Source of the DNA: Chiloscyllium plagiosum
Lineage: Eukaryota
Reading direction: 5' to 3'
Length of the DNA: 64,000 nt
Assembly (NCBI RefSeq): GCF_004010195.1
Contig: NC_057749.1
Location: 8,783,969-8,847,968, forward strand
Below are positions 1 through 64,000 of this stretch, one piece after another. Made by a program: the position numbers and the translations under genes. Position 1 is the first letter of the stretch, and each line of letters opens with the position of its first letter. The notes under the pieces are model-generated. The model had not been told where the DNA came from. It did not search any database and worked only from the letters and a program-made list of their open reading frames with translations.

Positions 1-110
1 GGCTCTCTGCCTTTATTCCTGATGAAGGGCTTTTGCCCGAAACGTCGATTTTGCCTGTCCTCGGATGCTGCCTGAATTGCTGTGCTCTTCCAGCACCACT
101 GATCCAGAAA
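1..110 (+). mobile_element. Penelope-like element terminal (pLTR) fragment, family A
   Basis: CTGATGAAGGGCTTTTGCCCGAAACGTCGA followed by ggatgctgcctg...ccagcaccac; the same module recurs several times in the window. Confidence 0.75.
19..46 (+). ncRNA. Minimal hammerhead ribozyme motif (intact core)
   Basis: CUGAUGA-A-GGGC-UUUU-GCCC-GAAAC-GUC: both core boxes, 4-bp stem II, GUC cleavage triplet. Confidence 0.75.
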
Positions 111-591
111 CTAAAATTCTGTGTCTAATTCCACTTTTTTTTTTACCTGAATTGGACCTGGAAATTTCCATGCAATAGTTAAATGTAAAATAATCCACCA
201 GACACTCCTACAGTTCCACGGTCTCTAAGGCAATGTGCTACTCCTGACAGATGGGATATTTTCAATTGGGATTCAATCAGACCTCCCATTGAATACCTCC
301 CCTCCAACATCAAGTTTGGTTTATCTGCTGTTGGCTCTTGAGCTGGGAGTTTAGCCCCGACTGTAGTCTATGCCTGTCACCATCACTGGCCATTGCAAGT
401 TCCTGTACTGTAGCATCGATGCAGCTGAGATTTTAATCCGTGTACCTTGCTGCCGGCTACAAACACCTTTGGAATGCACATTGCCTTGCTGAAACCTCTG
501 ATTCCCTTCCACCTTTGAGCTATGTATTGAAGCCCACTTTGGAGTCAAAACATTATGGCGGGCAATGGAATTACTGGTTGTCCCACTACAA

Positions 592-968
592 TGGGCGGCA
601 CGGTGGTACAGTGGTTAGCACTGCTGCCTCAGTGCCAGAGACCCGGGTTCAATTCCTGCCTCAGGCAACTGTCTGCGTGGAATTTGCACATTCTCCCGGA
701 GTCTGCGTGGGTTTCCTCCGGGTGCTCCAGTTTCCTCCCACAGTCCAAAAATATGCAGGTCAGGTGAATTGGCCATCCTAAATTGCCCGTAGTGTTAGGT
801 GAAGGGGAAATATAAGGGAATGGGTCTGGGTGGGTTACTCTTCGGAGGTGAAAATGTGTTGCTGGGACAGCGCAGCAGGTCAGGCAGCATCCAGGGAACA
901 GGAGAATCGACGTTTCAGGCATAAGCCCTTCTTCAGGAGGCCTGTTTCCACACTATAAGTAATCTAAT
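592..968 (+). mobile_element. HE1 V-SINE, interrupted by a PLE fragment
   Basis: tRNA-like head GGGCGGCACGGTGG..GTGGTTAGCAC..GGGTTCAATTCC, V-domain, tail ggcctgtttccacact..taatctaat. Confidence 0.9.
849..938 (-). mobile_element. PLE family A fragment with intact hammerhead core (909-936)
   Basis: Reverse complement reads CUGAAGA-A-GGGC-UUAU-GCCU-GAAAC-GUC; it replaces ~25 nt of the HE1 body. Confidence 0.75.
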
Positions 969-2189
969 GTGCGTTTCGTTAACACAAATGTGCTACAATT
1001 AATGAATTGGGGACACTGATCCTAAAGCACAGAGTTTAAGTGTGTATTGATTATAATGCAATTCCAGCCCCATTATTTCAATGGCGTTGCTATTACACGA
1101 TTTTCTTATAACATGGGATTGCATGAGAATTACACATTATAGCAGAACTGACTGTTCTGTCGCACTCACTAAGGCGAAACAGCATAAATTTGACATCGCG
1201 ACCATGTTATTTAATTGTCTGCAAATGTTTGATTTGTTACTTTTCTGTCTTAGTGCAAGATTTTATTATTCCCAAATCTAAGCCCCGTTACGATGGAATG
1301 AATATCTTTGGTGCAGCGGACCAGGCTGCCTCCCTGTCCAGTGTAGAGCAGTCCTTTAGAGACCAACTCATTGTGGTCTGTGTTCAGCACTTTGTAAGTG
1401 ATGGTGGAAAGGAGTGAGCTATGAACAGAGCTGATGCAGACGGAGGATGTTCCGACACTGTCTGTCATGTCTCGTTGCCCTCAGCTACAGGTTCTGTAAT
1501 CTGGGTCATTTTCTTTGGCCGGAGGTGGAATTTGGATGGATAGTGGGCTTTGGTAGGTTTGGGTTAACTCCACTGTCCGGTCTTGGGCTGAGAGAATGAC
1601 CAACATTACCATTTCGGATTCAACTGCATCTATGAACAGAAACCAAGACCACTTTCTTCGTGGGTAAAGTTTATGAACTACTCGGCTGTCGCACACAACC
1701 GAACAACCTTCCCACCACCAAATTACTGTTGTTTTTAAAGGATTTTTGGCTTATTTCCACCCAGAAATGTGGTTGCACACAACTAAGCAACCTTTCTACC
1801 ACCAAGATCCCTGTGACCGTTTTCACCTATTAACCACCATCCAACAGTCGCCCATGTAGCGTTTAAATATTTACCTACTCCGTCTTAATTATTTTTGTAA
1901 GTTTCTTGCAGCGTAAACCTGCCATTAGCCCACAAGGTTAATGTCTCTGATTCAATCACCTTTAATGTTTTCAACTTAATAATAAATCTATTATGATTCA
2001 AATTTATCATACAATACTAATGCCAGAAAAGGTTGCATTTATCATTGTGGGGTGGGGGGGGAGGTGAGGAAATGAGGTAAGAGGAGCAAAATAAAAATGA
2101 GCAGAAAATACTATGAGTTACAATTCAGGAGAGTGCATGAACTAAGTTCCTCTGCTGTTCAATTGTGGCACTTGCTGTCGAGGGCTTCT

Positions 2190-2283
2190 GAGTCAACCCT
2201 TTCAGGGATGTTATTACACACCTCTAGAACAGGTCCTCCTGACCCAGAGGTAAAAACTATACTGTGATGCCCTAAGAGCCCTT
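2190..2283 (-). mobile_element. Short tRNA-headed SINE-like repeat (related copies ~14436-14555, ~19830-19925, ~32670-32730)
   Basis: Shared motif cagaggtag..actaccactg..acaagagc; A/B-box-like elements on the minus strand. Confidence 0.45.
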
Positions 2284-2303
2284 TACCCAGTTAATGAATT
2301 CAT

Positions 2304-2895
2304 CTATTGAGTATAGGAGGTGGGATGTCACGTTGAGGACATTGGTTAGGCCACTTTTGGAATGTAGTATGCTATTCTGGTCGCCCTGCTATAGGAAGGA
2401 TGTTATGTAACTTGAAAAGGTTCAGAAAAGGTTATACAAGGATGTTACCAGGTTTGGAGGGTGTGAACGAGAGGGAGAGGCTGCATAAGCTGGGAGTATC
2501 TTCCCTGGAGTGTCAGAGATGGGAGGGTGACCTTTATAGAGGTTTATAAAATCATGAGGGACATGGATAGGGTAAATAGGCAAGGTCTTTTTCACAGGGT
2601 AGGGGAGTCCAAAACTAGAGGGCATAGGTTTAAAGTGGGAGGGGAAAGATTTAAAAGAGACCCTAAGGGGCAACATTTTCACACACAGGGTAGTGCATGT
2701 ATGGAATGAGCTGCTGGGGGAAGTGGTGGAAGCTGGTACAAATACAGCATTTAAAAGGCATTTGGATGGGTACATGAATAGGAAGGGTTTAGAGGGATAT
2801 GGGCCAGGTGCTGGCAAATGGGACTACATTAATTTAGGATATCTGGTCAGCATGGACGAGTTGGACTGAAGGGTCTGTTTCCATGCTGTATGACT
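2304..2895 (+). mobile_element. HER1/CR1 LINE 3' fragment
   Basis: Decayed ORF2 C-terminus (IEVYKIMR..DRVN..TRGH.FKV.GERFK) plus 3' UTR ending ctgtatgact. Confidence 0.9.
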
Positions 2896-3248
2896 GTCTA
2901 AGTCGATAACTCACCATTTTTAAAAAAAAGCAGGGTGATGCTGAAAGTTCTGTACCCCATTGAGAGCTGGCATCTTGACAATCCATTGGCTGTGGAGAAG
3001 GGAGCAGGCGGATTGCTCTCATGCACATGTCGATGCCCCCTGCTGCTGGCTCAGAGGACCCACCTGTCCAACAGTAACTCTGCCCTCAACCTACCAGACT
3101 GCATCCAACCTTCAGTTGCATTTCCTAGTCCACTTGGCACTTCCTTGCTTTGTGTTTGCTATTGACTGATCAGGACAATAGCATAATAAAATATAGGCAC
3201 ATTGCACTTAAGAGCAGGATATGGCCATTTGGCCCTTCGGTCTGTCCT

Positions 3249-3870
3249 ATCAGTGGACGGGGTATTGAGTATAAGAGCTGGCAAGTCATGTTAACATTGT
3301 ATAAGACATTGGTTCGGCTGCATTTAGAATACTGTGTACAGTTCTGGTCGCCACATTACTAAAAGGATGTGGACACTTTGGAGAGGGTACAGAGAAGGTT
3401 TACGAGGATGTTGCCTTGTACGGAAGGTGCTAGCTATGAAGAAAGGTTGAGTAGGTTAGGTTTATTTTCACTAGAAAAAAGGAGATTGAGGGGGACCTGA
3501 CTGAGATTTACAGAATCATGAAGGGTATAGAGAGGGTGGATAAAGACAAGCTTTTTCCCAGGGTGAAGGATTCAATAACCAGAGGTCATGCTTTCAAGGT
3601 GAGAGGTGGAAAGTTTAAGGGGGATACACACGGCAAGTACTTCACACATAGGGTGGTGGACATCTGGAACGCGTTGCCAGCAGAGGTGGTAGAGGCAGGC
3701 ATGGTAGATTCATTTAAGATGCGTCTGGACAGATATATGAGTAGGTGGAGAGCAGAGGGATACAAATGCTTAGGAATTGACTGTCAGGTTTAGACCGTAC
3801 ATTTGGATAGGCTCAGGCTTGGAGGGCCGAAGGGCCTGTTCCTGGGCTGTAGATTTTCTTCCCTGTTCTT
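3249..3870 (+). mobile_element. CR1 LINE 3' fragment
   Basis: RGIEYKSWQVMLTLYKTLVRLHLEYCVQFWSPHY; TRGHAFKV..WNALP.EVVEAG. Confidence 0.9.
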
Positions 3871-3954
3871 AGTTCTTATAATTGCTGATCTCACTCTGGT
3901 CTTAACTCTGCCTTCCTGTCCGCCCTGCAAATAATCATTGAGTCAGAATCGAAT

Positions 3955-4310
3955 CAGTTGTAATGTTACTGGATCAGTAATCCAGAGGCCAGGACAAGTG
4001 TTCCAGAGTCATGAGTTCAAATCCCACCTTGGCAACTGGGTGAATCCAGTTAATGAATAACTATTAGATCATGAAACTATCATCAGTTGTCATTTAAATT
4101 TTAAAAAAAATATGCTTCACTAATGCCCTTTAGGGAATGAAATCTGCCTCCCTTACCTGGTCTGGCCTTCATGTGACTCCAGACCCTTGGCAATGGGGTT
4201 GACTCTTAACTGCCCTCTGAAGATGGCTGAGCAAGCCACTCGATTTAAGGGCAATTAGGGACAGACCATGAATGCTGGCCTGGCCATTAATCCGTGGGTC
4301 TCAAAAAGAA
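3955..4310 (+). mobile_element. tRNA-derived SINE family 2 (SINE2-1_CM-like)
   Basis: taatccagag..gagttcaaatcccacc head; ccttacctggtctggcct.catgtgactccagaccc body. Confidence 0.75.
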
Positions 4311-4409
4311 GAGAAAGAGAACTTGCACATTAGCCACTGTGCACTACCCGTTATAGAGTCAGCCAACTCCACTGCGCGCACACCACCAGTCAGTGACTAT
4401 AAAGAAAGA

Positions 4410-4680
4410 CATGCATTTATCTATCCCCTTTGGTAGCTAGTGAATACCTCAAAGTGCTTGGTGGATAATGGTGTAGTCTGAGGGATAAATGTTATCTGGA
4501 AAGAATGCCCTTGTTCTTCTTTGAAGGAAGCACCATGGGATTTGATACATCCACCTGGTTGATAGTTAGGGCCTCGGTCTCCTATCTCGTTTGAGAGCAT
4601 TACATGAGAGCTCCAGCCCTGATTGTTGCACTCCCCTCCTGGAGTGGGACTTAAACCCAGAACCTTGTGTGGGTGTGAAA
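4410..4680 (-). mobile_element. Deu-domain SINE (SacSINE1/AmnSINE-like) remnant
   Basis: tgcatttat tail, ccatgggat..acatccacctg, ggagtgggacttaaacccagaacc B-box on the minus strand. Confidence 0.55.
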
Positions 4681-5110
4681 CGAGAGTCGGTACACACCGA
4701 TCCACATGCAAAGCACACACAAGGACAAAGGCAGCAGCGATTTCCCTGGTGTTTCAATCCCTGTCAGCTACCAGCTGATGCCTCCTCCGACCGGAACATT
4801 CCTCCAGAGGTTATTGAGGCAAATTAGCTGCACAGAAGTTTATAATCTGCTGATTTTATGGAATTCAGGCCAGTAGAGTTGGTTGGTCATGTTGTTGCAA
4901 TGTTTCATTGCCGGAGAGGGTGTGTCTGGTCAGAGAATGTGCTGATAGAAAGTTTCAGTCGAGCAAATTGCCTTCTTCCGGGCCGGCCATGACTTCTGTG
5001 GGGGATGGGCCGATTTAATGCAGAGATTAGCAGTTGCCTTCAAATTCCCAAGGGGGTATTGGGTCCAATAACGAGGAACTGAGTACAGAGATGACACACC
5101 CAGTGCCATA

Positions 5111-5280
5111 CTGAGGGAGTGCCGCACTGTCGAAGGGTCAGTGCTGAGGGAGCGCCGCACTGTCGGAGGGTCAGTGCTGAGGGAGTGCGGCACTGTCGGA
5201 GGGTCAGTGTTGAGGGAGTGCCGCACTGTCGGAGGGTCAGTGCTGAGGGAGTGCCGCACTGTCGGAGGGTCAGTGCTGAG
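5111..5280 (+). repeat. 33-bp minisatellite, 5 units plus 5 nt
   Basis: (CTGAGGGAGTGCCGCACTGTCGGAGGGTCAGTG)x5 with few substitutions. Confidence 0.95.
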
Positions 5281-5309
5281 AGATGTACTATACATCCAGA
5301 GAAGTGATA

Positions 5310-5535
5310 AAGGAAAATGCAGCAGTGAATTTTCAGCGTGCAAGATCCCTCGATTGGCGATGTGATATTGACTAGATCATCTGCTTTGGTGAGGCTGATT
5401 TAAGGATTAATATTGGTCCGGTCCATGGGGATAACTCCTTGCTGCTCTTCTTTGAAACCTTCCTCTTCCTGAGGGGACAGATGGAGCCTCCACTGGTAGT
5501 CATATCTGCAAGATGGCACCCTGACAACGTAGGAA
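5310..5535 (-). mobile_element. Deu-domain SINE remnant
   Basis: gcaagatccc, aatattgg..ggggataactcc.tgctcttc, aagatggcacc.ctgaca motifs. Confidence 0.55.
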
Positions 5536-5540
5536 TGAGA

Positions 5541-5857
5541 GGACGGTATGGTGGCACAGTGGTGAGCACTGCTGCCTCACAGCACCAGAGATCTGGGTTC
5601 AATTCCCGCCTCAGGCGACTGACTGTGTGGAGTTTGCACATTCTCCCCGTGTCTGCGTGGGTTTCCTCCGGGTGCTCCGGTTTCCTCCCACAGTCCAAAG
5701 ATGTGCAGGTCAGGTGAATTGGCCATGCTAAATTGTCCGTAGTGTTAGGGAAGGGGTTAATGTAGGGGTCTGGGTGGGCTGCGCTTCGGCGGGTCGGTGT
5801 GGACTTGTTGGGCCGAAGGGCCTGTTTCCACACTGTAAAGTAAAGTAAAAAAAAAAG
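5541..5857 (+). mobile_element. HE1 V-SINE, full length
   Basis: Head, V-domain, tail cactgtaaagtaaagt-A(n). Confidence 0.92.
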
Positions 5858-6164
5858 CTGCCCACCATTCAGTTGGATCATGGCTGGTTTATTGGTCAAA
5901 TTTCACATTCCCACCTAACCCCCACTTCTGTACAGTCCCTGATTCCCCTGTCCAACAAAGGTCTATCCTCCACCACCTTGAAAAAATCTATTTAATGATC
6001 CTGCCTTCACTATCTCCTGGAGCTGAGAGGGGTCATTCCCCTCATCTCTGCTGTAAGAAGGCAACCCTTCATGGTAAGCCAGTGTCCACTAATGCTGGAT
6101 TTTCCCACAAGGGGAAACACACTTTCCATGTCCACCTGGAGTCGGGGGGGGGGAATGGGTACAA

Positions 6165-6442
6165 GGCCCACTGGTATTATCAATAGTCTAATAATCCAGA
6201 AACCCAGATAACATTCCAGCCATAGTTCAAAAACCATTCTTGATTGTCAGGAAAACCCCATCTGGTTCACTAATGCCTTTTCGGGAAGGATTCTGCCATC
6301 CTTACCCAGTCTGGCCTACATGTCACTCTAGACCCACAGCAACGTGGTTGACTCTTAACTGCCCTCTGGGCAATTAGGGATGGGTAATAAATGCTGGCCC
6401 GGCCAGTGGCACCCACATCCTGTGAATGAGTGAATAAAAAAT
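6165..6442 (+). mobile_element. SINE family 2
   Basis: catctggttcactaatgcc..aataaatgctggcc..gaatgagtgaat tail. Confidence 0.8.
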
Positions 6443-6559
6443 AACCATTCAGGATCTTACACACTTCAATCAAGTTCCTCTCACTCTTCCATGACGAGAA
6501 GGTCAACCTGTCCAGGTTTAATACCTGTTGGTACTAGTTTCTGTTGGTTTCTGTCTTGA

Positions 6560-7040
6560 ACATTACATGCCATAATGACTTGTTTTTGTCCATTCTGCCC
6601 ATTGGGTCTTCTCTGCAAAGATCTGATCATCCTCAACTCCGCTTTCCTGCCTTTACCCTACAACACTTGATTTCCTTCCTGATTAAAAACCAGCCTTGGA
6701 CGTACTGAGCAATCCACCCTCTCCGGCTCTCTGTAGTAAAGGATTCCGCAGATTCACTATCCACTGAAAGGGAAAAAAAAAATTTCCTATCTTTGTTTTA
6801 AATGGGTGATCCCTTCTTCTGAGATTTTGCCCCTGTGCCCTAGATTCTCCCATGAGGGGACATTACCTCTCTATATCTGCCCTGTCAAGTTGTCGAAGAT
6901 GGTTGCAGGTCTCAGTAAGGTTGCCTGTCATGCTTCTAAACTCCAATGAGTACATGCTCAATCTACATAACCTCGCTTCATAAGGCAATCCCTCAAAGTT
7001 TGGAATCAACCTAGTGAACCTGTTCTGCACTGCTTCCAAA
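6560..7040 (-). mobile_element. Old CR1 LINE 3' fragment
   Basis: LEAVQNRFTRLIP..GLPYE.RL.RL.MYSLEFR in the minus-strand ORF. Confidence 0.85.
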
Positions 7041-7184
7041 GTCAGTGTGCTGTGCCTGAGTGTTGCCCTGTATGTTGGCTCATGTAGCAAGCATCACAAA
7101 GCCTGGGGTCTTGTTGAGTCAGATGTCTTGCAGTTTATGACAACACCAGTGACTTCTATCACTGCAATATCATAGACGTACACA

Positions 7185-7280
7185 GGAGTCAAAAAGTGTG
7201 GTGCTGGAAAAACACAGCCGGTCAGGCAGTATCCGAGGAGCAGGAGCCTCGACGTTTCGAGCATAAGCTCTTCATCAGAT
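7185..7280 (-). mobile_element. PLE family A fragment with intact hammerhead core (7251-7278)
   Basis: Reverse complement CUGAUGA-A-GAGC-UUAU-GCUC-GAAAC-GUC. Confidence 0.78.
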
Positions 7281-7289
7281 GCTGAATGA

Positions 7290-7405
7290 CATTCCTGATG
7301 AAGGGCTTATGTTTGAAACGTCGACTCTCCTGCTCCTCAGACGCTGCCTGACCGGCTGTGCTTTTCCAGCACCACACACTTTGATCTCCAGCATCCTCAG
7401 TCCTC
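7290..7405 (+). mobile_element. PLE family A fragment with hammerhead core (7295-7322), inverted relative to the previous fragment
   Basis: CUGAUGA-A-GGGC-UUAU-GUUU-GAAAC-GUC; stem II weakened to G-U pairs. Confidence 0.75.
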
Positions 7406-8057
7406 GCATTCTTCTAGGTGTCACGGTTCCGTGCTTGCTGATGCTACTGTATGTTACATACACATAAATGACTGAACACTACACTGAGAGTGCCTGAAGG
7501 CAGAGTGGGTACCTTTTATACCAGCATATAACACATTCTGCATCCTAAAGGAGTGCTGCTTGTCTGGTATGAAATCTATGGAACACCACAACAGAGCATG
7601 TTCAATAATAAAGCCTCTGCAGCCCTTTGGGAGAGATAATTCCAAAGATTTGCTGACTGAAGAAATTCCTCCTCATCTCCGTGCTAAGTGTCCTGCCCCT
7701 TTACTCTGAGATGATACCCATGCCATCCAGGGAAGACATTTTGTCTATCGTTGACCAGTGTTCCCTCTACTTGCGAAGGTCTATGCGGGATGACTCAATG
7801 CTGCAACCTGGTGGCTGTGTGTGGAATGTCAGAGCGACTTACACATCCCGCTGAGAGGGGCATTTGCTGCTGAGGGTGTGGCAATCTCTCAGTCCACTAC
7901 TGGGTTGGCAGTCTTTGCTTCTGTGCGCAAGCCCAAGACTGGGATTTGAACCCAGAACCTTGCGGCTTAAGAGGCAGAAGAGTGCTATCCACTGAACTCC
8001 AGCTGGCATGTCTGTGTGGGATGCAGACCCTGAGATTCAGTCTCATGTACTCATGAG

Positions 8058-8395
8058 GAAGGTGATGGCCGAGTGGTGTTATCGCTTAAATTTTAATCCA
8101 GAGACTCGGATGATGTTCTGTGGACCTGGGTTCGAATCTCAGATGGTGGAATTTGAATTTGATAGAAAAGAAATCTGAAATTAAGTGTTTAATTATGACC
8201 AGGAACCCATTGTTGATTGGCCATCTGGCTCAGTTTAGGAAAGGAAACTGCCAACCTTACCTAGTGTGGCCTCCATGTGACTCCAGACCCACAGCGACCT
8301 GCTTGACTCTTAGACTGCACTCTGGCAAATTAGCGATGGGTGATAAATGCTGCCCAGCCAGCGACGCCCACAGCTCATGAATTAATCAAAATAAA
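8058..8395 (+). mobile_element. SINE family 2, near full length
   Basis: tggccgagtggt A-box, gggttcgaatc B-box, characteristic body and tail. Confidence 0.82.
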
Positions 8396-9077
8396 GTATT
8401 GACAGGGCCAGGTCTCTGAGGAGAGGAATGAACAGAGGAACCTGTTAGATATCTCTTTGGTTGGTTTTGGTCAAGAGTAGGAGCCAGGCCTCCTGAGCCA
8501 CCTGTGGTTTTGCCAGAGGACCAGGAGGTAGCACTCCCTCCTCTTGGGCCTAGTCCATTATTCAATTAGGTCATGCCTGGTGTATACCTTAACTTCCATT
8601 TGTTAGTGTCATGGGATCTGTGAGCCCAGGGCCCTGACAGAGTCCCTCCCCCGTTCATTATCCCTTAGCAGTCCCTCAATACCGCACTAGTCTGCCAGGT
8701 CAAACTTAGGGCTAGGCCTGAAACGAACTGCTTTGGAAGCCATTTTACTGGTGCCATCAAATAAGACCTTGATAAACAACGAGGACACTTTTAGACTACG
8801 GCAGCAAATGAAGGAGAGAGTCTCATTACAAATTGTTAGTAAGGCACAACAGTAGGAAGTGACTTTATGGGACCTTGTGCTTTCATATAGGACCTCTGCT
8901 CTCTGGTTACAGCTCTCTTGGGGGGATGGGGAGTGATGTGTTGGGTTTGGGGCAGGGGGAAGGGGGTGGTGGTACAGGAATAACTCGTTCCCATTCTCCA
9001 CCCATACCCCCACTCACATACAGAAGGAATACCACCCATGGAAGCTCAGAATCTTCGAGATGCTTGACATTTTATTG

Positions 9078-9100
9078 GTCTCTCTCTCTCTCTCTCTCTC
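9078..9100. repeat. (TC)n microsatellite
   Basis: tctctctc run. Confidence 0.9.
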
Positions 9101-9967
9101 GCACACAAACACACGGCCTTTAATTAGCGTTCGGAGTCTGGTAAACAGCTATTAAAGCTGTAAAAACATTATTTCCTAATGACCAGAAGGGCCATATGTG
9201 CATTTCTTTCCAACAATTTTTAAAAAAAATTTTAAGCATTGCAGCTTCTAATTTGCTCAACGTTCACTAATTATGGAGCTGAATTTTTCTGTGTGTGTGG
9301 GTGGAACAAGAAAGAATTTCCCTGCTCCTGATGGTTTTGTGCTATTTTGTAGCTAAATTATTCATGGTTTCTGAAGTAGCCCTAGGTGCCAGAGGCCTAG
9401 TCTTTATAATTGGACCACAGCTGGGCCCACGAGGGGAAGAAGATAAAATAGAATCCGCCAAAGCTTGTTAGATAAAAATCTAGTGTAAAGTTGATTGCCC
9501 GGAATTACAGAGAGGAATTTGATTAAAGTGTACATCCTGTTAATTCCGCCTCCTCCCCATATTTGGTAATAAACAGAATTCAGCTATCCTGAGGTATGGG
9601 GGAGGGATGTGTCCCCATCAATAATAAACTACTGTATAACTGAAGCTCGCAGTTGAAGTAGAGTCGTGGGGGTTGGGGGAGTTGGGTGTTGCTGTGTTTG
9701 TTGTCATAGTTACCACGAAAGGAGCTGCTTTAACGGTTTCACGTTTATTACAATAGTCGAGATTAATTCCTCCTTTCAATTGATTAGAGACACGTACAGA
9801 AATGCGACCCTTCTATAGACATCTAGCGAGTCAAAGTGAAGCGTAAACCCCTCTCTTTTTTTCCACTGTGTTGCTGTGGAGGGGTTCATTGACCGTATTT
9901 CTCCCTGAAGCTAGTACCTAGCACACAGCACTCTTGCCTCAAAGTCGGAGGTTGTAGGTTTGTGTTA

Positions 9968-10270
9968 GGGGTGGCACGGTGGCTCAGTGGTTAGCACTGC
10001 TGCCTCGCAATGCCAAGACCCTGGGTTTGATTCCAGCCTTGGGCGACTGTGTGCAGTTTGCACATTCTCTGCGTGCGTCTGCTCCAGGTGCTCTGGTTTC
10101 CTCCAACAGTCCAAAGGTGTGTAGGTTATGGTGGATTGGCTGTGGGAAATTACCCAGAGTGTCCAGGGATGTGTAGGCTGGGTGGGTTAGCCGTGGGAAA
10201 TGTGGGGATGGGATGCTCTTTGGCGGATCAGTGCAGACTCAGTTGGCCAAATAGCCTCTATTGTATGATC
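9968..10270 (+). mobile_element. HE1 V-SINE, diverged
   Basis: gggtggcacggtggctcagtggttagcactgctgcctc head and V-domain. Confidence 0.88.
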
Positions 10271-10329
10271 CCCACTGCAGAGATGTTAACACAAAACCTT
10301 GTTTGCTACTATCTGGGGTGCTGTCTGAC

Positions 10330-10578
10330 ATGATGTTGAGGCTGCCTTTGCCTCTCCTAGTTGGATATACAAAATCCCACTATGTGGTTGAAGAGCAGGT
10401 TAACTATTGGCCAGTATGCCTTATCAGCTGATTATCAATGACCTTGCTGTTTGATCTTCCTGAGCGCAAATAGAGCAGTGATTCAGAATTTACACTTCGG
10501 AGTACTTCACTGTCTGTGGGGCACTTAAGAATGCTCCATGGTCATGAGGGGGTGATACAGAGGCAGGTTTTCTTTCTT
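10330..10578 (+). mobile_element. Deu-domain SINE 3' remnant
   Basis: aaaatcccac..gaagagcagg; ttgctgtttg..gatctt..gcaaat; tail. Confidence 0.45.
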
Positions 10579-10617
10579 TAGCCGAGTGTAATACCGAATG
10601 AGTGAATGTGGGATGTA

Positions 10618-10790
10618 GGGCAGAAGATATAAAAGTTTTGTATACGCATGCTAACAGATTCGAGAACAGCTTCTTCCACTGCTGTTATCAGACTTTTGAA
10701 TGGATCTCTTTAAAGTTAGTGATGATCTCTGTCTCTCTGTATCTTCCCAGCAACTGTAACACTGTGCCCTGCACTCCTGTTGGCCTGTCT
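10618..10790 (+). mobile_element. Rex1/Babar LINE 3' fragment
   Basis: Frameshifted GRRYKS..THANRFENSFF..AVIRLLNG motif. Confidence 0.7.
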
Positions 10791-10849
10791 TTAAACATGG
10801 TCTCACTCTCTTACCAGACATGGAGGCACGACTGATTAACTGTGGTGAT

Positions 10850-11235
10850 TTTCTTTATTCTTTTATGGGATATGGGCCGAGCTCTCATTCATTAACAAAC
10901 CCTAGTTGCCCCTGAAAGGAGTATCTTGTTAGGCCATTTCAAAGAGTCAATCCGTGGGTCTGGAGTCATAGATGTACAGCACAGAAACAGACCCTTTGGT
11001 CCAACAAGTCCACGCCGACCCCATGTGTAGGCCAGACCAGATAAGGATTTCCGGCGCTGAAGGGCATTAGTAAACCAGACGGATTTTTACAATATTTGCA
11101 GTAGCTATTGCTCCCAGGATAATATTTTGCTTCCAGATTTTATTGCAGATTGCATTTCAGTTTCACGGGTGGGTGGGATTTGAGCACCCCCACAGCGTTA
11201 GCTAGGTACTCCAGATTCTGAGTCACATGGCGCCA
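10850..11235 (-). mobile_element. SINE family 2 with HER1 tail inserted at 10969-11021
   Basis: gggtctggagtca|insert|catgtgtaggccagacc; the insert matches the HER1 3' end. Confidence 0.75.
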
Positions 11236-11261
11236 CAAATCATTCCCCAGCAAATGCCAAA

Positions 11262-11455
11262 TCACCGTAAGGGCTGCTATCTCTGGAAAGGGAGGTGACG
11301 GGTGGGTACGTTTAACCTGAAGTTCACCACGCCTCAGATGAGGGGAGAGAGCAGGACCGTCGTGATAACCTCAGTGGGTGCGGGAATTGAACCCACGCTG
11401 ATGACGTCACACTGTATTGAAAACCAGCCGTCCAGCCAACGGAGCTAATCCGCCC
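11262..11455 (-). mobile_element. MER131-like SINE
   Basis: tttaacctga..caccacgcctcag; gggaattgaacccacgctg; ccagccaac.gagctaa; related copies listed separately. Confidence 0.6.
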
Positions 11456-12049
11456 CCACCACCCAAACTTAAAACTGCCGGAAAGCTGACCGTGAAATCG
11501 CAGCCCTGCAAAAGTTAACATGGGTGATCCGGGAATGGGCATGGAGGCAAGAAGAGGAAATACAGCAGGTTTCTCGCGACCATCTTGAATGCAGCACAAT
11601 GCAGCATTTATCACTGATAATGTGGGGGGCTGTTCAGGTCGGGTGTTTTTTGTGTGTGTGTGTGTTGAACTGCAGGATGACGGCATATGGATTTCATTAA
11701 ACTGCAGCTGGCAAAATGTTCACAGTCCGCACCGCTCTGCTAAAGCCATATACTTTATTGGATTGAACAGATGTTCAGCCTTTGCATTTGAGTGTGATAA
11801 TGCCTCAGTAAACAAGGGATGCTTTGAAATCAAGTTAAATCCAATCACAAAGTCACTCTCATTGAGGTCTGAGTCAATGTATATAATAGGGATCTCTTAC
11901 TGTAGGCCATCCCAATAGTGATGTGCTTCAGTCTGTTGTCACAGCCACTCTGCCCAGTGATTTGGTTGATGTCCCCATCTCACCCAATTCATTGACCATG
12001 TCCAATTCTGTCAGTAGACATTTTTTTTAAAAAACTCCAACCTTTTCAT

Positions 12050-12545
12050 AATCATAGAGATGTTCAGCACGGAAACAGACCCTTCAGTCCAACTCATCCA
12101 TGCTGACCGGATATCCCAATCTAATCTAGTCCCATTTGCCAGCACTTGGCCCATATCCCTCTAAACCCTTCCTATTCATGTACCCATCTAGATGCCTTTT
12201 AAATGCTGTTATTGTACCAGCCTCCACCATTTCCTCTGGCAGCTCATTCCATACATGCACCACCCTCTGTGTGAAAAAGTTGCCCCTTAGGTCTCTTTTA
12301 AATCTTTCCCCTCTCACCCTAAACCTATGCCCTCTAGTTCTGGACTCCCCCACCCCAGGGACAAGACCTTGTCTATTTGTCCTATCTATGCCTTTAATAA
12401 TTTTATAAACCTCTGTAAGGTCACCCCTCAGCCTCCGACGCACCAGGGAAAGCAGCACCCGCCTGAAGTTCAACCCTCCAACCCTGGCAGCAAAAATGAT
12501 GGGCACCTGATGAAACTTTTCATACTGCAGGTAGCATTTAATTGT
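12050..12545 (-). mobile_element. HER1/CR1 LINE 3' fragment
   Basis: RRLRGDLTEVYKI..TRGHRFRVRGERFKRDLRGNFFTQRVVHVWNELPEE. Confidence 0.92.
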
Positions 12546-12617
12546 GCTCCCAACTGGAGGGAGATGGTGTGTCCAGGGAGGGGATTCTGGCACGTTAGAG
12601 GTCAGAGATTTAATTTA

Positions 12618-12962
12618 AAACTCATTTGTGGGAAGAGTGTGTTGCTGTCTAGGCCAGCATTTATTGCCCATCCCAGAGGGCGGTTAAGAGTTAACCACAT
12701 TGCTGTGGGTCTGGAGTCACATGTAGACCAGATCAGGTAAGGATGGCAGTTTCCTTCCCGAAAGGCCATTAGTGAACCAGTTTTTCCCAATAATTGAGCA
12801 TGGATTCGTGGTCACCACTAGACTCCTAATTCCAGGAGGTTTTTTTTAAGCGAATGCAGGTTCCACTATCTGCCTTGGTGGGATTTGAGCCCAGGTCCTC
12901 AGAACGTTATGAGTCTCTGGATTAACCATCCAGCGATAATGCCACTAGGCCATAGCCTCCCC
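12618..12962 (-). mobile_element. SINE family 2, full length
   Basis: ccagcatttattgccc..ggagtcacatgtag..ccactaggcca. Confidence 0.82.
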
Positions 12963-13444
12963 CTTAAAATGCTTTGGAAAATCTTGAATGAGACCATATG
13001 GACACTTCAGGAATTCTGTTGAGATATTCAGGAGGGTTTTGGATGGTTCTTTGGATAAAACTAATGTGTATGCGTCTGGGGGATCTGTAGGAGATTGTCA
13101 CTGATACTCGTTTGAAGAGGTAGTGTAGGCTCAATGAGTTGAATGGCCTAATTCTACAATTCTATGATTTCCACCAACATTTCCACCTTTAATTGCACAA
13201 CACTTCCAGATAAATGAATGTATGCGATGCATTTGAGGCAATGTGACAAGCAACTTTATCAATGTCAATTTAATATAGGTATCACTGGGTATGAAGCCTG
13301 GTGCTGGTGTGATGCCAGGTGTACAGCCCTTATGTCCCAGCCAGTGCCTGACAGAATCAAAAAGACTCCTTTCTTGGCTTGTTTGTAGCAAGTCGAGTAA
13401 AGACCCATCGATAACCAGCCTACTTTTTCAAAATCCAAAACAAG

Positions 13445-13619
13445 GTTAGATTAGATTAGATTCCCTACAGTGTGGAAACAGGCCCTTCAGCCCAACAAGT
13501 CCACACCGACCCTCCGAAGAGCAACGACCCAGACCCATTTCCCTCTGACTAATGCACCTAACGCTACGGGCAATTTAGCATGGCCAATTCACCTAACCGG
13601 CACATCTTTGGACTGTGGG
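13445..13619 (-). mobile_element. HE1 3' half
   Basis: (ttaga)n tail, cagtgtggaaacaggccc. Confidence 0.88.
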
Positions 13620-14027
13620 CAAAAAACATCGACTGTTCGATGTGTTCCATGCTTAAGTAGTACCTGAACAATCCCAAGTGTGCCAACATCTGGACTAACA
13701 ACCAATTTCAGGAAACCAATTGATTTTGTAATGTGACACATTTCTGACTGCCAGAAGAGACGAAAAAATTCACACGAAAGGACCCATTCTCTGCAAACAG
13801 CTCTATGCTTTGCGCCGCTTTGGAGCAGAGTTCAAAATAAAATTTTTCTGAGTTCTCTTCATGACTTTTCTCAATGGCTACTTTTTTGATTTATCAGGGC
13901 CTCCTTTTTCAATCTTTATTAAGTGATAACTCCAATATCGATGATATTGTTGACTGATTTTTGGATGATTTGGACTCGCACAGAGGCAGAATTCATCAAC
14001 ATAGAAAATAGGAACAGATGTATGCTA

Positions 14028-14416
14028 GGAGAAAGTGAGCACTGCAGATGCTGGAGATCAGAGTGGAAGAGCACAGCCGGTTAGGCAGCATTCGAGGAGC
14101 AGGAGAATTGACGTTTCGAGCATAAGCTCTTCATCTGGAATGGGGGGGGGGGCCCAAGGGGGCTGAGAGATAAATGGGAAGGGGATGAGGGGAATGTGAT
14201 CACCATCACCCCCCTTCCATCTACCTATTGCATTCCCAGCTACCAGGAGGAGCTGGGGGTAATAGGTAGGTGGAGGAGGAAAAAGGTAGATGGAGGTGGG
14301 GGGTGACTGGTGATCGCATTCCCAGCTACCATCCCCCCACACCCCTCCCATTTATCTCTCAACCCTCCCCCCCTTGGGCCCCCTACATTTCTGATGAAGA
14401 GATTATGCTTGAAATG
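14028..14416. mobile_element. PLE family A, rearranged inverted structure with two degenerate hammerhead cores
   Basis: Minus arm with core CAGAUGA..GAGC/GCUC..GAAACGUC (14110-14137); plus arm with CUGAUGA at 14391. Confidence 0.72.
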
Positions 14417-14715
14417 GGAATTGAATCTGCGCTGTTGGTGTTTTCTAATGAACTTGTTCTGCGATGTTATTATGTGCCTCTGGAGCACGTGGGATTTTGA
14501 ACCTGAGACTCCTGGCTCAGAGGTGGGGATACTACCACCGTACCACAAGAGCTCTTTGAATGATGGAGGAAGCTTGAAAGCTGAATGGACTACACATGCT
14601 CTGATTATGTATGACCCAGGGCTGTCTGGTTATCCTTGCTCAATGGATAAACTCAGTGGGGTACTCATCTACTTCTTTTCAATCAACTGTTCAGGAATAT
14701 GAGCTCACATCTACA

Positions 14716-14812
14716 GAGTAATAGAGCTGTACAGCACGGAAACAAACCCTTCAATCCACTTGTCGATGCCGACCAGCTATCCTACATTAATCTCGTCCCA
14801 TTTGCCAGCGTT
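14716..14812 (-). mobile_element. HER1 3' tail
   Basis: tagagctgtacagcacggaaac..cccatttgccagc. Confidence 0.8.
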
Positions 14813-14839
14813 TGACATGTTAGATTCAAACCCAGCTCT

Positions 14840-15130
14840 TCTGAACTGAATTGAATTTATTGTCACGTGTACTGAGGCACAGTGAAAGCTTTGTCTTGCG
14901 AGCAATACAGGCAGATCACAGAGTTAAGTAGTATATATAAGTAAATAATAGGTAAACAGCGGCAAAAACATAAACACAGGTACAGGCGAATGTTAAGAGT
15001 TTGAGAGTCCATTCAGTATTCTAACAACAGTAGGGTAGAAACTGTTTTGAAACCGGCTGGTGTGGGTGTTCAGGCTTCTGTACCTTCTCCCCGATGGGAG
15101 AGGTTGTAGAAAAACATTGCCAGGGTGGGA
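14840..15130 (-). mobile_element. Rex1/Babar LINE 3' end
   Basis: Minus-strand translation SHPGNVFLQPLPSGRRYRSLNTHTSRFQNSFYPTVVRILN; 3' UTR with aataaa and ttca-type tail. Confidence 0.8.
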
Positions 15131-15369
15131 TAGAACAAGTATAGGGACATTACCACTGTGTCTCAGGACCCCTTGAGGTGCTCATTCTCGATAACCTTTG
15201 ATGCACCTTTTCAACACTGGACTGAGTGTCTCTGAAAGGGTTAAACACTGAGAAACATTTGAATTGGCCAGGTTTACATTGCTTTAAAGAGCTAACTGAT
15301 GTCTTTCTGATTATTATAAAAAGGTTAATCAGTGAGACAGAGAGAAACTTGAAAGAAACACAGGGAGAG

Positions 15370-16262
15370 GGTGGCACAGTAGTATTGCCTCTGGATTAAT
15401 AAGCCACTGGCTGGGAGGTGGTTAGCTCAGTTGGTTGGATGGTTGGTTTGTGATGCAGAGCAATGCCAACAATGAAAGTTCAGTTCCTGTATAGGCTGAG
15501 GGTACCGTTAGGTTCCCATCCCCTCAGAGGTAGGAAAAGGGGTAAACCTTTTCAGAACGAGATGAGAAATTTCTTCACCCAGACAGTGGTGAGCCTTTGG
15601 AATTCACTCCCACAGAAAGTGGTCAAGGCCAAAACATTGTGTGTTTTCAAGAAGGAGGTAGATATAGCTTTTGTGGCTAAACAGATATGGGGAGGAGGCT
15701 GGGATTAGGGTATTGAGCTTGATATTCGGCCATGATTGTATTGAATGGTGGAGCAGGCTCGAGGGGCCGAATGGCCTACTCCTACTATCTTCCATATTTC
15801 TGTTTCAACCTTCCCTGATGAATGGTAACCCTCCGGTTGAACCATCAGCCATCCTCCTCCCTCACTAATGAGGGAGTGGGCCTCTGGGACTATGGGGACA
15901 TTATCCTGGGCCTCTGGATTAAGGATAACATTGGAGGGGGAGGGGGGTGAGGTGCGTTTGAATCCCGTCACAGAACCCAGTGGAATTTAAGGTTAATTCA
16001 TTTAAAATAATGGAATTGAAAGTTTGTCTCAGTTACAGTGACCATGATAAACGATCACCAATTGTTGTAATAACCTCTCTGGGGTTCATACTTCAGGCTG
16101 GAGAAACCTGTCATTCTTATCTGGTGTGTCACTGCTCTGAGTCTGGAGTCACATCTATGTGGTTGACTCTAAACTGCCCTCTGAAATGGCCACTGAAGGG
16201 CAATTAGGGATAAGCATCAAATGCTGGCCTTGGCAGCTTCGCCCACCACCCATTAAAGAGCA
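15370..16262 (+). mobile_element. Nested stack: SINE family 2 containing a MER131-like SINE, which contains a CR1 3' fragment (~15530-15800)
   Basis: SINE2 head 15370-15405 resumes at ~15910; MER131-like head 15405-15510 resumes at ~15805-15900; CR1 NFFTQ.VV.LWNSLPQ. Confidence 0.65.
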
Positions 16263-16289
16263 AAAAGGTGGTGGAGTTGAGGGGGTGTG

Positions 16290-16602
16290 GAATCCATTCC
16301 CTCTCGGAGGGAGAGCCCAGGACGATGGATCCCAGCCTGAAGATTAGGCCGAAGCTGTTCCGGGCCAGCGTCAGGAAGCACGTCTTCACACGAAGGATTG
16401 GAGAGATCTGGGACTTTCTCTTGCAGACGCTGCTGTGGCTGGCAGCCTGGTTTGACTGGGGAGGGGGTGGGGGTGGGGGGGGTGGTGGGAGATGGTCAAC
16501 TCGAAATTTCAACAACCATGACTGGAAGGTCGCACCGGGACGATGAAGTGTAGCTGCAGACTGAAAGGAGGAGCAGGTTCGAGGGGCTGAATGGCCTGCT
16601 GC
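16290..16602 (+). mobile_element. Diverged CR1 3' fragment with internal G-run
   Basis: LKIR...F...VRKH.FT.R...IW..L; tail gagcaggttcgaggggctgaatggcct. Confidence 0.65.
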
Positions 16603-17033
16603 CATGAAGCGCCCAATGCTTCACACGTTGCCGACCCAACTGAGGGTCGGAGTGAGATTACTTTATAAGGAATTTTTCTCCTCCTGACTTGAAGCACGCC
16701 ACACTTCTCCTTTTCCTGGCAAATGGGAAGAACATTATTGGTTAGTTTATACAGTGTAATGAATAACAAATGCCTGCAATGAGTAATTGAATCCAGCGGC
16801 CTTATTGAACTTTGTAAGCATTATCTCCCTGGCTCGCTTGAATTATTGCTCTTGAAACTTGCTGTGGACATCTGCTATCTACACATCCTGTTTCAACATG
16901 TTTCTCCCTTAAAATGCTGAATTCCAACCAATTTTTGTTTTGAAAGAAAAATGTAAAACCTGTCTTCGGCACTGAAGATGATGGTGTGTGTTTGGCTTGG
17001 GTTATTAGCACACACTCTGTCTCTCTGTCTCTG

Positions 17034-17196
17034 TCAGAAATCACACAACACCAGATTATCGTCGCAACAGGTTTATTTGAAATTACCAGCTTTTGGAGTA
17101 GCGCTGATTTCAAACAAACCTGTTGGACTATAACCTGGTGTCGTCTGACTTCTGACCTTGTCCACCCCAGTCCAACACCGGCACCTCCACGTCATT
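17034..17196. mobile_element. PLE family B inverted terminal fragments (hairpin), hammerhead cores largely lost
   Basis: aaatcacacaacaccag..caacaggtttatttg and inverted aaacctgttggactataacctggtgt; flanked by TCTGTCTCTGTC duplication. Confidence 0.65.
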
Positions 17197-17932
17197 TCTG
17201 TCTCTGTCTCTCCCGCCCTGCCCTGATCTGCAGGCAGTGTGTGTTTGACATCCTGGCACAGCTAAAGGAGTCTCGGTTGGGATGGGATGTTGGAATGGCA
17301 TCGAGTGGATAGGGAAGATCCCACAGTACTAGCTACACAGCAAACCAGACAGCAGGTGTGGGCGATCTTCCAATATATCATTGCTCTCAGAATCACAACC
17401 AGCAAGTCAAAGGCGATCCACTGGCTCTATATTCCCTCTTATGGGATCTTTTTTTGCATAGAATAGTTGACACGTCATCCAACTTTGTTAAGTTGTGTCG
17501 CTCACTGTGTGCAAAATACTTTGTGAAGTGCATTTTCTATCTGCCCACTAACCTTCTCCCCAACCAGTGTAATATTCCCAAGCATTTTAAACACTCTGAG
17601 CTCTAACAATTGCCGTCTTCCAGTGAGATAGAGGAAGGAGCTGCCTCAGTGGGTGGACATGGTTTGTTTTACTCCAGGCGGGGGTTTAGACAAAGTGATC
17701 TCGGCCGGCTGAGCTGGATGGGTCAGACTGGGTTGTGTTTCTCTATTCTCCAGGCATTCCCGTATCAGGAAACTGACCACTTGCTCTCACCTGCAAAACA
17801 CATACACGGTTCACTGGAGTGGCTCAGCGGGTTCACTGGGAAAGGGAGAGTCACCTTGCTTCAAGCTCTTCCAAAGGTTGTAGGCATCTTTGCACGAGTT
17901 GTCAGACAAGCAGAAAATAATCAATTTTTCCC

Positions 17933-18438
17933 ATTGGGCAGCACGGTGGCTCAGTGGTTAGCATTGCTGCCTCTCAGCACCAGGGGCTCTGGTTCGATTC
18001 CAGTCTCGGGTGAGTGTCTGTGTGGAGTTTGCACATTCTCCCCAGTCTGCGTGGGTTTCCTCTGGGTACTGTGGTTTCCTCCCACAATCCAAAGATGTGC
18101 AGGTTAGGTGAGTTGGCCATGCTAAATTGCCCATAGTGTTCAGGGATGTATAGGTTAGGTGCATTAGTCAGGGGTAAATATAGGATAATAGGGCAGGGTC
18201 AGTGTGGACCTGTTGGGCCAAAGGGCGTGTTTCCATACTGTAGGGATTTGATGATTAAAAACATAATGGCTACGAGAGCAAGACAGAGGCTGGGAATCCT
18301 GCAGTGAGCAACCCACTTGACTCTCTAAAGTGGGGGAGAAGGATGGGGGAATTGTGTGAAGTGCACTGGGCTGGACAGTTGTTGTAGATCAGGTTGGGAG
18401 CAACAGCACACAGGGTCCAATTCCCATCCTGGGATCTT
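17933..18438 (+). repeat. Copy 1 of ~505-bp tandem duplication (HE1 plus flank)
   Basis: Near-identical to 18490-18992. Confidence 0.95.
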
Positions 18439-18489
18439 AGAACATAGAACATAGAAGAATACAGCGCAGTACAGGTCCTTCGGCCCTCG
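18439..18489 (-). mobile_element. 51-nt LINE 3' tail (CR1/HER1 type, TTCTATG repeat)
   Basis: agaacatagaacatagaagaatacagcgcagtacaggtccttcggccctcg. Confidence 0.8.
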
Positions 18490-18992
18490 ATTGGGCAGCA
18501 CGGTGGCTCAGTGGTTAGCATTGCTGCCTCTCAGCACCAGGGGCTCTGGTTCGATTCCAGTCTCTGGTGACTGTCTGTGTGGAGTTTGCACATTCTCCCC
18601 GTGTCTGCGTGGGTTTCCTCTGGGTACTGTGGTTTCCTCCCACAATCCAAAGTGCAGGTTAGGTGAGTTGGCCATGCTAAATTGCCCATAGTGTTCAGGG
18701 ATGTATAGGTTAGGTGCATTAGTCAGGGGTAAATATAGGATAATAGGGCAGGGTCAGTGTGGACCTGTTGGGCCAAAGGGCGTGTTTCCATACTGTAGGG
18801 ATTCGATGATTAAAAACATAATGGCTACGAGAGCAGGACAGAGGCTGGGAATCCTGCAGTGAGCAACCCACTTGACTCTCTAAAGTCGGGGAGAAGGTTG
18901 GGGGAATTGTGTGAAGTGCACTGGGCTGGACAGTTGTTGTAGATCAGGTTAGGAGCAACAGCACACAGGGTCCAATTCCCATCTGGGATCTT
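18490..18992 (+). repeat. Copy 2 of ~505-bp tandem duplication (HE1 plus flank)
   Basis: Near-identical to 17933-18438. Confidence 0.95.
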
Positions 18993-18994
18993 CC

Positions 18995-19380
18995 CTGTAT
19001 AGTGTCAGAGATTCTGCTGTCATGGGTCGGAGCTGCACCCATCCAGGCAAGTGGGGAGTATACTGACCCATTTGGGCCTTCTACATGGTTGACAGGCTGT
19101 GGGGAGTCAGGAATTGAGTTGCTCACTGCAGGATTCCAAGCCTCTGTCCTGCTCTTGTCTGTTTTTATGGCTAGTCCAGTTCAGTTTCTGGTCAATGGTA
19201 AGCCACAGGATGTTGAATTTGGGAGATGGTGACACCATTGAATGCCAAGGGGTGGTGGTCAGACCGTTTCTTGTTGGAGATGGTCTTTGCTTGGCACTGA
19301 CATAGTGCGAATGTTATTTTCAGCCCAAACCTGGACATAGTCCTGGTCTTGCTGCATGTGGGCATTGACTGCTTTGACTT
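18995..19380 (-). mobile_element. Second-family CR1/L2-like LINE ORF2 fragment
   Basis: Matches the CQA.TISNK..PL.FNG.TI and RAGQRLGIL motifs seen in other copies. Confidence 0.7.
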
Positions 19381-19932
19381 AAGGCAGACAATCAATGGAG
19401 CCCCCAGGCTGTGTTTCAGGAATACTTCAGGATTGACATGAAGGTCCTGAACCGTGACCACTTGCTGGTGAAAGAGGGAAATGGTGGCACGTCCTTTTGG
19501 TGGAGATGCCGAGATGAAGCAAGTGGCTCATTTTTCACAGCCACACAGTGAGATGTTGGTCCTGAGACTCAGTCCACTTAAATCCCACGTGTGCGACTTC
19601 TACGTCAGCCCCAACTTTTGCAATTACTGACAATGTTCTCAGGAGGTTACCAGCCTCTGCCCAGAAATTGGCCAGGATAACAACAACACTTGGAAACTCC
19701 TCGTGAAGCGATGGGGATTTGGAAAAGGGAGTCTTGTGGCATGGTGGTAGTGACCCAACCTACGATGCCTGGGTTAAAGACCCAACCCCCAGAGTTGTGG
19801 TAACATGTCTAAAAGCTGTTGGTTGGTCCTTGGGTCTCCTGTGACACTGCAGTATTGTCCCTACCTCTGAAGCAGAAGATATGGGTTCTAGTCTCACCTG
19901 TTCCAAAGTCAATGTGATTACATCGACTTTGT

Positions 19933-20250
19933 GGGCGGCACGGTGGCACAGCAGTTAGCACTGCTGCCTCACAGCGCCAGAGACCCGGGTTCAATTCCCG
20001 ACTCAGGCGACTGACTGTGTGGAGTTTGCACATTCTCCCCGTGTCTGCGTGGGTTTCCTCCGGGTGCTCCGGTTTCCTCCAACAGTCCAAAGATGTGCAG
20101 GTCAGGTGAATTGGCCATACTAAATTGCCTGTAGTGTTAGGTAAGGGGTAAATGTGAAGGAATGGGTGGGTTATGCTTTGGGGGGTCGGTGTGGACTTGT
20201 TGGGCCGAAGGGCCTGTTTCCACACTGTAATGTAATCTAATCTAATCTAA
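19933..20250 (+). mobile_element. HE1 V-SINE, full length and young
   Basis: Complete head and V-domain, tail (taatc)n. Confidence 0.93.
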
Positions 20251-21032
20251 CATCTTGGAACAGGTTGACGAGAAAATCCCTGTGAGCAGTAAAACCCTTC
20301 TGACTTTTTAATGATCTTGGTTACAATCAGCTGAAGCTTCAAAGTTGCCTTTCATTAATAATAGTCATCCAATGCATTTACGAGAGAGATTGTAAATCCA
20401 ACCAGTCTATCACTGATATTTATAGAAACAACACCTAATCAAGCTGATTGACCGAAATAGGAAACATCTATTTATAATGCTGAAATGTTACCTCTACTCG
20501 TAGTTGAAAGACCATTAAACATTGAAGAGGTTCTGCTACCATGGTAACTCTAAGATACTCTGAGAAAGCAGCTCGACCATGAGGTTCCATGGCACGCTGT
20601 ACACCCTTTGAAGTTTCATTTATGTGCTGCGTTGTTAAGGAACAATGAATGCTTACATAGAGCACCATAGTTCCAGTCCCGAGGATCTTAAGGAAAAGCT
20701 CGCGATCTGAAAGATCTCCCCGGTTTGTACAAGGAAAGCTGATGCACGCGAATCATTTGCGCACGCTTTCTTCTCTGTTCGCAGGTTGAAGGATTTGGGA
20801 GGAGGTAAAGGCCATTCAGCCCCATTCATTCAGCTCGGTCATGGCCAGTCTTCAGTCTCCATGCCAACGTCGAGTTGTAGGGCTTGAGGAGTGATCAGGG
20901 AAAGGGTGGGATAGGAATTTTAATTTGAAGGGAGGTTTGAGGGAAGCAGGACTCAATGTAGGTGAATGGGGGCAAGGGTGATGGGCGGCTGGAACCCTGG
21001 GTGGGATAGGGTAAGAGTAGAAGAGGAAGGAA

Positions 21033-21338
21033 AGACAGTGGCCTAGTGGTATTATCGCTGGATTGTTAATCCAGAGACCCAGGTTCAAACCCCACCACAG
21101 CAGATGATGGAATTTAAGTTCCAATGAAAAATCTGGAATTAAGAGTCTAATGATGACCATGAGCCCATTGTTGGAAAGGCCCATCTGGTTCAGTAATCCC
21201 CTTCAGGGAAGGAAACTGCCATCTTTACCCTATGTGTGACACCAGACCCACAGCAATGTGGCTGACTCTTAACTGCCCTCTGGGCAATACATGCTGACCT
21301 GGCTAGTGACGCCCTCGTCCTATGAATGAATAAAGAAA
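21033..21338 (+). mobile_element. SINE family 2
   Basis: gtggcctagtggtattatcgctgga..gaatgaataaa. Confidence 0.85.
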
Positions 21339-21489
21339 GTATTATGGAATGACCTGTTGTTGTTTGTAGAGGGAAGTAGCCAGTCAGGGCTGGAGGTGAC
21401 AACAGCATAGCTGAGGGTTTCAGCAGCAGATGGACTGAGGCAGGAGCAGAGGTAGGTCAGTGAGGGATTTGAGTAGATTATTGTTTTCC

Positions 21490-22035
21490 AGTTGAGGCGT
21501 GAGATGTGGACATCGCAGATGAGGGCAGTATTTATTGACCATCCTTGATCGCCCCTGAGTCGGTGGTTGTGAGGTATCCCCTTGAATAGAACTGAGTGGT
21601 CTCCCTTGCCTTTTCAGAAGTCATTAAACGTCAGCCGCCTTACCCTGGATCTGGAGTCCCGTGTCGTCCATACTAGATAAGAACAGCCGGCAATGCATCT
21701 GAGAGTTAAATGGGTTTAATGCCCAGCTAGTAGTTTCATCATTGCCATTATAGACATTAGCTGGGTCAATGGGCTGAGGATTGGCAGATGGTATTTAACT
21801 TGGACAAATTGCAAGGTGCACTTTGGTATAACAAACAACAATAAGACTCAATTCAATTAATGGTGGGACCCAGGCTAGTGTCATCTACCCGAGAGACCTA
21901 GGTGTTTAGGTTCTTGTTTTTTTTTAAAAGTGGTTTTCTGGCTTAATTTAAATTCCATCAGCGACTGTGGTAAACTTGTATCAGCAGACCATGACCCCAG
22001 TGTTCTTTGTTACTAGTCCAGTAGCATAACCACCC
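21490..22035 (-). mobile_element. Diverged SINE family 2 carrying an internal CR1 fragment (~21762-21915, + strand)
   Basis: SINE body on both sides; the insert reads WAE.WQM.FN.DK..V.HFG. Confidence 0.55.
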
Positions 22036-22196
22036 TGTTCCTGCACATTCACAGCGTTGCTGCTCCTGAAGCAGTTCATTTCCATGTGAGGCAAGACCTG
22101 GGCAAGATCCAGGCTCGGGCAGATAAAGTGGCAAGTAAACTTCCTGCCACACAAGTGCCGAGCAATGACTATCTCCAATAAGAGCGAGCCTAAGGG

Positions 22197-22480
22197 ATGT
22201 AACGGTGGCTCAGTGGTTAGCACTGCTGCCTCACAGCGCCAGGGTCCTAGGTTCGATTCCAGCCTCGGGCGGCTGTCTGTGTGGAGTTTGAACATTCTCC
22301 CTGTGTCTGCATGGGTTTCTTCCCACAGTCCAAAGATGTGCAGGTCAGGTGAATTGGCTGTGCTCAATTGCCCGGAGGTGTATTAGTCAGAGGGAAATGG
22401 GAGTGGGTTACTCTTCGGAAGTTTGGTGTTGACTTGTTAGGCCGAAGGGCATGTTTCCACACTGTAGGGAATCTAATCTA
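22197..22480 (+). mobile_element. HE1 V-SINE
   Basis: Head, V-domain, tail agggaatctaatct. Confidence 0.9.
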
Positions 22481-22599
22481 CTCTAATGAATTAACATGTC
22501 CCTTGACATTCAATGGCATTGGCATCACTAAATCCACCACTGTTTACATTCTGGGGATTACCATTGACCAGGAATTGAACTAGGCTAGGTGCACAAGTA

Positions 22600-22728
22600 C
22601 TGATTTGGAGATGCTGGTGTTGGACTGGGATGTACAAAGTTAAAAATCATGCAACAGCAGGTGATTGCCTAACAGGTTTAATTGAAAGCACTAGCTTTCG
22701 GAGCGCTGCTCCTTTACCAGGTGGTTGT
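22600..22728 (-). mobile_element. PLE family B terminal fragment, degenerate hammerhead
   Basis: Reverse complement ctggtaa-A-GGAGC-AGC-GCUCC-GAAAG-CUA. Confidence 0.65.
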
Positions 22729-22849
22729 TACTGGTGAGTAATTCACCTCTTGTCTCCCCAAAGTCTGTCTATGATCTACAAGGCACAAGTCAGGAATACG
22801 GTGGAATTATCCTCACTTACCTGGATGAGTGGCTCCAATAACACTCTAA

Positions 22850-23295
22850 CCCTTGACAAGGTTCTACATGGGAGGCTGATCAGTAAAGATAGATCACATG
22901 GGATTCAGGAAGCTTGTCAGTTGGATACAATATTGGTTTGACGGTAGGAGACAGAGGGTGGTGGTGGAGGGTTGTTTTCTGAGCTGGAGGCCTGTTCCAC
23001 AGGGATTGGTGCTGAATCCATTGCAGTTTGTCATTTATATCAACAATTTGGATGAGAATTTAGGAGGAATGGTGATTAAGTTTGTGGGTGACACCCAAAA
23101 TTGGTGGTATGGCCGAACATGAAGAAGGTTATCTAAGATTACAACGAGATCTTGATCAATTGGGCCCATGGGCTGAAGAGTGGCAGATGGAGTTTAAGTT
23201 GGATAAATGTGAGGAATTGCATTTTGATAAAACAAACAAGGGTAAGACTTAGACAGTTGATGGTAAGGCCCTGGGGAGTGTTGTATGACGTTTTG
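22850..23295 (+). mobile_element. Internal CR1 reverse-transcriptase fragment
   Basis: DKV.HGRL..K; GRRQRVVVEGC; VPQG.VL.P..FVIYIN.LDE; KF..DT. Confidence 0.88.
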
Positions 23296-23719
23296 ACTCT
23301 AAGAAGCTTGATGCTATCCAAGACAAAACAGCCCACTTGATTGGCACCACATCCACAAGCATCCACTCCCTCCATCACTGACACTCAGTAGCAGCAGTGC
23401 ATGCCATTTACAACTGCTGTACCAACTGGAAGGATTATAAGGGCAGATACACAGAAACATCACCAACTACAGGTTCCTCTCCAAACCACTCGCCTCCCTG
23501 ACTTGGAAATATATCACAGTTACTTCACCGTCGTTGGATCCAAATCCAAGAGCTCCCTCCCAAAGAGCATTGCAGTGGTTTCTACAGTGGAAAGACTTCC
23601 TGGCTTCAGCTACCTCTCCAGCACCTTCTCTGGAATAATGTGGGATCGACAATAAGTGTTGGCCTAGCCTGAAAGTTGAGGCCAAACATTGAGTGTTTTC
23701 AAGAAGGAGTTAGACATAA

Positions 23720-24010
23720 TGGCGGAACAGTGGTTAGCACTGCTGCCTCACAGCGCCAGAGACCCGGGTTCAATTCCCGCCTCAGGTGACTGACTGTGTG
23801 GAGTTTGCACATTCTCCCTGTGTCTGTGTGGCTTTCCTCCGTGTGCTCCGGTTTCCTCCCACAGTCCAAAAATGTGCAGGTTAGGTGAATTGGCCCATGC
23901 TAAATTGCCCATAGTGTTAGGTGTAGGGGAATGGGTCTGGGTGGGTCGGTGTGGACTTGTTGGGCCGAAGAGCCTGTTTCCACACTGTAAGTAATCTAAT
24001 CTAATCTAAT
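23720..24010 (+). mobile_element. HE1 V-SINE inserted in a CR1 3' remnant (23672-24150)
   Basis: CR1 ttcaagaaggagttagacata resumes as tcttggggttaaagggg after the (taatc)n tail. Confidence 0.88.
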
Positions 24011-24329
24011 TCTTGGGGTTAAAGGGGTCAAAGAGCATGGGACATAAGCGAGACCAGGGGACTGAGTTGGATTATCAGCCAAGATTATGTCAATGGTAGG
24101 ACAAGCTCAAGGGGCTGATTAGCCTACTCGTGGTCCTATTTTTTGCATTTCAAGTTTAAAACAAAAGAATAATCTGTTGATTTGACTTCATTTGACTATG
24201 GAGGTCATTGGCGTCAAGTCAAATTCTCTTTGCTGACTGCACACAGTCGGTCATCAGATGGATCTTCAACAGCTTTCTGACGTGGGAGTTGTCTGGCTGA
24301 CAATACTAATCGATTGATCAAATGGGAGG

Positions 24330-24790
24330 CAAAGGACTTGGATTTATACAGGACTTTACAAATCCCCCAGATGTCGCAAAGCTCTTTACAGTCAATGCAA
24401 TACTTTCAAAGTGTTTGCTGTGATGGTGGAAACATGGTAACCAATTGGTGCACAGCAAGATCCCTCCAATTAGCAATGCCGTCATGACCGGGTAACATTG
24501 TTGCAGTAACACTGGCCGGAGGGTGGTGCAGAGGACTGCACTGCATCTCCTCAAAGTGCTGCCTTGGGAACGCGCACATCTGCCAAGTACTCTTGACACT
24601 TCACTCAAAAGGTGGCACCTCCAACACTGCAGCAGTGCGTCTGTGCTGCACTAGAGGTTTCTGCTCAAGCCCTAACCCAGGGATGGGTGAGAAGGGGCTT
24701 TGAGTGCGGGAGGGTGGGGGTGTTGTTTGGATGTCATCCCAGAACCTTGTGACTCAGAGTGGCTGCCCCCTGAGCCACATGACTGAGCGG
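24330..24790 (-). mobile_element. Deu-domain SINE
   Basis: gcacagcaagatccc; aaaggtggcacctccaacactgcagca; cccagaaccttgtgactcagag..ctgagccac. Confidence 0.65.
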
Positions 24791-25944
24791 GAAAGGGTTA
24801 ATTGTCTAATTCAGTGACAGTCCAGCCCTGAAAGAAATGTTAAATCTGGTAGCCATTCTTGGGAGTCAAATTGAACTTCCATTTGGAAGGGATTATTAAT
24901 AGGTCATGTGGTAATTGTAGTCAGATAAAGGCCTGACAAAAGGCTTCTGATTAGTATAAAAATTCTGGTGTTGAATTACATTTAACATGTCACCTACAGG
25001 AAGATGGACTCCAGTTGGGGATAATGGACTCTAGTCAGAGATAATGACAAGAAGCTATAGGATTAGAGATAGCCTTCTGAATAAACACAGCTGGCGTCTG
25101 CTCACTGCCTGCTGCACAGAAATACTGCTCCTCCTGATTTATTTAGTTCTGAAGAAGCTACCTTTCTCCTCTGGTTATTTACAGTGTTGTGCCTGTCAGC
25201 TCTTAAAGCCATTCCAAAAAAAAAGAAAGAAAGAGCTCTTTTGTAATAGTCCCTTTCATGTCCTTGGGAATCCTTAAAGTGGTTTCTATGTTGACCCAGA
25301 CTTAGTTCAATGTTTTATGTGAAAAATGCCAGCTCTGGTGATATCGATAGAATTTATATCAAATTCCTGCCACAGGAACAGCCACCGGACCCAGCCGCTA
25401 TGGCCCAGTGTTTGTGAGCCTGCTCCTGTGATACTTCATCCATCTGTACCTCCGCTCCCTTATTGATCTGTCTCACTTACTCTTAATTACTGTTCCCCGT
25501 CAGCGCTGCACTGACGTTTCGAGTGAGGTCAGGAGCTCAAAGCCAGAACGGGAATTGAACTCCCGATCTTCTGACTCTGTTAAAGGGGTGAGAGTGCTTT
25601 AACCTACTGGACAAACTGGAAAGGCTGAGGCTTTCTGAAGTTGAAGTCGCAGTGGGTTACAGGTGCTCAAACACTCCAGACCCTGGTGGAAAATCCCCTT
25701 TGCAGAGGAATGGGATTGAATTTGTAATAAGTGGGTGAGGGCCACACTGTGCGGGATTTTGTAGGTAAACAGACACCCACATTCGCCCCATTATCTCAAT
25801 ATCATTATTAAAGCCTTGCCCTTTTCTTTGGATCTTGGCAATACATTGAAGACACAACAGCTGCAGGAATGCATTCTAAGGTTAATGTGGTACTATTCAC
25901 TGGGTGCGTTTCGTGTCTGTATATTATGATTTATGATTTTTTTA

Positions 25945-26615
25945 AATTTCAAAAATATATTTTATTCATAAAAATATCCTTGTACATAGTCCCTAAAGCA
26001 GCTTGATTCTGTACATATGGAGAAAGAGACAAACATTGGAGTTTGACTCTGTCCAACAAACCGACCAAAGGCATTTCTTTCTTGTACAACACTGTATTTA
26101 CATATGTTTGAGGCATCGGGAGGGTCTGATAACTATCCATACCCTCATACAGACCAGGAGGCGATGGTCTAGTGATGTTATCGCTGGACTGTTAATCCAA
26201 AGATCCAGGTAATGCTCTTCTGACCTGGATTCAAATACTGCCATGGCAGATAGTGGAATTTGACTTCAATAAAAATCTGGAATTAAGAGACTAACAATGA
26301 CCATGAATCTGTTGTTGATTGTTAGAAAACCACATCTGGGTCACTAATGTCATTTAGGGAGGAAAGCTGTCATCCTTACCCGGTCTGGCCTAAATGTGAC
26401 TCGAGACTCACAGCAATGTGGTTGACTCTTAACTGCCTTCTGGGCAAGTAGGGATGGTCAATAAATGCTGGCCTGGCCAGAGATGCCCACATCCCATGAA
26501 TGAATTTTTAAAATTCAGCAGGGTCTTTCCCCACTTCACCTTGGCAGCATCTGCCCTAAGCTTGACTACGTCCCTCAGCACATTGTCTTGACCTTGGAAT
26601 GTGCCAGTCTGCGCC
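25945..26615 (-). mobile_element. Tx1/L1-clade LINE 3' end, split by SINE family 2
   Basis: QD.VLRD..KL.A.AAK..WGKT C-terminal motif; aataaa plus A-rich tail at ~25945-25965 on the minus strand. Confidence 0.7.
26156..26512 (+). mobile_element. SINE family 2, full length
   Basis: Head, body, tail cccatgaatgaat. Confidence 0.85.
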
Positions 26616-27400
26616 ATGGATTATGCCCCTCCTCCCATTATGAGGAATACCTCAATGGTTTCTTCAGACCCCAGGAGCCCGAATTGCTTTTAGATTGTTT
26701 GAACTGAATCTGATTCTGTCATCTCAGCAATAAACCTTTACCCCACTCCCCACCGATATTCATATAAATTCATATAAAAGAAGGCAGTGTTAATGAGAGC
26801 AGGCATTGTCATAGACAGGATGATCCGGAGGACACAGGGCTCCTGTAAAAGAGTGTCTGGTCTTGATCTGTAAACTCTGAGGATGGGCGAGCATATTTGA
26901 ATCTGGTGGGCATCACAGTCAAGTCTGATATCATCCTTGCCCAATGCCAACTATGGTCAAAGGTCCTTGGTCTACAAGACATTAACGTGTATCCAGGATA
27001 TTTGAGAAGGAGCAATATTCAATGTGCCTCATATCCAGTCAGTGTTCGGAAACTGGAGGCAAATGCAGTCTATCCTAAAGATCCCTTTGGCTGCTAAAAT
27101 ACCACGTTTAGTAATTGCCTCAGTAAACCTCACCATCTCTGTCCACCTTTAAGGCACTACTTTGAAACCAGTCTCTTAAATCAAGTTATTATTGAGTGGT
27201 TGCAACATGCAAACAGGCCATTCAGTCCATTGTGGCTGTGTTGGCCCTTTTGCAAAAGCAACTTCAGTTAGTTCAGTTCCCTTTAATTTTTACCCCTGTA
27301 GTCCTGCATTTTATCTTGCCGGGTAGTGATCCCTTTGAAAGCCAGCTTTGAATCTCCCCCCGTCACGCTGTCAGGCAGTGTGCCCCTTGTGCTGTGAAAT

Positions 27401-27617
27401 ATCATAGAATCCCTACACTGTGGGTGCATAGTGTGGAACCCTACATTACCCATGCCTCCCTGGACATTATGGACAACTTAGCCTGGCCAATCCACACTAA
27501 CCTGCGCATCTTTGGACTGAGAGGACACCCACACACAGACTGGGAGAATGTGTAGCCTGCACACAGACAACAGTTGGAATCGAACCTGGGTCCCTGGTGC
27601 TATGAGGCAGCAGTGCT
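27401..27617 (-). mobile_element. HE1 with internal deletions
   Basis: catagaatccctacac..catctttggactg..gaggcagcagtgc. Confidence 0.8.
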
Positions 27618-28419
27618 TTGATCTAGGCCTGTCATCCCAGTGTTGCCTCTTCCTTTGGCTCGGTAACAGATTATTTTAAAGCCCTTGGGTCATTGCTGAT
27701 GCGAAATGCTCGTTGTTGGGCAGTGGGAGTGTGAGGGTTAAGTGAGCTCATGGTGCTGTGTATCCAATCAGTTTGTGTTGGTCTTGCTGAGCCTCCTGGG
27801 TTAAATTGGATATATGAAGCTCCTGGTGATAATTAAATAGTGGAGCATCTGCTATCGTGACTCCGACTCCTTTTACGTTTTTTTTTGGAGATTTAAACAC
27901 AAAAACAAAACTGATATTCTCCCCACCCCTTTTCACACACTCAGCATCCTGCCATTGGGTATGCTGAGAATTACCCAGAGTCACTTTGATCTTGTTGTTC
28001 AAAGGAAGGTGCTGATTTATATCCATCATTCCTGAAGGCCATTAAAAGCTTCTTTTTTTCCCTGTTGAATCTTGGCCTTGTGTTTATGCACGTGAAAACA
28101 AACAAGAGGAGCAAACCCAGATGTGAGGGATTTTCTTGCACTTGTGCATTTCACCTTGATAATTAATAAGTCTCAATGTTTCTCTGTGTTAAAAGGCACT
28201 AGATAAGTACCAAGTTGTTGTGTGTTCCCAAAGGTGGATTTGTGCCAGAGGCAATCTCTTGCTTCTGAGGCGGAAGGTGCACATCTAGAGACCCAAATCT
28301 TGCCTGACATTTGCACTGGACCCTGAGGGAATCTAGGGTCATAGAGGCCTTCAGCACAGGAAATGATCCTTTGGTCAAAAACAAGTGCCTAACTAGTGGT
28401 CATAGGTGGTAAAAATCCA

Positions 28420-28660
28420 TGTATAGGAAGGGTTGAGAGGGATATGGGCCAAACGCAGGGAAAACTGGGGCCAGTCCAGTTTAGGAAACCTGGTTGGCAT
28501 GGATGTGTTGGGCCGAAGGGTCTGTTTCCATGCTGTATACCTTTATGACTCTAAAGGCAGGAAAATTGGAATTGAGGGTGATAAGATCAGCCATTACCTC
28601 CATTGAATGGTGGAGCAGACTCAAAGGGCTGAATGGCCTACTTCTGCTGCTGTGTCTCAT
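28420..28660 (+). mobile_element. Two adjacent CR1/HER1 3' tails
   Basis: gggccgaagggtctgtttccatgctgtat..tatgactcta; gagcagactc.aagggctgaatggccta. Confidence 0.7.
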
Positions 28661-28804
28661 AACCTGTATTGTTGGATGTGCTGTCTTTCCAATGAGACCT
28701 TAAACCTAGGCCTCAGTGTCCCTCACCCCAAACAGTTGCAAGGAGTGAGCAAAGACTTCCCCCTTTATCAATAGATAACAGCTCGTCCTGCAGCACCAAC
28801 TGGT

Positions 28805-29085
28805 TTTATATTAGTTCATGGGATATGGGCTGTAGTCACATGTAGGCCAGACTGGGTAAGGATGGTTGATTTCTTTCCCTAAAGGACATAACTGAACCAG
28901 ATGGGTTTTAACCATGTTTTACTGGTAACATGGTCATTGTTAGCCTAGCTAGTTTAAATTCCAGATTTTATTGAACTAAAATTACACCATCTGCCATGGA
29001 GGGACTCCAAACTGTGCCCCCACCCGCCCAGTGACATTATCCTGGTGATCTGCATAAGCCCAGTGGGTTTGCTGCTACTGCGTCC
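28805..29085 (-). mobile_element. SINE family 2, diverged
   Basis: agtcacatgtaggccagact; gaaccagatggg; attccagattttattgaa. Confidence 0.7.
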
Positions 29086-29788
29086 CCATTAATCACAATT
29101 AAATTGCGCTCTGTGGGATCTTGCTGTGTGAGAGTGCACTGTTGTAAATGTCGCTCTATAGCAAGTGACAAACGTGTACTCCGCTGGCTGGAGACTGATG
29201 GTCAGAAAGGTGCAACATAAATGCAGGTCCCCGACGAGATGCCGTGTGAAGATGGACTGGCCTTTCTAATTCGCGACTACACCGTCAGGAGAGTTGAGTT
29301 GAAAGGCTTTGATCAGGAGGAACTCCCAACGGAACTGCAGCTTAAGAACAAAGCCATGTGCCATGGGACTGAGAATTTTGGGCATGAGCCATTCATTGAC
29401 CTTATCTTGTTAGCTCCTGTCAAACTGCACGCAGTGCATACCCGGGCATGTTGTCTACCTCTGCTGGGTGGCATTGTTGGCGTGAGTTCTGGTGACCATG
29501 GCAATCCTTCACAGAAGTCTTCAACTGGGGTGCCCGAGGAGTTTGCTGGAATGAAATGAGAGATTGCGTGCAATCTTTGGGGAAATAGCGAGCAGAAGCT
29601 CAGGATAGGTTCCCTGTGTTTGCAATCTGGGTCGTGTGTTCTTGAGGACGATGCTTTGCCAGAGTTGGGGTGTGGGGAGACCGGGAGGTAACATTTTGGG
29701 GTCTCCGTCAACAGCAACGGGCCTGTTGTGGAGCTCAGACTGGCTTCCAACATCGATACTCCCCTTCTCATAATGGTATTCCGAGATT

Positions 29789-30068
29789 TGGGCAGCATGG
29801 TGGCTCAGTTATCAGCACTGCTATCTCACAGCTCTAGGGACCCTCTGGTGACTGTGTCTGTGTGGAGCGTGCACATTCTCCCCATGCCTGTGTGGGTTTC
29901 CTCCGGGTGCTCCGATTTCCTCTCTCAGTCCAAAGACGTGCAGGTTAGGTGGATTGGCCATGGGAAATACAGCGTAGGAACCCGGGCCTGGGAGGGATGC
30001 TCTTCAGAGGGTCAGTATGGACTCAATGGGCTGAATCGCCTGATTCCACACTGTAGGGATTCTATGAT
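29789..30068 (+). mobile_element. HE1 V-SINE, diverged
   Basis: Head, V-domain, tail cactgtagggattctatga. Confidence 0.85.
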
Positions 30069-30094
30069 TATGCTGTCTGGCTCTGGACTTTATC

Positions 30095-30400
30095 AGAAGT
30101 GGAAAACAACCTTTCCACATCGACCTTGTCAAGTCTCTTAAGGATCTTGTATGTTTTAATAAAGTCGCCCCTCAGACTTTTAAAATCCAATGAGCACAGG
30201 CCAAAACTACTCAACCTCTCCTCCAGACCTGCTACCAGCCTAGTGGAGTTTCTCTGGACAGCCTCCAATGCCAGGGTATCTTTCTGTGGATTAGCTGAAA
30301 ACTGTCCGTAATGCTCCAGCTGTGGTTGACAAGTGCCTTGTATAGTTTTAGAGAAAACTCCCTACTTTCGTACCCTCTTAAATAAAGACCAGCATTCCAT
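30095..30400 (-). mobile_element. CR1 fragment
   Basis: EAVQR..TRLV.GL..RL..GL.SL.F..LRGD.IKTYKIL..LDKVDVERLF. Confidence 0.8.
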
Positions 30401-30994
30401 CTCCCCACCGACTCTTAGCTTCAGAGATTTGTGTGGAAACTCCAGGATCAAAGACCTGATGGAATTGACCAATAGATGCCTACTTTTAGAGGGGGCTCCG
30501 TCAGTCCTCTCGGGACGGGGGAGCATGGATGGTGACCCCTCCTACTCCCGTGGCCCAATCATGAAAGGGCTGACCTGGTGACGACTCCCTCAACCAGCAT
30601 CCCGAAATAAGAAGTGATTTAGCCGACTATGTCATTTTGTGGGATCTTGCTGAGCACACGTGTCATGCTGTGTATCTGACAATGAAAAACTGCTTCAAAA
30701 CTGCATTGTTTGATGTGAGGAGCTTTGGAATACCCTGTGGCCGTGCGGGGTGCTAGATAAATGCAAGGCTTTTTCTTGTCTTTCTCACTCTCACTCTTTC
30801 TGTCTCTCTCCCTTCCTCCCTCCCTCTCTTCCTCTCCCCACCCCTCTCTTTCCCCCCACTCTCTCCCCACTTCTTCTGACCCCCACCCCACATCTCAACA
30901 TGACCTCACCTGCGAATGTCTTGTCTAAATGAATGCTTAATTCTGTCATCCTTAGTAGCACATGTTAGTCAACCTCTTTGTAGAAGAGGAGCTA

Positions 30995-31450
30995 TCATAG
31001 AGCTGTGCTGCACGAAAACAGACCCTTCAGTCCAATTTGTCCATGCTGACCAGGTATCCTAAATTAATCTAGTCCTATTTTCCAGCATTTGGTCCATATC
31101 CCTCCAAACCCTTCCTATTCAAATACGCATCCAGATGCCTTTTGAATGTTGTAATTGTATCAGCCTCCATCACTTTCTCTGGCAGCTCATTCCATATACA
31201 CAGCACCCTCTGAATGAAAAGGTAGCCCCTTAGGTGCCTTTTAAATCTTTCCCCTTTCAATTTTAACTTATGCCCTCTAGTTTTGGACTCCCCCCCCATC
31301 CCAGGGAGAAGACCTTGGCTATTCACCCTGTCCATGCCCCTCAAGATTTTACAAACCTCTATAAGGACATCCCTCAGCCTCCGACACTTTGGGAGAGAAC
31401 AGCCCCAGCCTTTCCCCATAGCACAAACCCTCCAGTATCCTTCTAACCCT
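30995..31450 (-). mobile_element. HER1/CR1 3' fragment
   Basis: RRLR..LIEV.KI.RGMDRVN..TRGHK..WNELPE. Confidence 0.9.
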
Positions 31451-32174
31451 GGGCCACTGAGGCCTGATATTGGTTCCCTCGCTGCAAATTGGCTGCACCC
31501 ATTGGCAGGGGAGAGGGGGTGCAAGAGCTAGGCCAACTTCCTTGGTACCGGCAGCTCAGTAGAGAGAGACACCCCGCCCCCATACCGGGAGGTGGTACTG
31601 TCCCTTTTTAAGATGGTGAGCTGTTTGCTCAAGCTGGTGAATCGGCGCGGAGTGTTGTAGAAGTTTACCACTCCAAGCTAACGCTGGCCTGGAATGTCAG
31701 TGCCTGATTCACAGCTTGACCTTTCAGGGTCACCGCCTGTTTCGCATCACTGAGCTTTGGCCTCTTTGCTTTTTATTTTCTTTTTACAGTCCCTAACCTG
31801 TTTAACCAGCGGGAGCCGCAACAGGGGGAGAGAGAGAGAGAGAGAGGAGAATGCAGCCTAGAAATGAGCAATGGGCGGAGGGAAATGGGGAAAGTTTAAA
31901 AGGGAAGCTTACAACACAAGAGGGAACATGTTTCCATTTCTAAGGGTCAGTAACCATCCTGGTTGAGACTTACTTGCCTTGGTGGGGAGATGGGGGCTCA
32001 CGCACGTCACGTTTATCAGGAAGGCAAGAAAATGTTCCTCAACTTCTCTTCCCTTGGTCTCAGTGCCCTGCTCAGCCTCCGGCACACATTCCTGCCAGCT
32101 GTGACTTCACAGGATCGTGCTGCCTGATCAAACTTAAGTCGAGAAAGAGCCTTTGCTCAACGTCCATGTGGCGT

Positions 32175-32435
32175 CAATGAGCAACACACCTCCTTGACTC
32201 CTCAAAGTCTGTCCACCACCTACAAGGCACGAAGTCCGGAATGTGATGGAATACCCCACTTGCCTAGATGGGGGTAGCTCCAACAACAACTGCAGAAGCT
32301 TGACACCATCCAGGACACAGCAGCCCATGCTTGATTGGCACCACATCCACTCCCTCCACCATTGACACTCAGTAGCAGCAATGACATCCACTCCCTCCAC
32401 CATTGACACTCAGTAGCAGCAATGTGTACTACTGA
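32175..32435 (+). mobile_element. Second-family CR1/L2-like fragment with internal 41-bp tandem duplication (32343-32424)
   Basis: tacaaggcac.aagtc.ggaatgtgatggaatac; acatccactccctccaccattgacactcagtagcagcaatg x2. Confidence 0.78.
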
Positions 32436-32540
32436 CAAATAAAAACAGAAATTGCTGGAGAAACTCAGCAGGTCTGGCAGCATCTGTGGAGAGAGGAAGC
32501 AGAGTTAATGCTTCAAGTTCTGTGGCCTTTCTTCAGAACA
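32436..32540 (-). mobile_element. PLE terminal fragment (family D), degenerate hammerhead
   Basis: aaaacagaaattgctggagaaactcagcaggtctggcagcatctg; reverse complement contains ctgaagaa..gaagc. Confidence 0.6.
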
Positions 32541-32859
32541 GAAAGCAGTTCGGACAAAGTCGTTTCTTTTCAATGACAATCAATGATTGTTGCCATGGTC
32601 ACCATCAGGGAGACAATTTGATATTTTACCGTCACCCTATTCAGTGATTGTTACCTGAGTCTGTAATGAATGGGGTTTGAACTTGCCCTTCTGGCCCAGA
32701 GATCTGGACACTGGCACTGCACCATAAAAGATGCTTTATTATGCTGAGGGTGGAGGGTTAAAAGGGTGAGTAGATAAGTGGCAATAGAGCCCAGGGTGAG
32801 ACAACAAAAGCTAGGCAGACAAAGGAAATTTTGTAAAAAACCAGGGAAGAAGAGAAGCT

Positions 32860-33210
32860 AAGGGTGGCAAGGTGGCTCAGTGGTTAACACTGCTGCCCTG
32901 CAGCGCCAGGGACCTGGGCTCAATTCCTGCCTCAGACGACTATTTGTGTGTAGTTTGCTTGTTCTCCCCGTGTCTGCGTGGGTTTCCTCTGGGTGCTCCG
33001 GTTTCCTCCCACAATCCAAAGATGTGCAGGTCAGGTGGATTGGCCATGCTAAATTTGCCATAGTGTTCAGACATATGTAGGCTAGGTGCATTAGTCAGGG
33101 GGAAATGTAGATAATAGGGTAGGGGAATGGATCTGAGTGGGTTACGCTTTGGAGGGTCGGTATGGACTTGTTGGACCAAAGACCTGCTTCCTTACTGTAG
33201 GCATCCTATG
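32860..33210 (+). mobile_element. HE1 V-SINE, full length
   Basis: Head, V-domain, tail. Confidence 0.9.
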
Positions 33211-33217
33211 AGATTGG

Positions 33218-33400
33218 TAAAGTCGTTATCATCTAAGCAGATGATAGGGCTGCTCTCTTTCATTAGAGAGAGTGATGGTTTATCCTGAGGGTCACCATGC
33301 CTCAGGTGAGAGGGCGGATCCTTCCTGGTAACTTCAGCCAGTTTGGGAATTGAAGCCATGCTGTTGGAATCCCTCACCAGCCGTCCTGCTAACTGAACTG
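33218..33400 (-). mobile_element. MER131-like SINE
   Basis: tagggctgctctc..ctgagggtcaccatgcctcaggtgag..gggaattgaa. Confidence 0.6.
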
Positions 33401-33904
33401 GAATCGTGAAGGATTGACAACAAGAGCCATGGCTTCCAATTGGCTCCAGATTGCCAAATTGTAGCTGTATGCCCCAAGATTGTTTGGGTTATTGAGTCAA
33501 ATGATGATGGGGCCACGGTAACATGGGGGTGGGGGCGGTCAGAGGTAGTTCCTCCCTGTGTCGAGTGTTGCAAGCCCTGTCACTGGTAAAGATTGAGACG
33601 TTGTTGGTTTGCAAGATCTCTGGCCACGCGAGGTTCTGGGAAGCTGTAACGATAAGGCAAGAGCCAAGTGAGAAAGAAATGGGTAGATGCAGGGCAAAAC
33701 CAGGCAGGAGTCAGAGGAAGGAAGCTCACGAGTTGGGTGGGTGCTAAGGGTGTGCATTAAGTGATTATGGGGATGGGGTATGTTTGTTTCCTTTAGCCGG
33801 AGCTCATACACGTATATTTCCTCAGGTAAAAATGCAAACATTGCTGAAAGTAAAATTGTAATTTTGATGTAGAAATTTGTTCCATATCATGAAGGTCATC
33901 AATG

Positions 33905-34435
33905 GAGAGGTGATGGCCTAGGGGTATTAGCAGTAGACTGTTAATCCTAGAGACCTAGCTCACAACTGGGTTCAAATCCCACTACAGCAGATGGAAAAAA
34001 ATCTGGAATTAAGAGTCTAATGGTGACTGTGAATCAGAGGGGCAGGCTAATGCTGTGGGAACATGGGTTCAAATCCAGCTACGGTGGATTTTAAATTCAA
34101 TTAATAAAAATATGGAATTGAATGTCAGTCTCTGTTATGGTGACAATGAAGCGATCATTGATTGTCAATTGTTGGAAAAACCCATCTGGTTCACTAATAT
34201 CCTTCAGGGAAGGAAATGCCATCCTTCCCTAGTCTGGCCTACAGTCAAAGAGTGTGGTGCTGGAAAAGCACAGCTGGTCAGGCAGCATCTGAGGAGCGGG
34301 GGAATTGACGTTTCAGGCATTAGCTCTTCATCATGTGACTCCAGACCTACAGTAATGTGGTTGATTCTTGTCTGCCCTCTGGGCAATAAATGTTGACTGA
34401 GCCAGCAACACGCACATCCCGTGAATGAATAATAA
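33905..34435 (+). mobile_element. SINE family 2 (two heads) with a PLE fragment inserted at 34244-34333
   Basis: tctggcctaca|PLE(-)|tgtgactccagacc; the PLE carries a near-complete hammerhead at 34307-34333. Confidence 0.78.
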
Positions 34436-34514
34436 TTTTTAAAAATCATTATCAATGAAATGAACCATAATGGAGGGAAGATTCAGAATAGGAGCAAATT
34501 AGTGGAATCTGTAC

Positions 34515-34670
34515 TGAAAGCAACCAGTGTTGGGGATCACAGCGGGTCAGACAGCATCCGTGGAGACAGAGCAAGCTAATGTTCCGAGTCCAGATGACCC
34601 TTCATCGGAGCTGATGTGAAGTGTGGAGGGGGCAGCATTTGTGCAATAGTAATGGGGGGAAGGGGGTGAT
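34515..34670 (-). mobile_element. PLE terminal fragment (family D-like), degenerate hammerhead
   Basis: Reverse complement ccgatgaagggtcatctggactcggaacatta. Confidence 0.55.
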
Positions 34671-35299
34671 TCATTTATGAATTTCTTGCAAGCATGTCTT
34701 TAAGCAGCTTTCGCAGTGAGAGATCCGGTCTATAGTATCAGTCCAAGATACTGAGAGTGTCAGAAACGCTCTGTATCCATGAGCAGCGAAAAGGGGCTTT
34801 TGCCAGAACTGTGCACATCTATCACTGAAGCAGCCCAGTTTCCCCTGGGAATCCCAATAAGAGAGAACAGTGCTCTTGACTCGTCCCATTTGGTTTGTGT
34901 TGTAATCTCTGCATTCACACTCTCCTTCAGGATATGACAACTGTTCTTTTTCCTTTCCCTCTTCCCCCTTGCTCCCGTCCAAAACAAAACCCTGCTTGCA
35001 ACATCAGACGTGACACAATGCACCTGACTCTGGGTATGAGAAAGCCCTTTGCTTCCCCTTGCCCCTTCAGCAGATGTTAATGCTTCTCAAACACGGCTTA
35101 CCCTTCCCCTCTCTCCTTGAGCTCTCAGGCTTCAGTCACAGCCTCTTCTTCCACTCATATCTGCTCACCACAGCAAAATGCTCCTTCTTCCTGCCCCACT
35201 CACTTCCTCGGCTCTAGATGTGGTGAAACACGAGCAGAGTGTAGCACTTCGCGTAGGGACTTGCAGGTTCGATGTGAAATCATCTTGGAGCTGAACAGT

Positions 35300-35692
35300 G
35301 CTTTAGTTAAGCCAGAGCTGGATTTAGTTAATCCAGCTGTGGTCACCACACTATAGGAAGGATGTGATTGCACTGGGGGCGGGGGGGTGGTGCAGAGGAC
35401 ATTCACCAGGATGTTGTCTGGAACGGAGCATTCCAGAGAAGCTGGATAAGCTCGGGTTATTTTCTTTGGAGCAGCGGAGGTTGAGGACTATAAAACTGTG
35501 AGGGGGAATAGAAGACAGCAGTTCCCCTGAGTCGGAGGATCAATTACGAGGGGTGTGTGGGAGCACAATGTTAAAGTGAAAGGCTGGGAGGGTTAGAGGG
35601 TGGTGGGGGTCCGGAATGCACTGCCTTGAAGGGTAGTTAAGGCAAGAAACCTCACACCCTTTTAAAAAGTACTTGGATGAGCACTGGAAGTT
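35300..35692 (+). mobile_element. Diverged CR1 fragment
   Basis: tggtcaccacactataggaaggatgtg..gtgcagagga.attcaccaggatgttg. Confidence 0.75.
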
Positions 35693-35709
35693 GCCAGAGC
35701 ACCCAAAGC

Positions 35710-35796
35710 TCAGAAGTCACACCATCCCGGTTAGAGTCCAACACGTTTATTTGGAATCACCAGCTTTCAGAGCGCTGCCCCTTCGCCAGGTGAAGT
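35710..35796 (-). mobile_element. PLE family B fragment, degenerate hammerhead
   Basis: Reverse complement ctggcga-A-GGGGC-AGC-GCUCU-GAAAG-CUG. Confidence 0.6.
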
Positions 35797-35811
35797 TGGA
35801 ACTCTGAACCG

Positions 35812-36165
35812 TTTTTATTCATTTTGTGAGATGTGGGTGTTGCTGGCTTGGGCCAGCATTTACTGCCCATCGCTAGTCGCTCCTTGGGATGGTCGGGGTG
35901 AGCTGCCTCCTTGAACCTGCTGTGGGTTGAGATTTCGGCAGGGAATTCCAGGATTGTGACCTAGCGACAGTGAAGGAATGGTAATATATTTTCAAGTAAG
36001 GATGGTGAGTGGTTTTGAGGGCAACTTGAAGGAGATGGTGTTCCCATGTATGTGCTGCCCTTGTCCTTTTAGACGGAAGTGGCAAAGGGTTTGGAAGATG
36101 CTATCTGAGGATCTCTGGTGAATTTCTGCAGTCAATCCTGTAGATAGTACACATTGCTGCTATTG
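35812..36165 (-). mobile_element. Second-family CR1/L2-like LINE 3' end
   Basis: ccagcatttactgccc tail shared with SINE family 2; LPSKRTRAA.TWEHH. Confidence 0.75.
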
Positions 36166-36257
36166 TTTCACTACATCTAATCAGGAAGGTAGGACTAATG
36201 AAGGGTGTAGTGCAGTTTTGATGGTACAAACTTAATAGACCGGTTATAAACTTGAAA

Positions 36258-36870
36258 TGGTTCAGAAAAGATTTACAAAGGATATTGTTAGGATTGGAAA
36301 GTTTGAGCTGTAGAGAGAGGCTAAAATAGGCTGGGGCTGTTTTCCCTGGAGCATCAAAGGAGGCATGACATTGTAGAGGTTTATAAAATCATGAGGGGCA
36401 TGGACAGGGTGAATAGTCAGGTCTCTTTTCCAGGAATCCAAAGCTAGAGGACATGGGTTTAAGGTGAGAGGGGAAAGATTTAAAAGGGATCTAAAGGGCA
36501 ACGTTTTCACGCAGAGTGTGGTGCATGTATGGAGCGAGCTGCCAGAGGAAGTGGTGAAGGCCGGTATAATTACAGTATTTAAAAGATATTTGGATGGGTA
36601 CATGGATAGGAAGGGTGTAGAGGGCCAAGTGCTGACAAATGGGACGAGATTAATTTAGAACAAAAATCCAAAAGAACTGCAGATGCTGGAAATCAGAAAC
36701 AAAAGCAGAAAAAGCTGGAAAGGCTTGGCAGGTTTGGGAACATCTGTGGAGAGAAATCAGAGTTAACGTCTCCAGTTCAATGACCCTTCCGTTTAATTTA
36801 GGATATCTGGTCGGCATGGACGAGTTGGACCGAAGGGCCTCTTTTCGTGCTGTACATCACAATGACTCAA
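36258..36870 (+). mobile_element. HER1 3' fragment with a PLE fragment inserted at 36659-36792
   Basis: RGERFKRDLKGN.FTQ.VVHVW.ELPEEVV; 9-bp duplication TTAATTTAG at 36650-36658 and 36793-36801. Confidence 0.88.
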
Positions 36871-37244
36871 AACAGCTGAGAGTCAGAGGGTCTCAGTGAT
36901 GAACAGACCTTTTTCTGCTTTGAGAAACTGGAGACTGTTCTGCAGTTTGGGAAATAATTTTAGTCTTGCCTTGCATGTACGATTGAATTGATGTAATTTA
37001 CTATGTAAATTTGAGTAATTTAAGAACATTGTACCCATTTTAGCAAAAAATACGATAATTGAATCAGTGCAGATTTTTCTCATTTAACCTGACCACAATG
37101 ACACCATTATATTTAAAAAGCTAATCTTCATTTCCTCCTCTCTTTTGCTTATTTTCTTTGGAGGGGCACGAATCCTGCACAATTTTGGTCGGCAGTTTAT
37201 GTGCTGCCTGTCAGTGTATGTTACTGTACACTTTCATGTCAGCC

Positions 37245-37440
37245 ACCAGCTTTGCAAATGCAGAGTGATGCCAACGGTGTGGGTTCAATTCCCCGTACCA
37301 GCTGCCATTCATCTTAAAAGTCCCACCTTCTCACCTTTGCCCCTTGCTTGAGGCATGGTGACCCTCTGCTTACTTTCACCATCCAGCCATCTCTCTCATT
37401 AGACAGCGGCTCACTGATCCTCTGGCACTAGGAGCGTTTT
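37245..37440 (+). mobile_element. MER131-like SINE
   Basis: gcagagtgatgccaac..gggttcaattcc..gaggcatggtgaccctc. Confidence 0.6.
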
Positions 37441-37461
37441 TACAATGGTATACTCTGCTTT

Positions 37462-38145
37462 TTTTAAATTCATTCACAATGAAGGTGTCACTAGCTATTT
37501 CCCATCCCTAATTGCCGAGAGGTCATAAAATTCCTACAGTGTTGAAGGAGGCAGTGCAGCCCATCAAGTCCACACTGACCCACCGAAGAGCATCCCACCG
37601 AGACCTATCCCTCTCCACCCTTAAGCTATAACCCGGCATTCCCCATGGCTAACCCACCTAACCTGCACATCCCCTGGGCAATTGAGCATGGCCAATTCAC
37701 CTGACCTGCACATCTTTGGACTGTGGGAGGAAACCAGAGCACCTGGTGGAAACCCACACAGACACAGGGAAAATGCACAAACTCCACACAGATAGTCGTC
37801 CGAAGGTGGAAGTGAACCCGGGTCCCTGGCGCTGTGAGGCAGCACTGAGCCACCATGCCACCCGTGACTCAGTTAAGAATCAACAACATTGCTGTGGTTC
37901 TGGAGTCACATGTAGGCCAGACTGAGTAAGGATGGCAGTTTCCTTCCTTAAATGGCGTTAGTGAACCAGATGTGTTTTTCATTACAATGGATTCGTGGCC
38001 ATCATTAGACTCTTTAATCTAGAATTGCATTGAGTTCAAATTCCACAAAATGCTGTGGCAGGATTCATATCCCGGTCCCCAGGATCTTAACTGAGTCTCT
38101 GGATTAAGATGCCAGTGCTTAACACCACTAGGCCATCTGCTCCCA
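37462..38145 (-). mobile_element. SINE family 2 split by a full-length HE1 (37524-37865, - strand)
   Basis: SINE2 ..gagagg|HE1|cagttaagaatcaac. Confidence 0.82.
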
Positions 38146-38329
38146 TAAAATGAGCCACTAACGTTACTATGTAATTACAATGGTCATGGGATTGCAGATG
38201 CCTCAGTTTAGACTCACTGTAAGCTACTATAGACCTCCACGGGCAGGAATTTTCAGCTGATGGGGCTTCCATCACCAGAGTGTCAATAGGGAGCACCTCT
38301 CCATTTTCACCCTGCGCGGAGCGTCCGTT

Positions 38330-38670
38330 GTGTCAGGAGTCACGACTTGTGCCCGTTACTTGGGGGGGATGAACCAGCTTGGAGGAACTGGTGAACAATC
38401 TCTGTGCTCCCAATGGTGCCAGAGGCAGGCGTAGACAGGGTTAGGTCTACAAGCAGATCCCAATCCCAGAGTCCTGGATCAGCTGAGGCTGGGTGAAGCA
38501 CCACTTCAGAGGTTGGCATCTCCTCACCAATCACCTTTTGACAAACGCATTGCCTGTGACTATAGCACCACCTCTCACTGAGTCAGGAACTGGAGTGACA
38601 ATATCTCTGAAATTCATATGCTTATATCAGCCCGGGCTCCCTGATTAGACCAGACTAACAGCCCCTGACC
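38330..38670. mobile_element. Possible LTR-type repeat remnant
   Basis: atcagcc.gggctccctgatt.gaccag..taaca resembles 56060-56150; weak support. Confidence 0.3.
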
Positions 38671-39101
38671 TTACAGTCTCCCCCCGGCTGTGGTCTCACA
38701 GTGGGTTTGGGATGGTGCTGTCTTTTCGGTGTGGACTGGGGGAGGGGTGGGGAGAGCACCGTTTGAGGCCTGAGTTGGGGGTGGGATTGGGCAGAATGCA
38801 CTTGGTGGAGTGGGGAAGAGGAGATGAGAGGGTGGTCCCGGGCCAGGGGTTGAATGTGTGGGGGAGGTCGAGCGGGGAGAAGTTGGTGGGGTGGAGAGGG
38901 GCACACCTTGATTTAGGAGTTATCGGGATGTTGGGAAAGAAGTGGTTGAAGGAAACGCAGCCTGACATGCCCAACCTCCCCTCCCTGCTGCCTCCCCCAT
39001 TCACCACCACTACCATCCTCACCCTCTTTTCAATGCCCACTCTCTTCAAGTCCCCGCTTGAATCCCCCCCTTCAATTTCCACCCTCTTCAATTTCCCCCC
39101 C

Positions 39102-39229
39102 NNNNNNNNNNNNNNNNNNNNNNNNNNNNNNNNNNNNNNNNNNNNNNNNNNNNNNNNNNNNNNNNNNNNNNNNNNNNNNNNNNNNNNNNNNNNNNNNNNN
39201 NNNNNNNNNNNNNNNNNNNNNNNNNNNNN
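39102..39229. other. Assembly gap (128 N) within a C-rich ttcaa/cccc repeat
   Basis: N run with flanking repeats. Confidence 0.97.
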
Positions 39230-39314
39230 CCCTCCTCAACTCCACTTCCTCAAGCAACATGTCAACTCCCCCTCAACTACCCCCTTAAAAGCTGCCCAAC
39301 ATATCCACATCAGA

Positions 39315-39508
39315 AGCATCTGTAACTCCTTGCCACAGAAAGCAGTTGAGGCAAAAACATTGAATGTTTCACTGGGTTTAGAGAGAGTTCCAGGGACTAA
39401 AGGGATTGGAGGGTAATGAGAGAAAACAGGAGCAGGGGACTGAGTTGGCCAATCAGCCATGATCATATTGAACGGGGGAAACAGGCTCGAAGGGCTAAAT
39501 GGCCTACT
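39315..39508 (+). mobile_element. CR1 3' fragment
   Basis: NSLPQKAVEAKTLNV; tail caggctcgaagggctaaatggcctactc. Confidence 0.75.
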
Positions 39509-40250
39509 CATAGAGTCTCACAGCACAGAAACAGACCTTTCGACCCAACCCGTCCATGCTGACCAGATAACCTCAATTAATCTAGTCCCATTTGCCAGCA
39601 CGTGACCCATACCCCTCCAAACTCTTCCTATTCAAATTCCTATTCAGGTGCCTTTTAAATGTTGTAATTGTACCAGCCTCCACCATTTCCTCTGGCAGCT
39701 CATTCCATACACGCACCACCCTCTATTTGGAAAAGTCTACCCCTCAGGTCCCTTTTAAATCTTTCCCCTCACCTTAAACCTATGCCACCTAGTTTGGACT
39801 CCCCTTCCCTGAGAAATGACCTTGTCTATTAATCCTATCCATGCCCCTCATGTTATTGTAAACCTCTATAAGGTCACCCCTCAGCCTCCGTCACTCCAGG
39901 GAAAACAGCCTACACAGTCTCGCCCTCTGGCTCAAATATTCCAATCTGGCAACGTTCTTGTAAATCTTTTCTGAACCCTTTCAATTTTAACAACATCTTT
40001 TCTAAGCAGGGAGGCCGGAACTGAACGTGACATTCCAAAAGTGGCCTAACCAGCCGCGACGTGACCTCCCAACTTCTATGCTCAATGTTCTGACCAATCA
40101 GGGAAAGCGTACTAAATGCCTTCTTCACTATCCTATCTACCTTTTCAAGGAACTATGAACCTGCACCCCAAGGTCTCTTTGTTCAGCAACACTCCCCAGG
40201 ACCCCAACATTCAGTGTATAGGTCCTGCCCTGATTTGCGTTTCCAAAATG
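39509..40250 (-). mobile_element. HER1 3' fragment
   Basis: KKAF..L..I...IE.RSWEV..LVRPLLE..VQF; typical 3' UTR. Confidence 0.9.
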
Positions 40251-40759
40251 CTCCTGCTCCTATCTTTGGTTTTTCTAACTAAAAATCAGTCATAAAGCCT
40301 TCAACACTCCCCTCCCCCACAGAGAGATTACTTGTGAAACATGTTTGGTCCCCTTGCCTCACCTCTGGTGCAGCTGAGAGATTATTAAGAGGGAGATTAA
40401 TTCTTTACTGATTACGCTGACTGCTGAGCTGAGTGACATGTCTTTAGGAGTGGCAGCAGTATTACTGTGAAATGGGGTTTAGTTATGTAACAGCCAAAAT
40501 CTCATTGACCATTTCGGGATTTCTCTAAAGGCTCCGGTGCAACCCTTTCTAAGCGGCTACTCATGGGCTGGGGAAGTGACATTTTTAAAAATTTAATTAC
40601 TGTAATGTGAAGGGGGGGGGGGGAAGAAACATAATTGCTGAAAGTAGTTAACCTAAAATGAGATATCAAGACCAGAGGCAAAATGTAATTACCAGCAGCC
40701 AACATGAAACAGATGTGCAAGAAATTTGAAGGACATTTTTGATTTGACATTGTTTGAAG

Positions 40760-41262
40760 TCACAGAATCCCCACAGCGCAGGAAGAGGCCATTTGGCCCA
40801 TCGTGTTTGTACCGATCTTCCAAAAGCATCCCACCAGACACTCACCCGATCCCTGTAACCCCACATTTCCCATGGCTAACCCACCTATGTAATAGGTGTG
40901 GTCTTCATTCAAAAGAAGCAGAGAATTATAGGATCCCCACAGTGCAGAAAGAGGCCATTTGGCCCATTGAATCTGCACTGATCCTATGCAGAGCATTCCA
41001 CCTAACCTCCCCACTCTGTCCCCATAACTCCACATTCCCCATGGCTAATCCTCCTGACCTGCATATCCCCATGGACACTATGGAACAGTTTCCCATGGCC
41101 TCCACGTCTTTGGACTGTGGGAGGAAACCGGACCACCCAGAGGAGACCCACACTGGGACAATGTGCAAGCTCCACATGGACAGTTGCCCGAGAGTGGAAT
41201 TGAACCCACTTCCCTGGCACTGTGAGGCAGCAGTGCTAACCACTGAGCCACCAGGTTGCCCT
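40760..41262 (-). mobile_element. Two tandem HE1 copies (3' fragment 40760-40888; full copy 40891-41262 with 3' extension)
   Basis: Two HE1 tails; head gaggcagcagtgctaaccactgagccacc. Confidence 0.85.
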
Positions 41263-41645
41263 TAGCCTTGCCTATGAATGCATAACGCTTGATGTACTCA
41301 ATGGATTTAAAATCAAGAGGACTGGGGAAGTAATTGGAGTCTGGGATCTGAAGAAGTTGAATTGGGTGAAGATTGAGGTGAGGTGTGGGACTTTGAGCTC
41401 TCTTTGATGTGCTAATTTCACCTTCTATTGAGAAGCAGTAGATGGAGTGATTAAAATTGAGTAAATGGAAGAGAGGCAAGTGCTGACACCATGATTGAAT
41501 TCTTTTAGCGCCCAGTATTAGGGATCAGCTGATCAAATATTCAAACCTCTGAAACCACAAGGAAACAGGGAAGGGGTTGGTCCAGAAGGCATTTGCAGTA
41601 TTTTAGGGAGTGTCTGGTTTAAGCTATTTTGCAGCCTCATCCGTG

Positions 41646-41968
41646 CTCAGCACAGTGACTCAGTGGTTAGCATTGCTGCCTGCCAGAACCGAGGGCCCGG
41701 TTCCATTTCAGCCTCTTCCCCCGTGTCTGTGTGGGTTTCCTCCAGGTGCTCTGCTTTCCTCCCATGGTCCAAAGATGTGCAGGTTAGGTGGAATGGCCAT
41801 TGCTAAATTGTTCCATAGCATCCAGGGGTGCCCAGGTTAGATGGACTATCGATCAGAAATGCAGGGTTACAGGGATGGGTTAGGCGGGTGGGTCTGGGTT
41901 GGATGCTCTTCAGAGGGCCGGCGTGGATTCGATGGGCCAAATATCACTTTCAGGATTCTCTGATTCTG
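41646..41968 (+). mobile_element. HE1 V-SINE, diverged
   Basis: Head and V-domain. Confidence 0.82.
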
Positions 41969-42084
41969 TGTGTTTGTCAAGCCTCAATTGGGTAACCTGG
42001 CACTTGGCTGGGGTGGGGGTGGGGGGGGAGTGGTTGGCGAGGACAAGTTCAGAGAGGTTCACTATCTTCACTATCTTCACTGCT

Positions 42085-42350
42085 TATGGGCCGAGAGGAG
42101 CAGGAATGATCTGGATCCCCAAACCAAACCACGTTGAACATAAAACATAGAACATTACAGCACAGTACAGGCCCTTCGGCCCTTAACGTTGCGCTGACTT
42201 GTGGAACCAATCTGAAGTATGGGCCGAGAGGAGCAGGAATGATCTGGATCCCCAAACCAAACCACATTGAACATAAAACATAGAACATTACAGCACAGTA
42301 CAGGCCCTTCGGCCCTTAAAGTTGCGCTGACTTGTGGAACCAATCTGAAG
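42085..42350. repeat. 133-bp tandem duplication (unique flank plus LINE 3' tail); LINE continues to ~42432 on the - strand
   Basis: 42085-42217 and 42218-42350 differ at 2 positions. Confidence 0.95.
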
Positions 42351-43924
42351 CCCATCTAACCTACGCTATTCCATTCTCGTCCATATGTCTATCCAATGAC
42401 CATTTAAATGCCCTTAAAGTTGGCGAGTCTCTTCCCCCCTCTTTGTTTCATGTTCAGGCCAATTTCCCCACTTAATTCCTAGCAGCCTTAGAAAATTCCT
42501 GAACCCTGACTCCATGTTCAGAAAAAGTGTGTTCGCAACACGGATCCTATCCTGTATGGCTTTGGATAGTTTTTGAACATTCTGAAACACCAAATAGGAT
42601 TTCATAAATAGTAGGCTGACTGATTTAAGATGTTTCTTGACTCAGCAACAAAGTGGGAGAAGGAAGATTTATGTATTGTGTCTTTCATTGGCCCAAAATA
42701 TAATAAACTGCATGACAACCAGTTAACGGTCTTTGAAATCGACTCACTTTGGCAATCCTGTGAATTCAAACCACCAGACTCTACATTTTTCTGGTCCATG
42801 TTTTGTTTTTGGTTGGTAACCCTTTTGAGGTGACTCCAGATATAAATTAATGATTTGTGCAAATAGTAAGGATAACTTTCCTTCTAGCTGTGTGTCATTA
42901 TTGTGCATTCTGATTGGATGACTGTCATGCCTGAAGTCTTGCATCCAGATTTTCTGATTGGACGACCCAAATGTTTTCCTCCCTAGATACAGCCTTCTGA
43001 TTGGATGGCAAATGACCAATCAGAATTGGGGAAAAAAAATTCTCACCGACCAGGCAGTGTGCCAGGAGCCCACATCCCTGGCACTATTAAACAGGTAAGG
43101 CCCTCTTTCATTCAAACTGCAGTAGCTTTAGTTTCGGCTTGTCATCAACAACAGTACCGTGGTGGTTCTGCTGCTGGGGGAGTAATCCAGGACTTGAGTT
43201 TGAATCCCAACAACTAGGGAGTTTAAGTTCATTTGAAAATTTGTCACGGTGACTGCGGGATTGTGGTAAAGGCCAATTCTAGTTCATTAAAACTCAGACA
43301 TTGCTTGAGAAACTCAGCAGCATAAGTGGAGAGAGAGAAACAAAGTTAACATTTCAAGCCCAGTGACCCTTCTTTAAGAGCTGAGTAAGATTTTCAAATA
43401 GTCCCTGGTTTTAGCTGTCCTCCAGTTTCTCCCATCCTAGCTGAGGGCGCCACAATGTCACTGGTCACCTTTCCCTCCTTCACCCTATCAGCCGCCATTC
43501 TTTCCTCTTCCCATCCTGCTCTGTTGAAGTCTCCCGGCACTGTGTCTTTCCAACTGGACTTTGGCTTTTCCCTGGCAGTCCCATCTCTCTTATTGTCCAT
43601 GCCACATTTGTCCCTGTCTTTCTCCAAACAAGAACCATTTCATTTCAGTCTCTCTTCAGCTACCTCCTTCGATTTGCCCCATAATCCTCATCGACTCCCC
43701 TCAATGCACCAATCCCTAGATTTCACAGTCCGCCATTTTACTGTGATTGATGGCAGTGTTAGCTGCTGGTGATTTTCTGTCCTGGCTCATATTGAGAATC
43801 CAATGGTTTTCTTATCTGCTCTTCTTAAAGACACGAGACCTGTTGCCGAGGTGTCATTCCACACAGCCATGAGATTCTTATCCGCATTTCCTCGGTTTCA
43901 GGGGATTGGCGAAGAGTAGGTAAC

Positions 43925-44275
43925 CCTCAGGCCTCTGAGTCAGAGTGTTGTGTGTTTGAGTTACGTTTCAGCAATGAAGAAGATACTCCAGGACATTGCT
44001 GAGGGTGGGCTGCACTGTCTGAGGCGCTGACTTTCAGATGAGGCATGAAAGTGAGTTACTCACAGGGCAGATGTAAGTAATCTTGGCTTCTCTACCTCCA
44101 GATGTGCTAGAGAGTCCTCCCCAGTGATCTCCAGACCCTTCACTGCTCTGAACCAAATGATCTCGTTGCTCTTTGAAGGCCCTCACTGTTGACCACCATG
44201 TTACAAGAGTGACTCTCGAGTGCTTTGGGACGTGCTGAGGCTATGAAAGGCACTTTATGAATGCACATCTTCTTT
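43925..44275 (+). mobile_element. Deu-domain SINE
   Basis: gcctctgagtcag head; ctgagggtgggctgcactgtctgaggcgctgactttcagatgag Deu core; tail aaaggcacttta.gaatgca. Confidence 0.7.
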
Positions 44276-44307
44276 TGAGGCTGACTCTCTGCTTACTCCT
44301 CCTGTTT

Positions 44308-44650
44308 GGGGTGGCACAGTGGCTCAGTGGTTAGCACTGCTGCCTCACAGCACCAGGGACTTGGATTCATTTCCAGTCTCGGGCAACTGTCTGTGTAGAG
44401 TTTGCCACATTCTCCTGTGTCTGTGTGAGTTTCCTCCGGGTGCTCCGGTTTCCTCCCACAGTCCAAAGATGTGTAGGTTAGATAAATTTCCCACAGTCTT
44501 CAGAGATGTGCACGCTAGGTGGGTTAGCCATGGGAAATGCAGGGGTACAGAAATAGGTTAGGGCGTGGGTCTGGGTGAGATGCTGTTAAGAGGGTCAGTG
44601 TGACTCGATGGGCCCAATGGCCTGCTTCCACACTAGGGATTCTGTGATTC
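44308..44650 (+). mobile_element. HE1 V-SINE
   Basis: Head, V-domain, tail. Confidence 0.88.
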
Positions 44651-44714
44651 GATTTCACAGATGAACTCTTACAGCTCATCTCAGCAACAAGCTGTTATAC
44701 ACCAGTAGGTGCCA

Positions 44715-45410
44715 AACAGCAGACAGGCCCTTTAGCCCAAAGTGCTCCATGCCGACAAAAATGTCCATCCACGCTAACCCCATTTCCCTGCACTTGGCCC
44801 ATACCCTTCTAATCCTTTCCTATTCATGTATTTGTCCAAATGCCTTTTAAATATTGTTAATGTACCGCCTCAACCACTTCCGCTGGCAGCTCATTCCATA
44901 TGCATACTACCCTCTGTGTAAAAATGGTGCCCCTCAGGTTCCCTTTTATTCTTTCCCCTCTAACCTTAACCTGATGCCCTCTCGTTCTCAATTCTCCAAC
45001 CCTGGGAAAATGACTGAGTGCATTCACCCTATCCATGCCTTTCATGATCTTATACACTTCTATAAGGTCCCCCCTCAGTCTCCTACACTCTGAAACAAAA
45101 AGAGCTGTCCAACCTCTCCCTATAACTGAGACCATTGAGTCCAGACAACATCCTTGGAGATTTCTTCTGCACTCTTTCCAGTTTAATAACATCCTTCCTA
45201 TAACAAGGTGACCAAAACTGACCACAAGTGCGGCCTCACCAGTCCTGTATAACTGCAATATAATTTCCCAACTTCTATACTCAGTGCCCTAACTGATGAA
45301 GGCCAGTGTGCCAAAGCCTTCTTCACTGCCCTGTCTACCTGGGACTCTACTTTCAGAGAACCGTGCATCAGAACTCCAAGGTCCCTCTGTTCCACTGCAC
45401 TCCTTAAGGA
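44715..45410 (-). mobile_element. HER1/CR1 3' fragment
   Basis: EQRDLGV..H.SLKV.SQVDRAVKKA; RRLRGDLIEVYKIMKG. Confidence 0.9.
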
Positions 45411-45599
45411 GTCCCTGAGTTATTCCTTCTGGAGTAGCCCTTAAAGCTCAGGAGGCAGATACATTGGAGCTAGATCGGACGAGGTTGTCTAGACTGCTAC
45501 TGATCATGATAGGCAAGACAGACTGGCTTTGGTTCTCCTGGGGTTTAGAAGATTGAGAATTGTCACAGGCTCGTGATGATCTACAGCACAGCCAAAGAT

Positions 45600-46580
45600 C
45601 CATCAGCCCATTACTGATCAACAACAACACCCTGTCTATTCTAACCCTATTCACCAGAACCTGGCCCATAGTCTTGTATACCTTGGTATCACAAGCATAC
45701 ATCTAAATACTTGCTGAATGTTTCTGTCCCTCCCTCCCTTACAGGCAGCAAGTTCCAGATTCCCACCACCCTCTGGGGGAAAATGTTCTTCCTCATGTGT
45801 CCTCTAATCTTTCTGCCCCTTCCCTTAAATCTATTCCCCCTCCCCAGTCACTGATCCCTCCATCAAGGGGAAATATTCTTTCCTGTCTCTGCCTCTCACA
45901 ATTTTGTTCATCTCAATCATCTCCCCTCTTAATCTCCTTGGCTCAATCCCAGTCTGTCCAATCTCTCTCCATCACTGAAGCTCCCCAGCCGAGGCAGCAT
46001 CCTGGTAAATCTCCCTCCTCACCTTCTGCAGTGCTATCACATCCCCCCTGTAACGTAGTTTCCAGAACTGCACACAGCACTCTCGCTGTGGCCTAACAAG
46101 TGTTTTGTACAGTTCCAGGGTAACCTCCCTGCCCTTAAACTCCATGCCTCAACTCATAGAATCCCTAGAATGTGGAAGCAGGCCATTTAGTCCGTCAAGT
46201 CCACAGTGACATTCTGATGAGCATCCCGCCCAGACTCACTGCATCCCTGTAACCCTGCATTTCCCATGGTTAACCCATCTAGCCTGAACACTATGGCGTA
46301 ATTTGGCATGACTAATCTACCCTAACTTGAGCATCTTTGGACTGTGGGAGGAAACCAGAGCACCCAGAAGAAACCCACTCAGACGGGGAGAATGTGCAAA
46401 TTCCATGCGAACAGTGACCCGTGGGTGGAATCGAACCACCCAGCCCTCCTGCCTAAAGGCAGGTATCCCATATGCCTTCTTAACCAATTGATCTACCTGT
46501 CCTGATACCTTAAGGGAGTGGTATACAGGCTCTCTGATCCTTGGTACTTCTCAGGATCCTACTGTTCATCGTGTATTCCC
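45600..46580 (-). mobile_element. Old CR1 fragment split by HE1 (46155-46440, - strand)
   Basis: ccagaactgcacacagcactc..tggcctaac (LVRP.LEYCVQFW on the minus strand). Confidence 0.72.
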
Positions 46581-46624
46581 ATGCCTCGTTTATCCTGATT
46601 TGATTGAAGTGGGTAAGCTCCTGA

Positions 46625-46960
46625 ATAGTCTTGCGAAGGTGAATGTGAAAAGGACTTTACTTTTGTGGGACAATCCAGAACAAGGGGACACTGTATAAAA
46701 TTCAGGGTTACCCTGTTTAGAATTGGAATGGGGAGAATTTTTTCTTTTTCCCCCCACAGTGGGCTGTACAACTTTGGGAATCTCTGTCTCAGAGGATTGT
46801 TAAATATTTCTTGGACCAAGATTGACAGTTCCCTATTTGGCAGGAGAATCAAAGATGGGAATGTGGAGTTTGAGATTACAAACACATTAGTCTTGATCTC
46901 ATTAAATAGCGTGCAGGATTGAGGGTCTGAATGATCTAATTGACTCTTATTTTGTATGTT
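46625..46960 (+). mobile_element. Old CR1 3' fragment
   Basis: GQSRTRGH..K.R...FR..M.R.F. Confidence 0.6.
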
Positions 46961-48315
46961 TGTGTGATTTGTAACTACCCTCTGAAATGGAGTAGGAAGC
47001 CTCTCCTTCAGAGGCAATTAAGCAAAAGCAACAAATGCTGGCCCAGCCAACGATACCCTCATCCCATCAGAGAAGAAAAAGGAAGTTGCAATTTCAAATT
47101 GCTTTGCAACAACAATTATGCATCATTGCCCTAATTCTGGAACATACGTTTAAAAATATGAACTATGTCAGCACTGATTTTTGCCTTCACTCTGTGTGAC
47201 AAGTGGAAGTGGGTGGGGATCAGCACAAGGTCGGACTGTGAACAGAAAGACAGTTGAGTCCCCTTAAGGGACTGCGTGACAAATTGTGACAAGTTTGAAT
47301 TTGGACAGACAGACTCCATCGGGGAACATGTTGGCGTGCCGTGAAGATTGAGTCTTCTCACACGTTACTGTGTTCCAATTGAGCACAAACGTAGCCCCCA
47401 CCCTGTCATTATAAAAACCAAAACATGCAGCGGAGAGATCACATGGCTATATCATTGGATAGTGTGCAGGAAATGGCTAACTAAACATTGTGAAGGAAGT
47501 CTGCAAGAGGTTTACATTGATGGGAAGTGCTCAGGCCAGCAAATCCCTGCATCAATTACAATTGTTCCATCTGATGAAGGAACTAGTGCGAGGGATTGGG
47601 TGGCATGGTGTGAACTGTCACTTGTGGGAGTTTGATTTCCTTTGTGACCTCCTCACTGTCTCGTGTTTCACACCAGCTGCTGGGGGGAACCAAAGCAAGA
47701 TCAGTTTGGCCATTGGACACACAGGTTCCAGTGCACAGCACAGCTCCCCCCACCATTAGTAATATACGTTCATCGAATCACACTCTGAGGTCAATAGCAT
47801 CAGCTAATTATAGAGGACAGTTCCAGAATTAGGGCGATGACGCAGGATTTGGAGCTTGGTATTTGCCTTGGCTCAATGCCAACTCTCCACTCATTCACTG
47901 AGAATCTTCACGGCCCAGTGCATCAGCCTGGGTCAAGGCTGCAGCATCCAGGGTAGTACTGAGGGAGGGCTGCACTGTCGGGGTGCCACATGGATGGTTT
48001 TCCTGCTCCCTTATGGGGACTCAGCTGTCTTTCTGTTCACCAGTCTGGCCTCGTGCTGATGGCTGTCCCCACCCACCCCCACCCCCTGCCCCAGGAATGA
48101 GGAGAGAAGCTTCTCGAGTATTCACGAACAGTAAGGAGCTAGCTTGCAGGGATTTTTGGGACTCTGGGCTTGGAGGAATGGGCCGGAGTTGGAAATTAGT
48201 GAGCTTTCACATTTCTGATTGTGATCCAGAGACCTTCCCCAATCCCTTGGAAGTGCGGCTATGGGCAAGGATTGAGGGCAGGGTCATAGTGCCATCTGTG
48301 ATGGAGCTCTGTTAA

Positions 48316-48915
48316 CATATCACACCACAAAGCATACGCACATACACACGTACATACATTGTGCCACAGAACATACACATACACATCACGCCGTAGAACA
48401 TGCACACACACTACATACACTCATTACACATACCGCACACATTACACACATCATGCCACAAAACATACACACACATTACATATATACACACATTGCGCCA
48501 CAGAACAACATCACACACACATGCCATAGAACATACACACATACATACACTCATTACACAGATACACACATCACACCACAGAACATACACCCGTACACAG
48601 ATACACACAACACGCACCACACAAATACATGCACATTCAAACACATACACACATCAGGCATATACGCACATCACACCATACATCACACACACATGCATAT
48701 CATACATCAAACACATACATGCATCACATATATCACATACATAACACACATACATACATCACACACACACATCATACACATATACGCACATGTACACACC
48801 ACACATAGAACACATCTACACACAAACACATCACATATATCTAACAGACACACCATACACAAAAACACACACCATACATGCGCGCTCTAATTTTCTCTCT
48901 CTCTCTCTCTCGCAC
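48316..48915. repeat. Low-complexity CA/CATA tract followed by (CT)n
   Basis: Degenerate acacat repeats with recurring ccacagaacatacac; the source of His/Thr pseudo-ORFs. Confidence 0.92.
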
Positions 48916-49309
48916 ACCCTCTGTCAGATATAAAAAAAAATTGTCTCCAGGTGAGGAAGGGAGAGAATGACTTAGAATGTCATAGAAAGAGAAAGGTTGT
49001 ACATTTTATGAACAGTTGTGGAATACCACCTTCTGTATTTTAACTGCCTTTTAAGGTCATTTGAGCTATCTTCATAACATTTGGTTTCAGGTAATAGATG
49101 TTAGTATTCCTAGTCATATTTTCTATATTTTATATAACGATTTACATTCCTCCCTTTCTAAATTAAATACCTTTTCAATTGAGGTTTATTTAAAATTTGT
49201 CTTTTCCCTCCTCAAAGTGTTTAAAAAGTTATTTCTATCCCTACCTCAGAGTCTATTATCACCTGTGACTGTGACATATATTGTGCTGTTGAGGGGCTAC
49301 CTTGGATAT

Positions 49310-49685
49310 CAGGATTATAGGAGGGCAGTGGTTCAAGAAGGCAGCTCACCACCACTTTCTCAAGGGGCAACTAGGGACGGGTAATAAATGCTGACCCAGC
49401 CAGTGATGCCCATGTCCCACAAATGAATAAATTATGTCCAAACAGTCCTGACATCACAGGACCATCCTGAATTCATCTCGTTCAGTCAACAATGACCAGC
49501 CTCTGACCTCCTGCTGTTTATGTTTATGCGATGAGTCTAGTTGAGTTTCTGATCAATGATAACCCCCACAGGATGTTGATAGTGGGGGATTCAGTGATGG
49601 TTACACCGTTGAATGTCAAGGGGCAGTGGTTTGATGGTCGTTTTTTGGAGATGGTCATTGCTTGGCATTTGTGTGGCGTGAATGG
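49310..49685. mobile_element. Two second-family CR1/L2-like fragments (3' end + strand 49310-49432; ORF2 piece - strand 49490-49685)
   Basis: ttcaagaaggcagctcaccaccac..aataaatgctg; ttgagtttctgatcaatgataacccc. Confidence 0.72.
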
Positions 49686-50476
49686 GGGTGCCGCCAATCA
49701 TTTAGACAGGCACAGTCCCAGTTTGGGTACAATTTTGTGAGAAATGGGAAAGGATGGGGTGAAAAATATTCAATCCTTTCCTTTTGTGTGTGCTATCAGC
49801 TTTGCTGGAATCCACGCTCCAGGCTTGCATGAAAAATTCATGCTAAATAAAAAGCTGTAAAGGATAGGAGTCCGTCGGCTTAGCCAAGTGGAAAGGGACA
49901 TCGTAAGTGACCCCTTATATCTGTTGTGTGGTCTTTTATTTTAATAAAGGAAGCTTAGTCTCTTTTAGTGTCTTAATTATTGATGATTCGCATCGGGATG
50001 TTGACTCCATTATGAGGCTGACCTTTCCAATAGACCATTCCCTACCACAATTCTCTACCCCCGCCCCTCCCCCACCAAAGGCCAGCGAAACCTGATCAGC
50101 TTCAAGCAATTAGAGAGCTGCCAATCACCAGCTGCTTATATTAATCACCCTGCCATCCTTTATTTAAAATCGGGAAATATTTCTTGGCTGTGTTTCCTTT
50201 CAAAAGGAATTATTTTTCCCTCTACTACAAACCCTTGTTTTAAATCTCCGTGGCAAAGCAGTGTGCCCCTGCACTCCAGTGCAATAACGGCTTGCATTTA
50301 TGTAGCGCCTTCTGGGCGCAGTAACACACCTCAAGGTGCTTTATGGGAGCTGCTGTGTCACGCAAAATGACACGAGCCACGTGAGGCATTATGAGGGCAG
50401 GTGACCAGAAGCTTGGTCCAAGAGACATGTTTTAAGGAGCATTTTTGAATGAGGGAAGCAAAGGAGAGAAGTTTGG

Positions 50477-50590
50477 GGAGAAAGTGAGGACTGCAGATGC
50501 TGGAGATCAGAGCTGAAAATGTGTTGCTGGANNNGGGGCGGGGGCGGAGAGGTCAGGAAGAAGATTGCAGGTTAGGAAGGCGGTGCTGAG
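50477..50590 (-). mobile_element. PLE family A fragment spanning a 3-N gap (50532-50534)
   Basis: ggagaaagtgaggactgcagatgctggagatcagag terminus, same as at 14028. Confidence 0.65.
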
Positions 50591-50661
50591 TTGTTTGGGG
50601 CCCAGGCAACTGAGGGCACCAATGGTGGAGTGATTAAAATCGGAGATGCACAAATTAGAGG

Positions 50662-51575
50662 CATTTTTTATTCCGTCGTGGGATGTGGACATCACTGGGT
50701 GGGCCAGCATTTATTTCTTGTCCCTAGTTGCCCCTTGAGTAGGTGGGGGTTAGCTGCCTTCTTGAACCGCTACACTCCACTTTCTGTGGGATGACCCACA
50801 ATGCCGCTTAGGGAGAGAATTCCAGTATTTTGACCTAGTGACAGTGAAGGAACAGCGATATATTTCTAAGTCAGGATGTTGAGTGGCTTGCAGCTGGTGG
50901 TGTTCCCATGTACCTACTGCCCTTGTTCTTCTAGATGTAAGTGGTCATGGGATTGAAAGGTGCTGAGGATCTTGGGTGAATTTCTGCAGTGCATCTTATA
51001 GAGGTCAAGGGAGCGGATTCCTGTGGATCTTGTGCCAATCAGGCAGGCTGCTTTGTCCTGAGTAGTGTCAAGCTTCTTCAGTGTTTGTGGAGCTGCACTC
51101 ATTCAGGCAAGTGGGGAGTATTCCATCACACTCCTGACTTGGGCCTTGTCCATGGCGGGCAGGCTTTGGGGAGTCAAAAGGTGAGTTACCTTAGTATTCC
51201 TAGCCTCTGACCTGCTCTCATAGCCGCTGTGTTTATGTGGTGAGTCCAGTTGAGTTTCTGATCAATGATAACTCCCAGGATGATGATAGTGGGGGATTCA
51301 GTGATGGTAACACTCTTGAATGACAGGAGGCGGTGGTTAGATTGACACTTATTGGAGATAGTCGTTGCCTGGCATTTGTGTGGCACAAATGTTACTTACC
51401 ACTTGTTGGCCCAAGCCTGGGTATTGTCCAGATCTTACTGCATTTGAACATGGACTACCTGAGTATCTGAGTAATCGCAAATGGTGCTGAACAGTGTGCA
51501 ATCATCGCCGAACATGCCTACTTATGATCTTAAGATGGAGGAAAGGTCATTAGTGAAGCAGATAGAAATGGTTGG
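50662..51575 (-). mobile_element. Second-family CR1/L2-like LINE 3' ~900 bp
   Basis: PHKCQATTISNK..TITESPTI.ILGVIIDQKLNWTHHINT.A.RAGQRLGILR; TLKKLDT.QDKAACLIG. Confidence 0.85.
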
Positions 51576-51781
51576 GTGGATATCTCAGAGGGTTGTGGGG
51601 CTAGAGGAGTCATGGATATCAGGAGGGCAAGCCCTGGAAGGATTTATAAACAAGGGCAAGAGTTTGAAAAATCAAGACATTGTTGGACCCATTGTATCAA
51701 ATCCAAGTCAGCAAGGACAAGGATTAAAAAAGGCAACAGGATTTGGTGCAAATTGGGACACAGAAAACAGTGTTTACAGAA

Positions 51782-51870
51782 GCATAGAGATGTCCAGCAT
51801 GGAAACAGACCCTTCAGTCCAACTCGTCCATGCTGACCAGATTCCTAAATTCATCTAGCTCCATTTGCCT
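51782..51870 (-). mobile_element. HER1 3' tail
   Basis: catagagatgtccagcatggaaacagacccttcagtccaac. Confidence 0.82.
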
Positions 51871-53256
51871 TCCAATGATGTTTATGGAGGGTGGGAAAAA
51901 TGAGAGCAGCCAGGCAATTATTGTGATTGGTTGGTCTAGAGGTGACATATGCCTGGATGAGGAATTTGGCCTCAGATGAGCTGAGGCATTGAGTTGGGGC
52001 CATGTTGGAGGTGGAGATTGTTAGTGGAAGCACAAATATGAGTTTACATCAAGGTCAAACATGGCACCAAGATTGCAAGCAAACTATTGAAGAGAGACGG
52101 ATGGATACCACAGGGGTGGTAAGGAATTCGGAATGGGGTTGGTGGGGAGATGGATAACAATGGCTCTTGACTTGGCGATAATTCAATGGAGGAGATTTCT
52201 GCTCATCCAATGCTGGTAAGCAGTCTGATCATTCTGTAACTAGCTAATTGGGAACCAGGACCCTTCCAGCTCCCGCTGCTGTCAAGGTGTCGGCTTGGGA
52301 TTCCTACTGGGGTTCCGAATCCCACGGGAAAATCCTGCCTTCTGAATGCAGCTGTGGGTCTGAAGAGTTGTCAAGTGGGAACCTCCCAGAGTGCCTGCCC
52401 TGGGGTACAAACTGTGCTGAGTCACATTTTGCTAGCTGGCGGTGAGCGATGTGGAGCCACGCTGCACTTTTCTTTTCAAGTTTTCTAACTTAATTATTCG
52501 CAATCTCTCACTCAATCTGGCTCATACCCTCTCCCATTCCTGCTGTCTCTGTGCCTTTCCCTCTCCCTCCCCCCACCTCTTGTTGCTTTGCTACCGCTAG
52601 CTTTTCCAGTTTTTGTCACAAGTCTGAGATTTGGACTGAGCCACATATTACAGACAGAAAAGCTAATGTCAGTGAGGAGGCTTCCAAGCCCTGCAGTGTT
52701 TGTTAATCACACATACCTTTAATTTTCTTTGTTTCATTATCATAGAGTATGCTGGCTATCTGAGCCCCACCTGATTCAGCAGCTTGTTAGAAATGATCGT
52801 GAAACCCAATTAAAGCCCAGAAATAGATCAGCGTTCAAGCTCTGCTATTCTCGTTTGACTCACTCAGCCACTTTCTGAGCAACCATTCTGGGTAGACAAG
52901 GAGTTATGGAGAAAGGTTTGACAAGAAGATGCTGCCTGAGCTTGTCCTGCTGTTAAGTCTGATGTCCCTACAGTGCACAACACTGAAAATGAGGCCATTG
53001 ACAAGGGTCAACTCCCTTGTAAGGTTCCATTTGATGTCAGCCACCGGAGTCAAGTTGCTGATCAGTCGTGATCCCATTGTGTGAGAGAACAGGGGCTGAA
53101 TGGCCTCCTCACATGGTGTGGGTGATAATGACAAGTTTGCATGTATCTCCATCCCTCGCTATTGCAATGGTCATTAGGAGTCAGGCATGTTCTGTGACAG
53201 AAGTGTTGCCTGTAGAGCCAATTAGTGGACCATTTGCTGACTGTGTTAGTGTCTTT

Positions 53257-53850
53257 AACATAGAGCAATCCAGCACAGAAATGGGCCCTTCTGCCCACAA
53301 TGTTGGGCTGAACATGATGCCAAATTAAACTAACCCCTTCTTCCTGCCCTTGGTCCATATCCCTCCATTCCCTGCATATTCACGTGCTTATCTCAAAGCC
53401 CCTTAAACGCCCCTACCATATCTGTCTTCACCACCACAACCACCCCTGGTAGCATATTCCAGACTCCTCCCACTCTATGTAAAAAACCTGTCCCTCACAT
53501 CTGCTTTGAACTTTCCCCCTCATCTTAAATGCATGTTCCCACATATTCGACATTTCAACTCTGGGAAAAAGATTCTGACCATCAACCCTATCTCTGCATC
53601 TCATAATTTTATAGATTTCTATCAAGTCTCCCCTCAGCCTCTGCCACTCCAGAGAAAATAACCTGAGTTTTTCCAGCCTCTCCTTATAGCTCATACCCTC
53701 TAATCCAGGCAGCATCCTGGGAAATCTCTTATGCACCCTCTCCAAAGTCTTCACATCCTTCCTGTAATGTGATAGCCAGAATTGAACGCAATACTCTAAG
53801 TGTGGCCTAACCAAAGTCTTATAAAACTGCAACATGACATTCTGACTCTT
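53257..53850 (-). mobile_element. CR1 LINE 3' fragment
   Basis: VMLQFYKTLVRPHLEYCVQFW.SHYRKDVKTLERV.KRF.RMLPGLEGMSY.ERL. Confidence 0.92.
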
Positions 53851-54889
53851 GTGCAGCAATTTTTACAGTAACCTAATAGCTTTTAGGGTCATTTTGTTTG
53901 GCTCTTGTCCACAAATGGTCAGATTTAATAGAATTTATGTTCTGTGATGATATTTGAAGTCCTGATTTGCAGCGTGGTGGTTTGGTTTTCCTGCTGTTCT
54001 GCATTGGCGACATCTCAAAGAGCTGTACCATGCTTTGGATGTCCTGAGGCGGTGGTGAGAGGTGCTATAACAACTCAAGGCTTTTACTCAGCTTCACATT
54101 TGGCTCTAAGCTCCTTGCCTCTCTTACCCCCTTTCCTCCCTCCTATTTTCTCTGTCTTGCTCCCTCCCTTCCTCATTACATCTCTATTGTCCCTTGCTGC
54201 TTCTCTTTCCTTTGCGCACTCCCTATCTCCCTCCTTCCCTTGATTGCACTCCTTTCCTATTCTCACTCTCACTGTATGACCACTCAGCCACTGTACCACA
54301 TCTGATACCCCTTATTTCCACTGTAAAAGTGCCTCTATCTCTTGAATCTAAAGTGACTGGACTTATGCAGTCAGCTTGAAGTTCAGTGTTGGAAGATCCT
54401 GACAGACCAGGAGTTGTATTGACTGAACATCAAATTTAGCCTTTTCAATCCAGACAGAAAATCGGAAAGCCTATCACTCCAAGGGACCGTCTCAGATATG
54501 ATCTCCATTTATAAAGTGTTTGCTTGTCGTGTGACAGCAATAAATTAATCCCTTGGGTTGATATCAATGATCACCCCTAAAGGGTACTGAGTTCAGTTGT
54601 CACATGATGTGGAGCACAGAGGTTTGGATTGCTTGACCCATGACTGAGTCTTGTTTGCTGGGCTGTTTGATTGATAAGAGATCCTCAGCATTTAATGGTG
54701 GTGTTCATTTAAGAATTGAGGTGCATTTCATTCGCTGGGAAGACTTGCATATATATTAACATTACAGATCAGTCAAGCAGTTAGGAACTTAGACCGTGGC
54801 CTTTACTGGATGGAGTCTGCAGTGCAAGAGGAATGAAGGCTAACGGCAATTGTTCAGTCCTTTGGTGAGACCACATCTGGATTACTATC

Positions 54890-55262
54890 AGGATCATACA
54901 GTACAGAAACAGACCCTTCGATCCAACCAGTCCATGCCGACCATAATTCCAAACTCAACTAATCCCAACTGCATGTTCCTGGCCCATATCCCTCCAAACA
55001 TTTCTTATCCGTGAACTTATCCAAACGTCTTTTGAACTGTAACTGTACCCACATCCACCACTTCCTCTGGAAATTCATTCCACACGTGACCCACACACTC
55101 TGTGTAAACAAAAATGCCCCTCGTGTCTTTTTTAAATCTTGCTCCTCTCATCTTTAAGAAATGCGCCCCCTGGTGTTGAAATCCCCCCCCCACCCCCAAA
55201 CTAGGGAGAAGGTACTTGCCATTTACCTTATCTATGCCCCTCATGATTTTATAGACCTATAT
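54890..55262 (-). mobile_element. HER1/CR1 3' fragment
   Basis: MRGIDKVN..RFKKD.RG..VWNE.PEEVVD.GT. Confidence 0.85.
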
Positions 55263-55289
55263 AATGGGAAATAGATGGAAATGCAACCC

Positions 55290-55470
55290 CATTTGATGTT
55301 TTTAAGGCAAAGATAGATTTTTTAACAGTAAAGGAATTAAGGGTTATGGTGAGCAGGTGGAGAAATGGACCTGAGTCCACGGAATGTTCAGCCACAATCT
55401 TATTGAATGGCGGTACAGGCTGGATGGGCCAGATGGCCTACTCCTGCACCTATTCCTTATGTTTTTACTG
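55290..55470 (+). mobile_element. CR1 3' tail
   Basis: aaggaattaagggttatgg..ggccagatggcctactcctgc. Confidence 0.7.
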
Positions 55471-55574
55471 TGTTCAACCTCCTACTGTGTGTAGCTTTAC
55501 CCTCCTTACCTATGGAGGGAGATACTTGCCTTTAAAAGGGGTGCAATGGAGGTCCATAAGACAGGAGAGATACG

Positions 55575-56310
55575 GTTCTGTACTTGGCTTGGTAATCCAG
55601 AGGCCTAAGCTAATGCTCTGGGAACATGGGTTCAACTCTCACCAAGTGGATGGAATTTGAACTCAGTTGCTCAAAAAAGTGGGACTTTAAAACTAGTCTG
55701 AGTATTGACGACCATGACAACTCTCCATTGAGTTTTGGAAAACCTATCTGATTCACTCCCTGAGGGAGGTGAAATAACTGTCACTATGTCACCCTTTAAT
55801 TACTTGTGCAAAGTACACTGGCTTTGGTCACTGTGATGCGATTGACTCCCAATTGCCCTCCAAAATGGTTGAGCATCTTCCTGATGAACAGCCATATCAA
55901 CTCTCTGCTGCTCCGCAGGTGCTGCCTGACCTGCTGTGCTTTTCCAGTACCATACTACTCGACTCTCCAGCATCTGCAGTCCTCACTTTCTCCTGGCTGT
56001 GGTCAGTCAGCTCGGAGTCAGTCCCGGAGCTGAGGGGATTTGAAATCCCATGTTAATGTTGATCAGCCAGTGCCTCCTGGTCTGTCCAGGTTAACAAACT
56101 CAGTCAGGGATCTCGATGTCAATGGGGTCCACCTGGTTCCAATCACTACAGCAAGGAAATCTGCCATCCTTTCCTGGTCTGGCTTATATGTGACCCCAGA
56201 GTCTCAGTAATGTGATTGACTCTCAGTTGCCCTCCGAAATGGTCAAGCAAGCAACTCCATTTAAGGGTGATTCAGGGATGGGCAACAAGTACTCACCTTA
56301 CCTGCAATGA
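55575..56310 (+). mobile_element. Fragmented SINE family 2 pieces with a PLE fragment at 55877-55993
   Basis: taatccagagg..gggttcaa; cctgatgaa..gctgcctgacctgctgtgc..ccagcatctgcagtcctcactttctcc. Confidence 0.6.
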
Positions 56311-56349
56311 AGGAATGGTAGATTTGCCAGATGAGGTGATTAACATAAG

Positions 56350-56975
56350 AGAATGGATTGAGTAGAATTGAACTGCATTCACTGGAGAATGAGAATATAA
56401 AGTGATGGAGGTTTGAGACAGAGTGGATGCACAGCAATTGTTTTCTCCTGGCTGGGGAAATCTAGAACATGGGGCACAGTCTCCTGGTAATGGTCAATCA
56501 TTTTTTTTTCCCTCTGAGGGATGTGAGCCTTTAGAACCCTGCTTCCATCAGCTTTTCAGGAAGAGTCCTTAATTATTTTTAAGAAAGAGACAGATAGATA
56601 GATTTTAAGACAGAGGTCGGTAGATTCCTGTTCAGCCGAGGGTGTCCGGGTGGACAGGAATACAGTCTTGAGGTTACAATCAGATCAGCCACGAATGAAT
56701 TATCGAATGGTGAGCACGCTCGAGGGGCCGAATGGCCTACTCCTGTTCCTAGTTATATCACTTAGGAATTGGGTGATGAGAATTTGATCTCTCGGAGTGT
56801 TGTGGATGTTCAGAATTCTCTCCCCAAGAGGGCTGTGGATGTTCTGCTGGTGAATGTTGAGGTTGATAGGTTGGGCACCGAGGGACATGGGGATAAGGCA
56901 GGAAAGTTGACATTGTATTGAATTGGGAGCGTGCTCAAAGAGACACATGGCTTACTGCTCTCATTTCCTATGTCC
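56350..56975 (+). mobile_element. Two old CR1 3' fragments in tandem
   Basis: gaatctagaac..ggggcacagtc; tail ctcgaggggccgaatggcctactcctg; aattctctccccaagagggctgtgga. Confidence 0.6.
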
Positions 56976-56999
56976 TGGATCACAGCTTGCACAGCCTGA

Positions 57000-57385
57000 A
57001 GGTTTCCGGAAGGTCTGTATAGCCAGGAAAGTACAGTTTTGCAATGTGCTTTTTGCAGGAATGTCAGGAAGGAAGCAACCAATTTGCACACAGTAAGCTC
57101 CCTCAAAAAGTGACACGGAAATAAGCTGATAGTCTGCTTTTGTGATTGTGTGTGCGGTATAGATATTGGCCAGGACACTGAAGGGAACTCAGCTGTTCGT
57201 GTTTGCCATCCAGAGAGAATCATTAGTTAAGCATCTTATCCTGAAAAGACGACATCTCTGGCGATACAACACTCCCTCAGTACTGCACCGGAGTGCCAAA
57301 TGGATTATGTACTCTATCCTCCAGAGTGGGGGTTTTAAACTGCAACCTCCTAACTCAGAAGTGAGGGCACTACCCACTCAGTGAA
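57000..57385 (-). mobile_element. Deu-domain SINE
   Basis: aatttgcacacag.aagctccc; tgaaaagacg.catctctg; actccctcagtactgcac.ggagtg. Confidence 0.72.
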
Positions 57386-57849
57386 AAATGAAAAATCCCA
57401 TGGCGGTGAAAAACACAGTTTTTAAAAAAAGTGCAAAGTCTTTCTCCTGACTCTCACAGCAATATGACTGCCCCTCATAAGCTGCTCCTTCTGCTGATGG
57501 GTTCCAGTGGCAAACTTATTCATTGGTATATAACCTTTTAATCCTGTGTAGGAATTAGGGAGAGCTTGGATCGGCGCAGAGAGAGCCAGGCTGCATGGCA
57601 GCTGCTTGTACTGAGCTTTGCAAAGCCTTATCCGCATCTCGATGATAAATCACTTACTCTTGTTATACACGTGTTGTTCAGATATGCTGAAGTTTGTAAT
57701 TCTGCACATGCTCATGGTACAAGTTGTAGGCATCAAGCTATATGACTCTGACGTCTTAGCCTTCTGAAACTTGCACGTTGCATTATACCCTGAAGTAATT
57801 ATGAATGGCTTCACCAGGACAAATTACAAGCAGCAAAACATGAGATGCC

Positions 57850-58235
57850 GTGGTTCTAGGTGTGTTCTCCGAGCTGGGAAATTGATTTGCAGACCTTTTG
57901 TCCCCCTGTCTGGGTGACATCTTCAGGGCTTTGGAGCCTCCTGTAAAGTGCCTCTGTACGGTCTTCTGGAATTTATTTGGTTCCATTCCTGCTGCTTCTG
58001 GTTTGTCGTTGTATATTGGGTCCAGGTTTGTGTGTTTGTTGATGGAGTCTGTGGCTGTATGCCATGCTTCTAAAAATTCTCTGGCCATCCTCTGTTTAGT
58101 TTGTCCTATGATCATTTTGTTGTCCCAGTTGAATGTGTGGTCCTGTCATTCTGTGTGCGTGGCTACTAGGGACGGGTTAGTGGCTAGTTGGTGTTCATGG
58201 ATGTGGATTGCTAGTTGTCTGTCTGTTTGTCCTTT
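57850..58235 (-). mobile_element. Penelope-like element 3' end: GIY-YIG endonuclease remnant plus degenerate hammerhead (family C)
   Basis: Minus translation GQT.RQL...IHEHQLA..HTFNWDN..IIGQ.KQR.AREFLEAWH....SINKH..LDPIY; downstream ctgaagatgtcacc..ggggacaaaaggtc. Confidence 0.82.
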
Positions 58236-58289
58236 ACAGTGTTACGAGATGCCCCTTGTAACCCGGTAGTAGTTGGGAATGTAAATCCA

Positions 58290-58478
58290 AAGTTGCTATA
58301 GTCCCACTTTCTCATTAGAGGGAGGTGAGTGGTGATGGTTTAACCTCAGGGTCACCACGGCTCAGGTGAGGGGAGAGATTGAGAAAGCAAGTTACCTCGG
58401 CCAACACGGGAATTGAACCTGCGTCGCTGGTAATGCTCTGTGTTGTTAATCAGCCATCCAGCCAGCTGAGCTACCCAA
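58290..58478 (-). mobile_element. MER131-like SINE
   Basis: aagttgctatagtccca..tttaacctcagggtcaccac..gggaattgaacc..ccagctgagcta. Confidence 0.62.
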
Positions 58479-58569
58479 TCCCCTTAGGGGTGATTGCTGA
58501 GGTGAATCACTCACCAAACTAGCTTCCTTCTCAAAGATTCCACTCGTTGCATAAGTTAGAATAATAAAG

Positions 58570-58860
58570 GCCTTTTCCCCAGGGTGTGGGAGTACAAAAC
58601 CAGAGGGCAGTTTTACGGTGAGAGGAGAAAGATTTAAAAGGGACCGGAGGGGCAGCTTTTTCATGCAGAGGGTGGTGCGTGTATGGAATAAGCTGCCAGA
58701 GGAAGTGGTAGATGCAGGTACAGTTAGCACATTGAAAAGACATTTGGACGTGTACATGAATAGACAAGGTTTAGAGGGAAATGTCCCAAAAGCAGGCAAG
58801 TGGGACCAATTTAGTTCGGGAAACTTGGTCAATATGGGCGATTTGTTTCCACGCTGTAGG
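58570..58860 (+). mobile_element. HER1 3' fragment
   Basis: RGERFKRDRRGSFF.QRVVRVWN.LPEEVVDAGT. Confidence 0.88.
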
Positions 58861-59304
58861 GCTCACCATTTTTCCCATCTCTTTTCCGAATCCATGTGGA
58901 AATAATTTCGAGACAGACAGCTTTGTTCGAATCCAGCCGCTTGACGCTCGGCCTGGTGTTATGTTGATTAATTGTCCAGCAGTGACACCCAGCCTTGCAT
59001 TGTTGATATTGTGGAAATAGGTACCACCGAGCTTAACGCTTGTTTGGCTTAATTTGATGGTATAAAGCTGCCTCCTCGGAGTGAATTCACTGCAAGTTCT
59101 TGTCGGCTGAACTGCTACTGACTTGCTGCCAACGACTCATGTCAGTGATTAGTTTAGTCTTTCCCCGCACTGTCCCTACCCTAGCCCCATCTCCCTCAGC
59201 AAAGCAATACCACAGCTTAGCGATGAATAGGAAGCAAAGCATAAACAGAGAAGATTAAGAGGCCATTTGATGGAGGTGTTTGCAATCATGGAGGGTTAGA
59301 TAAG

Positions 59305-60260
59305 GTGGCGTGGTGGTAACCTTTCTGGATTAGTAATTATAAAGGCACAGTCGAGAGAGGAAAGGGTTCAAATCCTACCGCAGCTGCTGGGGGAGTTTAA
59401 ATTTGGTTTATAAAACCTGGAATTGAATGTTTGTTTCATGAACACCATTGGCAAAACAGTCATTAATTGTTTTAAACTGTAATGACCTTTCATCAAATCC
59501 CAGAATGCTTACGGGCACAGAGGAGGCCATTTGACCCAAAGTGCTAGCACCGGTTCTCTCACCTGGTGCCAATCTCCCACCTTTTCCCCATATCCCTGCT
59601 CATCATTTGTATCCAAATTGTCATCCAGTGTCCCTCTTGAATGCCTCGATTGAACCTGCCTCCACCACAATTCCAGGTAGTGGAATTCCACACACGAATT
59701 ACTCACTGAGTGAAAAGTCACAATCAATAGAAGAAAAACCTTCAGCAGAAAGCAGTCAAGGCCAAAAGATTGTGCAGTTAAAAGAAGGAGTACTTGGGGG
59801 CTTAAGGGATTAAAGGCAGTGAGAGAGAGGCAGGAACAGGCTATTGAGTTGGATGATCAGCCACGATCATATTGAATGGTGGAGCAGGCTCGAAGAGCCT
59901 ATTTTCTACATTTCAATGAGTGAGGGGATGCTGTGACATCTTTCGAGAGTGGCATTAACTGGAGGCCTGCTCAGATCGATGTGAAACATCCCACAGTGCA
60001 CTTTGATGAAGAGCAGGAGACTCTTCCCTGGTCTCCAATTCAATAGGACAGAGACAAGGGGAATTGTTTCTCCTGGAGGGTTAAATCCCATCGGAATCAT
60101 GTGCCCAAGAAGGTGGTGGAGCCAGGGTCTCTGAATATTTTAAGGTGGAGGTAGATACGTTCGAGTTAGAAAAGGGTTGTTGGTGGCATGAAAGAGGAAT
60201 TGAGGTCTGAGGTGGGTCAGACTTGAGGGGCTGAATGATCTACCGCTCCTCTTTCTTATT
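59305..60260. mobile_element. Cluster of short SINE2, CR1 (both strands) and Deu-SINE remnants
   Basis: SINE2 head ~59305-59490; CR1 tails ~59505-59710 (-), ~59740-59905 (+), ~60060-60260 (+). Confidence 0.55.
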
Positions 60261-60579
60261 GAACAGTCTACCTTGAGCCCAGCCCTCATTGTGTGGCACC
60301 AAACCATTTGATATAAAGATATTAGTTGCTGCTGCGCCACCAGCTCTGATTGAGCCGGTTGTGAAGGCAAATGGGGTAGAGATTCGGGTTTCGTACTGCA
60401 TTAGAGGCCACACTGATGGGATTGTGATTCATGTGTTGTGATTCTGATGAGATTAAACTATCAGATGTGAAGGATTCCCCTCCCGTTCTGCCGTAGGCTG
60501 TAGTCTACAGGTATACTGTGCCCACAGAATCTCTGTACGGCTGTGATGCCCCTGAGATTGTCCCTGATCTTTGCTGGTT

Positions 60580-61200
60580 TTTTTTTTTTATTCACTTGTG
60601 GGATGTGGCTGTCACTGGCTGCTCAGCATTTATTACCCGTCCCTAGTTATCCTTGAGTTGCCTTCCTGAACCGCTGCAGTCCATGTGCTGAAGGTTGACC
60701 CATAATGCCCTTAGGAAGGGGAATGTCTGGATTTTGACCCAGTGATAGTGAAGGAATGATATTGTATTTTCAAGGCAGGATGGTGAGTGGCCCGAAGGGG
60801 AACCTGCAGAGGGTGGCGTTCCCATTGCTGCTGTTTTTGTCCTTCTAGATGGAAGTGGCTGTGGGCTTAGAAGGTGCTGTCTGAGGATCTTTGGTTAATT
60901 TCTGCAGTGCATCTTGTAGACCATACACACCGCTGCTACTGAGCATCAGTGGTGGAGGGAGTGGATGTGGTGCCAATCAAGTGGGCTGCTTTGTCTTGGA
61001 TGGCGTCAAGCTTCTTGCGTGTTGTTGGAGCTGCCCCCATCCAGGCACGTCAGGAGCATTCCATCACACTCCTGACTTGGGCCTTGTAGATTGTGGGTGC
61101 GTTATCAAACAAGTGATTTGCTCGCTGTCGGATTCCCAGCATCTGACCTGCTGTTGAAGCTCTGTGATTATGTGACAAGTCCAGTTCAATTGTTGATCCA
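60580..61200 (-). mobile_element. Second-family CR1/L2-like LINE 3' end
   Basis: ttcacttgtgggatgtgg..cagcatttatt tail; gtgccaatcaagtgggctgctttgtc. Confidence 0.8.
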
Positions 61201-61296
61201 TGATAAATGTCAATTCAATCATAAATGAAGTCATTTCAAAAATTAATTCTACTCATAAATTTGTTTAAAAAAAATTGGGGAAAAGTTGAGCAGACC

Positions 61297-61555
61297 CTCT
61301 GTGTCTGTGTGGAGTTTGCACATTTACCCCGTGTCTGTGTGGGTTTCCTCTGGGTGTTCCGGTCTCCTCCCCCAATTTCACAGCTTAGGTAAATTGGCCA
61401 TGTTAAATTGATAGTGTCCAAGGATGTGCAGCCTAGGTGGATTAGCCATGGGAAATGCAGGGTCACAGGGATAGGAGGATGGGTCTGAGTGGGATGCACT
61501 TCAGAAGGACAGTGTGGACTCGATGGACTGAATGGCCTGCTTCCAAGCTGTAAGA
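61297..61555 (+). mobile_element. HE1, 5'-truncated
   Basis: V-domain to tail. Confidence 0.85.
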
Positions 61556-62317
61556 TAAACTTGACCTTTGAGATCTCAAAGTCTCTTTGAGATTCAGAGT
61601 GGAGAGGATTTTCCTGGTGGTAACCTCTTATTTAGCCACAAGGTAGGGGATTGCCACCTTGGTCCCATGGGGGGTAACACCCACACATGGACACAGGGCC
61701 AGGACTCACCCAAGTGACGGTGATACCACAAGCTAAATAATGCCAAGTAGGGGAGTGTGCAGCACAAACCAACTTGATGTATAAACATACAAAGAAATGG
61801 GAAGAATTTGTCAAACATTTAAAATAAAAATCAAATATAACTGAATAAGAGGGCTGATCTCATTCTGACTGGAACTTACACACTGTGATATATAAGCACT
61901 GAATGTTTCTGTAACATAAATCCTTGGTCCTCTCATGTTAATGGAGCATTAACACTGATATCATCACCCAGCCGCAGAGCATGTAACCTGATGGATTAGT
62001 GCCCCTATTTAAACAGTGGGCCAAGGAATTTGACTCAACGTGTTAGTGACTGGATGATAGTGTCACACACTGTGTGATCTCCAGGCTGTAATCTCCACAA
62101 AGCACATGAACCTTTCGCTGACATTAAAATCGAATCAATCGAAATTTCTCGAGTAGACAAGTATAAGAACACCCACTATTAATGTGACGTTAAATATTAA
62201 AGGGTTACATTCCATTTTGCCCTCAAAAGGCTAATGGTTTTGGCCGACGCTGGAAGAAACACTGGAGATAAAACATTCTGTCCTATTTATCAACTCTGGG
62301 GTTTTTATTACTTAAGC

Positions 62318-62642
62318 AATAGGTGTGGCCTTCATTCAAAAGAAGCAGTGAATCACAGAATCCCTGCAGTGCAGAGAGAGGCCATTTGGCCCATTGTGTC
62401 TGCACTGATTCTCCAAAGAGCATTCCATTCAAACCCAGCACCCCCCACCCTATCCATGTAACCCTGCATTTCCCGTGGCCAATCCACCCTAAGCTGCACA
62501 TCTTTGGATTATGGGAGAAAACCGGAGCACCCAGAGGAAACCCACGTAGACACCGGGAGAGTGTGCAAACTCCACACAGACAGCTGCCCGAGGGTGGAAT
62601 CGAACCCAAGTTCCTGACGCCATGAAGTAGCAGTGCTAATAG
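62318..62642 (-). mobile_element. HE1 with 3' extension shared with the 40891 copy
   Basis: aataggtgtgg.cttcattcaaaagaagcag abuts the HE1 tail. Confidence 0.85.
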
Positions 62643-62896
62643 GCAGGTGGGTGAAGTGAAATGTGCCATAACGTTTGGCAAAGGTTGGGCAAAACCAGAG
62701 AGAGAAAGCATGGCCCTGTTTCCTCTTGCCTTCACATCCCTCATCGCCTTTTAACACTCGACAGTTGAGCACCGACACGGTGGAGTTTGCGACTGAATCA
62801 TGCCACATTCAGTGCCACATGGAGGTCATTCAGCCCATCGAGTATGAAGCCAGTTCTTATGAAGAGAAATCCAGTCAACCCTATCATCGATTCCGC

Positions 62897-63075
62897 TGGG
62901 CGAAAGTGAGGACCACAGATGCTGAAGATTGGTGCACACTCAGCCCCATCCACCCTCCTATTTATCTCTCTACCCCCGAGGCTCCCAACCTCATTCCTGA
63001 TGAAGAGCCTATGCTGGAAAAGTTGATTCTTCTGCCTGACCTGCTGTGCTTTTCCAGCACCACACTCTCAACCTC
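62897..63075 (+). mobile_element. PLE family A fragment with a short inverted terminus and degenerate hammerhead (from 62997)
   Basis: gaaagtgaggacc.cagatgctg (inverted), then ctgatgaagagcctatgctggaaaa..ccagcaccacact. Confidence 0.65.
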
Positions 63076-63874
63076 TACCATCCCCACCCCCAACACGTCC
63101 TTTCCCTTTTTCTCTCCAAATGTTTACCCGATTTCCTTTTGAACATTAATTTGAATCTGTGTCCACCTCAATATCAATCCTCCACACACTTGTGTTTCTC
63201 CTTTGCCACCTCAAGTTCTTTTGTCAACATGGTGTTAAATCTAGAACACCTGATTATTCATTCTTTAGCCATTTGAAAACATTTCCATTTATTCTGGCTC
63301 CATCCTTCATCACTTTATGCATCAAATCACCTCCGCTTTCACAGCTCTTGGGAGAGCTATCCAAAAGTTCTTTGTAAATCCTTGTCCCTACAGTCACCCT
63401 TGCAAACATTTTCTGAGCCCTCTATAAACTTTCCACAATTTCTGGTACCATAGTTACGGTGGAGTCTATAGGTTCAGCCAAACCTCTTTATTTTTGTCCT
63501 CTTTATCCGTTTTTTTGTAAAGCCTATTTGAAAGCTCAATTTCTGAATGACCCTTTATAGCCACAACTTTGTCAGACAATTGCATGCAGCTTGGTTGTTC
63601 CTATCATGCGAGCAGCTCTGCTTCTTTGTTTCTTTTTCCCAAGGGCTCTTGCGTGTTCTCGAGGGAAGCTTTATCATTTTCTCGGGCTACCTTTTGGATT
63701 TCAGGGTACTCTTTTCAACTCTCTAACTCATTTATTAGGTGAAACTGTCTCATATGCTGTCTGTCTTTGAATTGTCATAAGGAGAATTTGGACTCCTTCA
63801 AAACAGGTTTGGCAGAATTCATCAGTATTCTCAATTATCAGCAGTCCATCAAACTCGAAGCTGCCACACAGACG

Positions 63875-64000
63875 ACACAGTGACTCAGTGGTTAGCACTG
63901 CTGCCTCAACAGTGATAGTTTGATTCCAGCCTCTGGTGACTGTCTGTGTGTAGTTTGCACATTCTCCCCGTGCCTGTGTGGGTTTCCTTCGGGTGCTCCG
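63875..64000 (+). mobile_element. HE1 5' part (runs off the window)
   Basis: cagtggttagcactgctgcctc head and V-domain. Confidence 0.85.

Follow-up and report, generated by a model that had tools for sequence, protein, structure and literature searches.

Four 28-nt hammerhead-like motifs lie in the 64-kb stretch of DNA analyzed here (the window), and they raise the question of whether they are ribozymes that still act or the remains of a repeat. Their sequences and positions (Table 1) are exactly as an earlier note on this DNA had given them. The pattern CTGANGA-N13-GAAACGTC gave 8 matches at ≤2 mismatches, whereas 100 shuffles averaged 0.24 and 0/100 attained 8 matches. A chance origin of the four motifs was thus ruled out, and the excess arises because they are homologous copies of one repeat (copies a, b, c, and d, 80-88% alike across 81-90 nt). 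The catalytic core boxes (C3-U4-G5-A6-N7-G8-A9, G12-A13-A14, A15.1-U16.1, and the NUH triplet) showed 0 mismatches at 4/4 named sites, which had been chosen for their intact cores. Differences among copies a-d were confined to N7, the loop, the 10.2/11.2 pair, and G-U wobbles with a constant core, as had been stated correctly before. All four motifs carry GAAAC-GUC with a palindromic ACGU, an A after A9, and no helix III loop. Five further copies in the window have core lesions or truncations, and the word "intact" applies to the core letters of copies a-d only. No Rfam hammerhead model matched at the gathering score across the whole 64-kb window, and no Rfam hammerhead family matched at E ≤10 within 1-8000, as is likely when a motif lacks helix III. 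The motifs are thus genuine, and most probably they are small dispersed remnants of a Penelope-type retroelement that is very abundant.

Table 1. Copies of the repeat in the 64-kb window, with the motif sequence given for the four named copies.
Copy	Position	Strand	Motif	Features
a	1..124	+	19-46(+), CUGAUGA-A-GGGC-UUUU-GCCC-GAAAC-GUC	Long form, cut by the window start; motif, then body with GUGCU/AGCAC hairpin; profile positions 2-124
b	842..939	-	909-936(-), CUGAAGA-A-GGGC-UUAU-GCCU-GAAAC-GUC	Short unit without tail; N7 is A; 10.1-11.1 is a G-U wobble (G10.1-U11.1)
c	7186..7279	-	7251-7278(-), CUGAUGA-A-GAGC-UUAU-GCUC-GAAAC-GUC	Short unit; 10.2-11.2 is A-U; left arm of head-to-head inverted pair
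d	7288..7418	+	7295-7322(+), CUGAUGA-A-GGGC-UUAU-GUUU-GAAAC-GUC	Short unit with tail-like extension; three G-U wobbles in stem II; right arm of inverted pair
e	14024..14192	-	14110-14137, U4 changed to A	Long form, ~55 nt upstream of motif; body with internal deletion; tail
e2	14335..14422	+	~14391-14417(+), damaged	Inverted partner of e; upstream part and motif, ending near position 17
f	34243..34335	-	34307-34334	Short unit, clean insertion into another repeat; 10.2-11.2 is an A-C mismatch
g	62940..63078	+	62997-63024, damaged	Long form; 16-nt body deletion
h	55869..55997	+	~55880, broken by internal deletion	Unit with tail
t	50477..50531	-		Tail and body end only; cut by 3-N gap 50532-50534

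The repeat family gave 15 profile matches in the window. The interval 19-7322, which the earlier note had read as PLE termini, does not represent one element: copies b, c, and d each stand alone as units of ~90-135 nt, and a is a long form with an upstream stretch (1-18) similar to that preceding the motif in copy g. Copy b sits inside a tRNA-derived SINE (593-975), of which ~26 nt are missing at the insertion site. The abutment of copy b and the SINE had raised the possibility that the motif strand is the antisense of a SINE or LINE 3' tail; this was ruled out by a second SINE copy (5541-5860), from which b is recognizable as having inserted into the SINE. The host repeat of copy f has relatives at 4127-4219 and 6276-6368, and copy f begins at U4, C3 being host sequence, so that a complete core was never present. 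Two head-to-head inverted pairs were found, c/d and e/e2. The arms of c/d (7189-7278 and 7295-7384) are 88% complementary and separated by a 16-nt spacer, and the motif of e2 has three changes before the copy ends. Copy g has motif lesions at three positions (11.1 G, 15.2 A, and 17 U), and an inverted tail fragment (62896-62930) lies just upstream of it.

The link to Penelope-like elements (PLEs) rests on insertion anatomy and the literature, not on a coding partner in the window. A Pfam scan of the 150 longest (at least 81 aa) of 243 open frames of at least 70 aa detected no RT or GIY-YIG domain, and its only two matches were at chance level; such a partner may be located elsewhere in the genome. 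The 5' ends of the copies vary, lying at about -55 or further upstream, or at the motif edge. Two 3' ends ~35 nt apart delimit an optional tail, copies being seen both with and without it, and the first of these ends lies just past a GUGCU-loop-AGCAC hairpin followed by CACAC. All three of truncation at the 5' end, a neighboring 5'-truncated copy in inverted orientation, and an optional terminal tail of 30-40 bp were found, and inverted pairs, varied 5' ends, and an optional tail are described as signatures of PLE insertion (Craig et al. 2021; Frangieh et al. 2024, PMC11167929).

We consider it probable, at roughly 85%, that motifs a-d belong to dispersed copies, mostly dead on arrival, of a non-coding module from the 3' terminus of a PLE family. 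Besides the minimal hammerhead, this module includes a region with an AC-rich hairpin and, optionally, a tail; with its palindromic ACGU, helix III would be possible only between two copies. In a few source elements, the hammerhead may be kept by selection or may be hitch-hiking there. Insertion would proceed from unprocessed RNA, with reverse transcription initiated internally close to the AC-rich hairpin, a mechanism demonstrated in vitro for an Anolis PLE, and the dispersed copies would do nothing catalytic.

The minimal hammerhead is an already published class, of which the family described here is a further example. In metazoan PLE pseudo-LTRs, it has one nucleotide inserted between 9 and 10.1, pairs G10.1 with C11.1, and is palindromic at 15.2-16.2 (PMC4209133); all three features are present in copies a and c, and the earlier note's assignment to the minimal type I hammerhead of PLEs, including the extra nucleotide after A9, agrees with that source. 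Cervera & De la Pena 2014 (PMC4209133) relate the extra nucleotide to De la Pena & Flores 2001. The published motifs and those in the window also share the CUGANGA and GAAA boxes, GUC right after GAAAC, the missing helix III loop, a mostly single and dispersed occurrence with close opposite-strand pairs at times, and a very high copy number. By contrast, helix II has 4 bp here and 7-8 bp in Schistosoma families, helix I has 1-2 contiguous bp here and 4-5 bp in the metazoan consensus (a helix I of 2 bp is reported for D. virilis), and the published motif lies in the pseudo-LTR of an RT/GIY-YIG-encoding element (PMC4209133), whereas no flanking RT/EN ORF was found among the frames scanned in this window. 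Neither the main text nor two of the three supplementary files of Cervera & De la Pena 2014 (PMC4209133) gives a cartilaginous-fish example. Small PLE-associated hammerhead variants (Lunse, Weinberg & Breaker, as cited in the review PMC6765202) likewise have a minimal stem III and need a second copy.

The repeat was also compared with reads from the same organism, with copy e as the reference; 40,848 and 31,231 contig pieces matched it in two DNA runs. Genome-wide depth, which is k-mer-weighted and biased towards copy e, was highest over the tail motif (5.8 million versus 2.6 million for the hammerhead) and did not drop at cleavage site 14109/14110 (2.6-2.7 million on either side). A sharp genome-wide 3' terminus with random flanks was observed at 14026-14028. 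The flank consensus has an AT-rich look; its agreement is only 0.33-0.35, so this was not counted as evidence. None of the ~13 window copies starts at the cleavage site. The inserted copies amount to a natural experiment, in that they contain the hammerhead in full and start elsewhere than at its cut site, in agreement with in vitro work in which unprocessed RNA is the insertion template. Among the variants listed for run X1, again by this k-mer-weighted depth, G12 was changed to A in 12.7% (~13%), C11.1 to U in 10.7%, C15.2 to U in 15%, and G16.2 to A in 20%, all at CpG sites. The catalytic G12 thus decays like other CpG sites genome-wide. A further vertebrate genome can be added to those where the PLE minimal hammerhead occurs very commonly, and for annotation such motifs should be masked as repeat relics, not recorded as ribozyme genes.

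Poseidon PAc of Anolis carolinensis (PMC11167929) resembles the window family in that its hammerhead is followed by an AC-rich stem-loop within ~100 nt. Reverse transcription of PAc begins at two adjacent sites, the stretch between them forming the optional 30-40 bp tail, and the spacing and location of the two 3' ends found here are alike. As described in that source, PAc also has no copies beginning at the hammerhead cut site. The two differ in that the PAc ORF begins at stem II, whereas the AUG inside the core here meets a stop after 17 codons, as read directly.

We next consider whether the hammerhead has been under constraint. In the window, the 12 core positions were off the column majority in 5/105 cells compared with 64/468 for the body (p 0.012), and a diverged sister subfamily also bears a hammerhead-like head. 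These results are compatible with the selection on master elements that the earlier note had inferred, as opposed to selection on the dispersed copies; some constraint somewhere in the history of the repeat family is likely. The compensatory stem II changes claimed alongside it were reduced to a single pair. Stem II of copies a and c consists of 4 Watson-Crick pairs, the 10.2-11.2 pair is the sole compensatory change and one event common to a subfamily, and the covariation score was equalled by 134/500 shuffles and is not significant. The G-U wobbles of copy d look like C-to-T decay.

An account that we regard as somewhat unlikely is that random 5' truncation did not produce the short units, which would instead be full-length copies of a short RNA with its 5' end just upstream of the hammerhead. 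Such an RNA, in either of two forms to which this estimate applies jointly, could be a pseudo-LTR-started transcript or a non-autonomous retrozyme-like or SINE-like derivative mobilized by PLE proteins. It is consistent with the start points, since 5/9 family-1 copies that keep their 5' part (b, c, d, f, and h) begin at about -11 to +1 of C3, although this count comes from 9 directly inspected copies. Both arms of the c/d pair end at the same edge, copies b and f are flanked on both sides by recognizable host repeat, and ATTTATCTCTC recurs in the long copies (e, e2, and g) at a distance of ~29-36 nt upstream from that edge. The best-supported genome-wide 5'-side loose ends lie at 14135 and 14142 with random continuation, but the depth drop may partly stem from a poorly alignable C-rich upstream part. 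PLE-related retrozyme monomer derivatives have been reported in vertebrates, including one chondrichthyan. Non-LTR retrozymes resemble the units here in being short and non-coding, with a type I hammerhead, a relation to PLE pseudo-LTRs, and dispersed monomer derivatives (Cervera & De la Pena 2020; Li et al. 2026 preprint). However, direct tandem repeats are their defining feature (Li et al. 2026 preprint), and no direct tandem of hammerhead-bearing units was found in the window, where motifs on the same strand come no closer to each other than 6.3-7.3 kb.

It also appears doubtful that the short units originate as run-off cDNAs, made from an RNA whose 5' end is defined and lies ~0-5 nt upstream of the hammerhead. 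The PLE transcript would then carry the internal reverse-transcription start site twice, and initiation at the 5'-proximal copy would yield "strong-stop-like" products of ~95-135 nt (hammerhead, hairpin, and tail only). These would be inserted in very large numbers, at times from both target strands, giving pairs such as c/d. If this were true, the hammerhead would mark the first nucleotides of the element RNA, not a processing site, and the pseudo-LTR core promoter would be made up of the conserved ATTTATCTCTC, ~30 nt upstream, and the CCATTCC at the edge.

That self-cleavage is not what keeps the hammerhead-like letters in source elements, where they would instead form a protein-bound part of the RNA or simply hitch-hike, is likewise unlikely in our estimation. 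The depth maximum at the tail motif, which is also kept in the diverged sister copy, points in this direction, as do the reports that core mutants of the Anolis PLE had no effect on insertion in vitro and that no reads began or ended at its cut site (PMC11167929). Furthermore, PLE clades without hammerheads proliferate well, and hammerheads may parasitize PLEs (Craig et al. 2021). On the other hand, two stem II variants, with G-C or A-U at 10.2-11.2, both retain the exact catalytic core, the sister subfamily retains its hammerhead-like head, and published PLE hammerheads cleave as dimers or with protein (PMC4209133; PMC11167929; PMC6765202).

Finally, folding bears on whether dispersed copies could act as ribozymes. 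Stem II was present in the minimum-energy fold of copies a, b, and c and absent in copy d, and the monomer fold of lowest energy has U4-G8 paired to C15.2-G1.1. Contiguous helix I pairs numbered 2, 2, 1, and 2 in copies a, b, c, and d, and a helix I of several base pairs was found in none of them. The double-hammerhead fold (the active dimer) gave -13.3, -8.1, -1.3, and +2.7 kcal/mol compared with dimer minima of -24.6, -20.9, -28.2, and -17.3, that is, 11-27 kcal/mol above the minimum. It is very improbable that some copies are still active and cut host transcripts running through them, as the earlier note had suggested. The intact core letters and the stem II folds of a, b, and c speak for it; against it, besides the dimer energies and the decay of G12, two sense copies must pair for want of helix III, yet same-strand neighbors are kilobases apart and c/d are inverted, and in published work, single min-hammerheads gave no detectable cleavage and dimers low cleavage (PMC4209133). 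Cleavage of host transcripts by the copies is unsupported. A 100%-identical contig over 13950-14054 in run X9, guessed to be RNA, suggests that the neighborhood may be transcribed, but the depth profile of this run has the same shape as those of the DNA runs and says nothing on expression of the units. The inverted pair c/d folds into one hairpin of -162 kcal/mol, and the only Rfam matches around 7199-7372, to miRNA-precursor models and far below threshold (33.9 versus a gathering score of 90 bits, and 31 versus 81 bits), do not indicate a miRNA but reflect this inverted repeat.

All four 28-nt strings of the minimal hammerhead-like core claimed by the earlier note were found by direct reading of the sequence, exactly at 19-46(+), 909-936(-), 7251-7278(-), and 7295-7322(+), and its observation of four motifs is correct. 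The pattern CTGANGA-N13-GAAACGTC gave eight matches in the window at ≤2 mismatches, whereas 100 dinucleotide-preserving shuffles averaged 0.24; of the eight, that at 51521 was unrelated. The motif sites shared 80-88% likeness over 81-90 nt in a repeat comparison within the window, and the excess over shuffles therefore reflects homologous copies of one repeat. A search with a profile made from ten copies in the window yielded 15 matches at E ≤ 1 in 64 kb, of which 11 belonged to one family, termed family 1, and the remaining four to an older sister subfamily. The heads of the sister copies were hammerhead-like, their stem II strand being of GGGTC type and GTC being replaced by GTT; core lesions were present in all four, and the tail motif CCAGCATCTGCAG was retained in 36674-36789(-). 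Runs of N (assembly gaps) were located at 39102-39229 and 50532-50534, the latter interrupting a tail-bearing copy.

Repeat copies found by the profile search, and summed word depth in sequencing run X1 around the reference copy e. Depths are k-mer-weighted and biased to the reference copy; orders of magnitude alone are meaningful.
Feature	Position	Strand	Family or depth
Copy a	1-124	+	family 1
Copy b	842-939	-	family 1
Copy c	7186-7279	-	family 1
Copy d	7288-7418	+	family 1
Copy e	14024-14192	-	family 1
Copy e2	14335-14422	+	family 1
Copy f	34243-34335	-	family 1
Copy g	62940-63078	+	family 1
Copy h	55869-55997	+	family 1
Tail-only piece	50477-50531	-	family 1
Inverted tail piece	62896-62930		family 1
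Four older diverged copies	32452-32543, 34531-34611, 36674-36789, 43302-43379	all -	sister subfamily
Tail	14035-14051		5.8 million
Body and 3' half of motif	14086-14119		2.6-2.7 million
5' half of motif	14120-14136		0.62 million
Upstream part	14137-14187		54-75 thousand
Beyond	from 14188		mostly <12 thousand

The assignment to the minimal hammerheads of Penelope-like elements (PLEs) was right in kind, since the motif agreed with the published criteria for the minimal hammerhead of metazoan PLEs, as given in the accessible part of the source (Cervera & De la Pena 2014, PMC4209133). Helix I of the metazoan consensus, as presented there, is longer than that of the window copies, and no Rfam hammerhead family matched in a search of the whole window at gathering thresholds or of 1-8000 at E ≤ 10. 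Direct tandem copies, the hallmark of retrozymes, were absent from the window, and membership in that class therefore fails. Searches of the main text and two of the three supplementary files of Cervera & De la Pena (2014) gave no mention of cartilaginous fishes. PLE-related retrozymes are reported in one chondrichthyan in the accessible part of a preprint (Li et al. 2026), and no explicit description in sharks was found in the literature searched.

Read in the hammerhead sense, the family 1 unit consisted of an optional upstream part, CATTC, the 28-nt motif, a body, and one of two endings. The C-rich upstream part (~55 nt or longer) was present in copies a, e, e2, and g. The body (~60 nt) had a GUGCU-loop-AGCAC hairpin and then CACAC at its end; the unit stopped ~10 nt past the hairpin in copies b, c, and f and extended ~35 nt further in copies d, e, and h and the 50477 piece. 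Copy b was hosted by a tRNA-derived SINE, from which ~26 nt was gone at the site compared with a second SINE copy. Copy f was cleanly inserted into another repeat and started at U4, and therefore never carried C3. Copies c and d were paired head to head in inverted orientation, their arms 16 nt apart, and copies e and e2 made up a second pair of this kind. These host repeats and inverted pairs indicate that the short units are real, separate insertions. Thus, 19-7322 does not represent a single element bounded by two termini but comprises four distinct fragments, interspersed with SINEs and an array of 33-nt tandem repeats. Of the 243 stop-to-stop frames of at least 70 aa in the window, the 150 longest (at least 81 aa) contained no recognised RT or GIY-YIG domain. 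The 5' truncation, adjacent inverted copy, and optional 30-40 bp tail described for PLE insertions in the accessible part of Craig et al. (2021) were matched here. The SINE family was abundant, with a tRNA-like head, and occurred at 593-975(+), the host of copy b, at 5541-5860(+), and in at least 15 further places. The tandem array (5079-5316) contained six 33-nt units, the inner copies being 93-96% alike.

Compensatory change in stem II had also been proposed; the letter pattern was real but carried no statistical weight here. Standard pairs filled 29 of 32 stem II cells (90.6%) in the eight window copies, versus 87.8% in shuffles, and 134 of 500 shuffles reached the observed score. Only one of the four pairs, 10.2-11.2, showed a double change, being A-U in four copies, G-C in two, G-U in one, and unpaired in one. 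The A-U state was common to copies c, e, g, and e2 (copy f had A-C) and therefore represents one event marking a subfamily. The three G-U pairs of copy d resulted from three C-to-T differences in the 3' strand, and stem II was missing from the minimum-energy fold of this copy. The compensatory pattern is compatible with selection on the source copies. Across nine copies, letters other than the column majority made up 5 of 105 cells at the 12 core positions. The body had 64 of 468 such cells (Fisher p 0.012 against the core), and the non-core motif positions had 18 of 119 (p 0.014). The lower variability of the core than of the body counts in favour of the earlier note, and lower mutability may contribute, the core being A/G-rich with a single CpG-linked position.

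Genome-wide variants at ≥5% within the motif were read on the hammerhead strand, in X1 unless stated, from the variants listed (with 19 rows more). U4 was U in 98%, the A of copy e being private; N7 changed from U to A in 10% (26% in X2, a second run of the same organism), and the second loop position varied in 10%. G was present at 10.2 in 53-68% and C at 11.2 in 73-85% over three contig runs, and G1.1 was G in 65-85%. At CpG sites, C11.1 changed to U in 10.7%, G12 to A in 12.7%, C15.2 to U in 15%, and G16.2 to A in 20%. G12, a catalytic residue, thus decayed at a frequency of the same order as C11.1, C15.2, and G16.2, which is the pattern expected in the absence of selection on the copies.

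Cleavage of host transcripts by dispersed copies was unsupported. Helix III is absent from the motif, and two sense copies must therefore pair through ACGU; same-strand motifs were separated by 6.3-7.3 kb. Helix I comprised two contiguous pairs in copies a, b, and d and one in copy c. In a nearest-neighbour model that ignores tertiary contacts, the double-hammerhead secondary structures of copies a-d (-13.3, -8.1, -1.3, and +2.7 kcal/mol) lay above the dimer minima (-24.6, -20.9, -28.2, and -17.3 kcal/mol), and in the monomer minimum of a and c, U4-G8 paired with C15.2-G1.1, hiding the cleavage site. The literature, in the parts accessible, was concordant: cleavage was undetectable for single minimal hammerheads and low for dimers (Cervera & De la Pena 2014, PMC4209133), and the hammerhead of the Anolis carolinensis Poseidon element PAc was apparently protein-assisted and dispensable for insertion in vitro, with reads at its cut site not seen (Frangieh et al. 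2024, PMC11167929). If transcribed, the c/d pair (7185-7390) was predicted to form a single near-perfect 90-bp hairpin (-162 kcal/mol) and would be a possible source of double-stranded RNA. The matches of Rfam miRNA-precursor models to the region, far under their thresholds, reflect this inverted pair.

DNA runs of the same organism were aligned to 13950-14450, the neighbourhood of copy e, at ≥80% likeness, and 40,848 (X1) and 31,231 (X2) contig pieces matched. Contig depth was unchanged across the cleavage site (14109/14110). The best-supported ends among the loose ends listed (with 843 further rows) were a 3' terminus at 14026-14028 (2,044 contigs in X1, flanks random) and 5' edges at 14135 in X1 (406 contigs) and 14142 in X2 (371 contigs). 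The loose consensus at 14135 continued for six more letters, completing CATTC and the motif start, and was random thereafter. Two modest details are new: copies keep the whole motif, without starts at its cut site, and many have in common a sharp 5' edge, at most a few nt from C3. This shared edge suggests a defined RNA 5' end at the edge of the short unit, within a few nt of C3, a reading that we consider doubtful (roughly one chance in five). According to the accessible part of PMC11167929, reverse transcription of the Anolis PLE starts at two adjacent sites, at an AC-rich stem-loop ~110 nt past the hammerhead, and its tail is the stretch between them; this geometry parallels the hammerhead, hairpin, and two-ending layout of family 1.

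The sequence ATTTATCTCTC was common to three long copies, at 14138-14192(-), 14335-14389(+), and 62940-62996(+), and was placed ~29-36 nt upstream of the short-unit start (CATTC); in these three copies only, it and the CATTC edge resemble the combination of a TATA-like and an initiator-like element. The genome-wide depth of the tail (14025-14063) was ~2-fold that of the body, and in some contigs the tail was present twice in tandem, position 14061 being joined to 14027 across 30-34 letters. A 462-nt contig of depth 11.3 from a putative RNA run matched 13950-14054 with no differences. It extended from unique flanking sequence into the copy e tail and may represent a host transcript through this copy.
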